Positions 1 to 64,000 of a DNA stretch of 64,000 nt are shown in pieces. Position 1 is the stretch's first letter. Every line of letters starts with the position of its first letter. Source of the DNA: an uncultured Nitrososphaerota archaeon (GTDB lineage: Archaea; Thermoproteota; Nitrososphaeria; Conexivisphaerales; DTJL01); NCBI GenBank assembly GCA_963842885.1, contig CAWJIE010000004.1, forward strand, positions 224,001-288,000. The letters are read 5' to 3'. Made by a program: the position numbers and the translations under genes. The notes beneath the pieces were generated by a model. It was given only the letters and a program-made list of their open reading frames with translations. It searched no databases and was not told where the DNA came from.

Positions 1-554
1 GCATACTTCCTCCCTGTAGGCAGCTCGGAGAGGATCTCACCTATGGTCAGCGGAACCTTCGAATCAAGAGGAGTGAATCTGAACGACGAACGGACGGTGG
101 AGTACTTCAGCGGGGCCTTGACGGCATCGGCGTCGTGTATGCCGATGGCCAGCTTGGCCCTCTTCCTGCCCAGACCGTTGTGAAGGTCCTCCTGCATGGA
201 GATGATCTGCCGTATGGTTTCGTCGTCAAGCTCGACTCCCTTTGCTAGGAGCCCCGCAATGCAGGGTCTGACCTTCTTCACCGAGATGTCCACGCTGAAA
301 ATGACATCGGACTTCAGGAGCCTGTGTCTGGGCACCCCTTTGGCGAGGCCGAAGCTGCCCCTCAGGGACCTGGCGATTCCGTAATCGGTGGAATAGTCCA
401 ACCTGTTGGGGTCATATTCGACTTTGACGGAATCCTCCGAAACCTCCTCTATGTGGAGGCCGAGATGGGGGAGCCTGTCGACGAGCTCCTTGAAGCCCAA
501 GTTGCCCCCGACCAGCGCCTGAAGCCGGTCCTTGCGGAGTGTGATTACGGGCAT
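1..554 (-). CDS. pheT: Phenylalanyl-tRNA synthetase beta subunit, N-terminal part (runs off the window start)
   Basis: Manual translation from ATG at 554: MPVITLRKDRL...KVEYDPNRLDYSTDYGIARSL...MQEDLHNGLGRKRAKLAIGIHD; overlaps the pheS stop. Confidence 0.93.
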   Translation of the reverse strand, partial: MPVITLRKDRLQALVGGNLGFKELVDRLPHLGLHIEEVSEDSVKVEYDPNRLDYSTDYGIARSLRGSFGLAKGVPRHRLLKSDVIFSVDISVKKVRPCIAGLLAKGVELDDETIRQIISMQEDLHNGLGRKRAKLAIGIHDADAVKAPLKYSTVRSSFRFTPLDSKVPLTIGEILSELPTGRKY

Positions 555-2050
555 TGAGGTACCTCCCTAAGCCAGGAGAGCCTATTGCTATAGAAGTCCC
601 GCATGTCGGCTGCGTCGAAGTACAGCATTGCCAGCCTTTCGAGGCCGAATCCCCAAGCTATGACGGGGTTCTTGACGCCTGCGGGAAGGGTGACTTCGGG
701 CCTGAACACCCCCGATCCGCCCAGCTCCAGCCATCTTCCGAGCTTCTCGGAGTAGACCTGAGGCTCCAGCGATGGTTCGGTGTATGGGAAGAAGGAAGGC
801 TGGAACGTGACCTTCTTGAAGCCAAGCCCCTTGAGAAAGGCGGACAGATAGCCCATGAGCAGACGGACGCTGGCGTCCTTCTCCACTACGATTCCTTCTA
901 TCTGGTTGAACTCCATGAGGTGGGTGGAGTTGGCGCTCTCATTCCTGAACACCTTCCCCAGGCTGAAGACCTTTGCTTCTTCACGGGAGTTCTCGGCGAG
1001 GTATCTGATGGTGATGGCCGTGGTGTGGGTCCTCATGACGGACCTCTCCGCTTCTGAGAGCGACCAACGGTACCCCCAGCCCTTCGATCCCAAGTTCCAG
1101 CCGTCCTCATGTACCCTTTTCACCCTGTTGACCAGCGGCGCATTTCCGACGGTGGACTTGACATCCTGCACGTAGAACGTGTCCTGCATCTCACGGGCGG
1201 GGTGCTCCTGAGGTGTGAATAGGGCATCGAACGTCCAGAAACTGGACTGCACAAGAGGCCCGTCCACCTCCTCAAAGCCCATCGCGAGGAGCGTCTCCCT
1301 GACAAGCCTGAGGAAGGTCGCCATGGGGTGCTCCTTTCCCATCGGGAGGATGGGCGAAGATGGTGAGACGTCCAGTTTTGAAAGTCGAACCGACCCAGCG
1401 GCGGCCCTATCCAGCAGCGCGGCGGTGAGGACCACCTCCTCCGCGGTGTCCAGGTTGACTTCCGCCGGCACGCTCAGGAGTTTGACTAGGGCCGCCTTTT
1501 CGTCCTTCTCGGTGAAGTAATCTGGACGCTTGGAAAGGTCACCAAGGATGCGCAACTCATCCGGAGCAAGCGTCTTCTTGTCCGTCGGTCCGGAGGACAG
1601 CTTCTTGAGGAGCGCTTCAGAGGGCTGCATCGGAGGCGAGGCAAGCGGAGATGCGGCCAGGGCCTCACCCTCCTTGCCGATCTTGATCCATCCCAGCTGC
1701 CTGGCCCTGCCCAGAGCCGCGTTGAAGGTCGCTGGCTCCATCTTCAGCTCGGCGTTCAGGTGAGCCAAAGGGAGCGGAGCGCCCTTGGTGGAGAGGAGGC
1801 GTGCGAGACGTGCCTCGGGGAGGCCGTCCGCGGCGATGGCCCTGCCTTCCTTCCCGAGTGTTATGACGGTGCGCGCCTTGACTTCGACATCGACATACCC
1901 CTTGGCCCTGAGCCATTCCACGACACGCCTCAGCTGGTCGATGTTCTCATTCGATTCCCTCGCCAGCTCCTCCAATTCCATGACCTTTCGCCGTAGGAGG
2001 ATTGAGAGAGCCCTCTTCTCGAGGGGATGGAGAGGCGTCTGACTTGACAA
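545..2050 (-). CDS. pheS: Phenylalanyl-tRNA synthetase alpha subunit (archaeal long form)
   Basis: Motifs FDALFTPQEHPAREMQDTFY, RTHTT, FPYTEPS, GFGLERLAM. Confidence 0.97.
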   Translation of the reverse strand: MSSQTPLHPLEKRALSILLRRKVMELEELARESNENIDQLRRVVEWLRAKGYVDVEVKARTVITLGKEGRAIAADGLPEARLARLLSTKGAPLPLAHLNAELKMEPATFNAALGRARQLGWIKIGKEGEALAASPLASPPMQPSEALLKKLSSGPTDKKTLAPDELRILGDLSKRPDYFTEKDEKAALVKLLSVPAEVNLDTAEEVVLTAALLDRAAAGSVRLSKLDVSPSSPILPMGKEHPMATFLRLVRETLLAMGFEEVDGPLVQSSFWTFDALFTPQEHPAREMQDTFYVQDVKSTVGNAPLVNRVKRVHEDGWNLGSKGWGYRWSLSEAERSVMRTHTTAITIRYLAENSREEAKVFSLGKVFRNESANSTHLMEFNQIEGIVVEKDASVRLLMGYLSAFLKGLGFKKVTFQPSFFPYTEPSLEPQVYSEKLGRWLELGGSGVFRPEVTLPAGVKNPVIAWGFGLERLAMLYFDAADMRDFYSNRLSWLREVPQCP

Positions 2051-2097
2051 GAGAGAATGAATCCACCTCGTTTATGTCATACCTCAATCGTGGGTGC

Positions 2098-3228
2098 CTA
2101 AATAGGCTTCTGTCCCACGAGAGACTTGCTGCGCTCCAACAGCGATTCGGCTTCGGGGGTCATCTCCTCCCTCTTCTCTCGATGTTCTGTCAGGAAGGTT
2201 TCGACGTAGCCGATCGCCTGGAGCTTGCATCCTCCACAGAGGCGGGCCCCAGAGACGCATTCATCGTAGACCGTCTTGACGACTCCTTCGTCGTCTACGA
2301 AATGGTAGAGGTAGAGGTCGTAGACCGGACAGATGTTCGGATTAGCGCCGAGCTTCCTCTGTTCCTCCACCGTGGCCCTCCCGCCCGTGAAGGCGGCGAG
2401 TATCTTCTTTCTGGCTTCCTTGGGCGTGTCCGAAAGGGTCAGCATAGTCATGGGGTCCCTCTTCGACATCTTAGTGTCCCCTTTGAGCGACCTGACCAGC
2501 TTGTGGTATATCGAGGAGGGCGGAATCAAACCCATATCGGCGGCGTGCTTCTGGGCAATATCCCTTGTCAGCCTGATGTGGGGATCCTGGTCGGCGCCGA
2601 CGGGTACGAGGACGGGCTTTGGCCCCCCGAAGATCTTGGTCTCCGGGAGAAGTATGTCCCCCGCTTGGACGAAGGCCGAGAGATAGAGGCCGATGGGCCT
2701 GTCACCGTAGATGGCCTTGAGCGTGTTGAACGTGACGTCGCGGGAGAAGATGAAAGCGAGGTCCTGGACTGCCAAGGAGTCGGATTGCTTGTAGACTACA
2801 GCCCGTTTTGGGTCCAAGCCCAGCGCCAGCAGGTCAGCGACGTTGATGACGGCCATCTTCGAGCTTTCGGCCATGCTCATCCCGTTGTCGCAGTAGGCTT
2901 CGACATCGGCGATTGCGTAGAACGCCGTAGCGCTCTTCGAAAGGGATTGGAAGAAGATTATCTCATCGGCCGTGACCTTGCTGCCGAGGTGGAAGGGGCC
3001 CGTCGGCTTGATGCCGGACATGACGGCGTAGGGCTTTCCAGCCTTCGCAGCGTCCAAGATTCGCTGCAGTTCCCGCTGGCCGAAGATGAACTTCCTTCTC
3101 GCATACCTGTTGCCCTTCAGGGCCTCCGAAAGCTCCTGTGGCATGGGTGAGATGCCGAACTCTTGGTAGAGGCGGTCGTAATCCTTGATGTCGGAAGTGC
3201 CCCATGGGTCGAGGTGAGGTTCTGACAT
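2098..3228 (-). CDS. trpS: Tryptophanyl-tRNA synthetase
   Basis: HIGH-like PTGPFHLGS, PVGADQDPHIRLTRD, KMSK, AFTGGR. Confidence 0.96.
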   Translation of the reverse strand: MSEPHLDPWGTSDIKDYDRLYQEFGISPMPQELSEALKGNRYARRKFIFGQRELQRILDAAKAGKPYAVMSGIKPTGPFHLGSKVTADEIIFFQSLSKSATAFYAIADVEAYCDNGMSMAESSKMAVINVADLLALGLDPKRAVVYKQSDSLAVQDLAFIFSRDVTFNTLKAIYGDRPIGLYLSAFVQAGDILLPETKIFGGPKPVLVPVGADQDPHIRLTRDIAQKHAADMGLIPPSSIYHKLVRSLKGDTKMSKRDPMTMLTLSDTPKEARKKILAAFTGGRATVEEQRKLGANPNICPVYDLYLYHFVDDEGVVKTVYDECVSGARLCGGCKLQAIGYVETFLTEHREKREEMTPEAESLLERSKSLVGQKPI

Positions 3229-3268
3229 TGCTACGGTGAATCCGACAGCCGTCCTGTTGAAAAACTTT

Positions 3269-3766
3269 TCAACGTCCCCCGGAGAGGAGGTGGCCCTCTC
3301 TGTCTATCTCATGGATTCGGATTCGTGTCGAGGAGATCCTGACACCGTCCTCTGCCAACACCAAGGGGACCAGCACGACATGCACCGTCCTGAGGCCCGC
3401 CTTGGCCCTGACTACGTTGGCCTCCATCCCCCGATCGAAGGAATCGGGGGTCACAACCACAGCTTCGACTGCGGGGTCGCTGGCCAGGGGACCGTAGGGC
3501 TCCTGAAGCTGGAAGAGCCTGAAAGGTTCGCCGGCGTGCTTCTTCGCGATGTACTTGGCCACGTTCATGAACCTGTCGTTGTAGTGCTGTTCGGGGGTCT
3601 TACCCAGCGAATGCGCGAGGGCGTCGGAGACGACGCCGACGAGAAGAGTCCGACCTATTTCGAATCCTTCGTCCAGGAGCGCCCTATGGCCCCTGTGAAG
3701 GTAGTCGAAGGTCCCTCCCAGAGCGACGACTTTGAATCTTTTGGAGGCGGCCCGCTTCTTATGCAA
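3269..3766 (-). CDS. coaD: Phosphopantetheine adenylyltransferase (archaeal type)
   Basis: GGTFDYLHRGH, YGP and ISSTRIR motifs. Confidence 0.9.
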   Translation of the reverse strand: MHKKRAASKRFKVVALGGTFDYLHRGHRALLDEGFEIGRTLLVGVVSDALAHSLGKTPEQHYNDRFMNVAKYIAKKHAGEPFRLFQLQEPYGPLASDPAVEAVVVTPDSFDRGMEANVVRAKAGLRTVHVVLVPLVLAEDGVRISSTRIRIHEIDREGHLLSGGR

Positions 3767-3831
3767 GTCCTCTGCAGTAGAGTTAGCAAAACGTCTTTAT
3801 TTTAAACCATTCCCAAGAGGTTGGCGAGCGC

Positions 3832-4725
3832 TTGACCCCAAGGGAATCGTACGTCAACGCAGGCAAGATAGCCTCCGAAGCATTGCGATACGGGGCCGAC
3901 ATGGTGACGGAGGACATGCTGGTCGAGGAGATCTGTGAGAAGGTGGAGGCGAGGATCATCTCCAGAGGGGGATTTCCCGCATTCCCCTGCAACGTATCAC
4001 AGAATTCCGAGGCCGCCCACTATTCGGCTTCCCCAGGCGATGGCCGGAAGATAGAAAGGAACTCCATCGTAAAGGTGGACATCGGGGTCCACGTAGATGG
4101 TTACATCGCCGACACCGCGGTGACGGTTAATTTCAATCCGGCCTTGGAGGACATGGTGTCGGCGAACAGGGCAATCCTGTCGGATGCTTTGAAGACCATC
4201 AGGCGTGATGTGGTCGTGGGCAATGTGGGCGAAGTCGTCGAGACTGAGGCGGGAAGGAGGGGCTACAGGCCCATCTCGAACCTCGCGGGCCACCAGTTGG
4301 ACCAGTACGTCCTCCACGCGGGGGTCTCCATACCAAACGACAGGGAGAGGACTGAAGCGTCTTTCAGGCTGGACACTGCCTACGCCATAGAGCCTTTCCT
4401 CGTGTCCCGGTCCACCCGAGGCTTGGTGATCAACGGCCCCCCGGGTAACATATACAGGCTCGTGAGCAGGAAGCGCAACAAGGACAAGGCCCTAGCCGAC
4501 GCGGCGGAGTTCATCTGGCAGAGCTACAAGAGCCTCCCCTTCAGTTCACGGTGGTTCGTGAAGGGATACGGAGGCGCCAAGGCTGTGATCCTGCTGCAGT
4601 CGATGTTGAAACAGCGGATCGTCATGACCTACCCGGTCCTTGTTACGGCCGACGAGTCTCCGGTCTCTCAGTTCGAACATACGGTCTATGTAGGAGAAAA
4701 CGAGACCACGGTGACGACGCTCTAG
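3832..4725 (+). CDS. map: Methionine aminopeptidase type II
   Basis: AFPCNVS, AAHY, KVDIGVHVDGYIAD, NLAGH, AIEPF, QFEHT. Confidence 0.96.
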   Translation: MTPRESYVNAGKIASEALRYGADMVTEDMLVEEICEKVEARIISRGGFPAFPCNVSQNSEAAHYSASPGDGRKIERNSIVKVDIGVHVDGYIADTAVTVNFNPALEDMVSANRAILSDALKTIRRDVVVGNVGEVVETEAGRRGYRPISNLAGHQLDQYVLHAGVSIPNDRERTEASFRLDTAYAIEPFLVSRSTRGLVINGPPGNIYRLVSRKRNKDKALADAAEFIWQSYKSLPFSSRWFVKGYGGAKAVILLQSMLKQRIVMTYPVLVTADESPVSQFEHTVYVGENETTVTTL

Positions 4726-4916
4726 CTCTTCGGCGGGGCCTCAGCGTAGATGGCAGAAATGGACATGGTAGTGCCGCAGCGCGGGCACTTCCCCACTTCC
4801 TTGACGATGAAATCGCCTTGAGTGAACAGCCTCTTGTTCTTCAAGCCGCACTTAGGACACTCCTCGACGGTGTAGATTATCTGTTTCTGGTGCCTTCCGA
4901 CTTCGGCGCCCATCAA
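4722..4916 (-). CDS. Small zinc-ribbon protein
   Basis: CPKC...CPRC; GGTGA ribosome-binding-like site upstream; lies directly downstream of the DUF1512 gene. Confidence 0.75.
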   Translation of the reverse strand: MMGAEVGRHQKQIIYTVEECPKCGLKNKRLFTQGDFIVKEVGKCPRCGTTMSISAIYAEAPPKS

Positions 4917-4931
4917 TCCACCATCACCGTT

Positions 4932-6062
4932 CTACTGGGCGACGCCCAGCGTGTTCCCCACCCCGATGATGATGACCTTGCCGTTCTCGGGGATCGTCTG
5001 CTCGACGATCCTGTAGACGGACTTCTGGACTTCGCCGACGGACTCCGATATCTCCTTCTTCATGGCGCCGATGGCCTCGATGAGGGACTCCTTCACGATG
5101 ATGGCGTAAAGCGGGATCCCCTTCTTGTACGCCACTTCTTCTATCTTGAATTTCTCAACACCATAGCCCCCTATGGCCGCGCCGACGCCTTCGGCGACCT
5201 CCCCCGTCTTCTCTCCCTCCATCTTGAGGGCGGCGTCAATCATTATGATGGCTTTGGCGTCGCTGTGCTCTCCGTCGAGGATCTTGATCAGAGCGTCGTC
5301 CAGCTCGCCCAACGAGCCCTTCGGCCCCTCGGCCTTGATTAGGATTACCTTCCTGCTCTTGTAGTCCGTCTCCGCCAGCATGGTGTCCCTTTCCACCTGG
5401 GTCTTCGGCCTGTCCTTCATCAGGAGGCCGACGCTCATTGCCCCGATTCCGTCGCCCAGCGGTTGGCCCTGTTCGACCGCGCCCATAGACGAAACCAGCG
5501 CATCGGCCTGCTTCAGGAGCGTGGGCAAGATCATCTGGAGCTGGTAGATCAGATAGAAATTGGAAGACTTCTTCCCCAGAAGGTAAAAATGACGCACAAT
5601 CTTGTATACCTGATTCATGGCGGCGGCGACGCCGGCCATGTTCTCGATGACGCTGCGCTCGACGTCGCTAATGTTGGGCATGAGTTGCACCACTTCATCT
5701 CTGATACGGTCGTCTTGGGTCGTCAGGATATGGTCCAGCTTCTTGACGACGCCGCTGGGGTCCATGCTGACGGGCTGAATCATGAAGTATTCAAGGAAGT
5801 CGTCCATCTTCTTTGGGGCGTCCATGTTGCCAGGGGCCCTCTTCGTGACGTAACCCAGCAGGGTCTGCTTGGACTTGTCTCTGAGCACGCTCAGACGCGC
5901 GAGACTCCTGCTCACGTCTCCTGCGTACTGCATACTCAGCAGGCGCTGGCCGAACACCATATAGATGAAAAGCGGACCTATGATGAATGCGATTTGCAAC
6001 CCTAGGTTAGTCACGGATCCAATTGGGATCTGGAAAGGAATCGGCGTAGCAAACACGTCCAA
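4932..6062 (-). CDS. DUF1512-family membrane-anchored protein
   Basis: N-terminal TM helix; motifs IQPVSMDPSG, YKIVRHFY, GDGIG, IIMIDAALK, GVGNTLG. Confidence 0.85.
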   Translation of the reverse strand: MDVFATPIPFQIPIGSVTNLGLQIAFIIGPLFIYMVFGQRLLSMQYAGDVSRSLARLSVLRDKSKQTLLGYVTKRAPGNMDAPKKMDDFLEYFMIQPVSMDPSGVVKKLDHILTTQDDRIRDEVVQLMPNISDVERSVIENMAGVAAAMNQVYKIVRHFYLLGKKSSNFYLIYQLQMILPTLLKQADALVSSMGAVEQGQPLGDGIGAMSVGLLMKDRPKTQVERDTMLAETDYKSRKVILIKAEGPKGSLGELDDALIKILDGEHSDAKAIIMIDAALKMEGEKTGEVAEGVGAAIGGYGVEKFKIEEVAYKKGIPLYAIIVKESLIEAIGAMKKEISESVGEVQKSVYRIVEQTIPENGKVIIIGVGNTLGVAQ

Positions 6063-6221
6063 TGAGGTTGGTATTAAAGCATTATTTTAAGCTATTACGT
6101 GTTCCATGCCCGTAGTCCTCCGCCCATCGATCCTCTCGCCGCCAGGCTCCATCCGTTCAACGCGGTCGTCCTGTCTTTGGATGGTCGGTGGGGAATGGCT
6201 GCCACTGAGGGTGAACAAGTA

Positions 6222-6339
6222 GGCGCCGGCACCACTGCTTCGCGAGAGCTCGCGCATCTCACTAGCACAGCGGCGGTGACGGGTTTAACTTCTGGGTTCG
6301 GAATGGGACCAGGTGGGACCCCGTCCCTATGGCCGGCTA
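6222..6339 (-). rRNA. rrf: 5S rRNA (stand-alone)
   Basis: Reverse complement GCCGGCCATAGGGACGGGG...CCCATTCCGAACCCAGAAGTTAAACCCGTC...GTGCCGGC; terminal GCCGGC stem, about 118 nt. Confidence 0.95.
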
Positions 6340-6473
6340 ACCAGACCCACATCATGATATGGTAATTAACCTTTGCGCCCGTCGTACGATGAGACCTGGA
6401 CCGAAAAGGCGGGACACCCTCCCGTAACGCTTTTCAATGGAGTTCAATCACCACAAAGGATGCTGGGCGGGTT

Positions 6474-6642
6474 GGGAGCGTCGTCCAGCTTGGCAGTTCG
6501 CAGACAGGATGCCCTGGATAGGTAGGACGGCAGGCTCCAGAGGATTGCTACAGGTTCGCTGATCCCAGGAATGGGGATGATGTACATCTGGAGCACCGGG
6601 GGAACCTGTAGGCCGTGGGTTCAAGTCCCACCGCTCCCACCA
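6474..6642 (+). tRNA. trnW: tRNA-Trp(CCA) with a canonical 37/38 intron (6541-6603) and a ~29-nt D-loop insertion; CCA end encoded
   Basis: Acceptor stem GGGAGCG/CGCTCCC; anticodon arm GCAGG-CT-CCA-G|A-CCTGT; T arm GTGGG-TTCAAGT-CCCAC. Confidence 0.92.
6541..6603 (+). ncRNA. Box C/D guide RNA encoded in the tRNA-Trp intron
   Basis: CTGA box preceded by CTACAGGTTC (complementary to GAACCTGTAG at 6602-6611); ATGATG box; TCTGGAGC complementary to the anticodon loop GCTCCAGA. Confidence 0.85.
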
Positions 6643-7138
6643 CTCTCAGCTGATTAGCTGCGAGCATCGCGCTTGGGGGTCGTCCGTGAAGCGACCGCGG
6701 CGGGTCGAAGAAGACGTATTTTCCACAGTCGCTTGCTCGATGCGGAGAATCGGTATGGCTGTCGACGATAGAGACAAGAAGCTGCTGGAAGCATTTTGGC
6801 GCGGTATTCCAGCAGAAGAGAATCACAGGAACGGCGGGGAGTTCGTAAACAGACAGACCCAGCCTTCCTATGGCAAGGGCCCTCGAGCCACATCCTGATG
6901 TCTCTCTGACTTCGCAGAATCACCCCACACTTGGAATGTTGATGAAAGATGGGCTAGCGACGGCCAGCTATGATGCGGCAGGAGCCCCACCGACTGCTGA
7001 AGGCCCAATGTTCATATTGCGGAGGCGGGATACTTCCCAAGCTGACCTCGGCGTGAATTCGTGCATGGCTTCAGTGGCCTGCTCTCCGTGCTCAGACTTT
7101 ATTGCCCACGATCGAGGGGCACGCGCAGGAGAACCCTG

Positions 7139-8764
7139 ATGAGACTGATAGATGTGTGGCGCCTGAGCCGGATTCCCTACGGAGAGGTCGCATACAGGTC
7201 GATAGCGCAGACTCGCAACGGGATGTGGTGGGGCTCCTTCGGCAAGAGAGACCCCGAGAAGGCCATGCAGAGCGACGCCGAGTTCATCCTAAGGGCTCTC
7301 AGAATAGCCAGATTCGACAAGGTCGTCGTAGGGGTCGTGAGCGTCTTTGCTTCGCTTCTGCCTTTCTGGTGGTCTCTCTCTGGCTCGACAGCGAATTCCA
7401 TTGCGGGGGCCGTTTCGCTTAGCCTTGCGACCTCCTTCGCGTTCGTGATGCTCTACGCTGTGCAGACTCTGTCCTCCTTCCTGAGCGCCGAGTCATGGAC
7501 TTGCCTGTCAACACTGCCCTTGGCGAAGCAGGACCTGTCCATGATTACGTTGTTTTCATTCGTGAGGACCGTCGATTACATGGTCTTGGGGGCCGTCGCG
7601 AGCCAAGTGATAGTCGTGGCCTTCCTGACGGCATCTCTCTTCGCAGCTGCCGCCACGCTCCTTGCCTCGGCTGTGAACATGCTTCTCGCGGTGACGCTCT
7701 CCCTCTGGTTCTCGAGGCTCTTCTACGGAAACATGGCGAGGGGAGGGAGGTCCAGACGTGGTACCTTGCTTCGAATCGCCTTCCTAGGCCTCTGGGGGCT
7801 GCTCCTGGTCAGCTTGGGGTTCCTCTTCAGCGCGGCGAGCTACTTGATGCCGTACCTGAACAACGTGCTCATCGGTGGAGAGCATGGGATCGGCTCCGCT
7901 CTGGCGGCCGTGTATCCCTTCTCCTTGGCCATCGTAGTCGCCGGCTCGACCGGTCCCGGGGTGGCTTCTCCTCTCCTTGCCACCGCGCTCGTCGCCGCGG
8001 CGTTCTACGCTGGGCTCTCCGCTTACCTTCTGAGATGGAGCCTGGGGAGGATAAGGGAGATGTCCCAGGCTTCTGGGATCTCCCATCATTTCGCCAAGGC
8101 TGGGGATTTCCTTCTCAGGGTGCGGAGCCCCCTGTTCGGATATGTCTGGAAGGATCTGAGGGCGTCATCTCGGAACCCGGCGACGGCCTTCTTCTACGCA
8201 CTGCCCGTGTTCGAGACCGTCGTTGTGCTCCTGTCAACCATGAGCCTGCCGGTCTTGAGGGCCTCCATAGTCCTCGTCGCGACGGCCATGGGAGGGGCCT
8301 TTACGCTTTTCATGCCGCTCGGACTTCTGAACGCGGAGGGAGGTGGGCTTTCATATACGATAGGCCTACCCGTGAAGGTGTCGACCATCGTCTCGGCAAA
8401 GGCGGTGATATCGACGCTCGCGTTCCTTCCAGTCCCGCTCGTCATGGTGGCGCTGGCGTTGTTCAGGCCCGTCACCTCGTCATTTATCCTCCTCTTGCCG
8501 CTTGTAGTGGTGGCGTCCGCGGCCGCTGGGAGCCTCGTAGAAGTATGGCTCTTCCTGGGTGTCTCGGCTGAGACAAGGACTTCTGCAGTGCTTCATGACA
8601 TGGTCCGGCTCCTGGCGGGGGTCTCCTTGATGCTCTTGCCGGAGCTGGCCTATGCGGGAGCTTACATCGTGTCCTTCGACCATGCTCTGTCTGTGTTGGC
8701 CGGTGCCGCGATTGCGGCCTTCGAGCTTGGGGCCGTGGTGCTGCTGGTCAGGCACCCTCGGTGA
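7139..8764 (+). CDS. Polytopic membrane protein, ABC-2/exporter permease-like
   Basis: About 12 TM segments in two repeats (LSTLP / KDLR..SRNP / GLP motifs); ATG at 7139. Confidence 0.75.
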   Translation: MRLIDVWRLSRIPYGEVAYRSIAQTRNGMWWGSFGKRDPEKAMQSDAEFILRALRIARFDKVVVGVVSVFASLLPFWWSLSGSTANSIAGAVSLSLATSFAFVMLYAVQTLSSFLSAESWTCLSTLPLAKQDLSMITLFSFVRTVDYMVLGAVASQVIVVAFLTASLFAAAATLLASAVNMLLAVTLSLWFSRLFYGNMARGGRSRRGTLLRIAFLGLWGLLLVSLGFLFSAASYLMPYLNNVLIGGEHGIGSALAAVYPFSLAIVVAGSTGPGVASPLLATALVAAAFYAGLSAYLLRWSLGRIREMSQASGISHHFAKAGDFLLRVRSPLFGYVWKDLRASSRNPATAFFYALPVFETVVVLLSTMSLPVLRASIVLVATAMGGAFTLFMPLGLLNAEGGGLSYTIGLPVKVSTIVSAKAVISTLAFLPVPLVMVALALFRPVTSSFILLLPLVVVASAAAGSLVEVWLFLGVSAETRTSAVLHDMVRLLAGVSLMLLPELAYAGAYIVSFDHALSVLAGAAIAAFELGAVVLLVRHPR

Positions 8765-8904
8765 GCTCGAATAGCTTCAGGTCGGAAGGACACATGAAGC
8801 CTCACCAGCCAGCATTGAGAGAGCCCAAGGCTTGAGTGAGGGTTCTTCTATCTCCGAGCGATTCGGACGCCTTCACGACACATAAATAGGGGTAGGCCTC
8901 AATT

Positions 8905-9312
8905 ATGACCGATATGCGCCTAGGGATGTTCCTAGCGGGGATGATTCTGCTTCTCGTAGGGGGATTCGCGGGAATGACGGGCTACCTTTACCTCTCTTCG
9001 AGCGGGACCTCCTTTCAGCAGGTCCTGTCATCCCTCCCGCCGGACCTGAGCACAACCGTCGGCCTGATGACCGTCGCGTCGGCAGGAGGAGCTGTGGTGG
9101 CGCTCATAGGGTTAGGCCTGATCGTCGGAGGGGCTGCCAGCAGGTACACGATAAGGTCGGCTGACCCGTTGGTTCTGAAGTCGTTGACCGAGAAGGAACC
9201 GGTACCCACCCCCAATGGGTATCCCGAAAATGTCGTCTTCTGTCAGAGCTGCGGACGACCAGTGAACATGAGCGATGAGTTCTGCGCCGTGTGCGGAGCC
9301 AAGGTCCGCTGA
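8905..9312 (+). CDS. Two-TM membrane protein with C-terminal zinc ribbon
   Basis: FCQSCG...FCAVCG; TATA-like ATAAATA about 23 bp upstream. Confidence 0.8.
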   Translation: MTDMRLGMFLAGMILLLVGGFAGMTGYLYLSSSGTSFQQVLSSLPPDLSTTVGLMTVASAGGAVVALIGLGLIVGGAASRYTIRSADPLVLKSLTEKEPVPTPNGYPENVVFCQSCGRPVNMSDEFCAVCGAKVR

Positions 9313-9350
9313 TCCTTCCGACTCAGAAGAGATGCACATGAGGACGGCAG

Positions 9351-9578
9351 ATGTTGTTGCCCCGTAAGATTCCTCGGCCAACGCTGCGCCTCAAGACATA
9401 CAACGTAGTCCGCTGCCCCCACTGCAAGTTCGTCCAGGGAATACGAAAACAAGCGTCCTGCAAGTCCTGCGGGAGAAAGCTTGATGCCTCCAAGCTCCAG
9501 GTGCTTGGATCCACCAACAAGGTCACTGACCTCCCGCAGCTCGTTAGGAGCGTCAAGGAGTCCCTGGCCCTAAAGTAG
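9351..9578 (+). CDS. Zinc-ribbon protein, DUF1922-like (start uncertain)
   Basis: YNVVRCPHC...CKSCGRKL. Confidence 0.65.
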   Translation: MLLPRKIPRPTLRLKTYNVVRCPHCKFVQGIRKQASCKSCGRKLDASKLQVLGSTNKVTDLPQLVRSVKESLALK

Positions 9579-9722
9579 CGTCATGGTTTCAGAACCTCCC
9601 AAGGGGTTGGAAGGGTCCGCCGAACCCAATAGGCTTATCATCGGCGGCGACGATTGCGCAGGATACACGGCGTCGGGTCGATGCGTGCCACTGAGAAACC
9701 GAGAAGGCCTCCGAAGAGGGCC

Positions 9723-10238
9723 ATGTCCATCACCTCGAAATACGATGTGGACGGCGGAAGCTATGACGCCCTCTACCGCGGCGAACAGACAGCTAAACTA
9801 GAGGCGGCCTTGAAGGCAGGGTGGGCGCCTGGCGAGCGTCTGGTGGATATCGGATGTGGGACGGCGCTCCTGACCAGTCGCCTCGCCAGGGGATGCGACC
9901 TGGCCGTTGGCCTTGACATCTCATCTGGGATGCTCAAAAAGGCGAAGCCACGGAAGAGGGTGGAGCTGGTGCGGGGGGAGGCATCATACCTGCCGTTCCG
10001 GTCCGATAGCTTCACCTCCTGCGTCTGCTTTACATCCTTTCACCATTTCAGGCGAAAGCTGCAGGCGATTGATGAAATGGCCGGCCTAGTGAACCACGGA
10101 GGCTCTATCGTGTTCTCGCTGCTCTCAAGAGGGGGGGAGCCCAACGACGAGCTGAGGATCAGGCGCAGCCGAAGACTTGAAATCAGAAGCAGACTCACCG
10201 CGGGCAACGACTCCCTGCTCATCATGAGACGATTGTAG
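9723..10238 (+). CDS. Class I SAM-dependent methyltransferase
   Basis: VDIGCGT, GLDISSGML, LPFRSDSF. Confidence 0.85.
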   Translation: MSITSKYDVDGGSYDALYRGEQTAKLEAALKAGWAPGERLVDIGCGTALLTSRLARGCDLAVGLDISSGMLKKAKPRKRVELVRGEASYLPFRSDSFTSCVCFTSFHHFRRKLQAIDEMAGLVNHGGSIVFSLLSRGGEPNDELRIRRSRRLEIRSRLTAGNDSLLIMRRL

Positions 10239-10302
10239 GCCGCCTCTCAAACCAACAACTTTAAATCGAATACAGAGAGCGAAAAGGCCAGAGTAGAGAG
10301 CC

Positions 10303-10863
10303 TTGACATTCTGCACAAAATGCGGCAGCGAGATTCCGGCAGGGGCGATGTACTGCGTAAAGTGCGGGAATCCTGTGCAGACGACCGGGGCGCCACAACA
10401 GCCTTCGCCGCCTCCTTCCAGCTGGCAGGGCCGGAGGGATGAAAGGAGGGCATACAGGCGACAAGAGAAGCAAGAGAAGAACGAGAAAGGAGAGAAGCAT
10501 GAGAAGGGGGAGAAGCATGAGAAGGGAGGGATGGAGGGCGCCCTGATCGGCGGAGTCTTGCTGATCTTCTTGGGTGTGGCATCCTACTTGTCCCATTACG
10601 GCTACTTCGGCTCGGGCCGTTGGTGGGCTCTTCTGCTGGTGGCGCTGGGCATCGTATTGATCGCCCAGGACCTCTACTACATTGTCAAGGGCGCACGTAG
10701 GGGAGCCGGGATCATAGGCGGGCTGATACTTGCATCCATAGGCTACGCTCTTTACGCCGACATAAGTTACTGGTGGCCCCTCATACTCGTGGCGATAGGG
10801 GTAGGCATCATAGCTTTGGCGATCCTCGATCGCTCGAGGAGCCCGGCACCTCGGCCCCTCTAG
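10303..10863 (+). CDS. Zinc-ribbon membrane protein with EKx repeats and LiaF/LiaI-like TM repeats
   Basis: FCTKCG...YCVKCG, (EKx)n linker, four TM helices with WWA/WWP. Confidence 0.8.
   Translation: MTFCTKCGSEIPAGAMYCVKCGNPVQTTGAPQQPSPPPSSWQGRRDERRAYRRQEKQEKNEKGEKHEKGEKHEKGGMEGALIGGVLLIFLGVASYLSHYGYFGSGRWWALLLVALGIVLIAQDLYYIVKGARRGAGIIGGLILASIGYALYADISYWWPLILVAIGVGIIALAILDRSRSPAPRPL
10462..10527 (+). repeat. Coding 9-bp tandem repeat (xxxGAGAAG, about 7 copies) encoding QEKQEKNEKGEKHEKGEKHEKG
   Basis: Directly visible. Confidence 0.85.
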
Positions 10864-11993
10864 GTGGCCCAGGCTGTTGAGATGCGATACAGCATGTGCT
10901 CTAGAATGACGGTGGGTTTGGCGCGCCCAAAGATGCGAAAGTAGTTGGGTCCTAAACACTCCACCATGTCACCGATGTCGTACCTCGGGAAGACCGGGGT
11001 GGAGACTACAAGGCGCCCCCATTGGCCGCGTTTCATCTCGTGGAGTGGCAGGACCCGCCCTCCGGTCTTCACTTCGAAGACGTATGAATCATAGTTGGGA
11101 ACGATGTATGGATATGAATCCAGCTGCTGGCCGAACACTCCCTCTGTGGCCGAGTACATCTCGCGTACGGGGGCTGGCCCGAATAGGCGTTGGAGCTGAG
11201 GGCCGTAGACCGAGTGGATCTTCGCGACGCTGGTGCAGAACAGGGCTTTCATCTTCCACATCTCCGAAGGTGGGCGTCCATGGTGGCTCCTGACATACCG
11301 GGCGAAGGACAGGATGACAGGCGAGACGCCCATGACCGCCACGACGGGCAGGTCTTTCGTGTCATCGTAGACCGACTCGAACCTCCTCCGCCAGTCCTCC
11401 TTGGTGATGCCTGGGCCCAGGGAGTCTATCGATTCCTGCGAAGGCACCAGGCCTCCGGTGCCAAGCGTGGGTTTGAGCCTCGCGTAAGTGCCGGAGCTGT
11501 AGCCGTATCGGATGATTCCCGCAGGGGTCGACGCCTGAGTGACGATTGATGGGAAGTTGAGGTTCAGTATATGGCCCTCGACGAGCGAAACGTCGTCGGT
11601 CCTGTAGGCCTGACAGATGAGCTCTCTCGCCCCGCATTCGAAGACCCTGTCGAGGTGCGCCTGCGTGCAGGGAACGACCTTTGGCTTCCCGCTCGTGCCC
11701 CGCGTCATCACGTAAGCCAGAGGCTGGCTGGAGCAAAGGTATGCTGGATTGCCCTGCATGGCACGCTGGACCATCGGAGCGTACTGGTCGTATCCCATGA
11801 TGGGGAAGGCCTCGTTGAAATCTGCCATAGAAGAAATGCTGCCGGCACCCCTTTCCCGACCGTACCCGGTCTTGCTGTACTCTCCTAGAAGAGCGCGCAG
11901 CGCCCCCTCTTGAGCCGCGGCTGGATCGCGAAGCGAATCGAACCAGCTAGACAACAGCTGCTCGAGTATCTGTCTCTGAAAGGTCATTGGCAC
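10860..11993 (-). CDS. GH3 auxin-responsive-family (ANL superfamily) acyl-adenylating protein
   Basis: TRGTSGKPKVVP, EMYSATEG, RYDIGD, FRIFGR. Confidence 0.8.
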   Translation of the reverse strand: MPMTFQRQILEQLLSSWFDSLRDPAAAQEGALRALLGEYSKTGYGRERGAGSISSMADFNEAFPIMGYDQYAPMVQRAMQGNPAYLCSSQPLAYVMTRGTSGKPKVVPCTQAHLDRVFECGARELICQAYRTDDVSLVEGHILNLNFPSIVTQASTPAGIIRYGYSSGTYARLKPTLGTGGLVPSQESIDSLGPGITKEDWRRRFESVYDDTKDLPVVAVMGVSPVILSFARYVRSHHGRPPSEMWKMKALFCTSVAKIHSVYGPQLQRLFGPAPVREMYSATEGVFGQQLDSYPYIVPNYDSYVFEVKTGGRVLPLHEMKRGQWGRLVVSTPVFPRYDIGDMVECLGPNYFRIFGRAKPTVILEHMLYRISTAWAT

Positions 11994-12012
11994 GGCGACG
12001 CCGCCCGCATGG

Positions 12013-12531
12013 TCAGCTGGCGGCCTTAAGCTCCTTCTCCAGCTGGGCTATCTTCCACTCGATGGAGGTCACGTCCTTGCCGTTGTCATAGTTTCTGAGC
12101 TCGTTGCCGCATTCGGGGCACCGGAAGGAAAGGTCCATCGCGTCGTCAAACGTCCTCTTCTTACAGGTCTGAGTTCCACAGAAGAAGAATTGGTTACCTG
12201 ATTCATAGTCTAGGCGCTGCCTGAGCCTGCCGAGTATCTTCCTCTTCTTGTTGTTGAGGAACGCCTCCACCTGATCGGTCTGCGCCCTCCACTGATACAC
12301 GTACCACCCCCTCTTCGGGTCCTTGACGCGGATGCCCGTGATCAGGGATTTGCCGAACAGGTCGTAGAGGACGCGCCGCACGACGTTGATCTTGAGGCCC
12401 GTCGCGCTGGCGATCTCCTCGTCGGTGGCGTTCTCATTATTCAGAAGGGCACGCGCCACCTTGACATACTCCTCTCCGCCTAGCAGACCTGACACCTTGA
12501 CGAAAGAGTCTTCGTACTGTAGTTTCTTCAA
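12013..12531 (-). CDS. tfe: Transcription factor E alpha
   Basis: TDEEIASATGLKINVVRRVLY, GWYVYQW, Zn ribbon FRCPECG. Confidence 0.95.
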   Translation of the reverse strand: MKKLQYEDSFVKVSGLLGGEEYVKVARALLNNENATDEEIASATGLKINVVRRVLYDLFGKSLITGIRVKDPKRGWYVYQWRAQTDQVEAFLNNKKRKILGRLRQRLDYESGNQFFFCGTQTCKKRTFDDAMDLSFRCPECGNELRNYDNGKDVTSIEWKIAQLEKELKAAS

Positions 12532-12614
12532 GAAGCAATTCTCCTGTAATTGGGGTAGTGTCTAAAGGGCATCGATAGACTTTAAAACCTTACCATTTCC
12601 CTTCTTCTCAAATC

Positions 12615-13154
12615 TTGCCCAAGCTCTGTGTATTCAGGCTCGCCCACCGGCCCAGCAGGGACAAGAGGGTCACGACACACTGCGCCCTCGTCGCCAGGGC
12701 CTTTGGTGCCGCCTCGATGGTCTTCTCCGGCGAGGCCGACGACGAGCTCATCGCCAGGGTGGACAAGGTGGCGGAGAGCTGGGGAGGGGATTTCTCAGCT
12801 TCGTATGAGCCGCGGTGGGAGGCTTTCATCAAGGAATGGAGGAGGGGAGGCGGGATCGTGGTTCATTGCACCATGTACGGCGAGAGGATACAAGACAGAA
12901 TCTCCTCTATCAGGCGGGCTGCCAAGACGCATGACATCTTGGTGGTCGTCGGTGGAGAGAAGGTCCCAGGGACGATGTACAGGCTTGCGGACTACAACAT
13001 CGCGGTGACCAACCAGCCTCATTCCGAAGTGGCGGCGCTGGCCATCTTCCTCGACAGGTTCCTGGGAGGGAAGGAGTTGGAGCTGGAGCACAAAGGCGCG
13101 AAGTTCAGGATCGTGCCTCAGAAGGTCGGCAAGAAACTACTCGTCGGCAACTGA
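12615..13154 (+). CDS. trm56: tRNA (cytidine56-2'-O)-methyltransferase
   Basis: HRPSRDKRVTTHCALVARAFG, HCTMYG, GGEKVP, NQPHSEVAALA. Confidence 0.96.
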   Translation: MPKLCVFRLAHRPSRDKRVTTHCALVARAFGAASMVFSGEADDELIARVDKVAESWGGDFSASYEPRWEAFIKEWRRGGGIVVHCTMYGERIQDRISSIRRAAKTHDILVVVGGEKVPGTMYRLADYNIAVTNQPHSEVAALAIFLDRFLGGKELELEHKGAKFRIVPQKVGKKLLVGN

Positions 13155-14408
13155 TTTCGAAGCAACGGCGTTCTCCTGCCTGAGCTCATCGATGGCCCAC
13201 TCCGGCCCGAGGACGATTAGGTGGACCTTCCCATCCTCGGCTACCGTCTCCTTGACCGTCACCACGTTGCCGAAGAACTTCGCCTTCTGTGAGATGGAGG
13301 AAGCCTTCTCCTGAGGGAGTATCAGGTTGAGCTCTGCGGCCTCCTGGACTCCCGTCTTGATGAGCCGGAGAAGCTCGCCGATTCCCTCTCCGGTCTTCGC
13401 CGAGACCAGCACGACGGCCTGGGCCGATGGTTCCACCATGTCGACCTTCCTCCTCGCCTCCTCCATCCCCACAAGGTCCACCTTGTTCATCACGAGGATG
13501 GTCTTGTGAGGGGAGACGTTGAGATCCGCCAGCGTGTTCATGCAGGTTTCGTATTTCACCTGGAATCTCTCATCGAGGTCGCTCACGTCAACTATCAGGA
13601 GCACAAGGTCAGCGTAGGTCAGCTCCTCGAGAGTGGACTTGAAGGCCTCTATCATATAGTGAGGGAGGCGGCTGATGAATCCCACGGTGTCGGAGAGCAG
13701 GAGGGGGAGTTCGTCTATCTCGAGGCGCCTCGTCGTGGTAGAAAGGGTGCTGAACATCTTCCCCAGGACGAGTTGGTTCTCCCCCACCAACCTGTTGAAC
13801 AGGGTGGTCTTACCTGCTGCCGTGTAACCGGAAAGAGAGACGATGGAGAGGTGGCTCTTGGCCCGTTCCTCCCTGAATACCTCCCTGCGTTTCTTCAGGA
13901 CCGCCAGCTTCCGCCGCGTGGAGTCCAGGCGGCCCTTGATGTTCCGGTAGTATTTCTCCACCTCATAGCTGCCAAAGCCGAACATGCCCGGTTGCTCACC
14001 CATCCTGACAAACCGCACATAGTCACGCACCCTGGGGAGCTCGTAGGTCAGCTCGGCGGCCTTAATCTGGAGGACGGCCTCTTGGGTGGTGGCCCTGGCC
14101 TTGAAAATCTCGAGGACCAGCTTCTCCCTGTCTAGGATTTCGCAGTTGCAGTGCTTGCTGAGATTGTAACTCTCTTGCGCTGACAGCTTGTCGTCGACGA
14201 TGACGTGGGTGGCATGGAAGTCTGCCACGGCCTGCTTCGCCTCGTCGGCCTTCCCTTCACCTACGCCGAATTTCCCATGCCTGAGCTGACGCATCAGGAT
14301 CACGTGGACCGGCTGGTATCCGCCTGCGACACACAGGCCCTTCGCTTCCTCAATGCTGTCGGGATACTTGTAGGAGATGAGAACGGCTGGTGTCAGCAGC
14401 AAAGCCAA
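13137..14408 (-). CDS. hflX: GTPase HflX
   Basis: GYTAAGKTTLFN, DTVGFI, AFKSTLEE, NKVD, SAKTG. Confidence 0.95.
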   Translation of the reverse strand: MALLLTPAVLISYKYPDSIEEAKGLCVAGGYQPVHVILMRQLRHGKFGVGEGKADEAKQAVADFHATHVIVDDKLSAQESYNLSKHCNCEILDREKLVLEIFKARATTQEAVLQIKAAELTYELPRVRDYVRFVRMGEQPGMFGFGSYEVEKYYRNIKGRLDSTRRKLAVLKKRREVFREERAKSHLSIVSLSGYTAAGKTTLFNRLVGENQLVLGKMFSTLSTTTRRLEIDELPLLLSDTVGFISRLPHYMIEAFKSTLEELTYADLVLLIVDVSDLDERFQVKYETCMNTLADLNVSPHKTILVMNKVDLVGMEEARRKVDMVEPSAQAVVLVSAKTGEGIGELLRLIKTGVQEAAELNLILPQEKASSISQKAKFFGNVVTVKETVAEDGKVHLIVLGPEWAIDELRQENAVASKSVADE

Positions 14409-14416
14409 TCACCCCT

Positions 14417-14833
14417 TCACGAGGAGTCCGTTTCGAAGAGGCGGATCTTCATCAGATTCTCGAGCTTCTTGGCGAGGGCGACGCTGGGCTTCAGCTTCCC
14501 GCTCTCGAGCTTTCCCACGACGGACGACTTCTCGTTGACCTTCATCCCCAGCTGCTCCTGGGTCAGCCCGGACGACTCCCGAGCCTTGCGGAGGACGGCT
14601 GCGTAGTCCTCCCGGAGCACCAGCTCGTCATCGGGCACGACGGCAGCCTGCCTCCTGTAGATGTGCATGGTGGTCTCTGATGGGCCCCGAGGGGGAGCTG
14701 AGACAGGAATGGCCTCCCTTGCCGGCCTCCCCAGCCTGGAACACCTGCCGCAGGCTACCATAATGGCTCCATCGATTTCAATGCGGTGGCTCTCGCCCAT
14801 GATGTTGCCACCGCAGATTTCACACTTGGCCAT
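14417..14833 (-). CDS. mbf1: Archaeal multiprotein bridging factor aMBF1
   Basis: CEICG...CGRC zinc ribbon plus Cro-type HTH (ARESSGLTQEQLG). Confidence 0.93.
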   Translation of the reverse strand: MAKCEICGGNIMGESHRIEIDGAIMVACGRCSRLGRPAREAIPVSAPPRGPSETTMHIYRRQAAVVPDDELVLREDYAAVLRKARESSGLTQEQLGMKVNEKSSVVGKLESGKLKPSVALAKKLENLMKIRLFETDSS

Positions 14834-14896
14834 AACTCCTCGTCGTTCAATGCTCCCTCTTCTTTAATAAAGCTACTAGAGTTAACCGAACGCGTC

Positions 14897-15409
14897 ATGA
14901 GAGCCGACAGGCTACAGCTGGAGGCTTCCTTTGAGTACTTCTATGGGGAAGGGGTGGCAAGGCATCTCCCTTGGAGCAGGATCACATGCATCAGGTCTCG
15001 GAAGAGCCAGAGGATGAAGAAGGCCCTACTCGACGACCGGCTGTTGGCGACTGTGAGGGAGGACGGCAGCATCGCGTACACGCTGGAATGCGCGAAATAC
15101 CTGATGAAGAGTGCGGCCTTCAGGGAGAGCTGCATAGTCGTCAACGATGACGCTGCGCAGTTCGTCGTGAGGGGGAAATCGCTCTTCTCCAAGCATGTGC
15201 TCAGTGTGGGCGCCAACGTCAAACCCGGTCTGGAGGTCTGTCTGCTGGATGGGAAGGGGGAGCTCCTAGCTGTCGGCAAGGCCATACTTCCCAGGGGCTA
15301 CATGGGAAGGATGCAGAGCGGGGCTGCGGTGCGAGTGCGAGAGGGGACCCGTTCTACAGCTGCAGGAAAGGATTTAAGAGCCGAAACGGGGAAGGCAACT
15401 CTGACTTGA
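14897..15409 (+). CDS. PUA-domain protein (archaeosine TGT C-terminal-like)
   Basis: LLATVREDG, GKSLFSKHV, LLAVGKA, AVRVREG; ATG at 14897. Confidence 0.85.
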   Translation: MRADRLQLEASFEYFYGEGVARHLPWSRITCIRSRKSQRMKKALLDDRLLATVREDGSIAYTLECAKYLMKSAAFRESCIVVNDDAAQFVVRGKSLFSKHVLSVGANVKPGLEVCLLDGKGELLAVGKAILPRGYMGRMQSGAAVRVREGTRSTAAGKDLRAETGKATLT

Positions 15410-15738
15410 TGGACAACAGGCAGGCCCGGAGAATGATGGAGCGGATGGGCCTGAACATGAACGAAATCAAAGATGTGAAAGAGGTAGTCATTCTCACATC
15501 AGAGAAGGAGATCCATCTGGAGAAGGCGTCGGTCTTCGAAATCAAGGCCAAGGACACGCGCGTCTTTCAGGTCACAGCGGAGAATGTCACGGAGAAGACC
15601 ATCGCCGCTCCGAAATTCACCGAAGAGGACGTCTCCCTAGTGGTAACGAGCGCCAACGTCAGCCGGGAGAGGGCCATCTCGGCACTAGAGGAGACCGGCG
15701 GCGACATAGCGCTCGCCATCCTACGCCTGAAGCCATAG
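15406..15738 (+). CDS. nac: Nascent polypeptide-associated complex protein
   Basis: RRMMERMG, EEDVSLV, GDIALAIL. Confidence 0.95.
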   Translation: MMDNRQARRMMERMGLNMNEIKDVKEVVILTSEKEIHLEKASVFEIKAKDTRVFQVTAENVTEKTIAAPKFTEEDVSLVVTSANVSRERAISALEETGGDIALAILRLKP

Positions 15739-15762
15739 GCCGCGGAACGTTCCTTCCTGGAT

Positions 15763-15857
15763 TGTCAAAACCTGTTGACCTGATGCGTTGAGGCGTCTCC
15801 TGACGGTCGTCGCGTCTCATCGTATGTGGAAAGGGCATTTGTCAACATTGATTAACC
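15763..15857. promoter_or_regulatory. Putative operator motifs upstream of nrdJ: TGTCAAAA (15763), TGTTGACC (15773), TGTCAACA (15840); TATA-like TTTTAAG at about 15896
   Basis: Same motif and 10-bp spacing as the array at 30669-30686. Confidence 0.45.
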
Positions 15858-15921
15858 AAAAACGCTAATAAAGGGCCAAACCATCTGGTGGCGGCTTTTA
15901 AGAGGCTAGTGGTTAAACAGC

Positions 15922-18501
15922 ATGGCGGTCCTTTCGTCAAGAATCAAGTCAGTCCGCAAGCGCGACGGCAGGGTTGTAGCGTATGACAGCAGCAAGATAT
16001 CTGAGGCCATCTGGAAGGCCATCAAGGCCACCGGTGGCAAGGACAGGTCGACGGCCGTCGAACTCTCGCTCAAGGTCAACGAAATCTTGGAGAAGCGGTT
16101 CGGGGAGGGGGCCGTGCCTTCTGTCGAGGATGTGCAGGACGCCGTCGAGCATGTTCTGATAGAGGGAGGATATGCCAAGACCGCCAAGGCCTACATACTC
16201 TACCGCCAGAAGAGGGCCGAAATCCGCGAGGAGAAGATGAAGATCCTCGAGAAATCGGACATCGACGAAGTAGACAAGAGCTTCGATAGCAACGCCCTCA
16301 AGGTCCTCAGGGCGCGATATCTGCGCAAGGATGAGAACGGCCATGTCTTGGAGTCGCCCAAGGAGCTCTTCATGAGGGTGGCCCTGCACACCGCATTGGC
16401 CAGCATCCTCTACGATCCTAGGGTTTTCGACGTCAAGGGAGGACAGCCCACAAAGGAGGCCCCTGAAAACGTCGATCTCATGGCGTATGCGGACCTGGGC
16501 GTGGGAAGGTTCAAACTTAACCAGTTCCACGTGGAAGCTCTTCTGCGTGTCTTCAAACGGTTCAACGCCTCCGGGAAGTCCAAGGTGTCGTGGCAGGAGC
16601 TGCTGGAGATGTTCAGGAGAGGGGATTTCACCTCTTACGAGAAAGAGGTGGATGACTACCAGACGCTCATGGTCAGCAAGCATTTCATGCCGAACACTCC
16701 GGCATTGGCCAACTTCGGCAACGTGTTGGGAATGGGCTCGGCCTGCTTCGTACTGGACGTCGCTGACTCCATAGACGACATAATGGAGACGCTGAGGAGC
16801 GCGGCGATAATATTCAAGGCTGGAGGAGGGGTCGGCTACAACTTCTCCAAGCTGAGGCCTGAAGGAGACTTCGTCAAGAGCACGTCGGGCATCGCTTCGG
16901 GTCCCGTCAGCTTCATGCGACTGTTCGACACCATGACCGAAGTGATCAAGCAGGGAGGGATAAGAAGGGGCGCCAACATGGGCATCCTCAACATCAACCA
17001 CCCCGATATCGAGAGCTTCATCAAGGCTAAGGAGGGGAACAAGGCGCTCAGGAACTTCAACATATCCGTCCTCGTACTGGACGATTTCTGGAATTACTAC
17101 AACAAGAACGAACCGTATCCGCTGGTGAACCCCAGGACACATGAAGTGACGCGCTATGTGAACCCCAAGCAGCTCCTCGACATGATCGCTTTCCAGGCGT
17201 GGGAGAGCGCCGAGCCGGGGGTCATCTTCTCCGACAAGGTCAACGAGTTCAACCCCTTCCTCAAGTCGCTCGGCCCCATAGTGACCACCAACCCATGCGG
17301 AGAAGTCCTGCTCTACCCCAATGAGTCATGCAACCTGGGAAGCATCAACGTGGCGGCGTTCACAAAGGAGGACGACGATGGGAACGTCACCTTGGACTGG
17401 GATGGCCTGAGGGACACGGTCGAGATGACGACCAAGTTCCTCGACAACGTGATCGACATCAACCACTACCCTCTCCAGGCTATCGAGGATATAACCCTGA
17501 AGACGAGGAAGATAGGGCTGGGGGTGATGGGGATGGCCGACATGCTCTTCGAGATGGGCGTGGCGTACAACAGCGAGGAAGGGCTCAAGTTCATGGAGCG
17601 GTTGATGGAGTTCGTCAACTACCATTCGAAGAAGGCCTCCATCAAGCTCGCGAAAGAGCGTGGTGTCCTGCCGTCCTTCGAAGATAGCAGCTACAAGGAA
17701 GGGAAGTTGCCGTTCGGAGGTTTTGCGGACCAGTCCTCCTGGCACTTCGACTGGAAGGGGCTGGCGGAGGAGATAGCGCGAGAGGGAGTGAGGAACGGTT
17801 ACACCACCGTCATCGCCCCGACGGGGAGCATCTCGATGATAGCAGGATGCAGCAGCGGCATAGAGCCGGTCTTCGCCCTCGTCTACGAGAAGAATGTATC
17901 GATAGGGAGCTTCTACTACGTTGACACTGCCTTCGAGAAGGCGATGAAGAAGGAGGGTCTCTTCGATGACGACCTCCTCAAGCAGATAGTCTCCAACCAC
18001 GGCAACATAGGGGGCGTGTTCTACCTGCCCGAGAAGATCAAACATGTCTACGTCACGGCCATGGATATCGGCCCTGAAGACCACGTCAGGGCGATTGCGG
18101 CCTTCCAGAAGTGGGTCGACTCCAGCATCTCAAAGACGACAAACCTACCTGCTGAGGCCACCGTGGAAGACGTGAAGAAAGTGTACATGCTCTCCTACGA
18201 GCTGGGATGCAAGGACGTCACGGTGTACAGGGACAAGTCCATAACGAGCCAGGTCTTGCGCACACCGGCGTCAGGAAAGGAGGAGAAGGGTCCTGGGCTG
18301 GCGCCGCAGAAGACCGGTCCCACCCCTCTCGCCGTGCACGCTCCCGTTTCGTCTCCGCTCCAGACCTTCAACGCCCGTCTGAGCTTGGATGGCAAGAACG
18401 GCAGCCTGACCAACTGCCCCTCCTGCAGCACCAAGTTGGAGTTCAAGGAAGGCTGTGCGACATGCCCCGGCTGTGGCTGGAGCCTGTGCGTCAGCGCCTA
18501 G
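15922..18501 (+). CDS. nrdJ: Class II (adenosylcobalamin-dependent) ribonucleotide reductase with N-terminal ATP cone
   Basis: VRKRDG cone, FMPNTP, SACFV, RRGANM, TNPCGE, CNLGSIN, APTG, C-terminal Zn/CxxC tail. Confidence 0.96.
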   Translation: MAVLSSRIKSVRKRDGRVVAYDSSKISEAIWKAIKATGGKDRSTAVELSLKVNEILEKRFGEGAVPSVEDVQDAVEHVLIEGGYAKTAKAYILYRQKRAEIREEKMKILEKSDIDEVDKSFDSNALKVLRARYLRKDENGHVLESPKELFMRVALHTALASILYDPRVFDVKGGQPTKEAPENVDLMAYADLGVGRFKLNQFHVEALLRVFKRFNASGKSKVSWQELLEMFRRGDFTSYEKEVDDYQTLMVSKHFMPNTPALANFGNVLGMGSACFVLDVADSIDDIMETLRSAAIIFKAGGGVGYNFSKLRPEGDFVKSTSGIASGPVSFMRLFDTMTEVIKQGGIRRGANMGILNINHPDIESFIKAKEGNKALRNFNISVLVLDDFWNYYNKNEPYPLVNPRTHEVTRYVNPKQLLDMIAFQAWESAEPGVIFSDKVNEFNPFLKSLGPIVTTNPCGEVLLYPNESCNLGSINVAAFTKEDDDGNVTLDWDGLRDTVEMTTKFLDNVIDINHYPLQAIEDITLKTRKIGLGVMGMADMLFEMGVAYNSEEGLKFMERLMEFVNYHSKKASIKLAKERGVLPSFEDSSYKEGKLPFGGFADQSSWHFDWKGLAEEIAREGVRNGYTTVIAPTGSISMIAGCSSGIEPVFALVYEKNVSIGSFYYVDTAFEKAMKKEGLFDDDLLKQIVSNHGNIGGVFYLPEKIKHVYVTAMDIGPEDHVRAIAAFQKWVDSSISKTTNLPAEATVEDVKKVYMLSYELGCKDVTVYRDKSITSQVLRTPASGKEEKGPGLAPQKTGPTPLAVHAPVSSPLQTFNARLSLDGKNGSLTNCPSCSTKLEFKEGCATCPGCGWSLCVSA

Positions 18502-18503
18502 GG

Positions 18504-20561
18504 TCAGGCAAGGGGAGCAGTAGCCCCACCGCATAGGCCGCAGCGCTCAGTTCCAGCGACTTCCTTGTTTCCGCATTTCTTGCATAGAGCTATCAGCGGT
18601 CTGATAGTGAAGTGGGGGAGGCGCACATTTGCCTTTTCGATGAGCTTGGCAGCGTCGTTCAGGTCGGTGATTGGAAGGGACAGCCGCGCAAGCACTCCTC
18701 CGCCGATACTGCCGTCCAAGTCGTCCAGCCGCGCACCTGTGGACTCCGAATCCAGCTCCTTCGAGTCGATGGAGAAGGCCTGGCCGTACTGCGAAATGCT
18801 GAGGTTCTTCATCTTGGCCCTCCCGAACCTTTCGACATCGAGCTGGGGGAACCGGATGGCGCTGTCGTCGATGGTCAGCACCAATGCGAACTTCTCATCG
18901 CCCTCCTTGCCAGCCGTTTCGAGGTACTGGTTTGCCGAGATAATCGTCTTCTCCTGCAGCTCCGCCAGCTCCTTGGTGGACGAATCTGGGCTTACCAGCT
19001 TGAGCGAATCCTCGAGCCCTGTCAGGTTCACCCTCAACAGGGGAGACTCGGAGTAGAGGAGGTTGCTCAGGACGTCGAGGGCAGGGAGGAGGCCGTTCTT
19101 CATGTTGTTCTGTATGAGGCGGCGCCTCACCCGTAGCGCGTTGACGGCGTTTTCGAGTTGCATCGTGACCCGGGCGCGGAAGTATACCTCGTCGTTGTGA
19201 GCGTCAAGAGCTATGCGCGGAAGGTTGATCGATATAGAGTCCAGGACCACGGGGCCGCCCTTCTTGAAGTCGTCGACGCTCAGGCCCTGGAAGGTCCTCC
19301 GGCGGCCACTCCCCTTGGACAGGGATATCATCCCGTTGTTCCTCGCTATCTCGGCCAGAGGCCTGTAGGCTGACTTCTCCAGTTTCTCGGAGTTGATGAT
19401 GGCCAGACCTATCGAAGGTGATGGGGTCGCCTTGACGTAGTCCAAGTATCCTCTGAAGAGTGAGTTGAAGATGCCGCCGGTCGTCTTCGCTGCGTCCACT
19501 TCGAGCTCGACCTTTGGACGCTCCGAGCCCTCCGGATAGGCATAGGCCATGAGATAGAAGAAGGAAGAGTAACCCTTGGCGTCGAGGTCAAGCTTCTGAG
19601 CGAGATCTGTGAAGCCCGCAAGGAAGATCTCTCTCCCCGCCTCGCGCGTCAGCAGATAGCTGAGCGACAATAGCTTGGTCAGGTTCTCTTCGTCCGTGTT
19701 GTCGTAGCCTTCTCTGGGCGTGTGAGGGAACTTCGCGCCCAGGCGTGACAGGGAAAGCGACTGGTCGCTGATGTTGATGAACAGAGCATCAGGACGTAGC
19801 CCCCAGTAGTTGACGTTGGCGATGTGGATGTCGCCTGAAAGATGGGAGTCTACGACGTCTCGGGGCAGCTGTATCAGCATGAGGTACTCTGAGAGCACGG
19901 AGCCCGCCGTCTGGTTGAAGACGCCCTCAAGTCCGTAGGGCCCTTCGCCTAGCTTCTCGAGGTTCTCCGTTACGTCGTAGACGGGCATCCCTAGCCGGCT
20001 CAGGCGGTGCCGGTACTCCTCCAGACCCTCCTCGATCAGGATCGAGTTCACCAGCTCCCTGATCAGGGGGGCCGTGAGGTAGGCAGTCTGAAACTTGTAG
20101 ATCCTGGATTCGGCTTCGCTGGAGATCCTCTGGGCCAGCTCCACGGGCATCCCGGCCTCGGTGACAAGAGAATGGATTATCTTGTCGGTGGTGAACTCCT
20201 CCATCCTGTGGCGGGAGCTTCGGACGAAGAGCCTTCCGCTCTCCAGGAGGGCCTGCTCCTCTATCTGCTTCGCCGCGTTCAGGACCAGCCGACCCAGCGT
20301 GGTGAGCATGTACTTCCGCTCGGCCCGGTTCTGAGCTATCAGGTTCTGCCTGAGCAGCTTCCGAAGATGGTAGGCGAACTTGCCCGACTCCTTCTTCGAC
20401 TTGAATCCGGCCAGCGTCTTCAGCTCTGAATAAGTCATCGGCCCTTTGGCGTTGAGTATCTTCAGTATCTCAAGGCGGCTGGGGGAAGCGATGACGGAGA
20501 AGATAGTCTTCACGCGGCGAATGGAGACCTGAGTGCTCATAGAACCACTTATTGACATCAC
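18504..20561 (-). CDS. ArsR-like winged-HTH + ATP cone + degenerate NrdD-fold protein, predicted catalytically inactive (start could be 20558 or 20540)
   Basis: SRLEILKIL...FAYHLRKL HTH; VRSSRHRMEEF...LTAPLIRELVN cone; HLSGDIHI and SINLPRIA NrdD motifs; only 4 Cys, all in the terminal CKKC/CGLC. Confidence 0.85.
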   Translation of the reverse strand: MMSISGSMSTQVSIRRVKTIFSVIASPSRLEILKILNAKGPMTYSELKTLAGFKSKKESGKFAYHLRKLLRQNLIAQNRAERKYMLTTLGRLVLNAAKQIEEQALLESGRLFVRSSRHRMEEFTTDKIIHSLVTEAGMPVELAQRISSEAESRIYKFQTAYLTAPLIRELVNSILIEEGLEEYRHRLSRLGMPVYDVTENLEKLGEGPYGLEGVFNQTAGSVLSEYLMLIQLPRDVVDSHLSGDIHIANVNYWGLRPDALFINISDQSLSLSRLGAKFPHTPREGYDNTDEENLTKLLSLSYLLTREAGREIFLAGFTDLAQKLDLDAKGYSSFFYLMAYAYPEGSERPKVELEVDAAKTTGGIFNSLFRGYLDYVKATPSPSIGLAIINSEKLEKSAYRPLAEIARNNGMISLSKGSGRRRTFQGLSVDDFKKGGPVVLDSISINLPRIALDAHNDEVYFRARVTMQLENAVNALRVRRRLIQNNMKNGLLPALDVLSNLLYSESPLLRVNLTGLEDSLKLVSPDSSTKELAELQEKTIISANQYLETAGKEGDEKFALVLTIDDSAIRFPQLDVERFGRAKMKNLSISQYGQAFSIDSKELDSESTGARLDDLDGSIGGGVLARLSLPITDLNDAAKLIEKANVRLPHFTIRPLIALCKKCGNKEVAGTERCGLCGGATAPLA

Positions 20562-20614
20562 TTGCTATATCTAGGTCTAAAAAGGTTTACCACTCGGTTG
20601 GCTGCTGTGAAGGC

Positions 20615-20692
20615 TGGTGGGGCCGGGCGGATTTGAACCGCCGATCACCAGCGCCCGAGGCTGGTAGCGTAACCAAGCTAGCCCACGGCCCC
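20615..20692 (-). tRNA. trnP: tRNA-Pro(CGG), CCA encoded
   Basis: Reverse complement GGGGCCG...CCAGC-CT-CGG-GC-GCTGG...GGCGG-TTCAAAT-CCGCC-CGGCCCC-ACCA. Confidence 0.95.
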
Positions 20693-20818
20693 AAGAGACG
20701 AAGCTGGCGGCTGCCCGTCTGTGGCAGTTTCAACCGGCACTTTTAAGCTTGTATCATGTGGCCGGCTCTGGTCTTTTGATAAGTTTAAAGAAGCAAAGGC
20801 GCCGACTAGGAAATTCGG

Positions 20819-21895
20819 ATGAAGATCGTCGTCACCGGCATCAGCGGGGCGGGCCGCGGCTCCTACCTGTCAGAGGTCGAGGGCCTAGCCAGGGCGGACG
20901 GGAGGAGCATCAGGATCTTCGAGACCGGCGACATGATGTTCGAGACCGCCAAGAAGCTGGGCATCGAGATACCGGAGGATAAGATCCTTGACCTGTCACC
21001 TTCTACGTTGAACTTCCTTAGAACGACCGTATTCGAGCAGATCATTAGGGAGTCCAAGGAGGTGGAGGACATCGTCATCAGTACCCACGCGTGTTTTCGC
21101 TGGAAGAAGCACATCATCCAGGCCTTCGACTTCCACTACCTCGACCAGATTCGTCCTGACGTCTATGTTTCCATCATCGACTCCATCACTTCGATAAGGG
21201 CCCGGCAGGAAATGACGTCGCAGTGGAGGGGGCAGCTCTCCATGAAGGACATTCTGGTATGGAGAGACGAAGAGGTGTTCGTGACGAAGTCGATAGCGGA
21301 CTTTCAGAGGAGGACGTTCTACATCATACCCCGCGACGAACCCCCCGAGACGCTATTTCGCCTCCTCTATCGTCCGGGTACAAGGAAGGCGTACCTGAGC
21401 TACCCGATGACGCACACCGGAACGGATGAAGAAGATGTGAAGAGGAAGGACGCTTTCAGGGACAGGTTGCGCGACGCAGGGATGGTCGTGTTCGATCCCA
21501 TCTCCATAGGGGATGGCGAGCTCTTGGCTTTCTTGGCCGACGCTAGAAGCAAAGGGGAGAGGACGATAGCCTATTCGAAGGGGAGGACGACCGTGAAGTT
21601 CGACATAAAGGAGGCGGAGGAGGTGAGCGACGACGTCAACGACCAGATCGTCGCCAGGGATTATCAGCTCATCGACCAGAGCGACATGATAGTGGTCTAC
21701 TACTTTCTCCCCGTCATGTCGCCGGGAGTGCTTTCCGAGATGACCTATGGTTTCACGAACAAGAAGAACGTCTACGCCGTGTTCAAGGGTCAGGAGTCGC
21801 CATTCTTCAGATACTACTCCACCAAGATATTCCAAGACGAAGATGCCCTCCTTGGGTACCTGAAGGAGAAGGCTGGAGGGGAGCCAACCAGCTGA
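20819..21895 (+). CDS. Fusion of an archaeal adenylate-kinase-like P-loop domain and a nucleoside 2-deoxyribosyltransferase/N-glycosidase-like domain
   Basis: VTGISGAGR and ISTHACF (AdkA-like); AYLSYPMT, FDP, RDYQLIDQSD, SPGVLSEMTY (NDT-like). Confidence 0.75.
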   Translation: MKIVVTGISGAGRGSYLSEVEGLARADGRSIRIFETGDMMFETAKKLGIEIPEDKILDLSPSTLNFLRTTVFEQIIRESKEVEDIVISTHACFRWKKHIIQAFDFHYLDQIRPDVYVSIIDSITSIRARQEMTSQWRGQLSMKDILVWRDEEVFVTKSIADFQRRTFYIIPRDEPPETLFRLLYRPGTRKAYLSYPMTHTGTDEEDVKRKDAFRDRLRDAGMVVFDPISIGDGELLAFLADARSKGERTIAYSKGRTTVKFDIKEAEEVSDDVNDQIVARDYQLIDQSDMIVVYYFLPVMSPGVLSEMTYGFTNKKNVYAVFKGQESPFFRYYSTKIFQDEDALLGYLKEKAGGEPTS

Positions 21896-21909
21896 AGACG
21901 ACGATCTAC

Positions 21910-22323
21910 GTGGGCGGGCTGCTTATAGACGGGGGGAGCATCTTGCTGAAGACGGGAGGAGGGGCTTCCCAACAGTGGCTTCGCCCCCCAGGCAAGTACC
22001 TCGAGGGTGATGAGACCCTTGAGATGGCGGTGTCCAAGGGTTTCAAGGAGGAGACCGGATGGACGTGCGCCGTGAGGGACCTGGCTTACGTCATAGAGTC
22101 GTTCAAGGGCGACGGTGAACGGGAACTGGGCGTCTACTTCCTGGTCGGCGTTCCTTCGCTCAGGGACCGGAACGTCGTGGAGTCAGGGCTCCGATTTGTC
22201 TCAGTGGAGGATATGATAACGATGGATGTGCGCCCTGCCGTCCTGGCTGGGAAGATATTCGCAGACGAAAAGAGGGGCTCGTGTGGATCCGCCACCTACC
22301 TAGTCAACCACTGGAATGATTGA
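21910..22323 (+). CDS. Nudix hydrolase with a degenerate Nudix box
   Basis: PGKYLEGDETLEMAVSKGFKEETGW. Confidence 0.7.
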   Translation: MGGLLIDGGSILLKTGGGASQQWLRPPGKYLEGDETLEMAVSKGFKEETGWTCAVRDLAYVIESFKGDGERELGVYFLVGVPSLRDRNVVESGLRFVSVEDMITMDVRPAVLAGKIFADEKRGSCGSATYLVNHWND

Positions 22324-22426
22324 CGAAGCCGTCGTATGGCCGGCGGCCCAACTCAAACGTGGTCTATGAGGCCTCGGAAACCAAGTTCAAGGAGACGCTG
22401 TTCAGGATGCTCCGCGGCGAGCTCAG

Positions 22427-23239
22427 TTAGCGAGCGTGAGGCTTGCCTCGGGGAGGGGGTTCGGCCTCGAAGACAGGGTCGCTCTGCGATCTGAGCAGCC
22501 CGGACAATCCGATCAGCCCAAGCAGAACATATGGCGCCTCGAGGAGGTAGACGCCCGCCAGCGTGGTGCCAGACACATATACGTTGAGGAGTGGGACCGC
22601 GAAGTCTGCCACTGAAGCGTAGACCGTCGCGATCAGGAAGAGCCCCTTCACATTCCTCAAGGCCATGAACACCATCACTATGGCAAGGCACTCTATGCAG
22701 AGGTTCGACAGCCTGTCGATGATGGGCGCCCCGATGAAGGCGGCGCCTAGGGCATATTGGGCAGAGAGAGCCTGTTGCACTGATGGACTTAGAGTCCCCA
22801 TTACTGATGGATTCATCAGAATCTCCAGGATTCCGAGGAAACTGTTGAGCCCCAGGACCAAGGATTCGATGCCGGCGAACCCCAAGCCGAAGCCGACGGC
22901 ATCGTCGAAGGAAGCGCTGAACAATCTGAATCGCCTGGCCCATATCCAAGTGAACCCGGTCTCAGAGATGCCAGTCCTTATGCCGACGTACAGCCCGAGG
23001 ACCAACGCCGAAGCCAAAGCGCCGGCGCCCTGGACGGCTGCTGACAAGGAAGGTGTGACGACCCCATCCATGACCAACTTCAAGATGGCGGCCGATAGCC
23101 AGGCTATGGCGCCCAGGCCGAAGACCTTCCAGGAAACTCCATGCTTCCTCTGCCAGTAGATGACGGGGGCCAGCCCGATCATCACCATGCCGAGCCCGCT
23201 CAGGAGGAGGACCGGGCTGGGCTGCACCAAGGTCGCCAA
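22427..23239 (-). CDS. YhfC/PrsW-like intramembrane glutamic protease
   Basis: TGISE, GFGLGFAGIES, multiple TM helices. Confidence 0.75.
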   Translation of the reverse strand: MATLVQPSPVLLLSGLGMVMIGLAPVIYWQRKHGVSWKVFGLGAIAWLSAAILKLVMDGVVTPSLSAAVQGAGALASALVLGLYVGIRTGISETGFTWIWARRFRLFSASFDDAVGFGLGFAGIESLVLGLNSFLGILEILMNPSVMGTLSPSVQQALSAQYALGAAFIGAPIIDRLSNLCIECLAIVMVFMALRNVKGLFLIATVYASVADFAVPLLNVYVSGTTLAGVYLLEAPYVLLGLIGLSGLLRSQSDPVFEAEPPPRGKPHAR

Positions 23240-23265
23240 AGCGAGAGACCTAGGCCTATCCTGCC

Positions 23266-24139
23266 TTAAGCCTTGTTGGACAGGCTCTTCGCATAGGCCA
23301 CCAGGCTCCTGCAGACATCGGCCATGAACGCGTAGTTCAACCCGTCTGGAGCGTCTGAAGGGGCGTGATAGCCGGAGTACCTTGAGGCTCCGGTGTCAGT
23401 CAGCAACAGTGCCTGGTATCCGTTGGCCCAGAACGTAGCTTGATCCCCCCTGAGTCCTTCGGGGGAGGTTTCGCCCTTGCCGGGCAAGATGACAGGGAAA
23501 ATGGAGAGGCTGGCGACGGACGCCTTGTTGGAAGCGGAGAAGGTATCGGCCAGGCCCTTTGTCGCTTTCACAACCTACAACCGCAAGGAAGTCTCCTTCG
23601 GCTGGCAGCGCGACTGTTAGTCCCTCCGGGGTAGACTGTTTCATCTGGCCAGCCACGCCGACCGAATCAAGACAGATTGCCGCGCTGACGGGGATGCCCC
23701 TGGACTTCATGTTCGCCACCAGCCTTTCGCTGCCTCTCAGGCTGGACCCCTGCCACAGCTCTTTCATCGAGACCGCTGCGAAGAAGACGCGTACGGGAAT
23801 CCCCGAGCTACCTATGAGCCTGCTGGCCTCCAGCATGACGGCCACCCCGCTGGCGTTGTCCCCAGCGCCGGGAGATTTGTCCACGGTATCGTAATGAGCG
23901 ACGACGACCAGCGTCGGCGGGATGTGGAAACCTGCCGCCTTCTCACCCACTACGTTATGGAAGACGAGTTTCCCCGACCTCCAGCTCTGGTCCAACATGT
24001 AGCAGCCGCTCTCCATCATCTGATTCCAGATGTAGCCTCTAGCCTTTTCCAGTCCCTTCGGATTCGAATCCAGATGGCGCACGAAGTACAGGCTGGCGAC
24101 ATGAGACTTCAAGCGATCGAGAGAGACGTCCTCTGACAA
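23266..24139 (-). CDS. M28-family peptidase, frameshifted near 23572
   Basis: VVVAHYDT, PGAGDNASGVAVMLE, LDSVG, then a second frame with DQATFW...YHAPSD. Confidence 0.75.
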
Positions 24140-24204
24140 AATCGTTCAACAAATGCCTATGGAAATGAAAAATAAAAACCTTGGGCTGAAATGCGGTGCC
24201 TTCA

Positions 24205-26214
24205 CTATCGAGGCAGGAGCTCATCCTGATGGACAGGGGTCCTCTGAAGTCTCCTTCCGAGGACCTTCTCGAGGGCCCTGATAACGGCTGGGGGGAGGCC
24301 TGTCGTGGCCATTTCTCCTACGCCCTTGACGCGGAGCGCCTCCGAGGGTGGATGCTCCGCGAACCTAACAACGACGCGAGGGATTGATGATGCCAACGGG
24401 AGGCCAGCATCGGCCAAAGTTCCGGTTATCAGCTGTCCCTCCTCGCTGTACCAAGACTCCTCAGAGAGCGCCTGCCCGATTCCCTGGGCAGAACCGCCGA
24501 CGACCTGCGCTTCTGCGTTTTCCTTGTCAAGCACCTTCCCTATGTCATAGAAGGCGAGACACTCCTCAACCTTCGCCTCCCCTGTTTCGCTCAGGGAAAC
24601 CCTGACCAGGTTGGCTCCCAGGGAGCTGACGGGCTCGTTCATGTAATGAAAGACCTTGACATCGAAATCATGCTTCAGAAGCTCGTCGGGGGAGTTGGCT
24701 CCCACCTTCTTCGCCTGTTGCCGGATCTTCCCCGCAGCCTCGACCAGCGCCGCACTGGCCACTATGGCCGTCCTGCTCCCCCATGTGCCGACTCCTTCGT
24801 CCAGCTCATCCGTGTCACACGGCTCCAGCTTCACCGCTGACTCGGGGATTCCAAGCTCTTCCTTCAGCACCTCTCTGACCATAACCTCGTGTCGCTGCCC
24901 GCTCTGGCCGCCTCCGATCCAGACCCTGACCGAACCTCCCTTGATGGCTACCCTCGCTGACTCGCCAGGCTGCACGGCTGACAACAATATGAAACAGGAG
25001 AATCCAATATCCTTCTCCTTAGCCCGGCTCCAATACCCCAGCTGCTCAGCCGCCGTAGTGAGGAATGGTTTGAGGGGGTCAACCTTCAGACCCAGCGGCG
25101 AGACGAACTGCTTCGAGCTGGCGTTCCTAAGCCTAATCTCAACTGGGTCCTGCCTCAATTCGTCCGCCAGCAAGTCCATCATCCTCTCTATGAAGAAAGC
25201 TGCTTCGGGCCTTCCTGCGCCCCGATATGGCCCCAAGGGGACCTTGTTGGTGTAGACCGAGGCGGCATTGATGTACGCCTTCCCTATCGAGTAGGGGCCG
25301 GTCAGCAGGTACCCGATGAACATCGGAGCCGATGAACCCATTCCGCTAGCAAATGCCCCGTTATCGACGAGCACATCCGCCTTGAGCCCGCTGACGTGGC
25401 CTTCCCTGTCGGCGAACATCTTCATCCGAGCCCGCGCCCCCCGACCTTGGTTGGTGGCGAGAAGATGCTCCGACCTGGTCTCCACCCACTTCACTGGCTT
25501 TCGCGTCTTAATCGCCGCATAGCAGGCGACGGCGTATTCCGGGTAGAGGGAACTCTTGGCCCCGAAAGCACCTCCGGTATCCATCTGGATGACCCTCACG
25601 GCTTCCGCGGGAAGCTGCATGACGTCACAGATGGCCTCCTTCCATGTGTGAACGGATTGGGTCGAAGCCCATACGGTGAGCCTGGAGCCGTCGTAGCGGG
25701 CGACCATGCCGCGGGGCTCCATGGGATTGGGGGATATCCTGGCATTGACCAGGACGTCCTCCAAGACGATGGGAGAGTCATCGATGAAATCCTCTCCTAG
25801 CTGCACTTCGTTGACGATGTTGGACTTGATGCTGGGATGGATGGGCTCGAATGTCCTGGCCTCTTCGGGGTTGATAAGGGGCTTGAGCGGCTCGTAGTCG
25901 ACTTCGACCTCATCCAGGAGGTCCTCGGCCTCATAAGGGTCCTTCCCCAGGACGGCCGCGACGGACTGGCCGGAGTAGCTTACGTACTCGGTCGGCAGGG
26001 CGGGATATGCGACTGACACGGGACCTCCCCAGGCGCCCTCACCGACAGAGACGATGTTCGCCTTGAACTCCGAGCCGGTTATACCGCCTTTGACCTTCAG
26101 GATGCGTGCCCTGGCGTAGGGGCTCCGCACCATCTTGAGGTGAAGCATCCCTTCCAGCTTCAGATCGTCGACGAACCTCCCATTCCCCGAAAGGAACTTG
26201 TCCGATTCTCTCAA
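24205..26214 (-). CDS. Xanthine dehydrogenase-family molybdopterin subunit (CoxL/CutL-like, non-form-I)
   Basis: VRSPYARA, GGAFGAK, PYRGAGRPEA, GTWGSR, KGVGE. Confidence 0.88.
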   Translation of the reverse strand: MRESDKFLSGNGRFVDDLKLEGMLHLKMVRSPYARARILKVKGGITGSEFKANIVSVGEGAWGGPVSVAYPALPTEYVSYSGQSVAAVLGKDPYEAEDLLDEVEVDYEPLKPLINPEEARTFEPIHPSIKSNIVNEVQLGEDFIDDSPIVLEDVLVNARISPNPMEPRGMVARYDGSRLTVWASTQSVHTWKEAICDVMQLPAEAVRVIQMDTGGAFGAKSSLYPEYAVACYAAIKTRKPVKWVETRSEHLLATNQGRGARARMKMFADREGHVSGLKADVLVDNGAFASGMGSSAPMFIGYLLTGPYSIGKAYINAASVYTNKVPLGPYRGAGRPEAAFFIERMMDLLADELRQDPVEIRLRNASSKQFVSPLGLKVDPLKPFLTTAAEQLGYWSRAKEKDIGFSCFILLSAVQPGESARVAIKGGSVRVWIGGGQSGQRHEVMVREVLKEELGIPESAVKLEPCDTDELDEGVGTWGSRTAIVASAALVEAAGKIRQQAKKVGANSPDELLKHDFDVKVFHYMNEPVSSLGANLVRVSLSETGEAKVEECLAFYDIGKVLDKENAEAQVVGGSAQGIGQALSEESWYSEEGQLITGTLADAGLPLASSIPRVVVRFAEHPPSEALRVKGVGEMATTGLPPAVIRALEKVLGRRLQRTPVHQDELLPR

Positions 26215-26476
26215 GCTAGGCCTTCACCCCCGAGTGGGCGACGGGGTGAGAGAGGTCCAGCGTTCCCCTGCGCCGACGATCGACTTCTTTCGGCATCTTC
26301 TCACGGATGGAACGTCCCAATGACGTGTAGCGCTCTGCCAACGTCTTCTCGTGTTGGCCTTGGAGGGTAGTTAAGGATTAGCGCGTTCTCGATGTCGCGC
26401 ATCTCAGCCGCCAGGATGCTGGGCGACGTCAGGAAACCCGTATTAGACCATCGGCCGGAGGGAAGCAGGATAGGAT

Positions 26477-26930
26477 TTGGAGTTCGGAGGGATCCGAGCT
26501 CATACATGCGAAGAGGGAGGAGGTGTTCGATTTCATGGTTGACGCTCGGCATTTCTCCTCTGGGATCCCCGACATTCAGTCCGTCAGGGTCCTCAGCCCC
26601 GACAGGTTCAGTGTGACGGCTAAGCTCGGCATATCCGTCATCAGGTCGACGTTCGACATCGATTTCGAAGCTTCCGAGAAGACGGCGCCGTCACACGTCA
26701 AGCTGCTCGGACATGGCATCAGCGGAGGCAGCGCTTTGGACCTCGAATTGACGATCGACCTGGAAGATCGAAGCCCGTACACGGCTCTGAAGTGGATTGC
26801 CGTGGTCAGAGTTTCAGGGACCTTGGCCGCTCTGGGACAGAGGGTGCTCAGCGCTGTCGCCGACAGATTTGTGAGGGAGGTCTTCGGCAAGATACGTGCC
26901 GAGCTTGAAACCCCTGGCACGCAGGTCTGA
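26477..26930 (+). CDS. coxG: CoxG/SRPBCC-family protein; probable TTG start at 26477 with an extra G near 26486
   Basis: MEF/EGSELIHAKREEVFDF...IP...GTLAALGQRVL. Confidence 0.75.
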
Positions 26931-26960
26931 GATAGGGCCTTCAGGAGTCCGATCGGCATC

Positions 26961-27458
26961 CTAATCGTCGGCAGGCTTCCGGGATCTGGAGCCTCCACCG
27001 CTCTCCCGTACTGCAGAGGCCTGAATGATTGCTTGGACTATATTCGCGTATCCTGTGCACCGGCAGATGTTGCCCGAGATGGCCTTCCGGACCGAGTCCT
27101 CGTCCAGCTTGGAGTTCCTTGACAGCAAGTTGTATGAAGTCATCAGTAGTCCGGGGGTGCAGTAGCCGCACTGCACGGCAAGGCACTCGGAGAACGCCTT
27201 CTGCAGCGGATGAAAGCCCTCGTCGGTTGCAAGGCCCTCCGCGGTCAGGATGGAGGAGCCGTCGGCCTGGACGCCCAGCAGCAGACAGGACTTCACGGCG
27301 TTTCCGTCCAATATCACAGTGCAGGCGCCGCACCTCCCCTCATCGCACCCTTGATGCACGCTGAGGAACCCAAGGTCTCGGAGCACGTCCACAAGCAGGG
27401 TTCGGGGCGATGGGTCGACGTCTTGGAGCTTGCCGTTGACGGTGAGCTTGATATGCAT
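26961..27458 (-). CDS. 2Fe-2S subunit of the Mo-hydroxylase (CoxS-like)
   Basis: GCDEGRCGACTV, QCGYCTPG, GNICRCTGY. Confidence 0.92.
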   Translation of the reverse strand: MHIKLTVNGKLQDVDPSPRTLLVDVLRDLGFLSVHQGCDEGRCGACTVILDGNAVKSCLLLGVQADGSSILTAEGLATDEGFHPLQKAFSECLAVQCGYCTPGLLMTSYNLLSRNSKLDEDSVRKAISGNICRCTGYANIVQAIIQASAVRESGGGSRSRKPADD

Positions 27459-28327
27459 TCAGACGCCTCCAAATGCAGAAAGGAGGGCGCGCCTGGCGGC
27501 CAGGGATGCCATCTCGCGCCGGTAGGCCGCCCGGACCCTTGAATCAACCAGGGGTTCCCGAAGGTTGGAGCCAACGGCCTTGGCGGCTTCGAGGAGCGTC
27601 TCCTTTGACAACGTCTTGCCTACCAAGATGCCCTCGGCTTCGGTCAGCCGGACCGGGATGGCCGTGGCGGCACCGACGACTATGGTGGCCGATTCGCAGA
27701 CGGAGGCGTGAGCTTCCAGCAACACCGCCGCGATGGCCGTCGCGAAGCTTCCTCCCTGGCCGTGAATGACTTCGTAGCCCCAGGGAATCCCAAAGGGCTT
27801 CGGAATCCTGATCTCGGTGAGTATCTCGTCGGGGCCAAAGCATTTGTGAACATCTCCTTGAAGAAATCGGCCGCCCTAATCACCCTCTTTCCCCCAGCAC
27901 CGGTGGCGACCAGCTCGGCGCCCAAGGCAACAACGGCAGGCAAGTAGTGGGCGGCGGGATCGGCGTGGCAGAGGCTGCCACCAATGGTGCCCCTGTTTCT
28001 GACCTGATAGTCGCCGATGTCCTCCGCAGCCTTCGCCAGCATGGGACATCGAGCCCTTACGACTTCAGATGTGGAGAGCTCGTGATGCGTGGTCAGGGCT
28101 CCTATGGAGATCCCATCTTGGTTTTCCCTTACGTACGACAGCTTCCCCCTGAGGTGCTTGCCGATATCGACCAACATGGCGGGGCTGACCAGCCTGAACC
28201 TCATCAAGGGCAACAGGCTCTGGCCGCCTGCGATCACCTTCGCCCGGTCCGGATTCTCGACGATCAGGTGAAGCGCGTCTTCGATGGTGGCTGGCGCATA
28301 ATACTCAAAGGCCTTTGGATAGGGCAT
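27459..28327 (-). CDS. FAD-binding subunit of the Mo-hydroxylase (CoxM-like), frameshifted at the homopolymer near 27831-27834
   Basis: IAGGQSLLP, QVRNRGTIGGS, ADPAA; continues ...ALAP/DEILTEIRIP... to SAFGGV. Confidence 0.85.
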
Positions 28328-28474
28328 GTCCTGCGCGTCGGCATGATTCCGGACGACCCTTTAGACCTTATCCCGGGAATAGCACTGGTTTCCGTCGGAC
28401 AAGTCTCGACGGCGAACGTGGAGGTCTGTAGTTTGGGCCAAGCTTAATAGCCGCAGTCGTGAGATTTCAGACCC

Positions 28475-28633
28475 ATGCCAGTCTGCGACGTCTGCGGCAA
28501 GGTCGTGAGCAGCCTGCGCAAGCACAAAGAAAGGGGGCGCTGCGGCAAGAAGGGGGCCAAGAAGGTCGCCGGCCCGATGCCCGGGAGCCCGCAGGAGACC
28601 CTTGCAAGATACAGCCGACTGGGCGGGCGTTAG
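28475..28633 (+). CDS. 52-aa basic zinc-finger microprotein (absent from the ORF track)
   Basis: MPVCDVCGKVVSSLRKHKERGRCGKKGAKKVAGPMPGSPQETLARYSRLGGR; TATA-like TTAATA at 28444. Confidence 0.6.
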   Translation: MPVCDVCGKVVSSLRKHKERGRCGKKGAKKVAGPMPGSPQETLARYSRLGGR

Positions 28634-28734
28634 TGCCCTCCCATCGTTTCGACGGTTCCGGAGCTATCGACTGGAAGGCGTAATGGCTGATCAGATTCCT
28701 GACGGATAGTCATGAACCTATCTGACTGAAGAGA

Positions 28735-28829
28735 TGGTAGCGAGGAGTGGATTTGAACCACTGCTCTGCGGGTGTCTCAACCATCGGTTTATGAGCCCGC
28801 CGGGATAGGCCTGGCTTCCCCACCTCGCT
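28735..28829 (-). tRNA. trnM: Initiator tRNA-Met(CAT) with a 16-nt 37/38 intron, CCA encoded
   Basis: A1-U72 acceptor AGCGAGG/CCTCGCT; three G-C pairs at the base of the anticodon stem GCGGG/CCCGC; intron AACCGATGGTTGAGAC. Confidence 0.92.
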
Positions 28830-28888
28830 AAGAATGACTATTCAAGGTTTGCCAATCGTTCGGTATTAAAGTTTTGTGGAGCTGCCCG

Positions 28889-30196
28889 TCAGAGTTCGTA
28901 GGGCAGCGTCGCAGGCTTGCTAAGATGGCGTCGAGCTCGGGGCGGAACGGCGTAGAGTCCAGGAGAGATGGCTCTCTCGAGCTTCACCTTGATTGGCTGC
29001 AACGACATGGACTTGAATTTGCAGGCTGGGCACTGGAATCCCTTCCCCTTGCCTTCCGATTTCATGGTCTTCCCGCACTCGGGGCAGCCGGGATTCCTCG
29101 TGACCTCCAAGGTGGTCAGGGAGAGGACCTCCATCTTCTCGACGTTGATGGTCAGAGGGGTGACCGGTTTCTCCTTGACGCCGCCATAGACTCTCACAGC
29201 ATCGCCGGGCACAAGCGCCCTGCCGACGTCTCTGAAGCCCCTAGTGGGCTCGTAGATGGCACAGTCGACGGAGCCGCTGTCGTCTTTTATCCTGAATATC
29301 AGGTGGCCGCCGCGGATGACATGGGGCTTGGCGCACACGATGCCGGAGACCTTGACGGTGGTCAGAGGCGTTATCTTCCCAGCCTTGGCGTCGGAGATGT
29401 GGGCGTCGGTGGCTTGATTGGTTTCGTAAATCTGGAAGCGTTCGACGGGCTGAAGTGGCTTCACCAAGCTGAAGGCTCGCTCCAGATAGTGCGGTTTGAA
29501 TGCTCGAATGCCGAAGTAGACCGGGCAGGGAGTGTGCGGCATTATCCTGACCTCGCCGGTGTTCTTGTCCAGGTTGTCGAAGGTGAAGGGGTAGGTGGCG
29601 TCGTTCATGGCAACTATGGACCCCAGCTCCATCTCTCTCCGGGTCCCGACGAACTGGGGGGTGCGATAGGCTATCAGCTCGTATGTGCGGCCGTATTCCA
29701 ACCGGTTGCCTATCGCGGCTAGGGCGCCGATGATGCCGCGACCCAGCTTGAACTTGTGGACCTCTATTCCCAGCGAGTCCGCCACCGCGTCCGCATCCTC
29801 GATGGTCATCATCTCCTTGACCACCCGAGAGGAGAACTCGCCGAGGGAGACTGGTATCTCTTCGCCCACGAAGAAGGCGACGCCAGACTCCGTCCCTTCG
29901 TCGTCCAGCATGGCCATCTCCTTGACGCGTTTGAGGACCAGCTCCTTGATCTGGGGCATGATGGCCGGAGAGGCGCGGAACTTGAACGACAGGGCGGCGT
30001 TCCCTCTAGTCTTGAAGGGGCAGTTGGGGTTCAGTCGGATGAGCCGGGGGAAGCCCTCCAATTCCAGGCCGAAAGTGCTTTCAATCTCGTCGATGAGGAC
30101 GGCCGCGAGATAAGTCGTGCACATGCCTTCGGAGGAGTCTGTGTCGTCCAGACCGACATGGAGGAGGGGAAGCAGGGTCTCCTTCTTTGACGCCAA
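28889..30196 (-). CDS. tiaS: tRNA(Ile2) agmatinylcytidine synthetase
   Basis: GLDDTDS..GMCTTY, RLNPNCPFKTRGNAA, TNQATDAH, RRHLSKP. Confidence 0.96.
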   Translation of the reverse strand: MASKKETLLPLLHVGLDDTDSSEGMCTTYLAAVLIDEIESTFGLELEGFPRLIRLNPNCPFKTRGNAALSFKFRASPAIMPQIKELVLKRVKEMAMLDDEGTESGVAFFVGEEIPVSLGEFSSRVVKEMMTIEDADAVADSLGIEVHKFKLGRGIIGALAAIGNRLEYGRTYELIAYRTPQFVGTRREMELGSIVAMNDATYPFTFDNLDKNTGEVRIMPHTPCPVYFGIRAFKPHYLERAFSLVKPLQPVERFQIYETNQATDAHISDAKAGKITPLTTVKVSGIVCAKPHVIRGGHLIFRIKDDSGSVDCAIYEPTRGFRDVGRALVPGDAVRVYGGVKEKPVTPLTINVEKMEVLSLTTLEVTRNPGCPECGKTMKSEGKGKGFQCPACKFKSMSLQPIKVKLERAISPGLYAVPPRARRHLSKPATLPYEL

Positions 30197-30530
30197 GGGT
30201 CGATTCTCCCTCTCCAGTATTGATTATTTGAGCATATGGTTGGGGGAAAAGTCGTCTAACCCTCCCTTATCTGCGTCCGCCCACGCCAGCGCTCCCGGCT
30301 TGGTCGATTTCATGCATGTCCAGCGACGGAGGCTTTGAACTAGCGGTGTGATGATGGGAAAGTGCGGCTGAGGGCTACCAGTGTCATTCATGCTCTCCTC
30401 TCAGTGCCTTGGGCTGTCTTGAGCGGAAGGTTGGCATCCCAAACTTACGTAGATTGGTCAGGAGTGAAAGCTTCCGAGTCATCCTGGTCTTGATCCTCTG
30501 CTGTCATGGCGAGACTTGTATGCCGGCCAA

Positions 30531-30775
30531 GGCGACACTCTTTGACACCCCTTACGGGAGGATTTGCGGCCCACCAGACGACGGGCTGATGATTTCTTTG
30601 GCTCGTTAACAGGCTGTCTTGACACCCTCCCCACGGCACTCAGAGCCTGTATAGTGAGTTTTTTGAGGTGTCAAAAGGTGTCGACAGGGTGCCGGCCAAA
30701 GTGTCGACACGGTGTCGACACCCCGTCAACAGGGTGTCGCGCAAGAGCCGACACCCGCCATGACGGTGTCAGACC
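30531..30775. repeat. Non-coding array of GTGTCRAC/TTGACAC motifs with a ~11-bp period and inverted arms
   Basis: Units start at about 30668, 678, 689, 701, 712, 723, 734, 745, 755 and 766; inverted copies at 30531, 30541, 30604 and 30618. Confidence 0.8.
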
Positions 30776-31037
30776 AAGGGCAGGGGAAGGCCGGGTCCTT
30801 CCAAGTCCGACAAATAGGACTCGAACCCAATTCGGTACGAACCCCTTCGGGCCCACCACTCGGATCCCAATCCTGAATCAGAGTTAGTTCCTATCCTCCT
30901 GACGCCAGTCAAATCCCCATTTCTGCTGGGGGGTTCTTGCTTGGCCTCTCGGTCGACATCGGAGCCAGTTATGCAACCTTTTCATCTATGCTGATTGAGT
31001 CTAATGAATAGAAGGGAAAACTCGTCAGAACAGGGGC

Positions 31038-31271
31038 CTACTCTTCGACCACTATCATCGTCAGAGTGGAGCGTACCTTCTCCAGTCGCCTTATGTGCCA
31101 GGTGATGGTCTCCTTGACCTTCTCCATCGTGTCGGCTTCGACCTTCAAGATGAGATCGTACACACCGTACACCACGTAGACCTCCGTGACGTTTGTTATC
31201 TTCTTCACTTCGGCGACGAGCTCCTCCTCCGCGCCCAAATCGGCGTTAATCAGGACGAAAGCCTTTGGCAA
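31038..31271 (-). CDS. Stand-alone Lrp/AsnC ligand-binding (RAM) domain protein
   Basis: AFVLIN...VYGVYDLILKVE...IRRLEKVRSTLTMIV. Confidence 0.92.
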   Translation of the reverse strand: MPKAFVLINADLGAEEELVAEVKKITNVTEVYVVYGVYDLILKVEADTMEKVKETITWHIRRLEKVRSTLTMIVVEE

Positions 31272-31334
31272 TACTATCTGCCTAGCAGATTAATAGAAGG
31301 TGATTTTAAGCATTTGGGAGAATCGCAGAGAAAA

Positions 31335-31878
31335 ATGAGCGATGAAGAGCCGGGAAAAGCTAAACTGTTCGTGCTACACCTGCGGCAGGACGATCCCTCC
31401 AAGTGCACGGCGTCGAAGCTCAGGCGCCTGGGCAAGGTAGGCTTCCTCTCCAGGCACAGCCAACGCGGGCTGCTGCTCGACCCGTACTGCGATACCTCCA
31501 TTTCCCGCACCGACAGGGAGACGGTGCTCTCGGAAGGCCTCACGGCGATCGACGCCAGCTGGAAGAAGGCCGTCGAATCGTTCAAAGGCATCAGATGGAG
31601 GAGGCGATCGTCGGCGGGCGCTCCCCTATCTCGTCGCGGCTAACCCGACCAACTACGGCATCCCGGTGAACCTCTCGACCGCCGAAGCGCTGGCCGCGGG
31701 GCTCTTCATCGTGGGGCTCGGCGAACAGGCGGAGGAGGTCATGGGCTCTTTCAGGTGGGGTCACTCCTTCTTCGAGCTCAACCTGAAGTACCTGGAGGCG
31801 TACCGCAGGGCCGATTCCAGCTCCGGCGTCGTCGAAGCCCAGCGGGCATTCATGAGGGAGCTGGGCTTTGCAGTCTAA
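31335..31878 (+). CDS. tsr3: 16S rRNA aminocarboxypropyltransferase Tsr3 (DUF367), frameshifted near 31597
   Basis: QDDPSKCTASKL, IDASW, then RALPYLVAANPTNYG, LSTAEALAA, FRWGHSFFELN. Confidence 0.88.
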
Positions 31879-31911
31879 CCTTTAAATCGTGGGGAACGTC
31901 GGAGCTAGCCC

Positions 31912-32218
31912 GAGGATGTGAGCTGGTGGGCAGGTTCGGGGCGAATAGCCCTGAGGAAGCTCCTCCCTCCGTGCAGGAGACGCGGCGTTGAGAGACGCAG
32001 CGGGAGACCGCTGGCTCTGGAACAGAAACGACACCCGCGCCGGGAATGCTATGAAGGCAGAGATGCCGGAGAAGTCCCGGATGAGGGATGAAACGGCCAC
32101 CCCGCGTGGAGCAAGGTCAAATGGGGCTGATGACATGCTCACTGCTGGAAGCCCGGGTAGACCACTAAGCTGAATCCCGCCTAGAACAGAAGGAGGGCTA
32201 TGGCCAGGAAACATCCTC
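31912..32218 (+). ncRNA. rnpB: RNase P RNA
   Basis: GAGGAAGCTCC (P4 5' strand), ACAGAAACG, GGAGCAAG, ACAGAAGGAGGGCTAT (P4 3' strand); terminal GAGGATG/CATCCTC stem; TATA TTTAAA at 31881. Confidence 0.93.
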
Positions 32219-32301
32219 ACTTCAAACCCCCACTGATGATTAGGAAGGGAGCGGCGGTCGTTATACTGCCTGCTGAGCTTTCTGACGACCATCGCTCTAT
32301 T

Positions 32302-33315
32302 TCATATCATCCGAACGGCGGCGAGTGACCTTACGGCCTGAACTTCGCCGTTGAGGAGGGCCTTTGGCAGCCTCCCGCTCAGCACGTCGATGATGTTCTG
32401 CGCGGCGAATATCGCCATCCTGTCTCTGGTCTCCACCGTGGCGCTGGCCGCGTGTGGAAGGAGGACGACGTTGTCAAGCCCCAAGAGAGGCGAGTCCTTG
32501 GGAAGGGGCTCCGTCTCGAAGACGTCGAGGCCGGCTCCGGCAATCCGCCTCTCCTTCAGCGCGGCGGCCAGGGCCGATTCGTCGATGACGGTCCCCCTGC
32601 TAGTGTTCACCAGTATCGCCGTCCTGCGCATGAGAGAGAGCTCCCTTTCACCGATCATGCCGCGAGTCGTGTCATTCAGGGATAGGCTGACCGACACGTA
32701 GTCGGATTCTGACAGCAGCCTGTGCAGGTCGGCGTGCTCCGCCCCCAGCTCGGCTTCTAGGGCGGACTTCCTGTCCCGGCTGAAGTAGAGTATCTTCATG
32801 CCGAACCCCTTCCCCCTTCTCGCCACCTCTGCCCCAATGCGACCGAAGCCCACTACGCCCAGGGTCTTGTCATGGAAGTCATGGCCTATCATGAAGCTCA
32901 GGTCGCTGTCGGGCCCCCACAGCCCCTCGCGAACGTATCTGTCGCCCATGACGATGTGCCTTGACGTCGCCAGTAGGAGCCCCCAGGCGATGTCTGCTAC
33001 GGCGCCGGACAGGACGTCAGGAGTATGTGTGACATAGATTCCCCTGCGAGTGGCCTCGGCCACGTCGATATGGTCGAAGCCTACGCTGTAGGTGGAGACG
33101 ACGCGGAGCCTCTCCGCTCGGCCGAATAGCTCGGCGTCTATGCGATCGTGCGGCGAACAGAGGAGGGCGTCGGCGCCATCTATCTTCTCGAGGAGCTCGG
33201 CTCGCCCCATCCTGAGCGCATTCTCTGATATGGTCGGGCGCTCGCCTAGAGCTCCCTCCAGCTTGTCCAACCCAGGCGCGGGAAGCCTGTAGGTCGAAAG
33301 TACTCGCGGCCTCAC
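32302..33315 (-). CDS. gyaR: Glyoxylate reductase / D-2-hydroxyacid dehydrogenase
   Basis: SVGFDHID, GVVGFGRIG, NTSRG, AGLDVFETEP, PHAAS. Confidence 0.88.
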   Translation of the reverse strand: MRPRVLSTYRLPAPGLDKLEGALGERPTISENALRMGRAELLEKIDGADALLCSPHDRIDAELFGRAERLRVVSTYSVGFDHIDVAEATRRGIYVTHTPDVLSGAVADIAWGLLLATSRHIVMGDRYVREGLWGPDSDLSFMIGHDFHDKTLGVVGFGRIGAEVARRGKGFGMKILYFSRDRKSALEAELGAEHADLHRLLSESDYVSVSLSLNDTTRGMIGERELSLMRRTAILVNTSRGTVIDESALAAALKERRIAGAGLDVFETEPLPKDSPLLGLDNVVLLPHAASATVETRDRMAIFAAQNIIDVLSGRLPKALLNGEVQAVRSLAAVRMI

Positions 33316-33380
33316 GGCGGCAAGTTGCGACGCGTTTCCATTAAAGAGTTTGGCAGGGTTTGTTGAGCGGAGAACTGGCG

Positions 33381-33989
33381 TCAGCGCGTTTCCGTAGGGG
33401 AGGCTCTGTAGCCCATGTCGAACGCCTTCAAGTTGGGGGCCAGGGTTCTTTCAGGAACCAGCATCTTCAACGCCTCGCCGTATTCCGATGGCTTGATGAG
33501 CTCCTTCGTGATCCCTGCGAAGAAACCCAGGAGGACGGCGTTCTGGTAGAGAGACCTCCCAGCTGCCGAAGCCATCCCCGCGGCGTCGAGGAAGAAGGCC
33601 TTCTTGCAGATAGCGGATATGGAGGACCTTATCTCGGCCGGTGGAGGGTATTTCGCCTTCCCGCTGAACACGGTCACAGGCGGGACCTGGAGCGTGCTGA
33701 CGACGAGGGTTGTCTTATCTCCAGCGTAGACGGATGACCTCAGCCCTTCGAGGAGCTCCATGGAGATGATGTAATCAGCCCTCCCAAGGTCTATCAGAGG
33801 GGAGTGCACCTCCTTGCCGAAGCGGACGAAGGAGACCAGTGAGCCTCCTCTTTGGCTGAGGCCGTGGGTCTCGGTCACCCGAACGTCCAATCCAGACAGC
33901 ATGGCCGCGTTCCCTAGGATTTCTGACGTAAGCAGCACGCCTTGGCCGCCCACACCTGAAACGACGATGGAAACAGGCCTTCCCTCCAT
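33381..33989 (-). CDS. iorB: Indolepyruvate:ferredoxin oxidoreductase beta subunit
   Basis: GVGGQG, ETHGLSQRGGS. Confidence 0.92.
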   Translation of the reverse strand: MEGRPVSIVVSGVGGQGVLLTSEILGNAAMLSGLDVRVTETHGLSQRGGSLVSFVRFGKEVHSPLIDLGRADYIISMELLEGLRSSVYAGDKTTLVVSTLQVPPVTVFSGKAKYPPPAEIRSSISAICKKAFFLDAAGMASAAGRSLYQNAVLLGFFAGITKELIKPSEYGEALKMLVPERTLAPNLKAFDMGYRASPTETR

Positions 33990-33992
33990 CTG

Positions 33993-35873
33993 CTATGCGA
34001 CTCCCTGGATTATCGCACCGTAGGGGCAGACCTCGGCGCAGAAGCCGCAGCCCGTGCATGCGGCTGAGTCGATGGCCACCTTCGCCAACATCCCTCCCTC
34101 CTCTGTCATTGCTGGGATCAGCGCGGGGCAGCTCGCTAGCACGAGACAGGCGTTGCAGTTGTTGCAGTTCTCGGCGATGACGGCGTATGGAGCGGCCTTC
34201 CTTCCAAACGCCTTCAACTGTTGGCTTGTCAGGAGGGCGCAGGGCTGGCGGAGGATCATCACGGAGACCCCTCTCTCGTCCAGCATCTCCCGAATCTCCC
34301 TCTTCGATGCCTTAACCTGCAGAGGATCAAGGACCCGCAGGCTCTTGACGCCGCATGCCTTCACAAGCTCCTCTATGGAGACCCTCTCCGTTTCATGGAA
34401 CTGAGAGTCGAGGCCGCTGGAAGGGTTGGGCTGAAGGCCGGTCATCGCGGTGATGTAGTTGTCAAGGATGATCAGGGCTAGGTCGTGCTTGTTCCACACC
34501 GCGTTTATGAGCGCTGGGATTCCGGCGTGGAGGAACGTGGAGTCGCCGATGACGGCGAGGGGCTTCAGCTTCGCTCCAATGGCAAAGCCCCCGGCTGCGC
34601 CAATGCTGAACCCCATGTCCAGCAGCACGTCGCCGACGTCGGTGGGAGACAGAGCGCCCATGCCGTAGCAACCTATGTCGGACACGACTACCCGGTTCTT
34701 ACCGGCCAGCGTCTTGATGAGATACATGGAGGCACGATGAGGACATCCCGCGCAGAAGACCGGGGGTCGAGCTGGGCCCGCTGGGACTGGCCGGCTGACC
34801 TTCTTCGCCTGGGGCACGCCTACCAGCGTAGCCATGGCCGAACGTACGTCGACCGGCATCAATTCGCCCACCGAGGGAATACCCGCCTCCTTCCCCAGGA
34901 TAACCGTCTTGAGGCCGTTTTCGTAGGCAAGGCACTTGATCCGTGTCTCGAATATTGGGTCCAGCTCCTCCACGACAAGCACCCTCTTATGGGCCGAAAG
35001 GAACCTCACTATCGCTTCCTCGGGGAGCGGGTTGACCATGAGCATCTTCAGCACGTCTGGCTGCATCGGGCCTGGGAGCTCGGCGTCGAGGACATGCGTC
35101 GAAGCGGAACCGGCACAGATGACGCCGTTCTCAGAACCCCTGTCGATGAGCTTGACGAATTCTGGAGAGCAGCTGACAGCCTTGCACTTCTCCATCTTCT
35201 CAAGAAGGACTTCGTGAGCCCTCACAGGGTAGGGCGGTATGGCCGTGTACCTCCCTTTCTCCTTGACGAACTCCCTCCTCGAAGGAGGCTCCCGCAGGTC
35301 TCCCAATACGACTGGTCCTCTGACATGGCTGACGCGGATGTCCAGCCTGACGAGGACGGGCAGCTCCAAGGATTCGGATATTTCGGCTGCCTTCAGCATG
35401 CATTCCTTGACCTCCTGGGGGTCTGATGGCTGCAGCATTGGCAGGTTGGCGAAATAGCCGTAGTTGCGAGTGTCTTGCTCGTTCTGGCTACTGTATGCGG
35501 CAGGGTCATCGGCCACGACGATGACCAAGGCCGACTTGGGGGCGAAGTACGGCAGGGCCATGAAGGTATCGGAGGCCACGTTGAGGCCGACGTGCTTCAT
35601 TGCGGTGATCGCTCTGAGGCCGTTCATGGCAGCGCCGGCGGCCGTGTCGATTGCGACCTTCTCGTTGACCGAGTACTCGGCGTGTATGCCGACGACCCTA
35701 GAAACCTCTGCGGCTACGTCCAAGACTTCGGAAGCAGGCGTGCCGGGATACGATGTGAAGACAGTGAAGCCGGCCTCAAGACCGCCTCGCACCACGGCCT
35801 CGTTTCCCAGGAGCAGGAATCTCTGGCCTCTGGCTCCGTTTGAAATGACTGATGTGTCAACCAACCAGCTCAC
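33993..35873 (-). CDS. iorA: Indolepyruvate:ferredoxin oxidoreductase alpha subunit
   Basis: LLGNEA, YPGTP, MKHVGLNVA, CAGCPHR, GDSTF, C-terminal ferredoxin motifs. Confidence 0.95.
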   Translation of the reverse strand: MSWLVDTSVISNGARGQRFLLLGNEAVVRGGLEAGFTVFTSYPGTPASEVLDVAAEVSRVVGIHAEYSVNEKVAIDTAAGAAMNGLRAITAMKHVGLNVASDTFMALPYFAPKSALVIVVADDPAAYSSQNEQDTRNYGYFANLPMLQPSDPQEVKECMLKAAEISESLELPVLVRLDIRVSHVRGPVVLGDLREPPSRREFVKEKGRYTAIPPYPVRAHEVLLEKMEKCKAVSCSPEFVKLIDRGSENGVICAGSASTHVLDAELPGPMQPDVLKMLMVNPLPEEAIVRFLSAHKRVLVVEELDPIFETRIKCLAYENGLKTVILGKEAGIPSVGELMPVDVRSAMATLVGVPQAKKVSRPVPAGPARPPVFCAGCPHRASMYLIKTLAGKNRVVVSDIGCYGMGALSPTDVGDVLLDMGFSIGAAGGFAIGAKLKPLAVIGDSTFLHAGIPALINAVWNKHDLALIILDNYITAMTGLQPNPSSGLDSQFHETERVSIEELVKACGVKSLRVLDPLQVKASKREIREMLDERGVSVMILRQPCALLTSQQLKAFGRKAAPYAVIAENCNNCNACLVLASCPALIPAMTEEGGMLAKVAIDSAACTGCGFCAEVCPYGAIIQGVA

Positions 35874-36203
35874 ACCAGCCCGCCAGGGTCTGTTGCATCT
35901 TTAATTCACAACTTCTTAGCTATTAAGCTGCATAAAAGAGTTCTTATCGGCTCGTCTCTGGCGATTAGGGCCGCCGATGAAAACGGACTGTCCGCGGAGG
36001 TTGGTGATAGAACGGGAGCGACCAGCCAAGGGAAGTCTGGTTTCACTGCCTAGTGACAGATGCTAGTCCTTTGGGTCCAGAGTCCAGTCATTCAACCACC
36101 CCCTCGGGCGAGGTTGCCAATCCGGACCTAGTCAGGGTGATGCAACCGTTAAATCGTGCGCTTCCAGATTCATGTGCGCGGTTGCTGACTCGGTGGAACA
36201 ACA

Positions 36204-36686
36204 ATGACCAAAGTAGATGACGAAATAGAAGAAATGACTCAAACGATCCTGTCGGAGCTTGAAACGAAGAGTTCTTGGGATTTGTCAGAGAGCCTTCACG
36301 CGAAGAAGGCCTTGCTCCTGTGCGACCTTGATCACACAAGAGGGGTCTTGTTGGAGATGCGAAACGCTTCACCCGGAGAGAGGAGCGAGATCGAAAAGGG
36401 AGCAATCATAAAGGCGCTGCTGTATTCAACGTGGTTGCAAAGACTCTACTTCGTAATAAGATCCGCCATCATGGGCCTCATAGGCGCGGTGATAACGCTC
36501 TCTGCCGTGGCGTTTCTTGGCAGAGTGGACGCCTATGAGGTATTGGCTCTGGGCACCCTCTCATTCGCCCTTTCCCTGATCATATCGAGGCTCTTCGACG
36601 CGCAAGTAATGGGAATCACGAAGGGCATCGTCAGATATCTGGCCAATCATGAGAGAATTAGGGATATCGTGATGGATCACGTCTAG
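36204..36686 (+). CDS. Hypothetical membrane protein
   Basis: 160-aa ORF with two C-terminal TM helices. Confidence 0.65.
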   Translation: MTKVDDEIEEMTQTILSELETKSSWDLSESLHAKKALLLCDLDHTRGVLLEMRNASPGERSEIEKGAIIKALLYSTWLQRLYFVIRSAIMGLIGAVITLSAVAFLGRVDAYEVLALGTLSFALSLIISRLFDAQVMGITKGIVRYLANHERIRDIVMDHV

Positions 36687-36839
36687 CCGCATGGTATGGA
36701 ACAGATGCGGTGTTCCCCACTGGTTCGAGCACGCAAGTGTCTAGGCTTTCGGCTTCGTTCAGACCATGCTCCGTCCTGTCTTGGGTTCAGATGGGACGTC
36801 CTTGACCGCAGAGGGACGTGCGCGTTACTCATGAGCGCA

Positions 36840-37283
36840 TTATAAGTATACGTTCACGACGTACGACACGATGTAGAGCGGAATCACGACGTAAATCCAC
36901 TCGTGGCCGACGATGGCTTTCTTGAGACCCGTCCGCAGACCATCGCCCAGGAAATCGATGGCAACGCAAACTGCGACTATCGGCACCAAGAGGCCTACCC
37001 TGTACCAGACCATATTCCCTATCAGCTGAACATTACCCGTCAAAAGGAGAACCGCCATGATGACGTAACAGACGGGGATTATCAGATAGATCCAGAAGTG
37101 ATGTATCCTATGCCCACTGAAGAAAAACGGCCTGGCGTATCCCTTCCGATACATCATGTTGGCGATCTTGTCAATTGCTATGCAAGCTGCAACGACTACC
37201 AGAAACCCAACCACGACCCCCACGTGGAAGATTCTAGTTGCCACGTAGGCTGGAGTCGAGGCGTCTCCGAACCGAATCCCCAT
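36840..37283 (-). CDS. Hypothetical membrane protein with conserved-looking His motifs
   Basis: Four TM helices, HRIHH and GHE motifs; TTATATG upstream. Confidence 0.7.
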   Translation of the reverse strand: MGIRFGDASTPAYVATRIFHVGVVVGFLVVVAACIAIDKIANMMYRKGYARPFFFSGHRIHHFWIYLIIPVCYVIMAVLLLTGNVQLIGNMVWYRVGLLVPIVAVCVAIDFLGDGLRTGLKKAIVGHEWIYVVIPLYIVSYVVNVYL

Positions 37284-37582
37284 GCATGTTGCCTATGACG
37301 AGCTAACATAATAATCTCTTCCTCTGGCGTCGTCCAACATCATCAGATGCAAAGAAAACTAGGTCGGGTCTACGTTGCGACCGAGAAGGCAGTCCCGACG
37401 CACGCAATCATAGGCCGACTTGGCTATTGACCTGTCGGTCCGTAGAGCGATTTCTAGGCATCCGGGAGGTCCCCAATTGGCTGGAGAATCGTCTCGTTGA
37501 TTTGAAAACAACTTCACTTTCCTATTGGAAAGGAAATGTCTAAATACCATCCGCCTGATGCTTGTCAGACGTGGGATACTAG

Positions 37583-37891
37583 ATGGAGTATGTCTACGCT
37601 GCTCTCATACTTCACAGACTCGGAAAGAAAGTGGACGAAGAGAGCATAAAGAAGATAATCACCGCTGCGGGTGTTCAGCCTGACGAAATCAAGGTGAAGG
37701 CCCTCGTAGCGGCCCTCGGCGAAATCAATATCGATGAGGCGCTGAAGTCCGCAGTGGCCATGCCGGCCCAGCAACAGGCTGCTCCGGCCGCGGCTGCCGC
37801 CCCGGCGAAGAAGGAAGAGAAGAAAGAGGAAAAGAAGGAAGAGAAGAAGGAAGAAGAGGCCCTGGAAGGCCTAGCCGCCCTCTTCGGTTAA
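37583..37891 (+). CDS. rpl12p: 50S ribosomal protein L12 (P1)
   Basis: [11 protein letters not shown]...[13 protein letters not shown]. Confidence 0.97.
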
Positions 37892-37993
37892 TCGGACCTC
37901 CGTCTTCGGATACGATTCGTTTCTGTTTCATTTTGTCACTGTCAGCGTCAGCTTGGGAGAGGCTCTCCTCAAACTGGGGCTCCGACCGCGAGT

Positions 37994-38767
37994 CTATTCT
38001 ATGATTCTTCGTATGGACACAGAAGCCACGCCCAGGAACAGGAGCGTGAAGCCGCCAAGCACGGCGGCATCTAGGGGAAGTTTAGAGTAGTTGCCGGTCA
38101 GAATCATAGCCCTTACGGCGTCCACGACGTAGCTCAGCGGATTGAAGACCGAAACCTTCTGCAGCCAGGCGGGCATCAGGGAAATTGGATAGATGGCGTC
38201 GCTGGCGAAGAAGAGCGGCATAGTGATCGCCTGACCGATGCCCATCATGCGGTCACGCGTCTTCAGGAACGATGCCAGTACCATCGAGAGGGCGGAGAAG
38301 CACATTGCGAAAACGATGATCACTACGAATACACCGAGGACGTCAAGTATGTCGAACCTCAGGTTTACCCCTATTATCAATGCCAGGGCGAAGATCATGA
38401 TCGCTTGGAAGATGCCTCTGACGCTTGCGGCTAGGGCCTTCCCCACGATGATGGAGGACCTTGGTGAAGGCGTGGAGAGGAGTTTGTTCAGAATGCCGAC
38501 ATCTCTCTCCCAGACGACTGTGATTCCGTAGAAGATGGCTACGAAAAGCACCGACTGCGCCAGGACCCCCGGCGTTAAGAACTGGAGGTAGGTGTACCCC
38601 CCCGTGTCTATCCCGCGAATAGAGGTGAACACTTCGCCGAAGACTAAGAGCCAGAGGGCCGGCTGAACCAGCCTGGTCCACAGCTCGGTCGAATCATGGC
38701 GGATCTTCCTTGCTTCCATCTCAGCCACGGTCAGAGAGCTGGAGACGAAGCGGCTGATGGGGTTCAT
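37994..38767 (-). CDS. ABC-2 exporter permease (DrrB-like)
   Basis: QPALWL, FLTPG, WERDVG, NPLSY. Confidence 0.9.
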   Translation of the reverse strand: MNPISRFVSSSLTVAEMEARKIRHDSTELWTRLVQPALWLLVFGEVFTSIRGIDTGGYTYLQFLTPGVLAQSVLFVAIFYGITVVWERDVGILNKLLSTPSPRSSIIVGKALAASVRGIFQAIMIFALALIIGVNLRFDILDVLGVFVVIIVFAMCFSALSMVLASFLKTRDRMMGIGQAITMPLFFASDAIYPISLMPAWLQKVSVFNPLSYVVDAVRAMILTGNYSKLPLDAAVLGGFTLLFLGVASVSIRRIIE

Positions 38768-39750
38768 TATCGAGCATGCCTCATGAAGCTTCTGCGGGCC
38801 TGACGCGCTTGCGAGAGGCTCTCTGCCTCCTCTATCCTCACCTTGGTGTACTTCAGGAAGACGTCGTCAAGGCTGGGCTTGTTCAGAGACAGGGAGAGCA
38901 CTTGCAGGCCGCTCTGTTCATAGAAACCGACAATCCTCGGGATGGCCGTTTCACCGTTGGCCGTCAGGATGTCGATGGAGTCGTCCGCGCTGTGAACGAC
39001 CTTCCCGATGTCCTCAGGCAATAGTGCTCCGGCCTGGGCCGAGAGCTTCACGCTCACCATGTCTCCGCCGACGTTCCGTTTCAGTTCCGCCGGGGTGCCT
39101 CCCGCCACGAATCTGCCATGGTTCATTATTGCGATTCGGCCGCACAGTTCGTCGGCTTCGGCCATGTCGTGCGTGGTGATGAAGACGGTCATCCCCAGTT
39201 CCTTGTTCAGGCGTCTGATATGATTCCAGACCTGCCTCTTTGACGAGGGATCGAGGCCTATGCTGGGTTCGTCCAGGAAAAGGACCCTGGGGCGGCTGAC
39301 AACCGCTTCACCTATCTCGAGGCGCCGCATCATGCCGCCTGAGTAGTGCTTGACGAGATCGTTCGCCCTCTCCGTGAGTTCCATCTCCTGCAGCGCCTCC
39401 TTTATCCTGGGGTCGCGGTCTTTCTTCTGAACATAGAACAGCTTTGAGAAGATCAGGAGGTTCTCATAGCCTGTCAGGTCCCCGTCGGCGGATATGGCTT
39501 GAGGCACATAGCCCATAAGCTGGCGGACTTGCGAGGACGACGAGAGTGCATCAATGTTACAGACCTTGATTGACCCAGAACTGGGCTTGGTCAACCCCAT
39601 TATCATTTTGATGATGGTTGTCTTGCCAGCGCCGTTGGGGCCCAGCAACCCGAAGATTTCTCCATCGTCGACGGTGAAGCTCACCCCGTCAACGGCTCGC
39701 ACGTCAGGCGGGTATTTCTTCTCAAGGTCAGTTACCTCAATGGCCGTCAC
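38767..39750 (-). CDS. ABC exporter ATP-binding protein (DrrA-like)
   Basis: GPNGAGKTT, YSGGM, FLDEP, TTH. Confidence 0.93.
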   Translation of the reverse strand: MTAIEVTDLEKKYPPDVRAVDGVSFTVDDGEIFGLLGPNGAGKTTIIKMIMGLTKPSSGSIKVCNIDALSSSSQVRQLMGYVPQAISADGDLTGYENLLIFSKLFYVQKKDRDPRIKEALQEMELTERANDLVKHYSGGMMRRLEIGEAVVSRPRVLFLDEPSIGLDPSSKRQVWNHIRRLNKELGMTVFITTHDMAEADELCGRIAIMNHGRFVAGGTPAELKRNVGGDMVSVKLSAQAGALLPEDIGKVVHSADDSIDILTANGETAIPRIVGFYEQSGLQVLSLSLNKPSLDDVFLKYTKVRIEEAESLSQARQARRSFMRHAR

Positions 39751-39802
39751 TTCTCGTCACACCACATCCCGCGCAAACAGATGATGATATTTAAGCGATG
39801 CC

Positions 39803-40290
39803 TTGGCAACTCGCATACAGCACAGCCTCCCTATTCTCGCGGCAACAAGACCTTGCGAACCAGCGAAGAGTAGACTTCGATGCTCTCGAGGTAGTCAGAG
39901 GCGCCTGTCGCTTCCTGTTCTGTGTGCGAGAGGGAAGCGTCGGGTACCATTCGGAGAGGCACATAGGGTCGCAGGGAGGAGCTCCGGCCTTCTACCTCTC
40001 AGAGGAGGAGGTTCGTCGATTTCCCACCGAGGAAACCGGTTAAGATGGTCCAGCAAGCTCATTCGGGCTTGAAGATGAGCGGCCCCAAAAGCATGGAGCT
40101 AAGAAGTTATCTCCGACCCGAGGCCATACTGAAAGAGACCACGACAGAGGGAGGACCGTCGAGTGGACAAATCCACGCCACCTATCGGAGCCTGAAGCGC
40201 AGGCTGGCACAATTCGAGAAGGAGACCAATGACAGAGCGGCGAAGGATTTCTAAGGCGAAAAGGAGGCCTCGCGCCAGCATCTCCACCAT
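39803..40290 (+). pseudogene. argH: Decayed 3' remnant of argininosuccinate lyase (argH)
   Basis: Fragments in shifting frames: HSLP..DL..FDALEVV, VPFGEAHRVAG (ArgH PFRxAHxxVG), YLRPEAILKETTTEGGPSS. Confidence 0.55.
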
Positions 40291-40433
40291 CGGATGAATA
40301 GCGTCAAACGACCGACCTATTGCGTACATCCTTGTCCGAAATTCAATGTCCCCTTGGCAAATCATCATAGCGTATCGTCATCAAACGACGATAAACGGAT
40401 GACAAGAGCAAATGTTTAATATCGGCTCATTGA

Positions 40434-41492
40434 GTGCTTGGCGTGTTGCGCAAGAGCTTGAATGGTTGTATCACGGCGATAATGACGCCTTTCGAATCAG
40501 ATGGCGAGCTTGACGTTGAAGGCTTGGGTCGGCTGTTGGAATTCCAGCTCGCGAACGATGTCGATGGTATAGTTGTAGCTGGCACGACCGGAGAGGGCCC
40601 TACGCTGGAGCATCGGGAGTTCGTGAAGGCGCTCTCTCTTGTCCTTGATGGTGTTCAGGGTAAAGCCCTGACGATAGCCAACACCGGCGCCAACAGCACG
40701 CGAAAAGCTGTCGAGGCTACGACCCAGGCTTGGGAGCTGGGGGCCCGCGCGGCGCTGCTCGTGGATCCTTATTACAACTGCCCCAGCAGCCTCGAGGTAC
40801 GCCGTGAATATTACGAGCCCATCGCCAGAGCGGCCGAGGAGATGCAGCTCATACCATACGTCATACCAGGGCGGACGGGGACACAGATTTCGCCGGAGGA
40901 CTTGGCCCTTCTCGCTCGAGCCTACCCCAACGTCAATGCCGTCAAGGAAGCCACAGGCAGCAGCGACAATGCGGCAGGGATAAGGTCGCTTTGCGGGGAC
41001 TCCTTTTCCATACTGTCCGGAGACGACGAAAGGACGTTCGGCTTGATGACTGATCCTCGTGTGTTAGCCGACGGAACGATCTCAGTGATGTCCAATATTG
41101 CGCCCAAGGCGGTCGCCGATATGGTCGCCGCCGCGCTCAAGGGCGACGTGGGTAAGGCCGTCACGCTAGCAACTGCCTTGAAACCCCTCTTCGAGCTGGT
41201 CACCGTAAGAACCGATGAAGCGATACTAGGCCACACTCTGACGGTGAAGGCGAAGAACCCTCTGCCGGTAAAGACGATGGCCGCGGTGTTGGGTTTGCCA
41301 GCCGGCCGATGCAGGCAGCCGTTGGGAAGGATGACCAAGGCTGGCTTGAACAGGGTTCTGACCGGATTGGAATCGGTATGGAAACACAATCCGGAGATCC
41401 TAGAGCCCGTGGAAAAGGGGTTCGGAGTGAGCGTCGCCGACCGTCTGGGGTCACCGGCTAGCCTGGAAGGATTGTGCTATGAAAGCTACTGA
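40434..41492 (+). CDS. dapA: 4-hydroxy-tetrahydrodipicolinate synthase
   Basis: TAIMTPF, GTTGE, PYYN, VKEATG, ILSGDD. Confidence 0.93.
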   Translation: MLGVLRKSLNGCITAIMTPFESDGELDVEGLGRLLEFQLANDVDGIVVAGTTGEGPTLEHREFVKALSLVLDGVQGKALTIANTGANSTRKAVEATTQAWELGARAALLVDPYYNCPSSLEVRREYYEPIARAAEEMQLIPYVIPGRTGTQISPEDLALLARAYPNVNAVKEATGSSDNAAGIRSLCGDSFSILSGDDERTFGLMTDPRVLADGTISVMSNIAPKAVADMVAAALKGDVGKAVTLATALKPLFELVTVRTDEAILGHTLTVKAKNPLPVKTMAAVLGLPAGRCRQPLGRMTKAGLNRVLTGLESVWKHNPEILEPVEKGFGVSVADRLGSPASLEGLCYESY

Positions 41493-42294
41493 ACACAACG
41501 CAAACTCCCGAATCAGAATTTGCATCGCGGGTGCGGCGGGGAGGATGGGCTCCATGGTGGCTCGCGAAGTGGCTTCCCCCTATGTCATTTCAGGGGCTAT
41601 CGAATCTGCTACCAACCCGAGCTTGGGCAGAACGCTGAGGGATTGCGCCCTGGCGGACAGTGACGTCATGCTCAGCCCGCCAACCGACATAGAGAACGTA
41701 ATGCGCGAGTGCGACGTCTTCGTCTCCTTCACCTCAGCCGACGCGGAGTTGATGAACCTGCCGCACGTGGTTCACTTGCAGAAACCTGCTGTGATAGGGA
41801 CGACGGGATTCACCCAAGACCAGCGAGCTCGGCTGGAATCGATAGTGAAGCCGATCCCTGCCGTGATAGCGCCGAACTTCTCCGTCGGCGCCAACTTCCT
41901 GTTCGCGTTAACAGAGAAGCTGAGCCAGTTGCCTCCGGCGTATGATTTCTCAATCATCGAAACCCATCACAACCGCAAGAACGATGCGCCCAGCGGAACC
42001 GCCTCTTCAATCGCTGACATCATCAAGGCGCGGAGGGGATACACAAGGATTGTTCACGGCCGCACCGGTCTGTCTCCGCGTAGCCCCGAAGAACTGGAAG
42101 TCCTGTCTGTAAGGGGCGGGGGAATCCCAGGACAGCATGAAGTTCTCGCAGCAGGGGCATCTGAGGTGATCAGGCTTGAGCATACGGTGTTCTCCAGGTC
42201 GGCGTTCGTCGCCGGGGCGCTGTTGGCGGCCGGTTGGATAGTGCGCCAAAGGCCCGGGTTGTATGGGATGAAGGAAGTGCTCGGCCTGCAATGA
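41479..42294 (+). CDS. dapB: 4-hydroxy-tetrahydrodipicolinate reductase
   Basis: GAAGRMG, IGTTG, ETHHNRKNDAPSGTA. Confidence 0.95.
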   Translation: MKATEHNANSRIRICIAGAAGRMGSMVAREVASPYVISGAIESATNPSLGRTLRDCALADSDVMLSPPTDIENVMRECDVFVSFTSADAELMNLPHVVHLQKPAVIGTTGFTQDQRARLESIVKPIPAVIAPNFSVGANFLFALTEKLSQLPPAYDFSIIETHHNRKNDAPSGTASSIADIIKARRGYTRIVHGRTGLSPRSPEELEVLSVRGGGIPGQHEVLAAGASEVIRLEHTVFSRSAFVAGALLAAGWIVRQRPGLYGMKEVLGLQ

Positions 42295-43487
42295 GTAGGG
42301 TGGTCGTCAAATTCGGAGGGGCGACGCTGGCGGACGGGGAGCGCGTCAAGAAGGCCGCGCAGATGGTCCTAGAGGCCGCCTACGAGGAAAAGGTCGTCGT
42401 GGTGTCGGCGCCCGGGAGAACGACCGATCAGCTATTGAACTTGGTATCAGCCTTCGAAGAGAACATCGAAGACAAGGCTTACGCGGAGATTCTCTCCATG
42501 GGCGAAAGGACATCGACCAAGGTCTTCACCTCTGCCTTGAGGGCCAGCGGGATCAAGGTGATGGAATTCGACCCGACACAGGAGGACTTCCCGGTCATCA
42601 CCAATGGAGACTTCCTGAACGCCGCAGTGGACTTGAAAGCCACCAAGGCCGCGTGCCGAAGAAGCATGCTTCCGTTCCTGAGTGAGGCGGTAGCCGTCGT
42701 GCCGGGTTTCTTAGGCAGATGCGATGGGCGGATCACCGTTCTCGGACGGGGAGGCTCAGACATAACGGCTACGGTGCTTGGCAACTGCTTGGAGGCTGAT
42801 GAAGTAATCTTGGTGAAGGACAGGTCGGGCATAATGAGCGCCGACCCCGACGTAGTGCCCGACGCGAAGCCCGTCAGCAGCATTACGATAGATGAGATGT
42901 ATGCGCTGGCTCATGGTGGCGCGAAGGTCGTCCGGCCCGAGGCCCTTTTTTACAAAGGGGTCAACCAAAGGCTCAGGGTAGTGCCCTTCGGACGACCCTT
43001 ACGTGAGGATGGAACGGAAATCACCGGCTCGATACTACCCACGGACCCATACTTCGCAAAGGGTTCCGGACTGAACGAGTTGACGGTGGTCTCCGACTCC
43101 GGCGTCGCCGTGCTTGGAGACGTGCTTCAGCGCATCGGCGCCAAGGTGAAGGGCGTCGGAACGGGCAGGACTACCATCACATTCTTTGTGGAGGGTGACA
43201 CATGGCAAGAAGTGTGTAGACGCGTTCATGGCGTGATTGGCGTGAAGGCGGTGTCCGGGAGGTCTGGGATTGGCTACATAGAAATGGTCCATCCTCACTT
43301 GGTGGATCAGCCAGGTGTCGTGGCCAAGGCGGCCACCATACTGTCTCTGCACGGTATTAACATAATTGAGGTGACCTCCAGCAAGGGCACGATGACGTTC
43401 TTCTTAGACGAGAAGCGTCTGGACGAGGCTTATGGTCTGTTGGAGGAGAATCTGATAGTTGGACAATTGGATACTGAAAAGGCTTAG
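42291..43487 (+). CDS. lysC: Aspartate kinase
   Basis: VVKFGG, VVVVSA, LGRGGSD, SADP, C-terminal ACT domains. Confidence 0.92.
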   Translation: MSRVVVKFGGATLADGERVKKAAQMVLEAAYEEKVVVVSAPGRTTDQLLNLVSAFEENIEDKAYAEILSMGERTSTKVFTSALRASGIKVMEFDPTQEDFPVITNGDFLNAAVDLKATKAACRRSMLPFLSEAVAVVPGFLGRCDGRITVLGRGGSDITATVLGNCLEADEVILVKDRSGIMSADPDVVPDAKPVSSITIDEMYALAHGGAKVVRPEALFYKGVNQRLRVVPFGRPLREDGTEITGSILPTDPYFAKGSGLNELTVVSDSGVAVLGDVLQRIGAKVKGVGTGRTTITFFVEGDTWQEVCRRVHGVIGVKAVSGRSGIGYIEMVHPHLVDQPGVVAKAATILSLHGINIIEVTSSKGTMTFFLDEKRLDEAYGLLEENLIVGQLDTEKA

Positions 43488-44757
43488 TGGGAGCTTCAGG
43501 GCGAGCGGCTCAATCCTATACGTGGAGAATGTGTCGGTCCAGGAAATAGCGGCGAGATTTGGCACGCCCACGTTCGTCACCAGCGAAGCACGGATACGTC
43601 AGAACTTTCGCAGGTTCTACGCCGCGTTCGGGAAGCTTTCCAAGTTCAGGCTGTACTACGCCGTCAAGGCTAACACCAATCTGGCCTTGCTGACCATCCT
43701 CAGGCAAGAGGGGGCCTACGCGGACTGCTCTTGCCCTGCAGAGATTTATGCGGCGTCGCTGGCCGGCTATAGGCCTGATCAAATGCTGTACACGGGGAAC
43801 TACAACTCCAGAGAGGAACTCGAATATGCAACGAAGTCTGGCGTGCTCGTCAACCTAGATGACGCTGCTTTGGTTTCCAAGCTGCCGACAGGCATTGCAC
43901 CTGATATCATATGTTTCAGGATAAACCCCGGGATGGGGAGAGGCGGCAGCGAAGGCCTGGTCTTCGCCGGGCCGGATGCTAAGTTCGGGTCAACCGAAGA
44001 GGTAGCCTTGAAAGGGTATGCCGCTGCTAAGCGGCTGGGAGTCAAGAAGTTCGGGATACATATGATGACAGGCTCCAACGTGCTCGATTCTAATTATTTT
44101 CCGGCAGCCACGGAGAAACTCATGGACATAGCGGGGAGGATAGCCTCCAAAGTCGGCATAGAGTTCGACTTCGTCAACGTCGGCGGGGGTTTTGGTGTTC
44201 CATATTCTCCCGACGAAAGCGAGCTTCCTATAGGCGAAGTCGCCGAATCCGTAGAGAATGTGTTCAAGGAGAAGGTCGATGAATATTCATTGGGCGATCC
44301 TGTACTTGCGGCCGAGCCTGGCAGATACTTGGTAGCTGACTCTACAGTGATTTTGACGAAGGTCTGCCATGTCAAGAATGGTGTGAAGAAGTTCGTCGGG
44401 GTTGACGCCGGCATGAATACCCTCCTTAGACCGGCCCTCTACAACGCCTATCACCCCATGCTCGCCGCAGGCAAGCTCGGCCAGCGTGACATGGAGCGGG
44501 TCAACATCTGCGGCCAGATATGCGAGAACACCGACATCCTCGCGAAGGACAGGGCTTTCCCTCTCCTTGAAGAGGGGGACCTTCTGGCGATCTTCAATGC
44601 CGGCGCATATGGGTTCTCGATGTCCAGCCAGTACAACAACCGGCCGCGGGCGGCCGAAGTCCTCGTGAGCGGCGTTCAGGCGGAGCTAATCAGACGAAGA
44701 GAGACCTACGCGGACCTGCTCACTGGACAGTCGATACCATCGAGGCTATTGAGATGA
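43459..44757 (+). CDS. lysA: Diaminopimelate decarboxylase
   Basis: YAVKAN, KFG, GGGFG, EPGRYLV, CENTD, GAYG, YNNRPR. Confidence 0.95.
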   Translation: MDNWILKRLSGSFRASGSILYVENVSVQEIAARFGTPTFVTSEARIRQNFRRFYAAFGKLSKFRLYYAVKANTNLALLTILRQEGAYADCSCPAEIYAASLAGYRPDQMLYTGNYNSREELEYATKSGVLVNLDDAALVSKLPTGIAPDIICFRINPGMGRGGSEGLVFAGPDAKFGSTEEVALKGYAAAKRLGVKKFGIHMMTGSNVLDSNYFPAATEKLMDIAGRIASKVGIEFDFVNVGGGFGVPYSPDESELPIGEVAESVENVFKEKVDEYSLGDPVLAAEPGRYLVADSTVILTKVCHVKNGVKKFVGVDAGMNTLLRPALYNAYHPMLAAGKLGQRDMERVNICGQICENTDILAKDRAFPLLEEGDLLAIFNAGAYGFSMSSQYNNRPRAAEVLVSGVQAELIRRRETYADLLTGQSIPSRLLR

Positions 44758-45918
44758 CCCATGCGCCTTCGAGAAAGGTCGCCGCCCTGCCTGAATATCC
44801 CTTTGCCAAGCTGGATGAAATCATCAGATTGCGAAGGCAGAGAAAGGAGAGGGTGTTGGCATTCAACGTCGGCGACCCTGACCTGCCCACGCCTTCGTTC
44901 ATAGTGGAGGCCTTGGCTGAGGCAATCAGGAATCCTGAGGACCAGGGTTACTCCAGCAGCGACGGTGAGAAGTGGTTCAAGGAGGCCGTGGCGAACTGGT
45001 ACTGCAAGAGGTTCGACGTCGAATTGGACCCCGACACAGAGGTCTGCGCACTTACCGGATCGAAGGAGGGCCTCGGTAACGTAGCCAGGGCTTTCGTCGA
45101 CGCAGGAGACACGGTCATGTTCCCTGATCCCGGCTATCCGGTTTACAGGATTGGGGGTGCCCAACTCATGGGAGCGAAATCGCTGCCGCGACCGCTATCT
45201 TCGGCCGATGGCTTCAAGATGAACCTGACGGCGCGAGACTTGAAAGGTGTGAAACTGCTCTACGTCAATTATCCTCACAATCCCACTGGAGCTGTCGCAG
45301 ACAGCAAGGACCTCGGAAGGCTGGTGGACGCCGCGCGTGAATCGGGCACTCTGGTATGTTATGACAATGCCTATTCGGAAATGACATATGGTTCGTACAC
45401 CGCTCCTAGCATTCTCCAAGTAGACAAGGATAAGGAGGCCTCTGTCGAAGTCCATTCCTGTTCGAAGACGTTCGCCATGACGGGCTACAGGATAGGCTAC
45501 GCAGTGGGCAACAAGGACGCCATAGGCGGATTGAAGGCCATCAAGAGTCAGATGGATTCAGGCTCGCCCAGGTTCATTCAGCGCGCTGCCAAGGCTGCCC
45601 TCGACAGCTACATATCGTCCCGTCGTCCTAAAGAGGTGGAGGACTCCGTCAAGGATCTACGAGGGAAGGCTGAAGCTGCTCGCAGGAGGATTGAGCCGGC
45701 TGGGCTATGAAGTCCAAGCGCCAGAAGGCACATTCTACCTATGGCAACATACAGACGGCACCTCTACCGCGTTTTCGGAGAGGCTCCTCCGGGTAGGGGT
45801 GGTCGTGACGCCTGGCACGACGTTCGGAGGGGGAGGCGAGGGCTACGTTCGATGGTCGGTGGCGAGGCCGACTGAAGTCATTAGAGAGGCGTTGGATATA
45901 ATGAAGGAGTCGTTCGCA
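44754..45918 (+). CDS. dapL: LL-diaminopimelate aminotransferase-like PLP enzyme; extra G near 45653; C-terminus runs in frame into asd
   Basis: PEYPFA, GDPDLPTP, GSKEG, NYPHNPTG, DNAYSE, SKTFAMTGYRIG; operon context. Confidence 0.7.
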
Positions 45919-46980
45919 ATGAAGGACAAGCTCAAGGCAGGCCTGCTAGGCGCGACCGGAGTCGTGGGTCAAAGGTACGTGGAGATGCTGGATTCGCACC
46001 CATACTTCGAGTTGGCCGTGCTGATGGGGAGGGCTTCGGTCGGCAAGAAGTATGGTGAAGCAGCCAGATGGCTGCTTCCTAATCCCATGCCGAAAAGGGC
46101 GTCGGAGATGGTCGTCAAAGAGGCCAAGGTTTCTTCCATCGCCGAATGTGACTTAGTCTTCTCCGCGCTGCCTTCGGAGGCTGCCCTACAGCTGGAGCCG
46201 CTTTTTGCCGACGCAGGGAAGGCCGTGGTGAGCGAAGTCAGTGCACATAGGATGGACCCTGACGTGCCGCTGTTGGTGCCTGAAATCAATCCTGATCATC
46301 TGAAGCTGTTGGAGACGCAACGGAGGAACAGGAAATGGAAGAAGGGGCTGGTCACCACTCCCAACTGCACCGTCACGGGCCTGGCCATCGTCCTCAAGGC
46401 GTTGGCGGACAGCTTTCCCATGACGAAGGCCGTCGTCACTACCATGCAAGCCGTGTCTGGGGCTGGCTATCCAGGAGTCCCCTCCTTGCTCATCCTCGAA
46501 AACGTCATACCGTTCATCAAGGACGAAGAGGAGAAAGTCGAAAGGGAATCGAAGAAGATACTGGGGACAATCGAGGGCGGGTCTGTGCGCTCGCATCGTC
46601 TTCCCATGGCGGTGTCCTGCAACAGGGTCTCTACCCTTGACGGTCACCTTGAAACCTTGTACTGCGAGTTCAGTCTCAAGGTGAGCCCTGCCGAAGTGGA
46701 GTCACAGCTGAAGGGGTTCAGGGGAGAGCCTCAGAGGCTGGGGCTGCCCACATCTCCCGATGCCCCTATCATAGTCACCAAGGAGAGAGACAGGCCACAG
46801 CCAAGGCTGGACCGCCTGGCAGGCAGCGTCCCAGGCATGAGCGTCGTCGTAGGCAGGGTGAGGCCGGGTATCGATGACCGTTCTATCAGGCTGACGCTCC
46901 TTTCACATAACACGATAAGAGGAGCCTCGGGGAACGCAATCTTGACGGCGGAGCTCATGCGAGCTAAGGGCTACCTATAG
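45919..46980 (+). CDS. asd: Aspartate-semialdehyde dehydrogenase (archaeal/fungal type)
   Basis: GATGVVGQ, FSALP, PNCT, TMQAVSGAGY, HNTIRGA. Confidence 0.93.
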   Translation: MKDKLKAGLLGATGVVGQRYVEMLDSHPYFELAVLMGRASVGKKYGEAARWLLPNPMPKRASEMVVKEAKVSSIAECDLVFSALPSEAALQLEPLFADAGKAVVSEVSAHRMDPDVPLLVPEINPDHLKLLETQRRNRKWKKGLVTTPNCTVTGLAIVLKALADSFPMTKAVVTTMQAVSGAGYPGVPSLLILENVIPFIKDEEEKVERESKKILGTIEGGSVRSHRLPMAVSCNRVSTLDGHLETLYCEFSLKVSPAEVESQLKGFRGEPQRLGLPTSPDAPIIVTKERDRPQPRLDRLAGSVPGMSVVVGRVRPGIDDRSIRLTLLSHNTIRGASGNAILTAELMRAKGYL

Positions 46981-47248
46981 TCTAAAAGTGGATGGGTCTA
47001 CAGGCATAGTCGCGAGGGCCCCTGCACTCTTCCTCTCATACCGCTTGATGAGCCAGTCTACCAAGAGACAGGCCGAAATGACGGAGAGCGCAGGGCTGGG
47101 GGGAGCTCCGACGGAAGATGAAAGAACGGTGATGTCATTTTTGCTGTGTTTCGACTACTCTTGTGCTAAGCTTCCTGAGCAGGGTTTCCTCGTCCTGAGG
47201 GGCCATTGATCGGATGTGATCGAGTTCGTCAAAGCTTAGAGCGGACAT
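46975..47248 (-). CDS. Possible small hypothetical protein with a frameshift in an A-run near 47140
   Basis: TATTAAAA about 25 bp upstream of the ATG; MSALSFDELDHIR... continues in another frame as ...SVISACLLVDWLIKRYE. Confidence 0.3.
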
Positions 47249-47408
47249 CTTGAAGTCCGTGTAGGCCACGGCTTTTAATAGGTATGGTATAGGAAGAATT
47301 GACAACATAAGTACTGTACCCCCTTCCCAGCCGAAGTCATACTGGGGCATCTGGAAGAGGGTCTTTCGAGTAGAAATGGGGGCGGACGTAGGATTCCAGC
47401 AGGATATC

Positions 47409-48518
47409 TCAGAGAGGGCTGTCCCTCGTAAGATAGGCGGTCCTGACAAGACGGCTTCTGGCCTCTGCTTTGCGTGAGCTTTCGATCTCGCAGCTGAGTT
47501 CGAGTTCCACCGTCTTGTCGTCCAATGACGTATAGAGGACCTGAAGGGGTGACTTGAAAGTGTCGGGGGCGCCGGCAGCCTCGACCTGCATCGCCTTGAT
47601 TGCCCTTTCGGCATCCCAGTCGATTTTCAAAGAGAACTTGAGGATGGGTTGTGGAGCCGAGTTGACCAAGGCGATGTTAATTGCCCCGGTCATGATTCCG
47701 TTGTTAGGGATTCTGACCTCCCTCCCTCCGTCAAGCAGGACTGTGGTGTACAACGAGCTGATGCCTTTGACCGTACCTTCGCCTCCAACGTATGAGGTGT
47801 ATACCCTATCGCCCACGGTGAACGGCAGTCTGCTAGTCGTGACAGAGATGGGAGGCACTTTCGTAAGAGTTACCGCTCCAGAGATGATAGCCGTGTTGGG
47901 GACTACCGTTTCCGTGCCTGATTCGTTCTGGATTTTTGTGAACATAGTGGAGATCGCTTCGATTCTGCCAGGTATGCCGTTGACCAGCACGTCGTCCCCA
48001 ACCCCTACAGGCTTGGTAAGGAGCATCAGTGCGCCGGAGAAGATGTTCCCCAATAGGGTGGAAACGGCCAACCCTATGATGATGGCGCCGAAACCCCCTC
48101 CCAACAGCAACGAGTCGGCAGGGACGTGAAGGATCTCCAATACCACCAGGAGGACTACGAAGGTGTTCAAGAGCACGAGGACATATGAAAAGACGGAGGC
48201 GGCGTAAGGCCCTGCGGATCCTCGGATGTGTTTCGAAGAACGCCGTATTAGCGCCATGATGAGACCGCCGGCGACGAGCACAACGCACACTTGTGTCGTT
48301 TGGTGCAGCGTTATCTGGAGACCGAGAAAGATCGTCTGGTTAGGGATTAAGGTGCCGAAGATCAGGTTGGCGACGTATGCCATGAGACTGATGGTAAACA
48401 GGACCAAGATGAAACTGCGGAGATGGGAGGAAAGCGACGCCACTCTATTCATCATCTCCTCGGCCATAGCACAGAGGGCAGGAGCGTCCCAGTGGCCATC
48501 GGAGGACTGGGAATACAC
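47409..48518 (-). CDS. MscS-family mechanosensitive channel with a duplicated beta domain
   Basis: GLAVSTLLGNIFSG, KPVGVGD...PN and a second PFTVGD...IPN. Confidence 0.85.
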   Translation of the reverse strand: MYSQSSDGHWDAPALCAMAEEMMNRVASLSSHLRSFILVLFTISLMAYVANLIFGTLIPNQTIFLGLQITLHQTTQVCVVLVAGGLIMALIRRSSKHIRGSAGPYAASVFSYVLVLLNTFVVLLVVLEILHVPADSLLLGGGFGAIIIGLAVSTLLGNIFSGALMLLTKPVGVGDDVLVNGIPGRIEAISTMFTKIQNESGTETVVPNTAIISGAVTLTKVPPISVTTSRLPFTVGDRVYTSYVGGEGTVKGISSLYTTVLLDGGREVRIPNNGIMTGAINIALVNSAPQPILKFSLKIDWDAERAIKAMQVEAAGAPDTFKSPLQVLYTSLDDKTVELELSCEIESSRKAEARSRLVRTAYLTRDSPL

Positions 48519-48688
48519 GAGAGGGTATTATGTCCTACCTCACGGATAGGGGATTTAGGCCTTGAACAAATTCGGCCTCCAGCCTCGGACCTGGAGATTG
48601 GACCCGGGCGCTGGCCGTCTCCACAATCCCCTGAAACGCCGTCCGGAAATTCTTTTCAATCACTCAGAGGGAGGAGTGAAAGAGCTCG

Positions 48689-49273
48689 ATGTACTGGCCA
48701 TTTCGCGTTCGATGGACATTCGTACTCATCGGCATCTGTGTTGTCGTGTACATCCTCCAGAACATAGCGGCTGATTGGGGGGGCTGGGCCTACTTTGCCT
48801 TCTTTCCGGCCTATGCCTTTCAGTATCCATGGATGTTCGTTACCTCAATTTTCCTACATGCTAGCATCGATCATATCTTGTTCAACATGATTGCGCTCTT
48901 CTTCTTTGGGACGTATCTGGAAAGGATGGTCGGCCCGAGGCTCTTCCTCGTCATATTCTTCATCGCAGGAATCGTAGGGAACTTCGGTTACATGCTGACC
49001 GCACCGGGTTCGATGGTACCGGCCATAGGGGCATCCGGAGCGATTTACGGGATAGTGGGAACTCTAGCGGTGTTGACCCCCATGACCCTCGTCTATGTCT
49101 ATTTCATAGTGCCCATGCCCATGGTGGTATTCGCTGCGCTGTACGCCGTCCTGGATTTCGTGGGTCTCTTCGCCCCTTCCGACATAGCTCACGGCGCCCA
49201 CATAGGGGGGCTTCTGGTCGGAGTGGCTTTCGGAATCTACATGCGACAGCGGTATCGGGTCGTAATCACCTGA
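48689..49273 (+). CDS. Rhomboid intramembrane serine protease
   Basis: HILFNM, GASG, AHIGG. Confidence 0.93.
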   Translation: MYWPFRVRWTFVLIGICVVVYILQNIAADWGGWAYFAFFPAYAFQYPWMFVTSIFLHASIDHILFNMIALFFFGTYLERMVGPRLFLVIFFIAGIVGNFGYMLTAPGSMVPAIGASGAIYGIVGTLAVLTPMTLVYVYFIVPMPMVVFAALYAVLDFVGLFAPSDIAHGAHIGGLLVGVAFGIYMRQRYRVVIT

Positions 49274-49442
49274 ACAAGAGGAGTTCAAACGCCCAGACTA
49301 GAATCAACTGCCATGGTCAAGTTCGGAGTACAGCATCCCAAGCTTCTCCATCGGCGGACAGGGCTGAGGGGCTTCATCCTCCCGTTTGAAAAGCTAAAAT
49401 ACGTTCTTGGGTCTGTATGGACCAATTCGGAGCGACACAACA

Positions 49443-50492
49443 ATGAGTGTTCCTGCCAACTTCGTTGACCTGCGCAGCGATACGGTCACCCTTCCCACCG
49501 ACGAGATGCTCGAGGCGATTAGAAGCGCGAAACTGGGCGATGACGTCTACGGGGAGGACCCTACTGTCCGACAGCTGGAAGAGATGGCTGCGGATAAGAT
49601 GGGCAAAGAAGCCGCGTTGCTGGTGACCAGCGGAACCCAAGCGAATCTTGTGTCCACCATGAGCAACACCAAACGCGGAGACTCGGTGATCCTCGAGGCG
49701 GAATCTCACATCTATTGGTATGAAGTAGGAGGTATTTCGGTCGTGGCGGCCGTCTTGCCGTGGCCGGTCAGGGGTCACATGGGGGCACTTGATCCTGAAG
49801 ATGTCGAGGCCGCCATAAGGCCGAAGAACATCCATTTCCCTGATGCGACACTTTTATGCATCGAGAATACCCACAACCGGGCGGGCGGGACGGTGATTAC
49901 CCCTGCTCAAATCAAGGCTCTGGGAGACGTCGCTCATGCCCACGGACTCGAGTTATACATGGACGGAGCTCGCATATTCAACGCGGCGGTGGCGCTCAAG
50001 ACCGACGTCAGGAAGTTCACCGAGAACGTGGACAATCTCATGTTCTGCCTGTCAAAGGGGTTGAGCTGTCCAGTCGGCTCTCTGGTGGTGGGAAATAGGG
50101 AATTTGTGGACAGAGCCAGGAAGAACAGGAAACTGCTTGGGGGAGGAATGAGGCAAGCGGGGATAATCGCAGCGCCTGGGATAGTAGCGCTGGAGAAGAT
50201 GGTGGATAGGCTCGCCGAGGATCATGCCAATGCTAAGCTGTTGGCAGACGGATTGGCCAAGATCGAGGGCATAGACATCGACATGACGGTGGTGCAGACC
50301 AATATCGTGGCGTTTGGTGTTAGAGGATTGGGCATTACCTCGGATCAGTTCGTGGCTAAGATTAAGGAGAAGGGTGTGCTCTGCGGAACTGTCGACGCGT
50401 TCAAAGTACGAATGGTGACCCATCGAGGAATAGTTAGTGACGACGTCATGAAGACCCTCCTTTGCGTCCGGGAACTGGCTCTAGGACGCTAA
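49443..50492 (+). CDS. ltaE: Low-specificity L-threonine aldolase
   Basis: DLRSDTVT, GDDVYGEDPT, ENTHN, DGARIFNA, CLSKGL. Confidence 0.95.
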   Translation: MSVPANFVDLRSDTVTLPTDEMLEAIRSAKLGDDVYGEDPTVRQLEEMAADKMGKEAALLVTSGTQANLVSTMSNTKRGDSVILEAESHIYWYEVGGISVVAAVLPWPVRGHMGALDPEDVEAAIRPKNIHFPDATLLCIENTHNRAGGTVITPAQIKALGDVAHAHGLELYMDGARIFNAAVALKTDVRKFTENVDNLMFCLSKGLSCPVGSLVVGNREFVDRARKNRKLLGGGMRQAGIIAAPGIVALEKMVDRLAEDHANAKLLADGLAKIEGIDIDMTVVQTNIVAFGVRGLGITSDQFVAKIKEKGVLCGTVDAFKVRMVTHRGIVSDDVMKTLLCVRELALGR

Positions 50493-50688
50493 GTGCAATC
50501 TGGGAGGAGACTAGAATCCTTGATTCGGAAGAAAGGATGATACACCTACTGGGGCCTTCGCTCAGCATGATGGGGGGTGGGCGGAACGTCGGAGGTACAG
50601 TCCTTCAATCTCTTGGCCCCCATCAAGGACGGAAGGGAAAGGCCATGTGTCGCCTAGAGAATCCAAGAGGAATCGCGTTGTGCCGATG

Positions 50689-51099
50689 TCATGGGGACTG
50701 AAGCGACGCATAGACCCTGTAGGCGTCTATGTAATCCACTGCATACGCGTCTGCCAGTTTCTCCGTGCCTCTGTGCTTGCCGCTCCTGCACCTAAGATGA
50801 TGATAGAACTCATGGATAATAATGAAGGGATTCCACAGGTTGTCGCCCTTAGCTACGTAGATTGTCTTCTCCTTCTCGACGTAGACTGCAAGAGCCTTCT
50901 TCTTTCCTTTGACGGCTCCCACCCTGAGCATAGGTATGTCGACGCGGTTCGCGAGGCTCAGCTGTTCCAGAGCTTTCTCTGTCTCCTTGGAAAGTATTAG
51001 ATGTACTATCAATGCTTTTGTCTGAATGTCCAGGTCGCTCAACCGTAATCTGGCGAAGGCCGGCGACAGATAACTCTTCCTCCGCCTAATGCGATTCAT
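50689..51099 (-). CDS. Hypothetical protein with a zincin-like HExxH motif
   Basis: IIHEFYHH...EKLAD. Confidence 0.65.
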   Translation of the reverse strand: MNRIRRRKSYLSPAFARLRLSDLDIQTKALIVHLILSKETEKALEQLSLANRVDIPMLRVGAVKGKKKALAVYVEKEKTIYVAKGDNLWNPFIIIHEFYHHLRCRSGKHRGTEKLADAYAVDYIDAYRVYASLQSP

Positions 51100-51147
51100 G
51101 AGTTTTTATGAAAGGATCATGATGGTGACGGCGAAGGCGGCGACTTT

Positions 51148-51576
51148 TCAGAAGTATACGTTACGCAACCGGATTACATTGATCGCGTTGTTCTTGTCAA
51201 TCGACCTCACCATAGAGAGATAATGTGAATGACCGTAGTAGACCCAGAAACGGAAGGGCGCATCCAGTGCAAGGAGTTTAAGTATGGATTTGACTCGAGG
51301 AGATGAGTCTATCTCGAAGACGGATGTCAGTCGCCTCTTGGCCATCCAGGCCACGTCGGCTAACCCTTCAACGCCGACTTCCGAGCCGTGCACCGGGTAT
51401 TCCCTTACACCTCTGAATCCGAATTCGCCTCCCAGGTCAGCCACCTTCCTCTGCAGGGTATCGTGGAAGTCCAAAGGGACCTTGTTTTCGAGAATCAGCT
51501 TGGCGGCCATGCTCTGAATCCTATCTGCTACCGATTTGATGTAGCGATCCCTGTCGACCAAGACGTCCTGCATCAA
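51148..51576 (-). CDS. Hypothetical protein, PD-(D/E)xK-like fold
   Basis: REYP...GLADVAW...FEID. Confidence 0.55.
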   Translation of the reverse strand: MMQDVLVDRDRYIKSVADRIQSMAAKLILENKVPLDFHDTLQRKVADLGGEFGFRGVREYPVHGSEVGVEGLADVAWMAKRRLTSVFEIDSSPRVKSILKLLALDAPFRFWVYYGHSHYLSMVRSIDKNNAINVIRLRNVYF

Positions 51577-51815
51577 GCACTCCTCGACGCAATATTCTCA
51601 TGCTGCGACAAGCTATTAACGTTGAGTATGAATGCAAGCCTCCTCAAATCCCTGACATAGGGTGCGGACGCCTTCCACAAGAGCTTCCCACGGATTCCTG
51701 TTGACGCGATTTGTCGGCTCTTTTAGCTTGGTTGAGTGACTTCAGATTCAGGTAATGCTGAGCAGATTCAAGGGTGAGATGTAGTTCCTTGAATCTCAGC
51801 AGCGGCTGAGTTCTT

Positions 51816-52247
51816 GTGCAAGTCGCCGAAACGAAAAATCAGGATTCATACCCGCTCTTTGAAGAAGTGAGTGACTCGAACCTCGTCGATGGCGCCGGGC
51901 AGGTGATTTTGGAATTCTTGGAATCGAACTTCGGCGACATGAACCAGATGGAGATCTTGGATGTACGTGATCTGATGAGCGCTTTGGGTTCTGCCCGCCT
52001 TCCAGCCGAAGAGGGCGTTCACATGGAGGAGGTAGAAGCTGTGCTCGTCAGGGCGCTTCGATTGCTCGGGGCTGGGTACTACCGAAGTCTTCTGGTCGAG
52101 GAGCGGGAGAGGGTGGGCAGGATCAACTGCCGTCTTGAAGCGATGATGCGGTTCAAGGAAAGGATTCTGAAAGATGACACAGATTGGACAGGGCTCGGAC
52201 CAAATCACCCAACGCTATCAAGTGTCGTCTTGAGCACCGAATCATGA
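51816..52247 (+). CDS. Hypothetical protein
   Basis: 143-aa ORF filling the intergenic gap; no recognised motif. Confidence 0.45.
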   Translation: MQVAETKNQDSYPLFEEVSDSNLVDGAGQVILEFLESNFGDMNQMEILDVRDLMSALGSARLPAEEGVHMEEVEAVLVRALRLLGAGYYRSLLVEERERVGRINCRLEAMMRFKERILKDDTDWTGLGPNHPTLSSVVLSTES

Positions 52248-53129
52248 GGTTCTTATGAATTTGAGTCTGTCTTCTCGGCCAGAGTGGTGTGAGCCTAGCT
52301 TCGAATCGATGGTCGGCTTCAGGCTGTCGTCAAACTCGTAGCCCACAGAATGGCGCGAGAGGTCGCCTGCTACCTTCATGGCGGTGCCAGTACCCAAGAA
52401 GGGATCCAAGACTGTGTCGCCGATTATCGAGAACATATGTATCAAGCGACGCGGAATCTCCTCGGGGAAAGCTGCGCTTCGCCTTTGCGATCTGACAAGC
52501 GACTGCGCGGCCCCGTGCACCGACCACACCTGGCTGAACCACACGTCGCGTTGGGCCTTTGTGAACGAGCTCGAGTAACGCCGCGCGTCCTTCGGCGCGA
52601 ATTTCCTTGTGTCTCCCTTTCTCAGGATAAGGATATACTCCAAGTCCAGCGTCACATATCCGTTTGTAGGTAGGAAGCCAGAGCCGAGGAATGCGTTTGG
52701 TTTGTTCGTCGGCTTCTTCCATACGATGAAGGGAAGGGTGACAAACCCAATTCTCTCGCAGTGCTCAATGATTTTTGAATGGTTAGGGAAAAGCCTGAAC
52801 CTGCCGTTTATGCTTCTGGTAGCATCGCCAATGTTAACGCAAGCGATTCCTCCTTCGCAGAGAACGCGGTAGCATTCGCTCCAGACCTTGCCCAGCTCCT
52901 CGTGCATCAATTCATAGGCTGAGCTGACGGTACCCCTCTTGTCGCTCTCTGCGGAACGGGTTTCGTCGATAAGCGCGCCGATTCTGGGATTCATGCGCCT
53001 GAACAGGGCGTCCCACATCTCAATCATGGGATAGGGAGGAGAGGTGACCACCAGTTGAATCGACGAGTCTTCCAAGTCTCGCATAGCACGCGAATCCTTG
53101 AAGATGACTTGGTGGTGCGTCTCCATCAT
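52242..53129 (-). CDS. Site-specific DNA methyltransferase (N4-C/N6-A, beta class)
   Basis: VVTSPPY, AAFP, VLDPFLGTGT. Confidence 0.92.
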   Translation of the reverse strand: MMETHHQVIFKDSRAMRDLEDSSIQLVVTSPPYPMIEMWDALFRRMNPRIGALIDETRSAESDKRGTVSSAYELMHEELGKVWSECYRVLCEGGIACVNIGDATRSINGRFRLFPNHSKIIEHCERIGFVTLPFIVWKKPTNKPNAFLGSGFLPTNGYVTLDLEYILILRKGDTRKFAPKDARRYSSSFTKAQRDVWFSQVWSVHGAAQSLVRSQRRSAAFPEEIPRRLIHMFSIIGDTVLDPFLGTGTAMKVAGDLSRHSVGYEFDDSLKPTIDSKLGSHHSGREDRLKFIRTS

Positions 53130-53222
53130 GCAGGTCTCACAGTGTCTGTCAGGCGGTATTCTGTCGGTGTGATTAATATCCCTTACATTGGGGAAACCCG
53201 TGCATCTTGAAGAGGCGGAGCG

Positions 53223-53690
53223 TCATTTTGCCTTCAGCATCTTGAGGTCGTTAATCACTTCTGTCGAATGAATGAGAGGGTCGACCTTCGGATAGATTCT
53301 GGCGATGCGGCCGTCAGGGTTGACAAGGAATGTCACCCGGTGCATCGAAGACCCATTCTCCTTGAGCACACCAAGCGAGGAGCCAAGCTCACCCTTCGTA
53401 TCACTGAGGAGAGTGAAATTGAGGCCGTACTTGTTGGCGAATCTTTCGTGGCTGCTCAAGCCATCCATGCTGACTCCTATGACGTCGGCACCCAAAGCCT
53501 CTATCGTCTTGATCGAATCACGAAAGCCGCAGGCCTCCTTAGTGCAGCCGGGCGTGTCATCCCGAGGATAGAAGTATAGGACAATCCATCTCCCACGGCA
53601 GGACGAGAGTTTGACCTCATTTTTGTCGGGGTAGGCCTCCAGCTTGGCATCGGGTAGGTATTCTCCGACCTTGACCCTCACTTCAACCAT
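53223..53690 (-). CDS. bcp: Peroxiredoxin, Bcp type
   Basis: YFYPRDDTPGCTKEAC. Confidence 0.92.
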   Translation of the reverse strand: MVEVRVKVGEYLPDAKLEAYPDKNEVKLSSCRGRWIVLYFYPRDDTPGCTKEACGFRDSIKTIEALGADVIGVSMDGLSSHERFANKYGLNFTLLSDTKGELGSSLGVLKENGSSMHRVTFLVNPDGRIARIYPKVDPLIHSTEVINDLKMLKAK

Positions 53691-53695
53691 TCAAT

Positions 53696-54171
53696 TCACC
53701 TAGCTCTGGCCAACTGGTCTTCGATGGATTTGTAATCAGGCTCGATGCTTGGTTGTGGGGCAATCCACTCGAACCTTATCTCACCGGTCTTGTCCAGGAT
53801 GAAGATTGATCGCTGAGCTGCCGTGTATCCCCTTACGCCTCCGAAATCAGGGAGCTCCACCCCGTACGCCCGGACAGTTTCGCGGGAAAAGTCACTGAGC
53901 AGGGGAAATGTCAGCGCGTTCGTGTTGGCAAAGCCCTTCAATGTCCATGGGTCGTTTACGCTTATGCCGACGACTTGAGCGTTCAGGGTTGAGAGTCTGG
54001 AAAGGGAGTCCCTGAAGGTGCACATCTCGTGAGTGCAGACAGAGGTAAACGCGCCTGGAAAGAAGGCCAATACCACGCTCCCCTTCCCCAAGAATTCCTC
54101 AGGTTCCTAGCCTTCTTGTCCTGGTCGAGCAGGACCAGCCCGGGAGCCTTGTCGCCTATGGTGAGTTTCAA
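53696..54171 (-). CDS. Peroxiredoxin (AhpC/TSA family), frameshifted near 54100
   Basis: MKLTIGDKAP... then FFPGAFTSVCTHEMC, FPLLSD. Confidence 0.85.
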
Positions 54172-54331
54172 TCTGGATCGAATTCGGAAATCCCGAGATT
54201 CACTATTAAATTAAGCTATATATCCACAGCAGTAATTTCGACCGTGGAAGGCCCGTCTGGCTTCCCGTCAAGACCGACCTTGTCGTTTCTTTGTTCAAAG
54301 GCTATCATACTTGGGTCGGTCCTCGGGGAGA

Positions 54332-54560
54332 ATGATTGAGATGTAGGGCCTCTCCTCTTTCTTTTCTCCAGACTCAGTTGCCGTTGTGGGAGCCTCGGAC
54401 GACCCGAAGAAGGTGGCTTTCGTCATCTATTCAAAGCTTCAGCTCAACGCAGCCCGGGGCAGCCTCAAGGCCGTAGTGTATCCCGTCAATCCTCACTATC
54501 CCTAAATCGCTGGAAGGCTATGTTATCCAGACTTGGACTCTCTGCCTCAAGGAGCACCGA
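54332..54560 (+). pseudogene. Truncated remnant of a CoA-binding domain (ADP-forming acyl-CoA synthetase alpha subunit)
   Basis: FFSPDSVAVVGASDDPKK...VYPVNP...CYPDLDSLP with in-frame TAG (54344) and TAA (~54503). Confidence 0.7.
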
Positions 54561-54592
54561 CGGCGCCTCGAGGATGGAGATGCTTCAATGCA

Positions 54593-55837
54593 TTAAATGG
54601 TTAGGCGGCAGATTTGGGTCGGCGGTGTTCTTCTGGCGTTCAGTGTCTCGAAACGTAATCGGCCAACCTGAGTCACGCCTGCCTCGAGTTTCTCTTCCGT
54701 TTCTCCCACGAAGCACATCCTCAGATGACCTGCCCCGCTGGGACCTGATATCGACCCGGGCACCGTTATCACCTCTGCCTCTTCGGCAAGTCTCAGGCTG
54801 AAATCGACGTCACTCACCATGAGCGGGTCGAGATAGGCCGACAAGTCTGGGAACAGATACATCCCTGCCTCCGGCTTGATCACTCGAGCGAGTGGAAGGT
54901 GTGAACTGACCGCTTGATAGAGAGCGTCTCTACGTCTGCGATACACGGGCAGCACGTCTTGGAGGTAAGGTTCTTTGCGGCCGTTCTCAAAGTAGGCCAG
55001 CGCCATGTACTGAGAGGGTGTCGGGCTGCATATCGAAGTCATAGCCTTGAGTTTCGCCGCCTGCTCGATGAAAGCTTTCGGTCCAAACATGTAACCCAGC
55101 CTGAATCCTGGGAGCGCGAGGTCCTTGGAGAAGGAGTTCAGGCTAACAAGGTTGTCGGCAAGGCCGGCTCGATTGTGAATCCAGACATGTTCGCCTTCAT
55201 AGAGGATGTGCTTGTATGCTTCGTCGTACAGCAGCGCTATCCCTCTTCCAATCACGCCTTCAAGAATCATATCTACCGCCTCCTTCGAAATGATCCTGCT
55301 TGTGGGGTTGTCTGGGCTGCAGAGGACGACCGCTGTGACGCCTGCGTCAAGGGCTTCCTTTATTGCCTCCGGATCGGGCTGGAATCCATCTTCCAGCTGC
55401 TGGCTCACGGTTACGGCCTTCAGTTCATGAAGTTGGAGCAGGTCCCAGTACACGCTGTAGCAGGGTTCCAGAAGAAGCACCTTGTCCCCCGGCTTGGTCA
55501 GGCAGGTCAGGCTCAAGTCGAGGCCTTCCACGGCACCGTCAGTGACTATGAACTGGTCGGCAGCCACATCCAACGAACCATACTTCCTGAGATCGTCACT
55601 CAGAGCCTGTCTAAGCTGCATCAACCCTTTGGTTTCCACATACTTCGACAAGTCGAAGGGCTGTTTCAGGAGCCTGTCAGCGAAAGCCTTCATCGCTATT
55701 GCGTCTGGCGGGAGACCGGGTTGCCCCTGCGAAAAGTTGTAGATTACCTTGCCTTCTCTCCTCTTTCGCTCGGCTATCGAAACAACCTTGCGATGGGGTG
55801 AGGGTGGGATGTCGGTGATCTTCTGTGCTATTCTCAT
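54593..55837 (-). CDS. PLP-dependent aminotransferase class I/II (aspartate aminotransferase-like)
   Basis: GQP, SPDNPT, DEAY, NSFSK..ALPGFRLG. Confidence 0.9.
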   Translation of the reverse strand: MRIAQKITDIPPSPHRKVVSIAERKRREGKVIYNFSQGQPGLPPDAIAMKAFADRLLKQPFDLSKYVETKGLMQLRQALSDDLRKYGSLDVAADQFIVTDGAVEGLDLSLTCLTKPGDKVLLLEPCYSVYWDLLQLHELKAVTVSQQLEDGFQPDPEAIKEALDAGVTAVVLCSPDNPTSRIISKEAVDMILEGVIGRGIALLYDEAYKHILYEGEHVWIHNRAGLADNLVSLNSFSKDLALPGFRLGYMFGPKAFIEQAAKLKAMTSICSPTPSQYMALAYFENGRKEPYLQDVLPVYRRRRDALYQAVSSHLPLARVIKPEAGMYLFPDLSAYLDPLMVSDVDFSLRLAEEAEVITVPGSISGPSGAGHLRMCFVGETEEKLEAGVTQVGRLRFETLNARRTPPTQICRLTI

Positions 55838-56011
55838 CGCTGTAAGCTCTCTGTTGCATCGTCAATAAATAGTTTGGACGAAGACCTTGAGAGAGCTGGT
55901 TGGGCCAAGGCCCTTCCTTATCGGGATTCGTGAGATTGCGTCCTGCTCCGATATGAGTTGAAGAGTAGATAAGAGAGAGGTATTTATACGACTGGGTGGC
56001 GGTGCAAATCA

Positions 56012-58823
56012 ATGCAGGATGAGATGCCGAGGCCCAGCAGGTTTGGCAGGGGCCCGAGACTTGCTTGGTTGATCATAGGCGTCATCGCCATCATTGGTCG
56101 CGTTGTTCGTGGCTTGGACCTATCTCGAATGGTCCATCTTCCAGCATATGTATTCGCTGAAGGCCGGGTTGAATTGGTTCCAAATCGTCTTCTATCATAA
56201 CTACACCTTCATAGCGGCGGCCCTGTTTTCCCTTCTCCTGATCAACCCCAAGGTCGGTCACAGTGACCTCTGGAGGTTGGTGAGCACGTTCTTGAGAGGC
56301 TCATTGATGGTTCGGAGACCGAGAGAGTTCGAAGGAGAGGCCCCTGCTTATGAGCCCATGAGGCTCCCGAAGCCAGGAAAATGGATGTGGTTCCTGTGGC
56401 AGGTCATCAAGTGGTCCGCCGGCTTCGCCTATTTTGTGCTTACAGGAGGTCTCGTCTACCTGGGTAACGTGATGAACCCCATCATGATGGCATCTATGGG
56501 CCTGGGCGACTGGTCGAAAGTGTTGCGCGTCTTCTCCCTCCCCCTGTTCCCTGCATCGGGGACCGAACTGGTTTCATTGATGCCGACCATGGAAATTCAG
56601 TACAGGGTCCTGTATATCGTAGTCTGGGCCTTCCTCTCTATCGTCGCGATTCGCATGATGTTGCGGCTCCTTGCCAATCTTGGAGTCAGGACGAGCGATG
56701 TCTGGTTGCGCAACTTCTTCATTTTCGCGGCGGCCATCATCCTATCATTCATCATCGGCGTGCCGTATTGGTTGATGAATGTGTCTACACCGTTCGCTAT
56801 GGCGCGCTGTGGACTTTGGTGGCGGGCGCGGTCTTGGGTTGGGCGTATCTTAGGGCTACGGGCAAGAGGGTCTTTGAGTCCCCCAGCTCGAGGAGGACCA
56901 TCTTCAAGGGGCTGGCTGCGGTGGTGGCCATAGGCCTCGTAATCAATCTTGGTGCGATGGCCTTCCTCTACCTAAACTGGAACAACAACTACATCAGTTA
57001 CGAGTGGAATCCACAGACGCAGAAGGAGATAACCGTAACTGATTGGGCGGCAGGGACTGGGAACATACAGCAAGGCTCGCTTCTCAACCTCCCGACTAGC
57101 AACGCCACCACGACGCTGAGCTTGGTCCGGCAGTGGGATCAGTCAGGCTGCCGCAGTGACCATGACCAAGGAGATTGGAGCGTATAACTGGATGACCCTA
57201 GCCAGCTCAGAGATAGTATTCCTGAACAACGAGGAGTATTGGGTGGCCCCGACCTCGACGCTCTATCCTTCGACCGACTGGATCAGCGAGCACCTGATTT
57301 ACACGCACACCTCGAGGATAATGGTGATAAACACCTACAGCGGCCAACAGGTCTCCACCGAAGACGCCTTCAACGTGTCGACGGAGCCCCCCATCTACTA
57401 TGGGGAAGAGCCGCTCAACGGGGAGCCTGGAGGGTTTTCGCAGAATGTGTACGTCCATATCCCTGGGTATGACGAAGTGCAGAACTCCTCTTATCAGGGC
57501 CAGCCCGACTATGTCCTGACCGGATGGCAGAAGGCCCTCTGGATGACCTTCGCGGAGGGCCAGCTGGGCTTCGCCTTCTCAAGCCAGTACCAATCGATCG
57601 ACATGCTCTTCAACAGAGACGTCTTCAGCCGGGTCCAGAGCATCTTGATTCCGGGCCTGGTGGAGGACCCTGCGGCGTATCTATCCACCGATGGCACGAA
57701 TATTTACTATACGGTGCAGCTCTACATCGACTATCCCATGCAATCCGGTTTCGCTGCAAGTCCATACCTCAGGTTCTTCGGAGTGGTCCTAGTCAACGTT
57801 GCAGATGGGTCCATGCAGGGGTACACCGTATCTAACCTCATCGGCAGCAACAGCACGGATTTCCTCACCCAGTTCTATCAGAACTACTACCCCACGTGGG
57901 GGGCGCCTCCGTCCTGGCTCGTCCCTCAGCTCAGGTACCCGGAGCAGCTCCTGGGTTCTCCGACCTATGGCCCGGGTCAGCTCGACTACGATTTCATCTT
58001 CCATGTGACGGACCCGTTCGTGTGGCGGTCCGGGACGCAGTTCTATGAGAGGCCGGCCAACACTTCTGTCCAGTACATTCCGTGGGCCATCGGGAACGAG
58101 ACCTACTTCGTAGGAATGCAGTTGGTCAACTTCCAGAACTCTGCCAGCCAGAACTTGGCGGCCATGTACATCGCCTACGGCGGTACAAGGTTAGGCCAAA
58201 TCGAGGTCTACGTGAACCCGTCGCCATCGACAACTTTCATAGGTCCCACTGCGGCTCAGCAGGCCCTGCAGACCAACGGGCAAGTGAGAACTCAGCTCAC
58301 CCTCCTGCCCAACTATAGGATTGGATCCTACCTCCTCTACTCGATTGGAGGGCAGCTGACCTATTTCGTAGCCGTGTACACCAACCCCGGGACCAGCGGC
58401 GTCGTGACACAGCTTCCATTCATCACGGCCATCACTCCCACCACTGGCAACGTCAGCCTTGGCTCTAATGCCGGCACCGCATACTACAACTTGGCAGGAA
58501 TCGCTACGCCTCCGCCGGCCAGCGACATACATGTGCTTCTGTCCGACGTGGTCTCCTTGGCGACGTCTGAGGGATACTCATTTGTGAATGCGACCACGGT
58601 GAACCCAACTGTCTGGATAAACCATGGAGTGCTCTCGTTCTCCGGATTGGGGCTGAACGCAACTCTCAGCCAAGTGAGCAACTTCCTCACCACGTACGGC
58701 CCTGGTAGCATTGGGACGGCGGTTTACATATGGGAAGACAGTTCCCAGAACTACTACGTAGGCGTGTTCCAATCCGGAGGCCCTGGAGTGACTCAGTTGT
58801 TCTACTTAACAATCACGGCGTAG
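56012..58823 (+). CDS. UPF0182-like large membrane protein split by three frameshifts (~56093, ~56795, ~57145)
   Basis: Contiguous overlapping ORFs; VRQWD, HLIYTH, PIYYGE, DPAAY, QLRYPE, IGPTAAQ motifs. Confidence 0.7.
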
Positions 58824-58832
58824 AAGAGGGCT

Positions 58833-59123
58833 TCAACGACGGGCCAAAGCTATGACGGCCACCACTAGGATAGCCACTAGGACCAACACCATGAGTCTAA
58901 GGACTCCGTTCCTTTCCCAGATTACGACGTTGGCGTTAATCGAGTCCATGGGGTTGCGTGAGTTGAGCATCTTGACTAGTTCCAGGGCCTCTTCGTAGAC
59001 AAAGGTGCCTCCATCTACTTTGATTATGTTCTCCTTCTCTAACATGAAAGTGTGCCCCCTGACTGCCAAGGGCACATGAGGGCCGCGGCTGCTGGCCCAA
59101 TTCCGGAACTGCTCTTCGCTCAC
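58833..59123 (-). CDS. Small hypothetical protein with a C-terminal TM anchor
   Basis: 96-aa ORF with a hydrophobic C-terminus. Confidence 0.65.
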   Translation of the reverse strand: MSEEQFRNWASSRGPHVPLAVRGHTFMLEKENIIKVDGGTFVYEEALELVKMLNSRNPMDSINANVVIWERNGVLRLMVLVLVAILVVAVIALARR

Positions 59124-59214
59124 AACTGTAAGCTCGGAAGGAGTAATGCTAAAACATTTTGCTCATACCATCATCTGGACGGCTGGGGATCCGATGATTC
59201 CAAGGTGATGTATA

Positions 59215-61117
59215 CTAGGTGAGGCTCAAATTGATGATGGCCACTTCTTTGGCCACCTTCAACATCTTGCCCTCAGTGATGAGCCCCTTCTCGGCCAATT
59301 CTTTGAAGCCTGCTATGAGCCGTCCCTTGAACTCCATTTGACTGAACAGGTCGAAATCACCGGCCGGTGCGTTCCACTGGAATGAAGGCAGCCTGCTTCG
59401 AATGTAGATATCGACTGCGCTTGGTGAGAACATAGAGACATCGCTACGCGTCACAGTGGAGCTTGGCTCGTTCGAAGAACGACTGGCGCGCCCCATGATG
59501 AATGCTGGTTCGGATGAACCGAGCCCAGTGCCCACATAGAATGGATAGTAAATCACCTTCGACAAATCTCCTCCTGAAAGAGTCATCGCTTCAAGGCCTT
59601 GTTGAATGTTCTCATCAGCATATTTCTGGGCGGAGACGAGGGTCACCTTTAGCTTGTCCATGGAAGACTTGAGTCCTTCGAAAGATTTGTCAATTGAAGG
59701 AAGCCTGTGCCCAAGCACGGCCTCAGCCTCCGCGACCTCCGAATCGAATCCGGTTAAGCTCGCCCTGGCATTTCCTCTCAATTGCGTCAATCTCGCTGCC
59801 CTTCTGCTGCTTGAGCTCCTCAAGCTCAGCTTCTCTTTTCTCAAAGGAAGCTTTCGCTTCGTCGGCCTTCGCTTTGATTGGACGGTAGCTCGTTTCAAAC
59901 TTCTCTAGCTCGGCGTTGCCTCTTACCTGCTCCTCGGAGAGTCTCTTCAGTTCCTCGTCGAGCTGTTGCTTCTTGCTCTCGTAGCCCAGGGCCTGTCGCT
60001 CAAGAAATGCCATCTCGGCGTCAAGTGGGGTGTCCTCCGGAACGGATTTCGCCTCTCCGACCTTTGTAGAACGGATCTGAATGTTGGATTGGTCTTCTTG
60101 GAGCTTGGTGTACTTCGTCCTAAACTCGTCGGCCTTGTTGGCCGTTTCATCACGTGATGCCGTGGATTGATCAATCGAGTCCTGTAACTTTGATGCGGCC
60201 GCATGCATTTCATCGTATACGCTCTGCACCGGCATCAACTCGATTTGGGTTTCTTCGTTGGCTTCCCCTGCGCTCTTGAGCTGCTTTTCGGCCTTGTTTA
60301 ACAACGGCTTGTAGGTCTTCTCCACGTCCTGTTTGTCCGAATCGCGCTGTTCAATGGCGTCCGCTTCCTCCCGGCCCTTGAGCGCCTTGAGGTCGTCGAA
60401 TTCCCTCGCCAGCTTGTCCTTGGAAAGGGCAACAAGTTTCTCGAACTCCTGTGCGCGTGTGTCCAACAGGCCTATTGAGTCGCTACATCTGTGTAGGTAG
60501 TCTGTCAGGAAGCTGACGTGTTTCTCTATGGTTGCTAGCAGCCCGAAGGCCTCGTCCCAAGAATATGAAGGGTTGATTCTCTCGGATATCGCGACCTTGT
60601 AGTGTGAAAGCCTAGAGCCGCTCCCCCCGACCAGAGGTTTAGTTGCTTCTACGAAGCTAGCGTACTCCTTGATCAGGAACTCCTTGCTAAGGGCGGAGGA
60701 GAGGTCCTGATTGTAGTCATCTTGAAGCCGAGTGTAATTCAGCAGCGCGCCCGAAATGTGATTGAAGATGGCTTGACTAGATTCTCCTGTGAAATCGAAA
60801 GCAGTTCTTTCCTTGTTGACCAGATAGCTCAGTTGCGCCACCAGCATGGAGGGATTGAAATCGTCGAAGGATGTGATAGAGACGGCTCTTGTAGAATCTA
60901 GAACCCAGTACCCGCTCCTGTTGGGGACGGGGACCAAATACAGGGGGTATAAGGTCCTCCTGATGCTCTCCAGCCGCCTCGAAGCAGCGGATGGAAACCA
61001 TCTATCCGGTCCACGCATCTCTAAATAGACCCGTGCATACTCTTCGTTTTCATCGATCTGCGACTCGCTGCCGTCTCGTATGAAAAGAAGGACGGCTTCT
61101 TCCCGTTCGGTAGGCAA
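59215..61117 (-). CDS. Long coiled-coil protein with globular ends, frameshifted near 59745
   Basis: N-terminal LYPLYLV, heptad-rich middle, C-terminal IYYPFYVG in the second frame. Confidence 0.65.
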
Positions 61118-61329
61118 TATCCTATTAACGTGTGAGATGGTGTTATAATAGTCCTGAGGTATATTATTCTTAACCAGTTCGTTGCAACGTATGATATCTG
61201 GAGGTTTTGCACCGAGGTCATTCGGTCATTACGGGGACTCGGCCTACCAATCTAAACATATGGATGTCGAAAGAGCACCGATAGGCCAAGAGAACCGACC
61301 CCGCATCACGTGCTCTGACTAGCCCGGCG

Positions 61330-61463
61330 GCAGGTGTCGGACTGGGGATGTGAGCATGGCACTCGATTCCGGCAACTTCAACCATGGCTGCGAACCTGTT
61401 GACCTTGGCGAAGAAGTTTCCTCTGACTAGATCATGCCATTCAATCAGGGCGTCGGATTTCAT
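61330..61463 (-). pseudogene. sfsA: N-terminal remnant of the SfsA nuclease
   Basis: LVRGNFFAKVNRFAAMVEVAGIECHAHIPSP resembles the SfsA RxNRF...AHxPNxG pattern, then breaks off. Confidence 0.6.
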
Positions 61464-61604
61464 CTGACATCAACTGCAAAAGGCGACCACACTCTTAACT
61501 GCTTGGACCGGTTAGTGGAAAACTTGTGCCACATGGGTTTCGGTGGAATGCCTCGTTCCTTGGTCTGTCAAAACGTTAAATCTTCAGCTTCAGATAGTTA
61601 CCGT

Positions 61605-62402
61605 GTGGCCGTTCCTCTGCTGGAGGTTATGAACCTTACGAAGGTGTTCGGGAGTGTCAAGGCTCTCGACGGATTGAACCTGAAAGTCTTTCCAGGCGAG
61701 ACCTACGGCTTGCTCGGCCCGAACGGCGCTGGTAAGAGCACCACCATGAAGATAGTCGGCGGCCTCTTGGAACCCACTTCAGGGGAAGTCAGGGTCGTAG
61801 GCTTCGATCCTGTCAGAAACTCCGTTGAGGTCAAATCAAAGATAGGGTACGTCGCGGAGAACCCCGTGATGTATGAATCCCTCTCCCCCAGAGACTTTTT
61901 CGAATTCGTGGCTTCGGTGCGTAAACTGAACCAAGCATCAGCCAACAAGATGGTCACACAGCTAGCTGAGGCGTTTGACATGGCACAGTACTTCGATTCC
62001 CCTATCGCGACGCTGTCCTTGGGCACCAAGCAGAAGGTCGCGGTGATCGCCTCCTTGCTTCATAAACCCCCCTTGCTCTTACTCGACGAGCCTTTGAATG
62101 GACTCGATGCGAAGAGTAGTCGCATATTCAAGGACTTGATGTCGTTTCATACCCAGAGTGGTGGAGCGGTTCTCTTCTCAACGCATATTATGGAGGTGGC
62201 GGAGCGAATATGCACCAGAATCGGAATCATTTATCAGGGAAAGGTCTTGGCGGAAGGGACCTTGGAAGAGCTTCGCAAGATGGCTGGCGGTAGGGATGCG
62301 TCCCTCGAAGATGTCTTCTTGAAATTGATTAACGAGGAAACGGAGGTCACAGATACGGTGAGAATGCTCAGGGAGGCGTTCTCTACAGACGGACGCAAAT
62401 GA
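61605..62402 (+). CDS. ABC transporter ATP-binding protein (no adjacent permease)
   Basis: GPNGAGKST, LSLGTKQK, LLDEP, STH, SLEDVFL. Confidence 0.9.
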   Translation: MAVPLLEVMNLTKVFGSVKALDGLNLKVFPGETYGLLGPNGAGKSTTMKIVGGLLEPTSGEVRVVGFDPVRNSVEVKSKIGYVAENPVMYESLSPRDFFEFVASVRKLNQASANKMVTQLAEAFDMAQYFDSPIATLSLGTKQKVAVIASLLHKPPLLLLDEPLNGLDAKSSRIFKDLMSFHTQSGGAVLFSTHIMEVAERICTRIGIIYQGKVLAEGTLEELRKMAGGRDASLEDVFLKLINEETEVTDTVRMLREAFSTDGRK

Positions 62403-62624
62403 AATGTTCGATTTGGTTCCCCCGTTTCTCCTCGGCTAATCCATCCTCTCAACTGGAAGCTTCTTCGTTGGTTTCGTTTGATACCCGGTCGTGTTGGTCC
62501 GCAAACTTGTAACGCTCTTCTCCAAGAGGGGATTTCCGTGGAAGCCGCTGGCGAGATAGGATAGGGATGCAATCCGGCAACCTTCGAAGATGTTGTCGTC
62601 CAGATTCATATAAAGACCCTTTCG

Positions 62625-63869
62625 GTGTCTAGTGGCGGCGTAGAGCGAGCGTTGTTTGAAGAGTACGGGGGAATACCTCGAGAGGCAACCTACCTGATCT
62701 ATGCAGGGTTCCTCCCGTCTTTCGCCCTGGGTATGTTCTACACCGACTTGGCATACTTTCTACCTAGCATACAGGGAGTCCCGCTTTCCGTTGTAGGCTC
62801 GCTACAGACTGTGATGGGCATAACCATGGTCTTGACAAGCATACCTCTGGGCGTCATGGCAGACCGGTTCGGCAGGAAGAGGTTCGTGATAATGGGGTGC
62901 GTTCTCGCAAGCACCACCATAGTGATGTTCGCCTTAACTACAAATACGGTTTTGTTGGTTGTCGCGGCAATCGTCGAGGGTATGTCTGAAGGGGCGTTCG
63001 CTGGTTCATCTAGCGCTCTAATGGCGGAAAAGGCTGGCGATGACAAGCGGACAGCTGCGTTTTCCTACTCCTTCTTCCTCAACAACATTGGCTCGGGGCT
63101 GGGCAGTTTCTCTATCGCCTCGGTATCGGTCTTCGAAGCCTTCGGTATAGGAACGCGACAAGCGCATGTTCTGCTCTATCTGCTCTTCGCCCTGCTTGGC
63201 CTCTCGTCAATCCTTATCGTTTCCAAGGTTGGTGAATCGAGGGAACTGAAAACATCGAAGGGCAAGACTGGTTTGCTGCCGCGGAAATCCTTGGGTGTCC
63301 TCCTCAAATACGCTGCCACAGGCTCGATAATCGCGTTCGGCGCAGGGATGGTAGTCCCATTGATGAGTGGATGGCTGAAACTGAGCTATGGTGTCAGCGA
63401 CCAGCTGAGCGGTCCCATGCTGGGGGTCTCCACCATACTGATGGGTGTGACAAATCTTGCCGTTCCGCGAATCGCTAGAAGGCTTGGAGTCGTGAAAGCC
63501 ATAGTCATCACACAGGGTTCTTCCACACTCCTGATGTTCGTGGTTCCTTTTTCGCCCAATTTTGCGACGGCTAGCGTCGTCTACATCTCCCGCAGTGTGC
63601 TGATGAACATGTCGAACCCGTTGGAGCAGTCCTTAATCTTGGGTATGGTCTCACCCGATGAACGCAGTGCAGCGTCTGGAATAAGTGCTGCCCTTTGGAG
63701 GCTACCCAATTCGATAAGCACAGGAATAGGGGCGTATTTGATGGGTGCTGGATATCTGGCGTTACCATTTTACCTGGCGTCCATGTTATACATCATATCG
63801 ATAGGACTCTTCTGGTACTTCTTCAACAACATTCGACTCCCAGAGGAAATGGTCTTGAAAGGGGTCTAG
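62625..63869 (+). CDS. MFS transporter
   Basis: GVMADRFGRK motif A, about 12 TM helices. Confidence 0.92.
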   Translation: MSSGGVERALFEEYGGIPREATYLIYAGFLPSFALGMFYTDLAYFLPSIQGVPLSVVGSLQTVMGITMVLTSIPLGVMADRFGRKRFVIMGCVLASTTIVMFALTTNTVLLVVAAIVEGMSEGAFAGSSSALMAEKAGDDKRTAAFSYSFFLNNIGSGLGSFSIASVSVFEAFGIGTRQAHVLLYLLFALLGLSSILIVSKVGESRELKTSKGKTGLLPRKSLGVLLKYAATGSIIAFGAGMVVPLMSGWLKLSYGVSDQLSGPMLGVSTILMGVTNLAVPRIARRLGVVKAIVITQGSSTLLMFVVPFSPNFATASVVYISRSVLMNMSNPLEQSLILGMVSPDERSAASGISAALWRLPNSISTGIGAYLMGAGYLALPFYLASMLYIISIGLFWYFFNNIRLPEEMVLKGV

Positions 63870-64000
63870 ACTGCGAAGCTTCCTGCCGTGCGCAAGACTT
63901 ATAGGAAGTTGACCTTAACTCATTCTGGCGCTACGCCATTACGAAGGAAACAAGAGGTAAACGTAGATGAAAGAGTCACAAAAGGTTAGTGATGGAGAGA

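Follow-up and report, generated by a model that had tools for sequence, protein, structure and literature searches.

A conserved 20-bp palindrome upstream of an archaeal nrdJ gene and a neighboring winged-helix, cone and NrdD-like protein as its probable regulator

Introduction

Which DNA element controls the ribonucleotide reductase (RNR) gene nrdJ in this archaeon, and is the protein encoded beside nrdJ the one that acts through it? The literature that we searched has no account of RNR control in archaea other than those few lineages that have an NrdR of the bacterial type. The window analyzed here is a whole stretch of 64,000 bp (G000:C4:224001-288000) from a host assembly of 2.03 Mb, which has 58% G+C and is 87% complete. 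It carries nrdJ and, tail-to-tail with it, the gene of a candidate regulator (Table 1). A sequence-only reading had taken the 8-bp word TGTYRACA as the operator of this protein, and an array at 30.6 kb as a high-capacity site for it. All the strings quoted in that reading are found where it had placed them, including TGTCAAAA-CC-TGTTGACC at 15763-15780 upstream of nrdJ, TGTCAACA at 15840, and TGTCAAAA-GG-TGTCGACA at 30669-30686, which has the same 10-bp offset as the nrdJ site.

Table 1. Features of the window, with the other copies of the repeated element in the genome
Feature	Position	Strand	Remarks
NAC	15406-15738	+	Pfam
Distal box TTGTCAAAACCTGTTGACCT	15762-15781		perfect GTCAA-N6-TTGAC core; 24 bp past the NAC stop codon
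Proximal box TTGTCAACATTGATTAACCA	15839-15858		1 core mismatch, right arm TTAAC
TATA-like box of nrdJ, CTAATAAA	15865-15872	+	by eye
nrdJ, class II-type ribonucleotide reductase with N-terminal ATP-cone	15922-18501	+	Pfam
Candidate regulator: winged HTH (DUF7347/HTH_20), ATP-cone-like, NrdD-like	18504-20540	-	Pfam; start from relatives
Lone half-site TGTCAATA	20550-20557	-	downstream of the TATA-like box and ahead of ATG 20540, close to the presumed start of transcription
Weak box in the regulator promoter, TGGTAAACCTTTTTAGACCT (minus-strand reading)	20573-20592		overlaps TATA-like TTTTTAGA
tRNA-Pro	20615-20692	-	
GACAC/GTGTC iteron array	30533-30775		one copy of a repeated element family, outside the regulon
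Other copies of array parts	C3:316770; C7:9430-9720; C8:12773; C5:496854; C2:168555; C5:80929		

Results

A spacer-specific palindrome upstream of nrdJ

The nrdJ product matched the Pfam families Ribonuc_red_lgC (E-value 7.9e-159), ATP-cone (5e-21) and Ribonuc_red_lgN (8.8e-18). Nearby genes identified with Pfam include an AAA_17/nucleoside deoxyribosyltransferase-like gene and a NUDIX gene. An Rfam search over the window and the repeated elements returned RNase P RNA, 5S rRNA and tRNAs only, with no riboswitch or other RNA at nrdJ or at the array.

The word TGTYRACA did not hold up as an operator. It had five matches in the window versus 2.33 ± 1.67 expected, and 12 of 100 shuffled sequences reached five. 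Of these matches, three fall within the array, and the remaining pair (7506 and 15840) is at chance level. The word GTGTCGACAC, allowed up to two mismatches, was also rejected as the motif (23 matches in the window versus 27 expected). A further TGTCAAAA at 61566 (C4:285566) had been suspected to be fortuitous. It is present, it has no partner half-site, and no match of 10 bits or more to the box matrix described below was found there.

The nrdJ orthologues and their flanks were fetched from 40 relatives, and their upstream regions were compared. The conserved unit was a 20-bp palindrome, TTGTCAA-N6-TTGACAA (7-6-7), of which two copies are located upstream of nrdJ in the window. Mismatches were scored on the core GTCAA-N6-TTGAC. 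The proposed enrichment upstream of nrdJ orthologues was observed for this corrected box: a spacer-6 match with at most one core mismatch was present between -260 and +20 of nrdJ in 16 of 27 loci (G000 left out), which come from relatives that are not independent, the matches belonging to at least eight genera whose intergenic sequences are otherwise unalignable. At the same threshold, spacers of 4, 5, 7 and 8 gave no match upstream of nrdJ in any of the 27 loci. With up to two mismatches, spacer 6 was found in 24 of the 27 loci versus 3-5 for the other spacers. The matches with at most one mismatch number 18, which corresponds to 2.4 per kb upstream of nrdJ versus 0.015 per kb elsewhere in the same loci.

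A weight matrix was then built from 17 unique sites, all from relatives. Across the host genome, the distal and proximal boxes ranked first (20.6 bits) and second (20.2 bits), and the third site scored 16.5 bits. The exact pattern GTYAA-N6-TTRAC occurs four times in the genome; crude ORF calls place only the two nrdJ sites between genes. Within the window, the corrected core with at most one mismatch had three matches versus 1.55 expected, a count reached by 20 of 100 shuffles. The nrdJ-box signal therefore rests on place and conservation, not on window counts. The box itself, its spacer specificity, its conservation and its genome rank are direct observations. These results indicate that the conserved operator-like pair upstream of nrdJ is real and that the box recurs at nrdJ across the order.

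The candidate regulator protein

The candidate regulator ORF, as first called, encodes 685 residues (18504-20561, minus strand). Three same-genus genomes, which have one base fewer upstream of the gene, offer no in-frame upstream start, so the ATG at 20540 was taken as the start. The domains matched are DUF7347/HTH_20 at residues 19-96, an ATP-cone-like domain at residues 112-183, and the second half of NRDD at residues 433-678. The score for PF03477 (ATP-cone) was 25.1 bits versus a cut-off of 25.8 in one search and 29.0 bits in another. The cone region shows high conservation, yet the K-R-D-G seen in nrdJ is missing from it (VRSSRHR versus VRKRDGR in the nrdJ cone). Because of this missing motif and the threshold-level Pfam score, nucleotide sensing by the protein is only putative.

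An active class III RNR (NrdD) was also considered for this protein and was rejected. The Pfam NRDD match covers positions 272-528 of a 562-position profile only, and the protein ends 8 residues past the last Cys of a Cys-rich ribbon (CKKCG...CGLCGG). In NrdD, the glycyl-radical loop lies C-terminal, after the Zn-binding cysteines; the candidate regulator ends before this place. With its early end and its partial NRDD match, the protein cannot, by sequence, be an active glycyl-radical enzyme. A phmmer comparison with PDB chains gave no match at E <= 0.01.

The genome has three ATP-cone proteins, namely nrdJ, an ATP-cone/Mrr_cat protein and the candidate regulator, and only the last has an HTH domain. 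NrdR (TIGR00244) had 0 matches in this 87% complete genome, and the control genomes were positive. The literature searched contained no mention of a winged-HTH/ATP-cone/NrdD-like regulator or of the box. Two older publications, that of Aravind et al. (2000), which deals with the ATP-cone, and that of Rodionov and Gelfand (2005), might mention archaeal cone-HTH fusions. The available parts of three RNR surveys (PMC3019208, PMC2795772, bioRxiv 10.1101/2022.04.23.489257) mention neither this protein architecture nor the box.

The box and the candidate regulator are associated

The link between the regulator and the box is one of association, made up of gene adjacency, a box in the regulator's own promoter, and joint absence in the sister order. 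The regulator gene adjoins nrdJ in 10 of the 31 genomes holding both (all f1, which is the window's family, one f2 and one f7). It stands apart from nrdJ in the remaining 21 (all f3 and f4).

Upstream of the regulator gene, a spacer-6 box with at most two mismatches was found in 22 of 29 relatives, versus 3-7 of 29 for other spacers. With at most one mismatch, the counts were 5 of 29 for spacer 6 and 0-1 for other spacers. This box spans five lineages (f1, g7, g9, and g6 and g8 of f3); its position is lineage-specific and constant within each lineage. In f1, the site GTAAA-N6-TAGAC lies at -34 to -42, over the TATA-like TTTTAGA, and is kept in 7 of 8 loci. In g7 and g9 it lies at -2 or -3, over the start codon, and in f3 it lies at -50 to -53 (TGTCAA-ATATAT-TTAAAC). 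Because the f1 site falls on the probable BRE/TATA, it may have been conserved as a core promoter.

In the window, the box at 20573-20592 scored 12.9 bits, with two core mismatches, a genome rank of 14 and a promoter-wise P of 0.005. An autoregulatory site had been placed at TGTCAATA in this promoter. The promoter does have a box, but it is the one at 20573-20592. TGTCAATA is a half-site about 25 bp downstream of this box with no partner arm at spacer 6, and it is kept within the genus only, where the whole spacer is conserved.

Within the window's order, 28 of 35 relatives have the regulator. In the sister order, it was found in none of 14 f5 genomes and not in the single f9 genome, and two f10 genomes gave weak N-terminal matches only. 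At the same time, nrdJ is kept in 17 of 17 sister-order genomes. One of the 16 evaluable nrdJ loci of the sister order had a spacer-6 match with at most two mismatches, at -197; two loci had been dropped since the N-terminus lay outside the match, and two gave no N-terminal match. The proposed co-occurrence of the motif with the HTH-NrdD gene is thus seen at the order level, the sister order being without the regulator and without the box. This contrast sets one clade against another and so amounts to one evolutionary event. Within the window's order, f6, f7 and f8 have the regulator, and the region upstream of their RNR gene is without a box of at most one mismatch (L027, L028).

We consider it reasonably probable that the box at nrdJ is the operator of the neighboring winged-HTH/cone/NrdD-like protein, which would act as a dimer and set nrdJ transcription. 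Judged from these sequence associations, the identity of the regulator is probable.

Candidate targets in replication and division

Other promoters of the genome are also among the top intergenic matches of the matrix. They include a tubulin/FtsZ-family gene (14.9 bits), a Snf7/CdvB-like gene (14.5 bits) with a Vps4/CdvC-type gene 20 bp downstream, orc1/cdc6 (13.4 and 12.5 bits), a dCTP-deaminase-like (dcd-like) gene (11.9 bits), and a divergent GINS(-MCM)/RFC pair with one common site (11.7 bits). Scores of at least 11.1 bits were obtained for 23 of 2225 promoters, and eight of these 23 belong to nrdJ, the regulator, orc1/cdc6, cdvB-like, ftsZ-like, GINS(-MCM), RFC and dcd-like genes, a replication and division class that was picked after the matrix matches were known. 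Other high matches adjoin VTT/MscL, glutamine synthetase, Fer2/PKD paralogues and unknown genes.

The relatives were compared for these promoters as well. For cdc6, 7 of 29 loci had the box with at most one mismatch versus 0 for other spacers, at -92 to -98 in f1 and f3 and at -71 to -80 in f4 and f6. This box lies inside an origin-like region, between ORB repeats, in one or two copies. For the cdvB-like gene, followed by cdvC, a box with at most two mismatches was present in 10 of 10 loci, nine of them at -63 to -81. For the ftsZ-like gene, it was present in 6 of 7 loci. The boxes of all three genes in relatives are spacer-6 specific and fixed in position. RFC was rejected as a target, as its 8 of 29 loci at N6 equal the number at N8 and show no spacer-specific enrichment. 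The dcd-like gene had no orthologue in the 40 relatives. Seven promoters tested prospectively (PCNA, PriS, two PolB, PolD-DP2, ThyX and Tmk) had no box (P = 0.15-0.98).

These data hint at orc1/cdc6, the cdvB-like/cdvC pair and the ftsZ-like gene as wider targets, and possibly at GINS-MCM. A more extended reading makes the box the operator of a nucleotide-sensing, dead-RNR transcription factor that would couple nrdJ to replication licensing and cell division; we put this forward only tentatively.

The same boxes bear on the question of which protein binds. The box could be real but bound by another transcription factor, such as a cell-cycle factor, with the regulator gene merely one of its targets. 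The spacer-6, position-conserved boxes at the orc1/cdc6, cdvB-like and ftsZ-like genes would fit a general cell-cycle factor as well as an RNR-dedicated one, the regulator gene lies apart from nrdJ in 21 of 31 genomes, and a box in the promoter of a gene does not prove that its product binds the box. However, no alternative candidate was found, and the regulator is the sole HTH protein of the genome with an ATP-cone. Its adjacency to nrdJ in f1, f2 and f7, the box in its own promoter in five lineages and the joint absence in the sister order also favor the regulator. Binding by another factor is somewhat unlikely.

Position of the box in the promoter

The positions of TATA, BRE and transcription start were assigned by eye from the sequence. 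In the window, 77 bp separate the two nrdJ boxes, and both precede the TATA-like box, which is kept in the same-genus loci L002-L004. The center of the TATA-like box is about 20 bp downstream of the center of the proximal box, whose right arm adjoins an A-rich BRE-like stretch before the TATA-like box. Two copies, with the strong one just past the NAC stop, are characteristic of f1, and the distal box keeps its orthologous position in the other f1 genera. In f2 and f4 there is a single copy in the proximal position (e.g. ...TTGTCAAACCTATTTTACAAAAACATATATTTT), at the same place relative to the TATA-like box. The f4 loci have it directly upstream of the TATA-like box (...TTTTACAAAAA-CATATATTTT), and so do the cdvB-like promoters. 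At both the nrdJ and the cdvB-like promoters, the box center is about 20-21 bp upstream of the TATA-like center, and the right arm abuts or slightly overlaps the BRE.

This closeness to the BRE raises the possibility that there is no dedicated operator at all, and that the box arose by chance or belongs to a core promoter of a special kind, for instance one with an extended BRE that a TFB paralogue reads. The window counts are indeed not significant, the proximal box adjoins the BRE-like stretch, and a TFB2-specific promoter architecture is reported for Sulfolobus in the available part of one preprint (bioRxiv 10.64898/2026.09.06.749720). Against it, the box is palindromic and spacer-6 specific, and its distal copy in f1 is some 97 bp away from the TATA-like box and has no TATA of its own. 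In addition, a matrix made from relatives only puts the two sites in the first two places of the genome, and the densities upstream of nrdJ and elsewhere are 2.4 and 0.015 per kb. An explanation with no dedicated operator is thus very unlikely.

A 7-6-7 palindrome fits a dimeric winged-helix protein. In the mechanism that we propose, a nucleotide-sensing dimer would bind just upstream of the BRE/TATA at nrdJ and set transcription there. The regulator would also repress its own gene, where the box lies over the TATA-like box (f1) or the start (f4). Archaeal factors bound just upstream of the BRE/TATA often activate, and those bound over the TATA box or the start repress (e.g. SurR, TrmBL1). Because the box positions match this rule, activation at nrdJ together with auto-repression is favored. 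From the position of the box, we lean modestly towards activation of nrdJ by help to TFB/TBP binding. Repression by blocking of the BRE is the main alternative and has a considerable chance of being correct. Which protein binds, whether it activates or represses nrdJ, and which ligand it would sense are inferred here.

The 30.6-kb array

In the array, GACAC makes up the left side and GGTGTC the right side, and between them lies a core of about 100 bp. Only 30668-30687, the first array unit, fits the box (GTGTCAAAAGGTGTCGACAG, one core mismatch, 13.9 bits, genome rank 8), and no other array position reaches 6 bits with the box matrix. The main iteron period is 11 bp, which gives a spacer of 7, not 6. 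The array is one of at least seven paralogous elements in the genome, whose copies share the core of about 100 bp and differ in their flank words: GACGTG (C3), GGGTGTA and GCCGTAA (C8), GCCGTAA (C5), and CCACAC (C2, C5b). In each copy, the right arm begins with X-AAAAGG-X and the left arm has its reverse complement, with X being GTGTC, GGGTGTA, GCCGTAA or other words. The equivalent junction scored 7.4, -2.3 and -3.8 bits in copies C7, C8 and C5a. Since X differs in each copy, the likeness of the array to the nrdJ site is an accident of the word GTGTC.

No match to the array was found in any of four genomes of the same genus, all of which retain the regulator and the nrdJ boxes; in one of them, a contig ends there. 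Given the single fitting position, the other iterons of the paralogues and this absence within the genus, the array is not a multi-site sink for the nrdJ factor, and a false lead is thereby removed. The proposal that the operator is the 8-bp TGTYRACA, with the array as a high-capacity site of the HTH-cone-NrdD protein, can point to the fit of GTGTCAAAAGGTGTCGACAG at 30668 with one core mismatch; it is highly improbable, as the motif is at chance outside the array, no other array position reaches 6 bits, and the paralogues carry other iterons.

The nature of the repeated elements was also searched. A pattern of 21 specified bases, taken from the conserved box of the elements, found no match in viral_contigs or genome_contigs, a set from which the host's own genome may be missing, so these searches gave no virus or plasmid. 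Two small ORFs of the elements had no Pfam match. The array was rejected as a replication origin: the window contains no Orc1/Cdc6 gene, and the origin-like region is at G000 C4:345.8-346.4 kb. The repeats of that region are of the TTTCCACTGG type and include a C-string; their sequence differs from that of the box.

The box might also be an origin-recognition-box variant bound by Orc1/Cdc6 that doubles as the nrdJ regulator, a reading that has on its side the box in the orc1/cdc6 upstream (origin) region of several lineages and the Sulfolobales precedent of an Orc1/Cdc6 paralogue recorded as a transcription regulator (PMC6061795, in its available part), but that is hardly credible, as the origin region has its own ORB-type repeats (CCCC...TTTCCACTGGAAA, 3-4 copies) unlike the box, and f5 keeps orc1/cdc6 and ORB-like repeats with no box of at most one mismatch at cdc6 (2 loci) or at nrdJ.

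Discussion

Our results show that a conserved pair of operator-like boxes lies upstream of nrdJ, with the neighboring protein as the probable regulator. The earlier regulon idea is partly right. A shared conserved element at nrdJ and at the regulator promoter stands, while the motif was wrongly defined and the array wrongly linked to it.

The nearest system in function is that of bacterial NrdR and the NrdR boxes, and the comparison, drawn with the available parts of two accounts (PMC9110341; PMC13584703), makes the window system an analogue and not a member. Both have a palindromic operator before RNR genes, a presumed binder that is often encoded beside the RNR gene, and putative control of the binder's own gene. 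The ATP-cone of NrdR has a putative counterpart here in the cone-like region, which scores around the Pfam cut-off. The co-occurrence of a box upstream of RNR genes with the regulator, which is a trait of the NrdR regulon, is also present here and suggests a regulon-like way of working. NrdR contacts DNA through its Zn-ribbon and occupies, as a tetramer, a pair of 16-bp boxes, which have a linker of 15-16 bp (about three helix turns) and lie near or over the transcription start (PMC9110341; PMC13584703). In contrast, the candidate regulator has a winged HTH (HTH_20/DUF7347) at its N-terminus, no Zn-ribbon, and a large NrdD-like body. Its predicted operator sites are 20-bp 7-6-7 palindromes 77 bp apart, or a single copy in f4, and the proximal one lies upstream of the BRE/TATA.

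The N-terminal HTH_20/DUF7347 domain resembles that of the ArsR/SmtB-type winged-HTH dimers (Pfam HTH_20), and the inverted-repeat operator fits a dimer. ArsR/SmtB-type proteins bind inverted repeats as dimers. Unlike them, the candidate regulator has no metal-sensing module, and its putative effector part is the cone-like domain with the NrdD-like barrel.

In eukaryotes, the G1/S boxes (MCB/MBF, E2F) co-regulate RNR, CDC6 and replication genes. The likeness to the present box is an analogy only, in that one box occurs at RNR and at an origin-licensing gene; the proteins are unrelated, and, unlike in the eukaryotic case, seven further DNA-synthesis promoters here have no box.

A short box common to cdvB-type division genes is also known from the aCcr1 box and TFB2 promoters of Sulfolobales, as described in the available parts of the reports (PMC9976878, PMC13199686, bioRxiv 10.64898/2026.09.06.749720), and here the box occurs at replication-related genes too. 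The present system differs from these in factor family (RHH or TFB paralogue in Sulfolobales), in motif and in lineage, and RNR is not described as an aCcr1 target in those parts of the reports.

This work defines a predicted operator of 20 bp, names a candidate protein for it and lists a few possible targets, which together make a directly testable question. Cell-cycle control in archaea is otherwise known only from Sulfolobales and haloarchaea, according to the available part of one source (PMC7617429). If the extended reading is true, the box would mark a G1/S-type archaeal regulon in a Cdv-bearing lineage. If the box governs orc1/cdc6 and the Cdv genes, it would be the first cis-element in this part of the archaea that ties dNTP supply to the start of replication and to division.

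Repeated elements and replication genes

A family of repeated elements was found in the window and elsewhere in its own genome (Table). All copies share a core of about 100 bp, on both sides of which lie short iterons in inverted sets, with a word that varies between copies. A conserved box (…CACTTCAAGTGGTAAT…GGTGGCTATTG…) comes next in most copies, and downstream of it a small low-complexity ORF, with the iterons running on into this ORF. Searches of these elements against Rfam and Pfam gave no match, and comparison with two public collections gave none either.

Table. Coordinates of repeated element copies and other features (C numbers, contigs of the window's genome; C4 carries the window)
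Feature	Location	Strand	Remark
Repeated element	window 30520-30790		
Repeated element	C4:204001-204056		same contig as the window
Repeated element	C2:168375-168642		
Repeated element	C3:316770-316877		
Repeated element	C5:80769-80999		
Repeated element	C5:496854-497130		
Repeated element	C7:9350-9720		
Repeated element	C8:12760-13030		
orc1/cdc6	C4:344642-345868	minus	outside the window
tRNA, 95 nt, anticodon CAT	window 28735-28829	minus	called tRNA-Met
TiaS gene	window 28889-30196	minus	directly adjoins the tRNA

The region upstream of orc1/cdc6 (C4:345850-346400), also outside the window, is a probable replication origin. It holds 3-4 ORB-type repeats (C-string plus TTTCCACTGG), and the palindrome GTTAAC occurs 5 times within 1 kb there, versus 91 times in the whole 2.03-Mb genome.

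At C4:55658-59325, GINS (Sld5-like) and MCM genes overlap by 4 bases and diverge from the gene for the RFC small subunit. The GGTTAATTAATGATTACC between GINS and RFC is kept both within the window's own genus and in genus g4 (loci L176 and L179), but fits the nrdJ-type box only weakly. On C5 (348312-353405), an open frame of 1709 codons matches DNA_pol_B at two separated places and may encode an intein-bearing PolB.

Other genes in the window

The Tsr3-type gene (Fer4_RLI and Ribo_biogen_C; 31095-31878, plus strand) consists of two ORFs, 31095-31643 and 31666-31878, between which profile positions 38-65 are absent; either a frameshift or an assembly error accounts for the split. The CAT-anticodon tRNA probably contains an intron. 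The CAU anticodon of tRNA-Ile2 is the target of modification by TiaS, so the tRNA beside the TiaS gene may be tRNA-Ile2.

ATP-cone proteins and nucleotide metabolism

The third ATP-cone protein of the genome (C5:406368-407198; L083:862-1692, minus strand) is a fusion of an ATP-cone, an Mrr_cat restriction-endonuclease-like domain and an AF1548-like C-terminal domain. In family f3, a class II RNR that lacks the cone (locus L071, genome G015, its contig C7) is preceded by GTAAACATACGATTTAACAAAAACGCTTTAGG, which closely resembles the window's proximal box with its BRE-like stretch, even though this RNR belongs to a different subtype, with 36-40% identity over the C-terminal half.

After the regulator locus come an AAA_17/nucleoside 2-deoxyribosyltransferase-like gene and a NUDIX gene (window 20819-22323, plus strand), which make this a nucleotide-metabolism neighbourhood. 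No box was found upstream of either (-3.9 and -4.7 bits).
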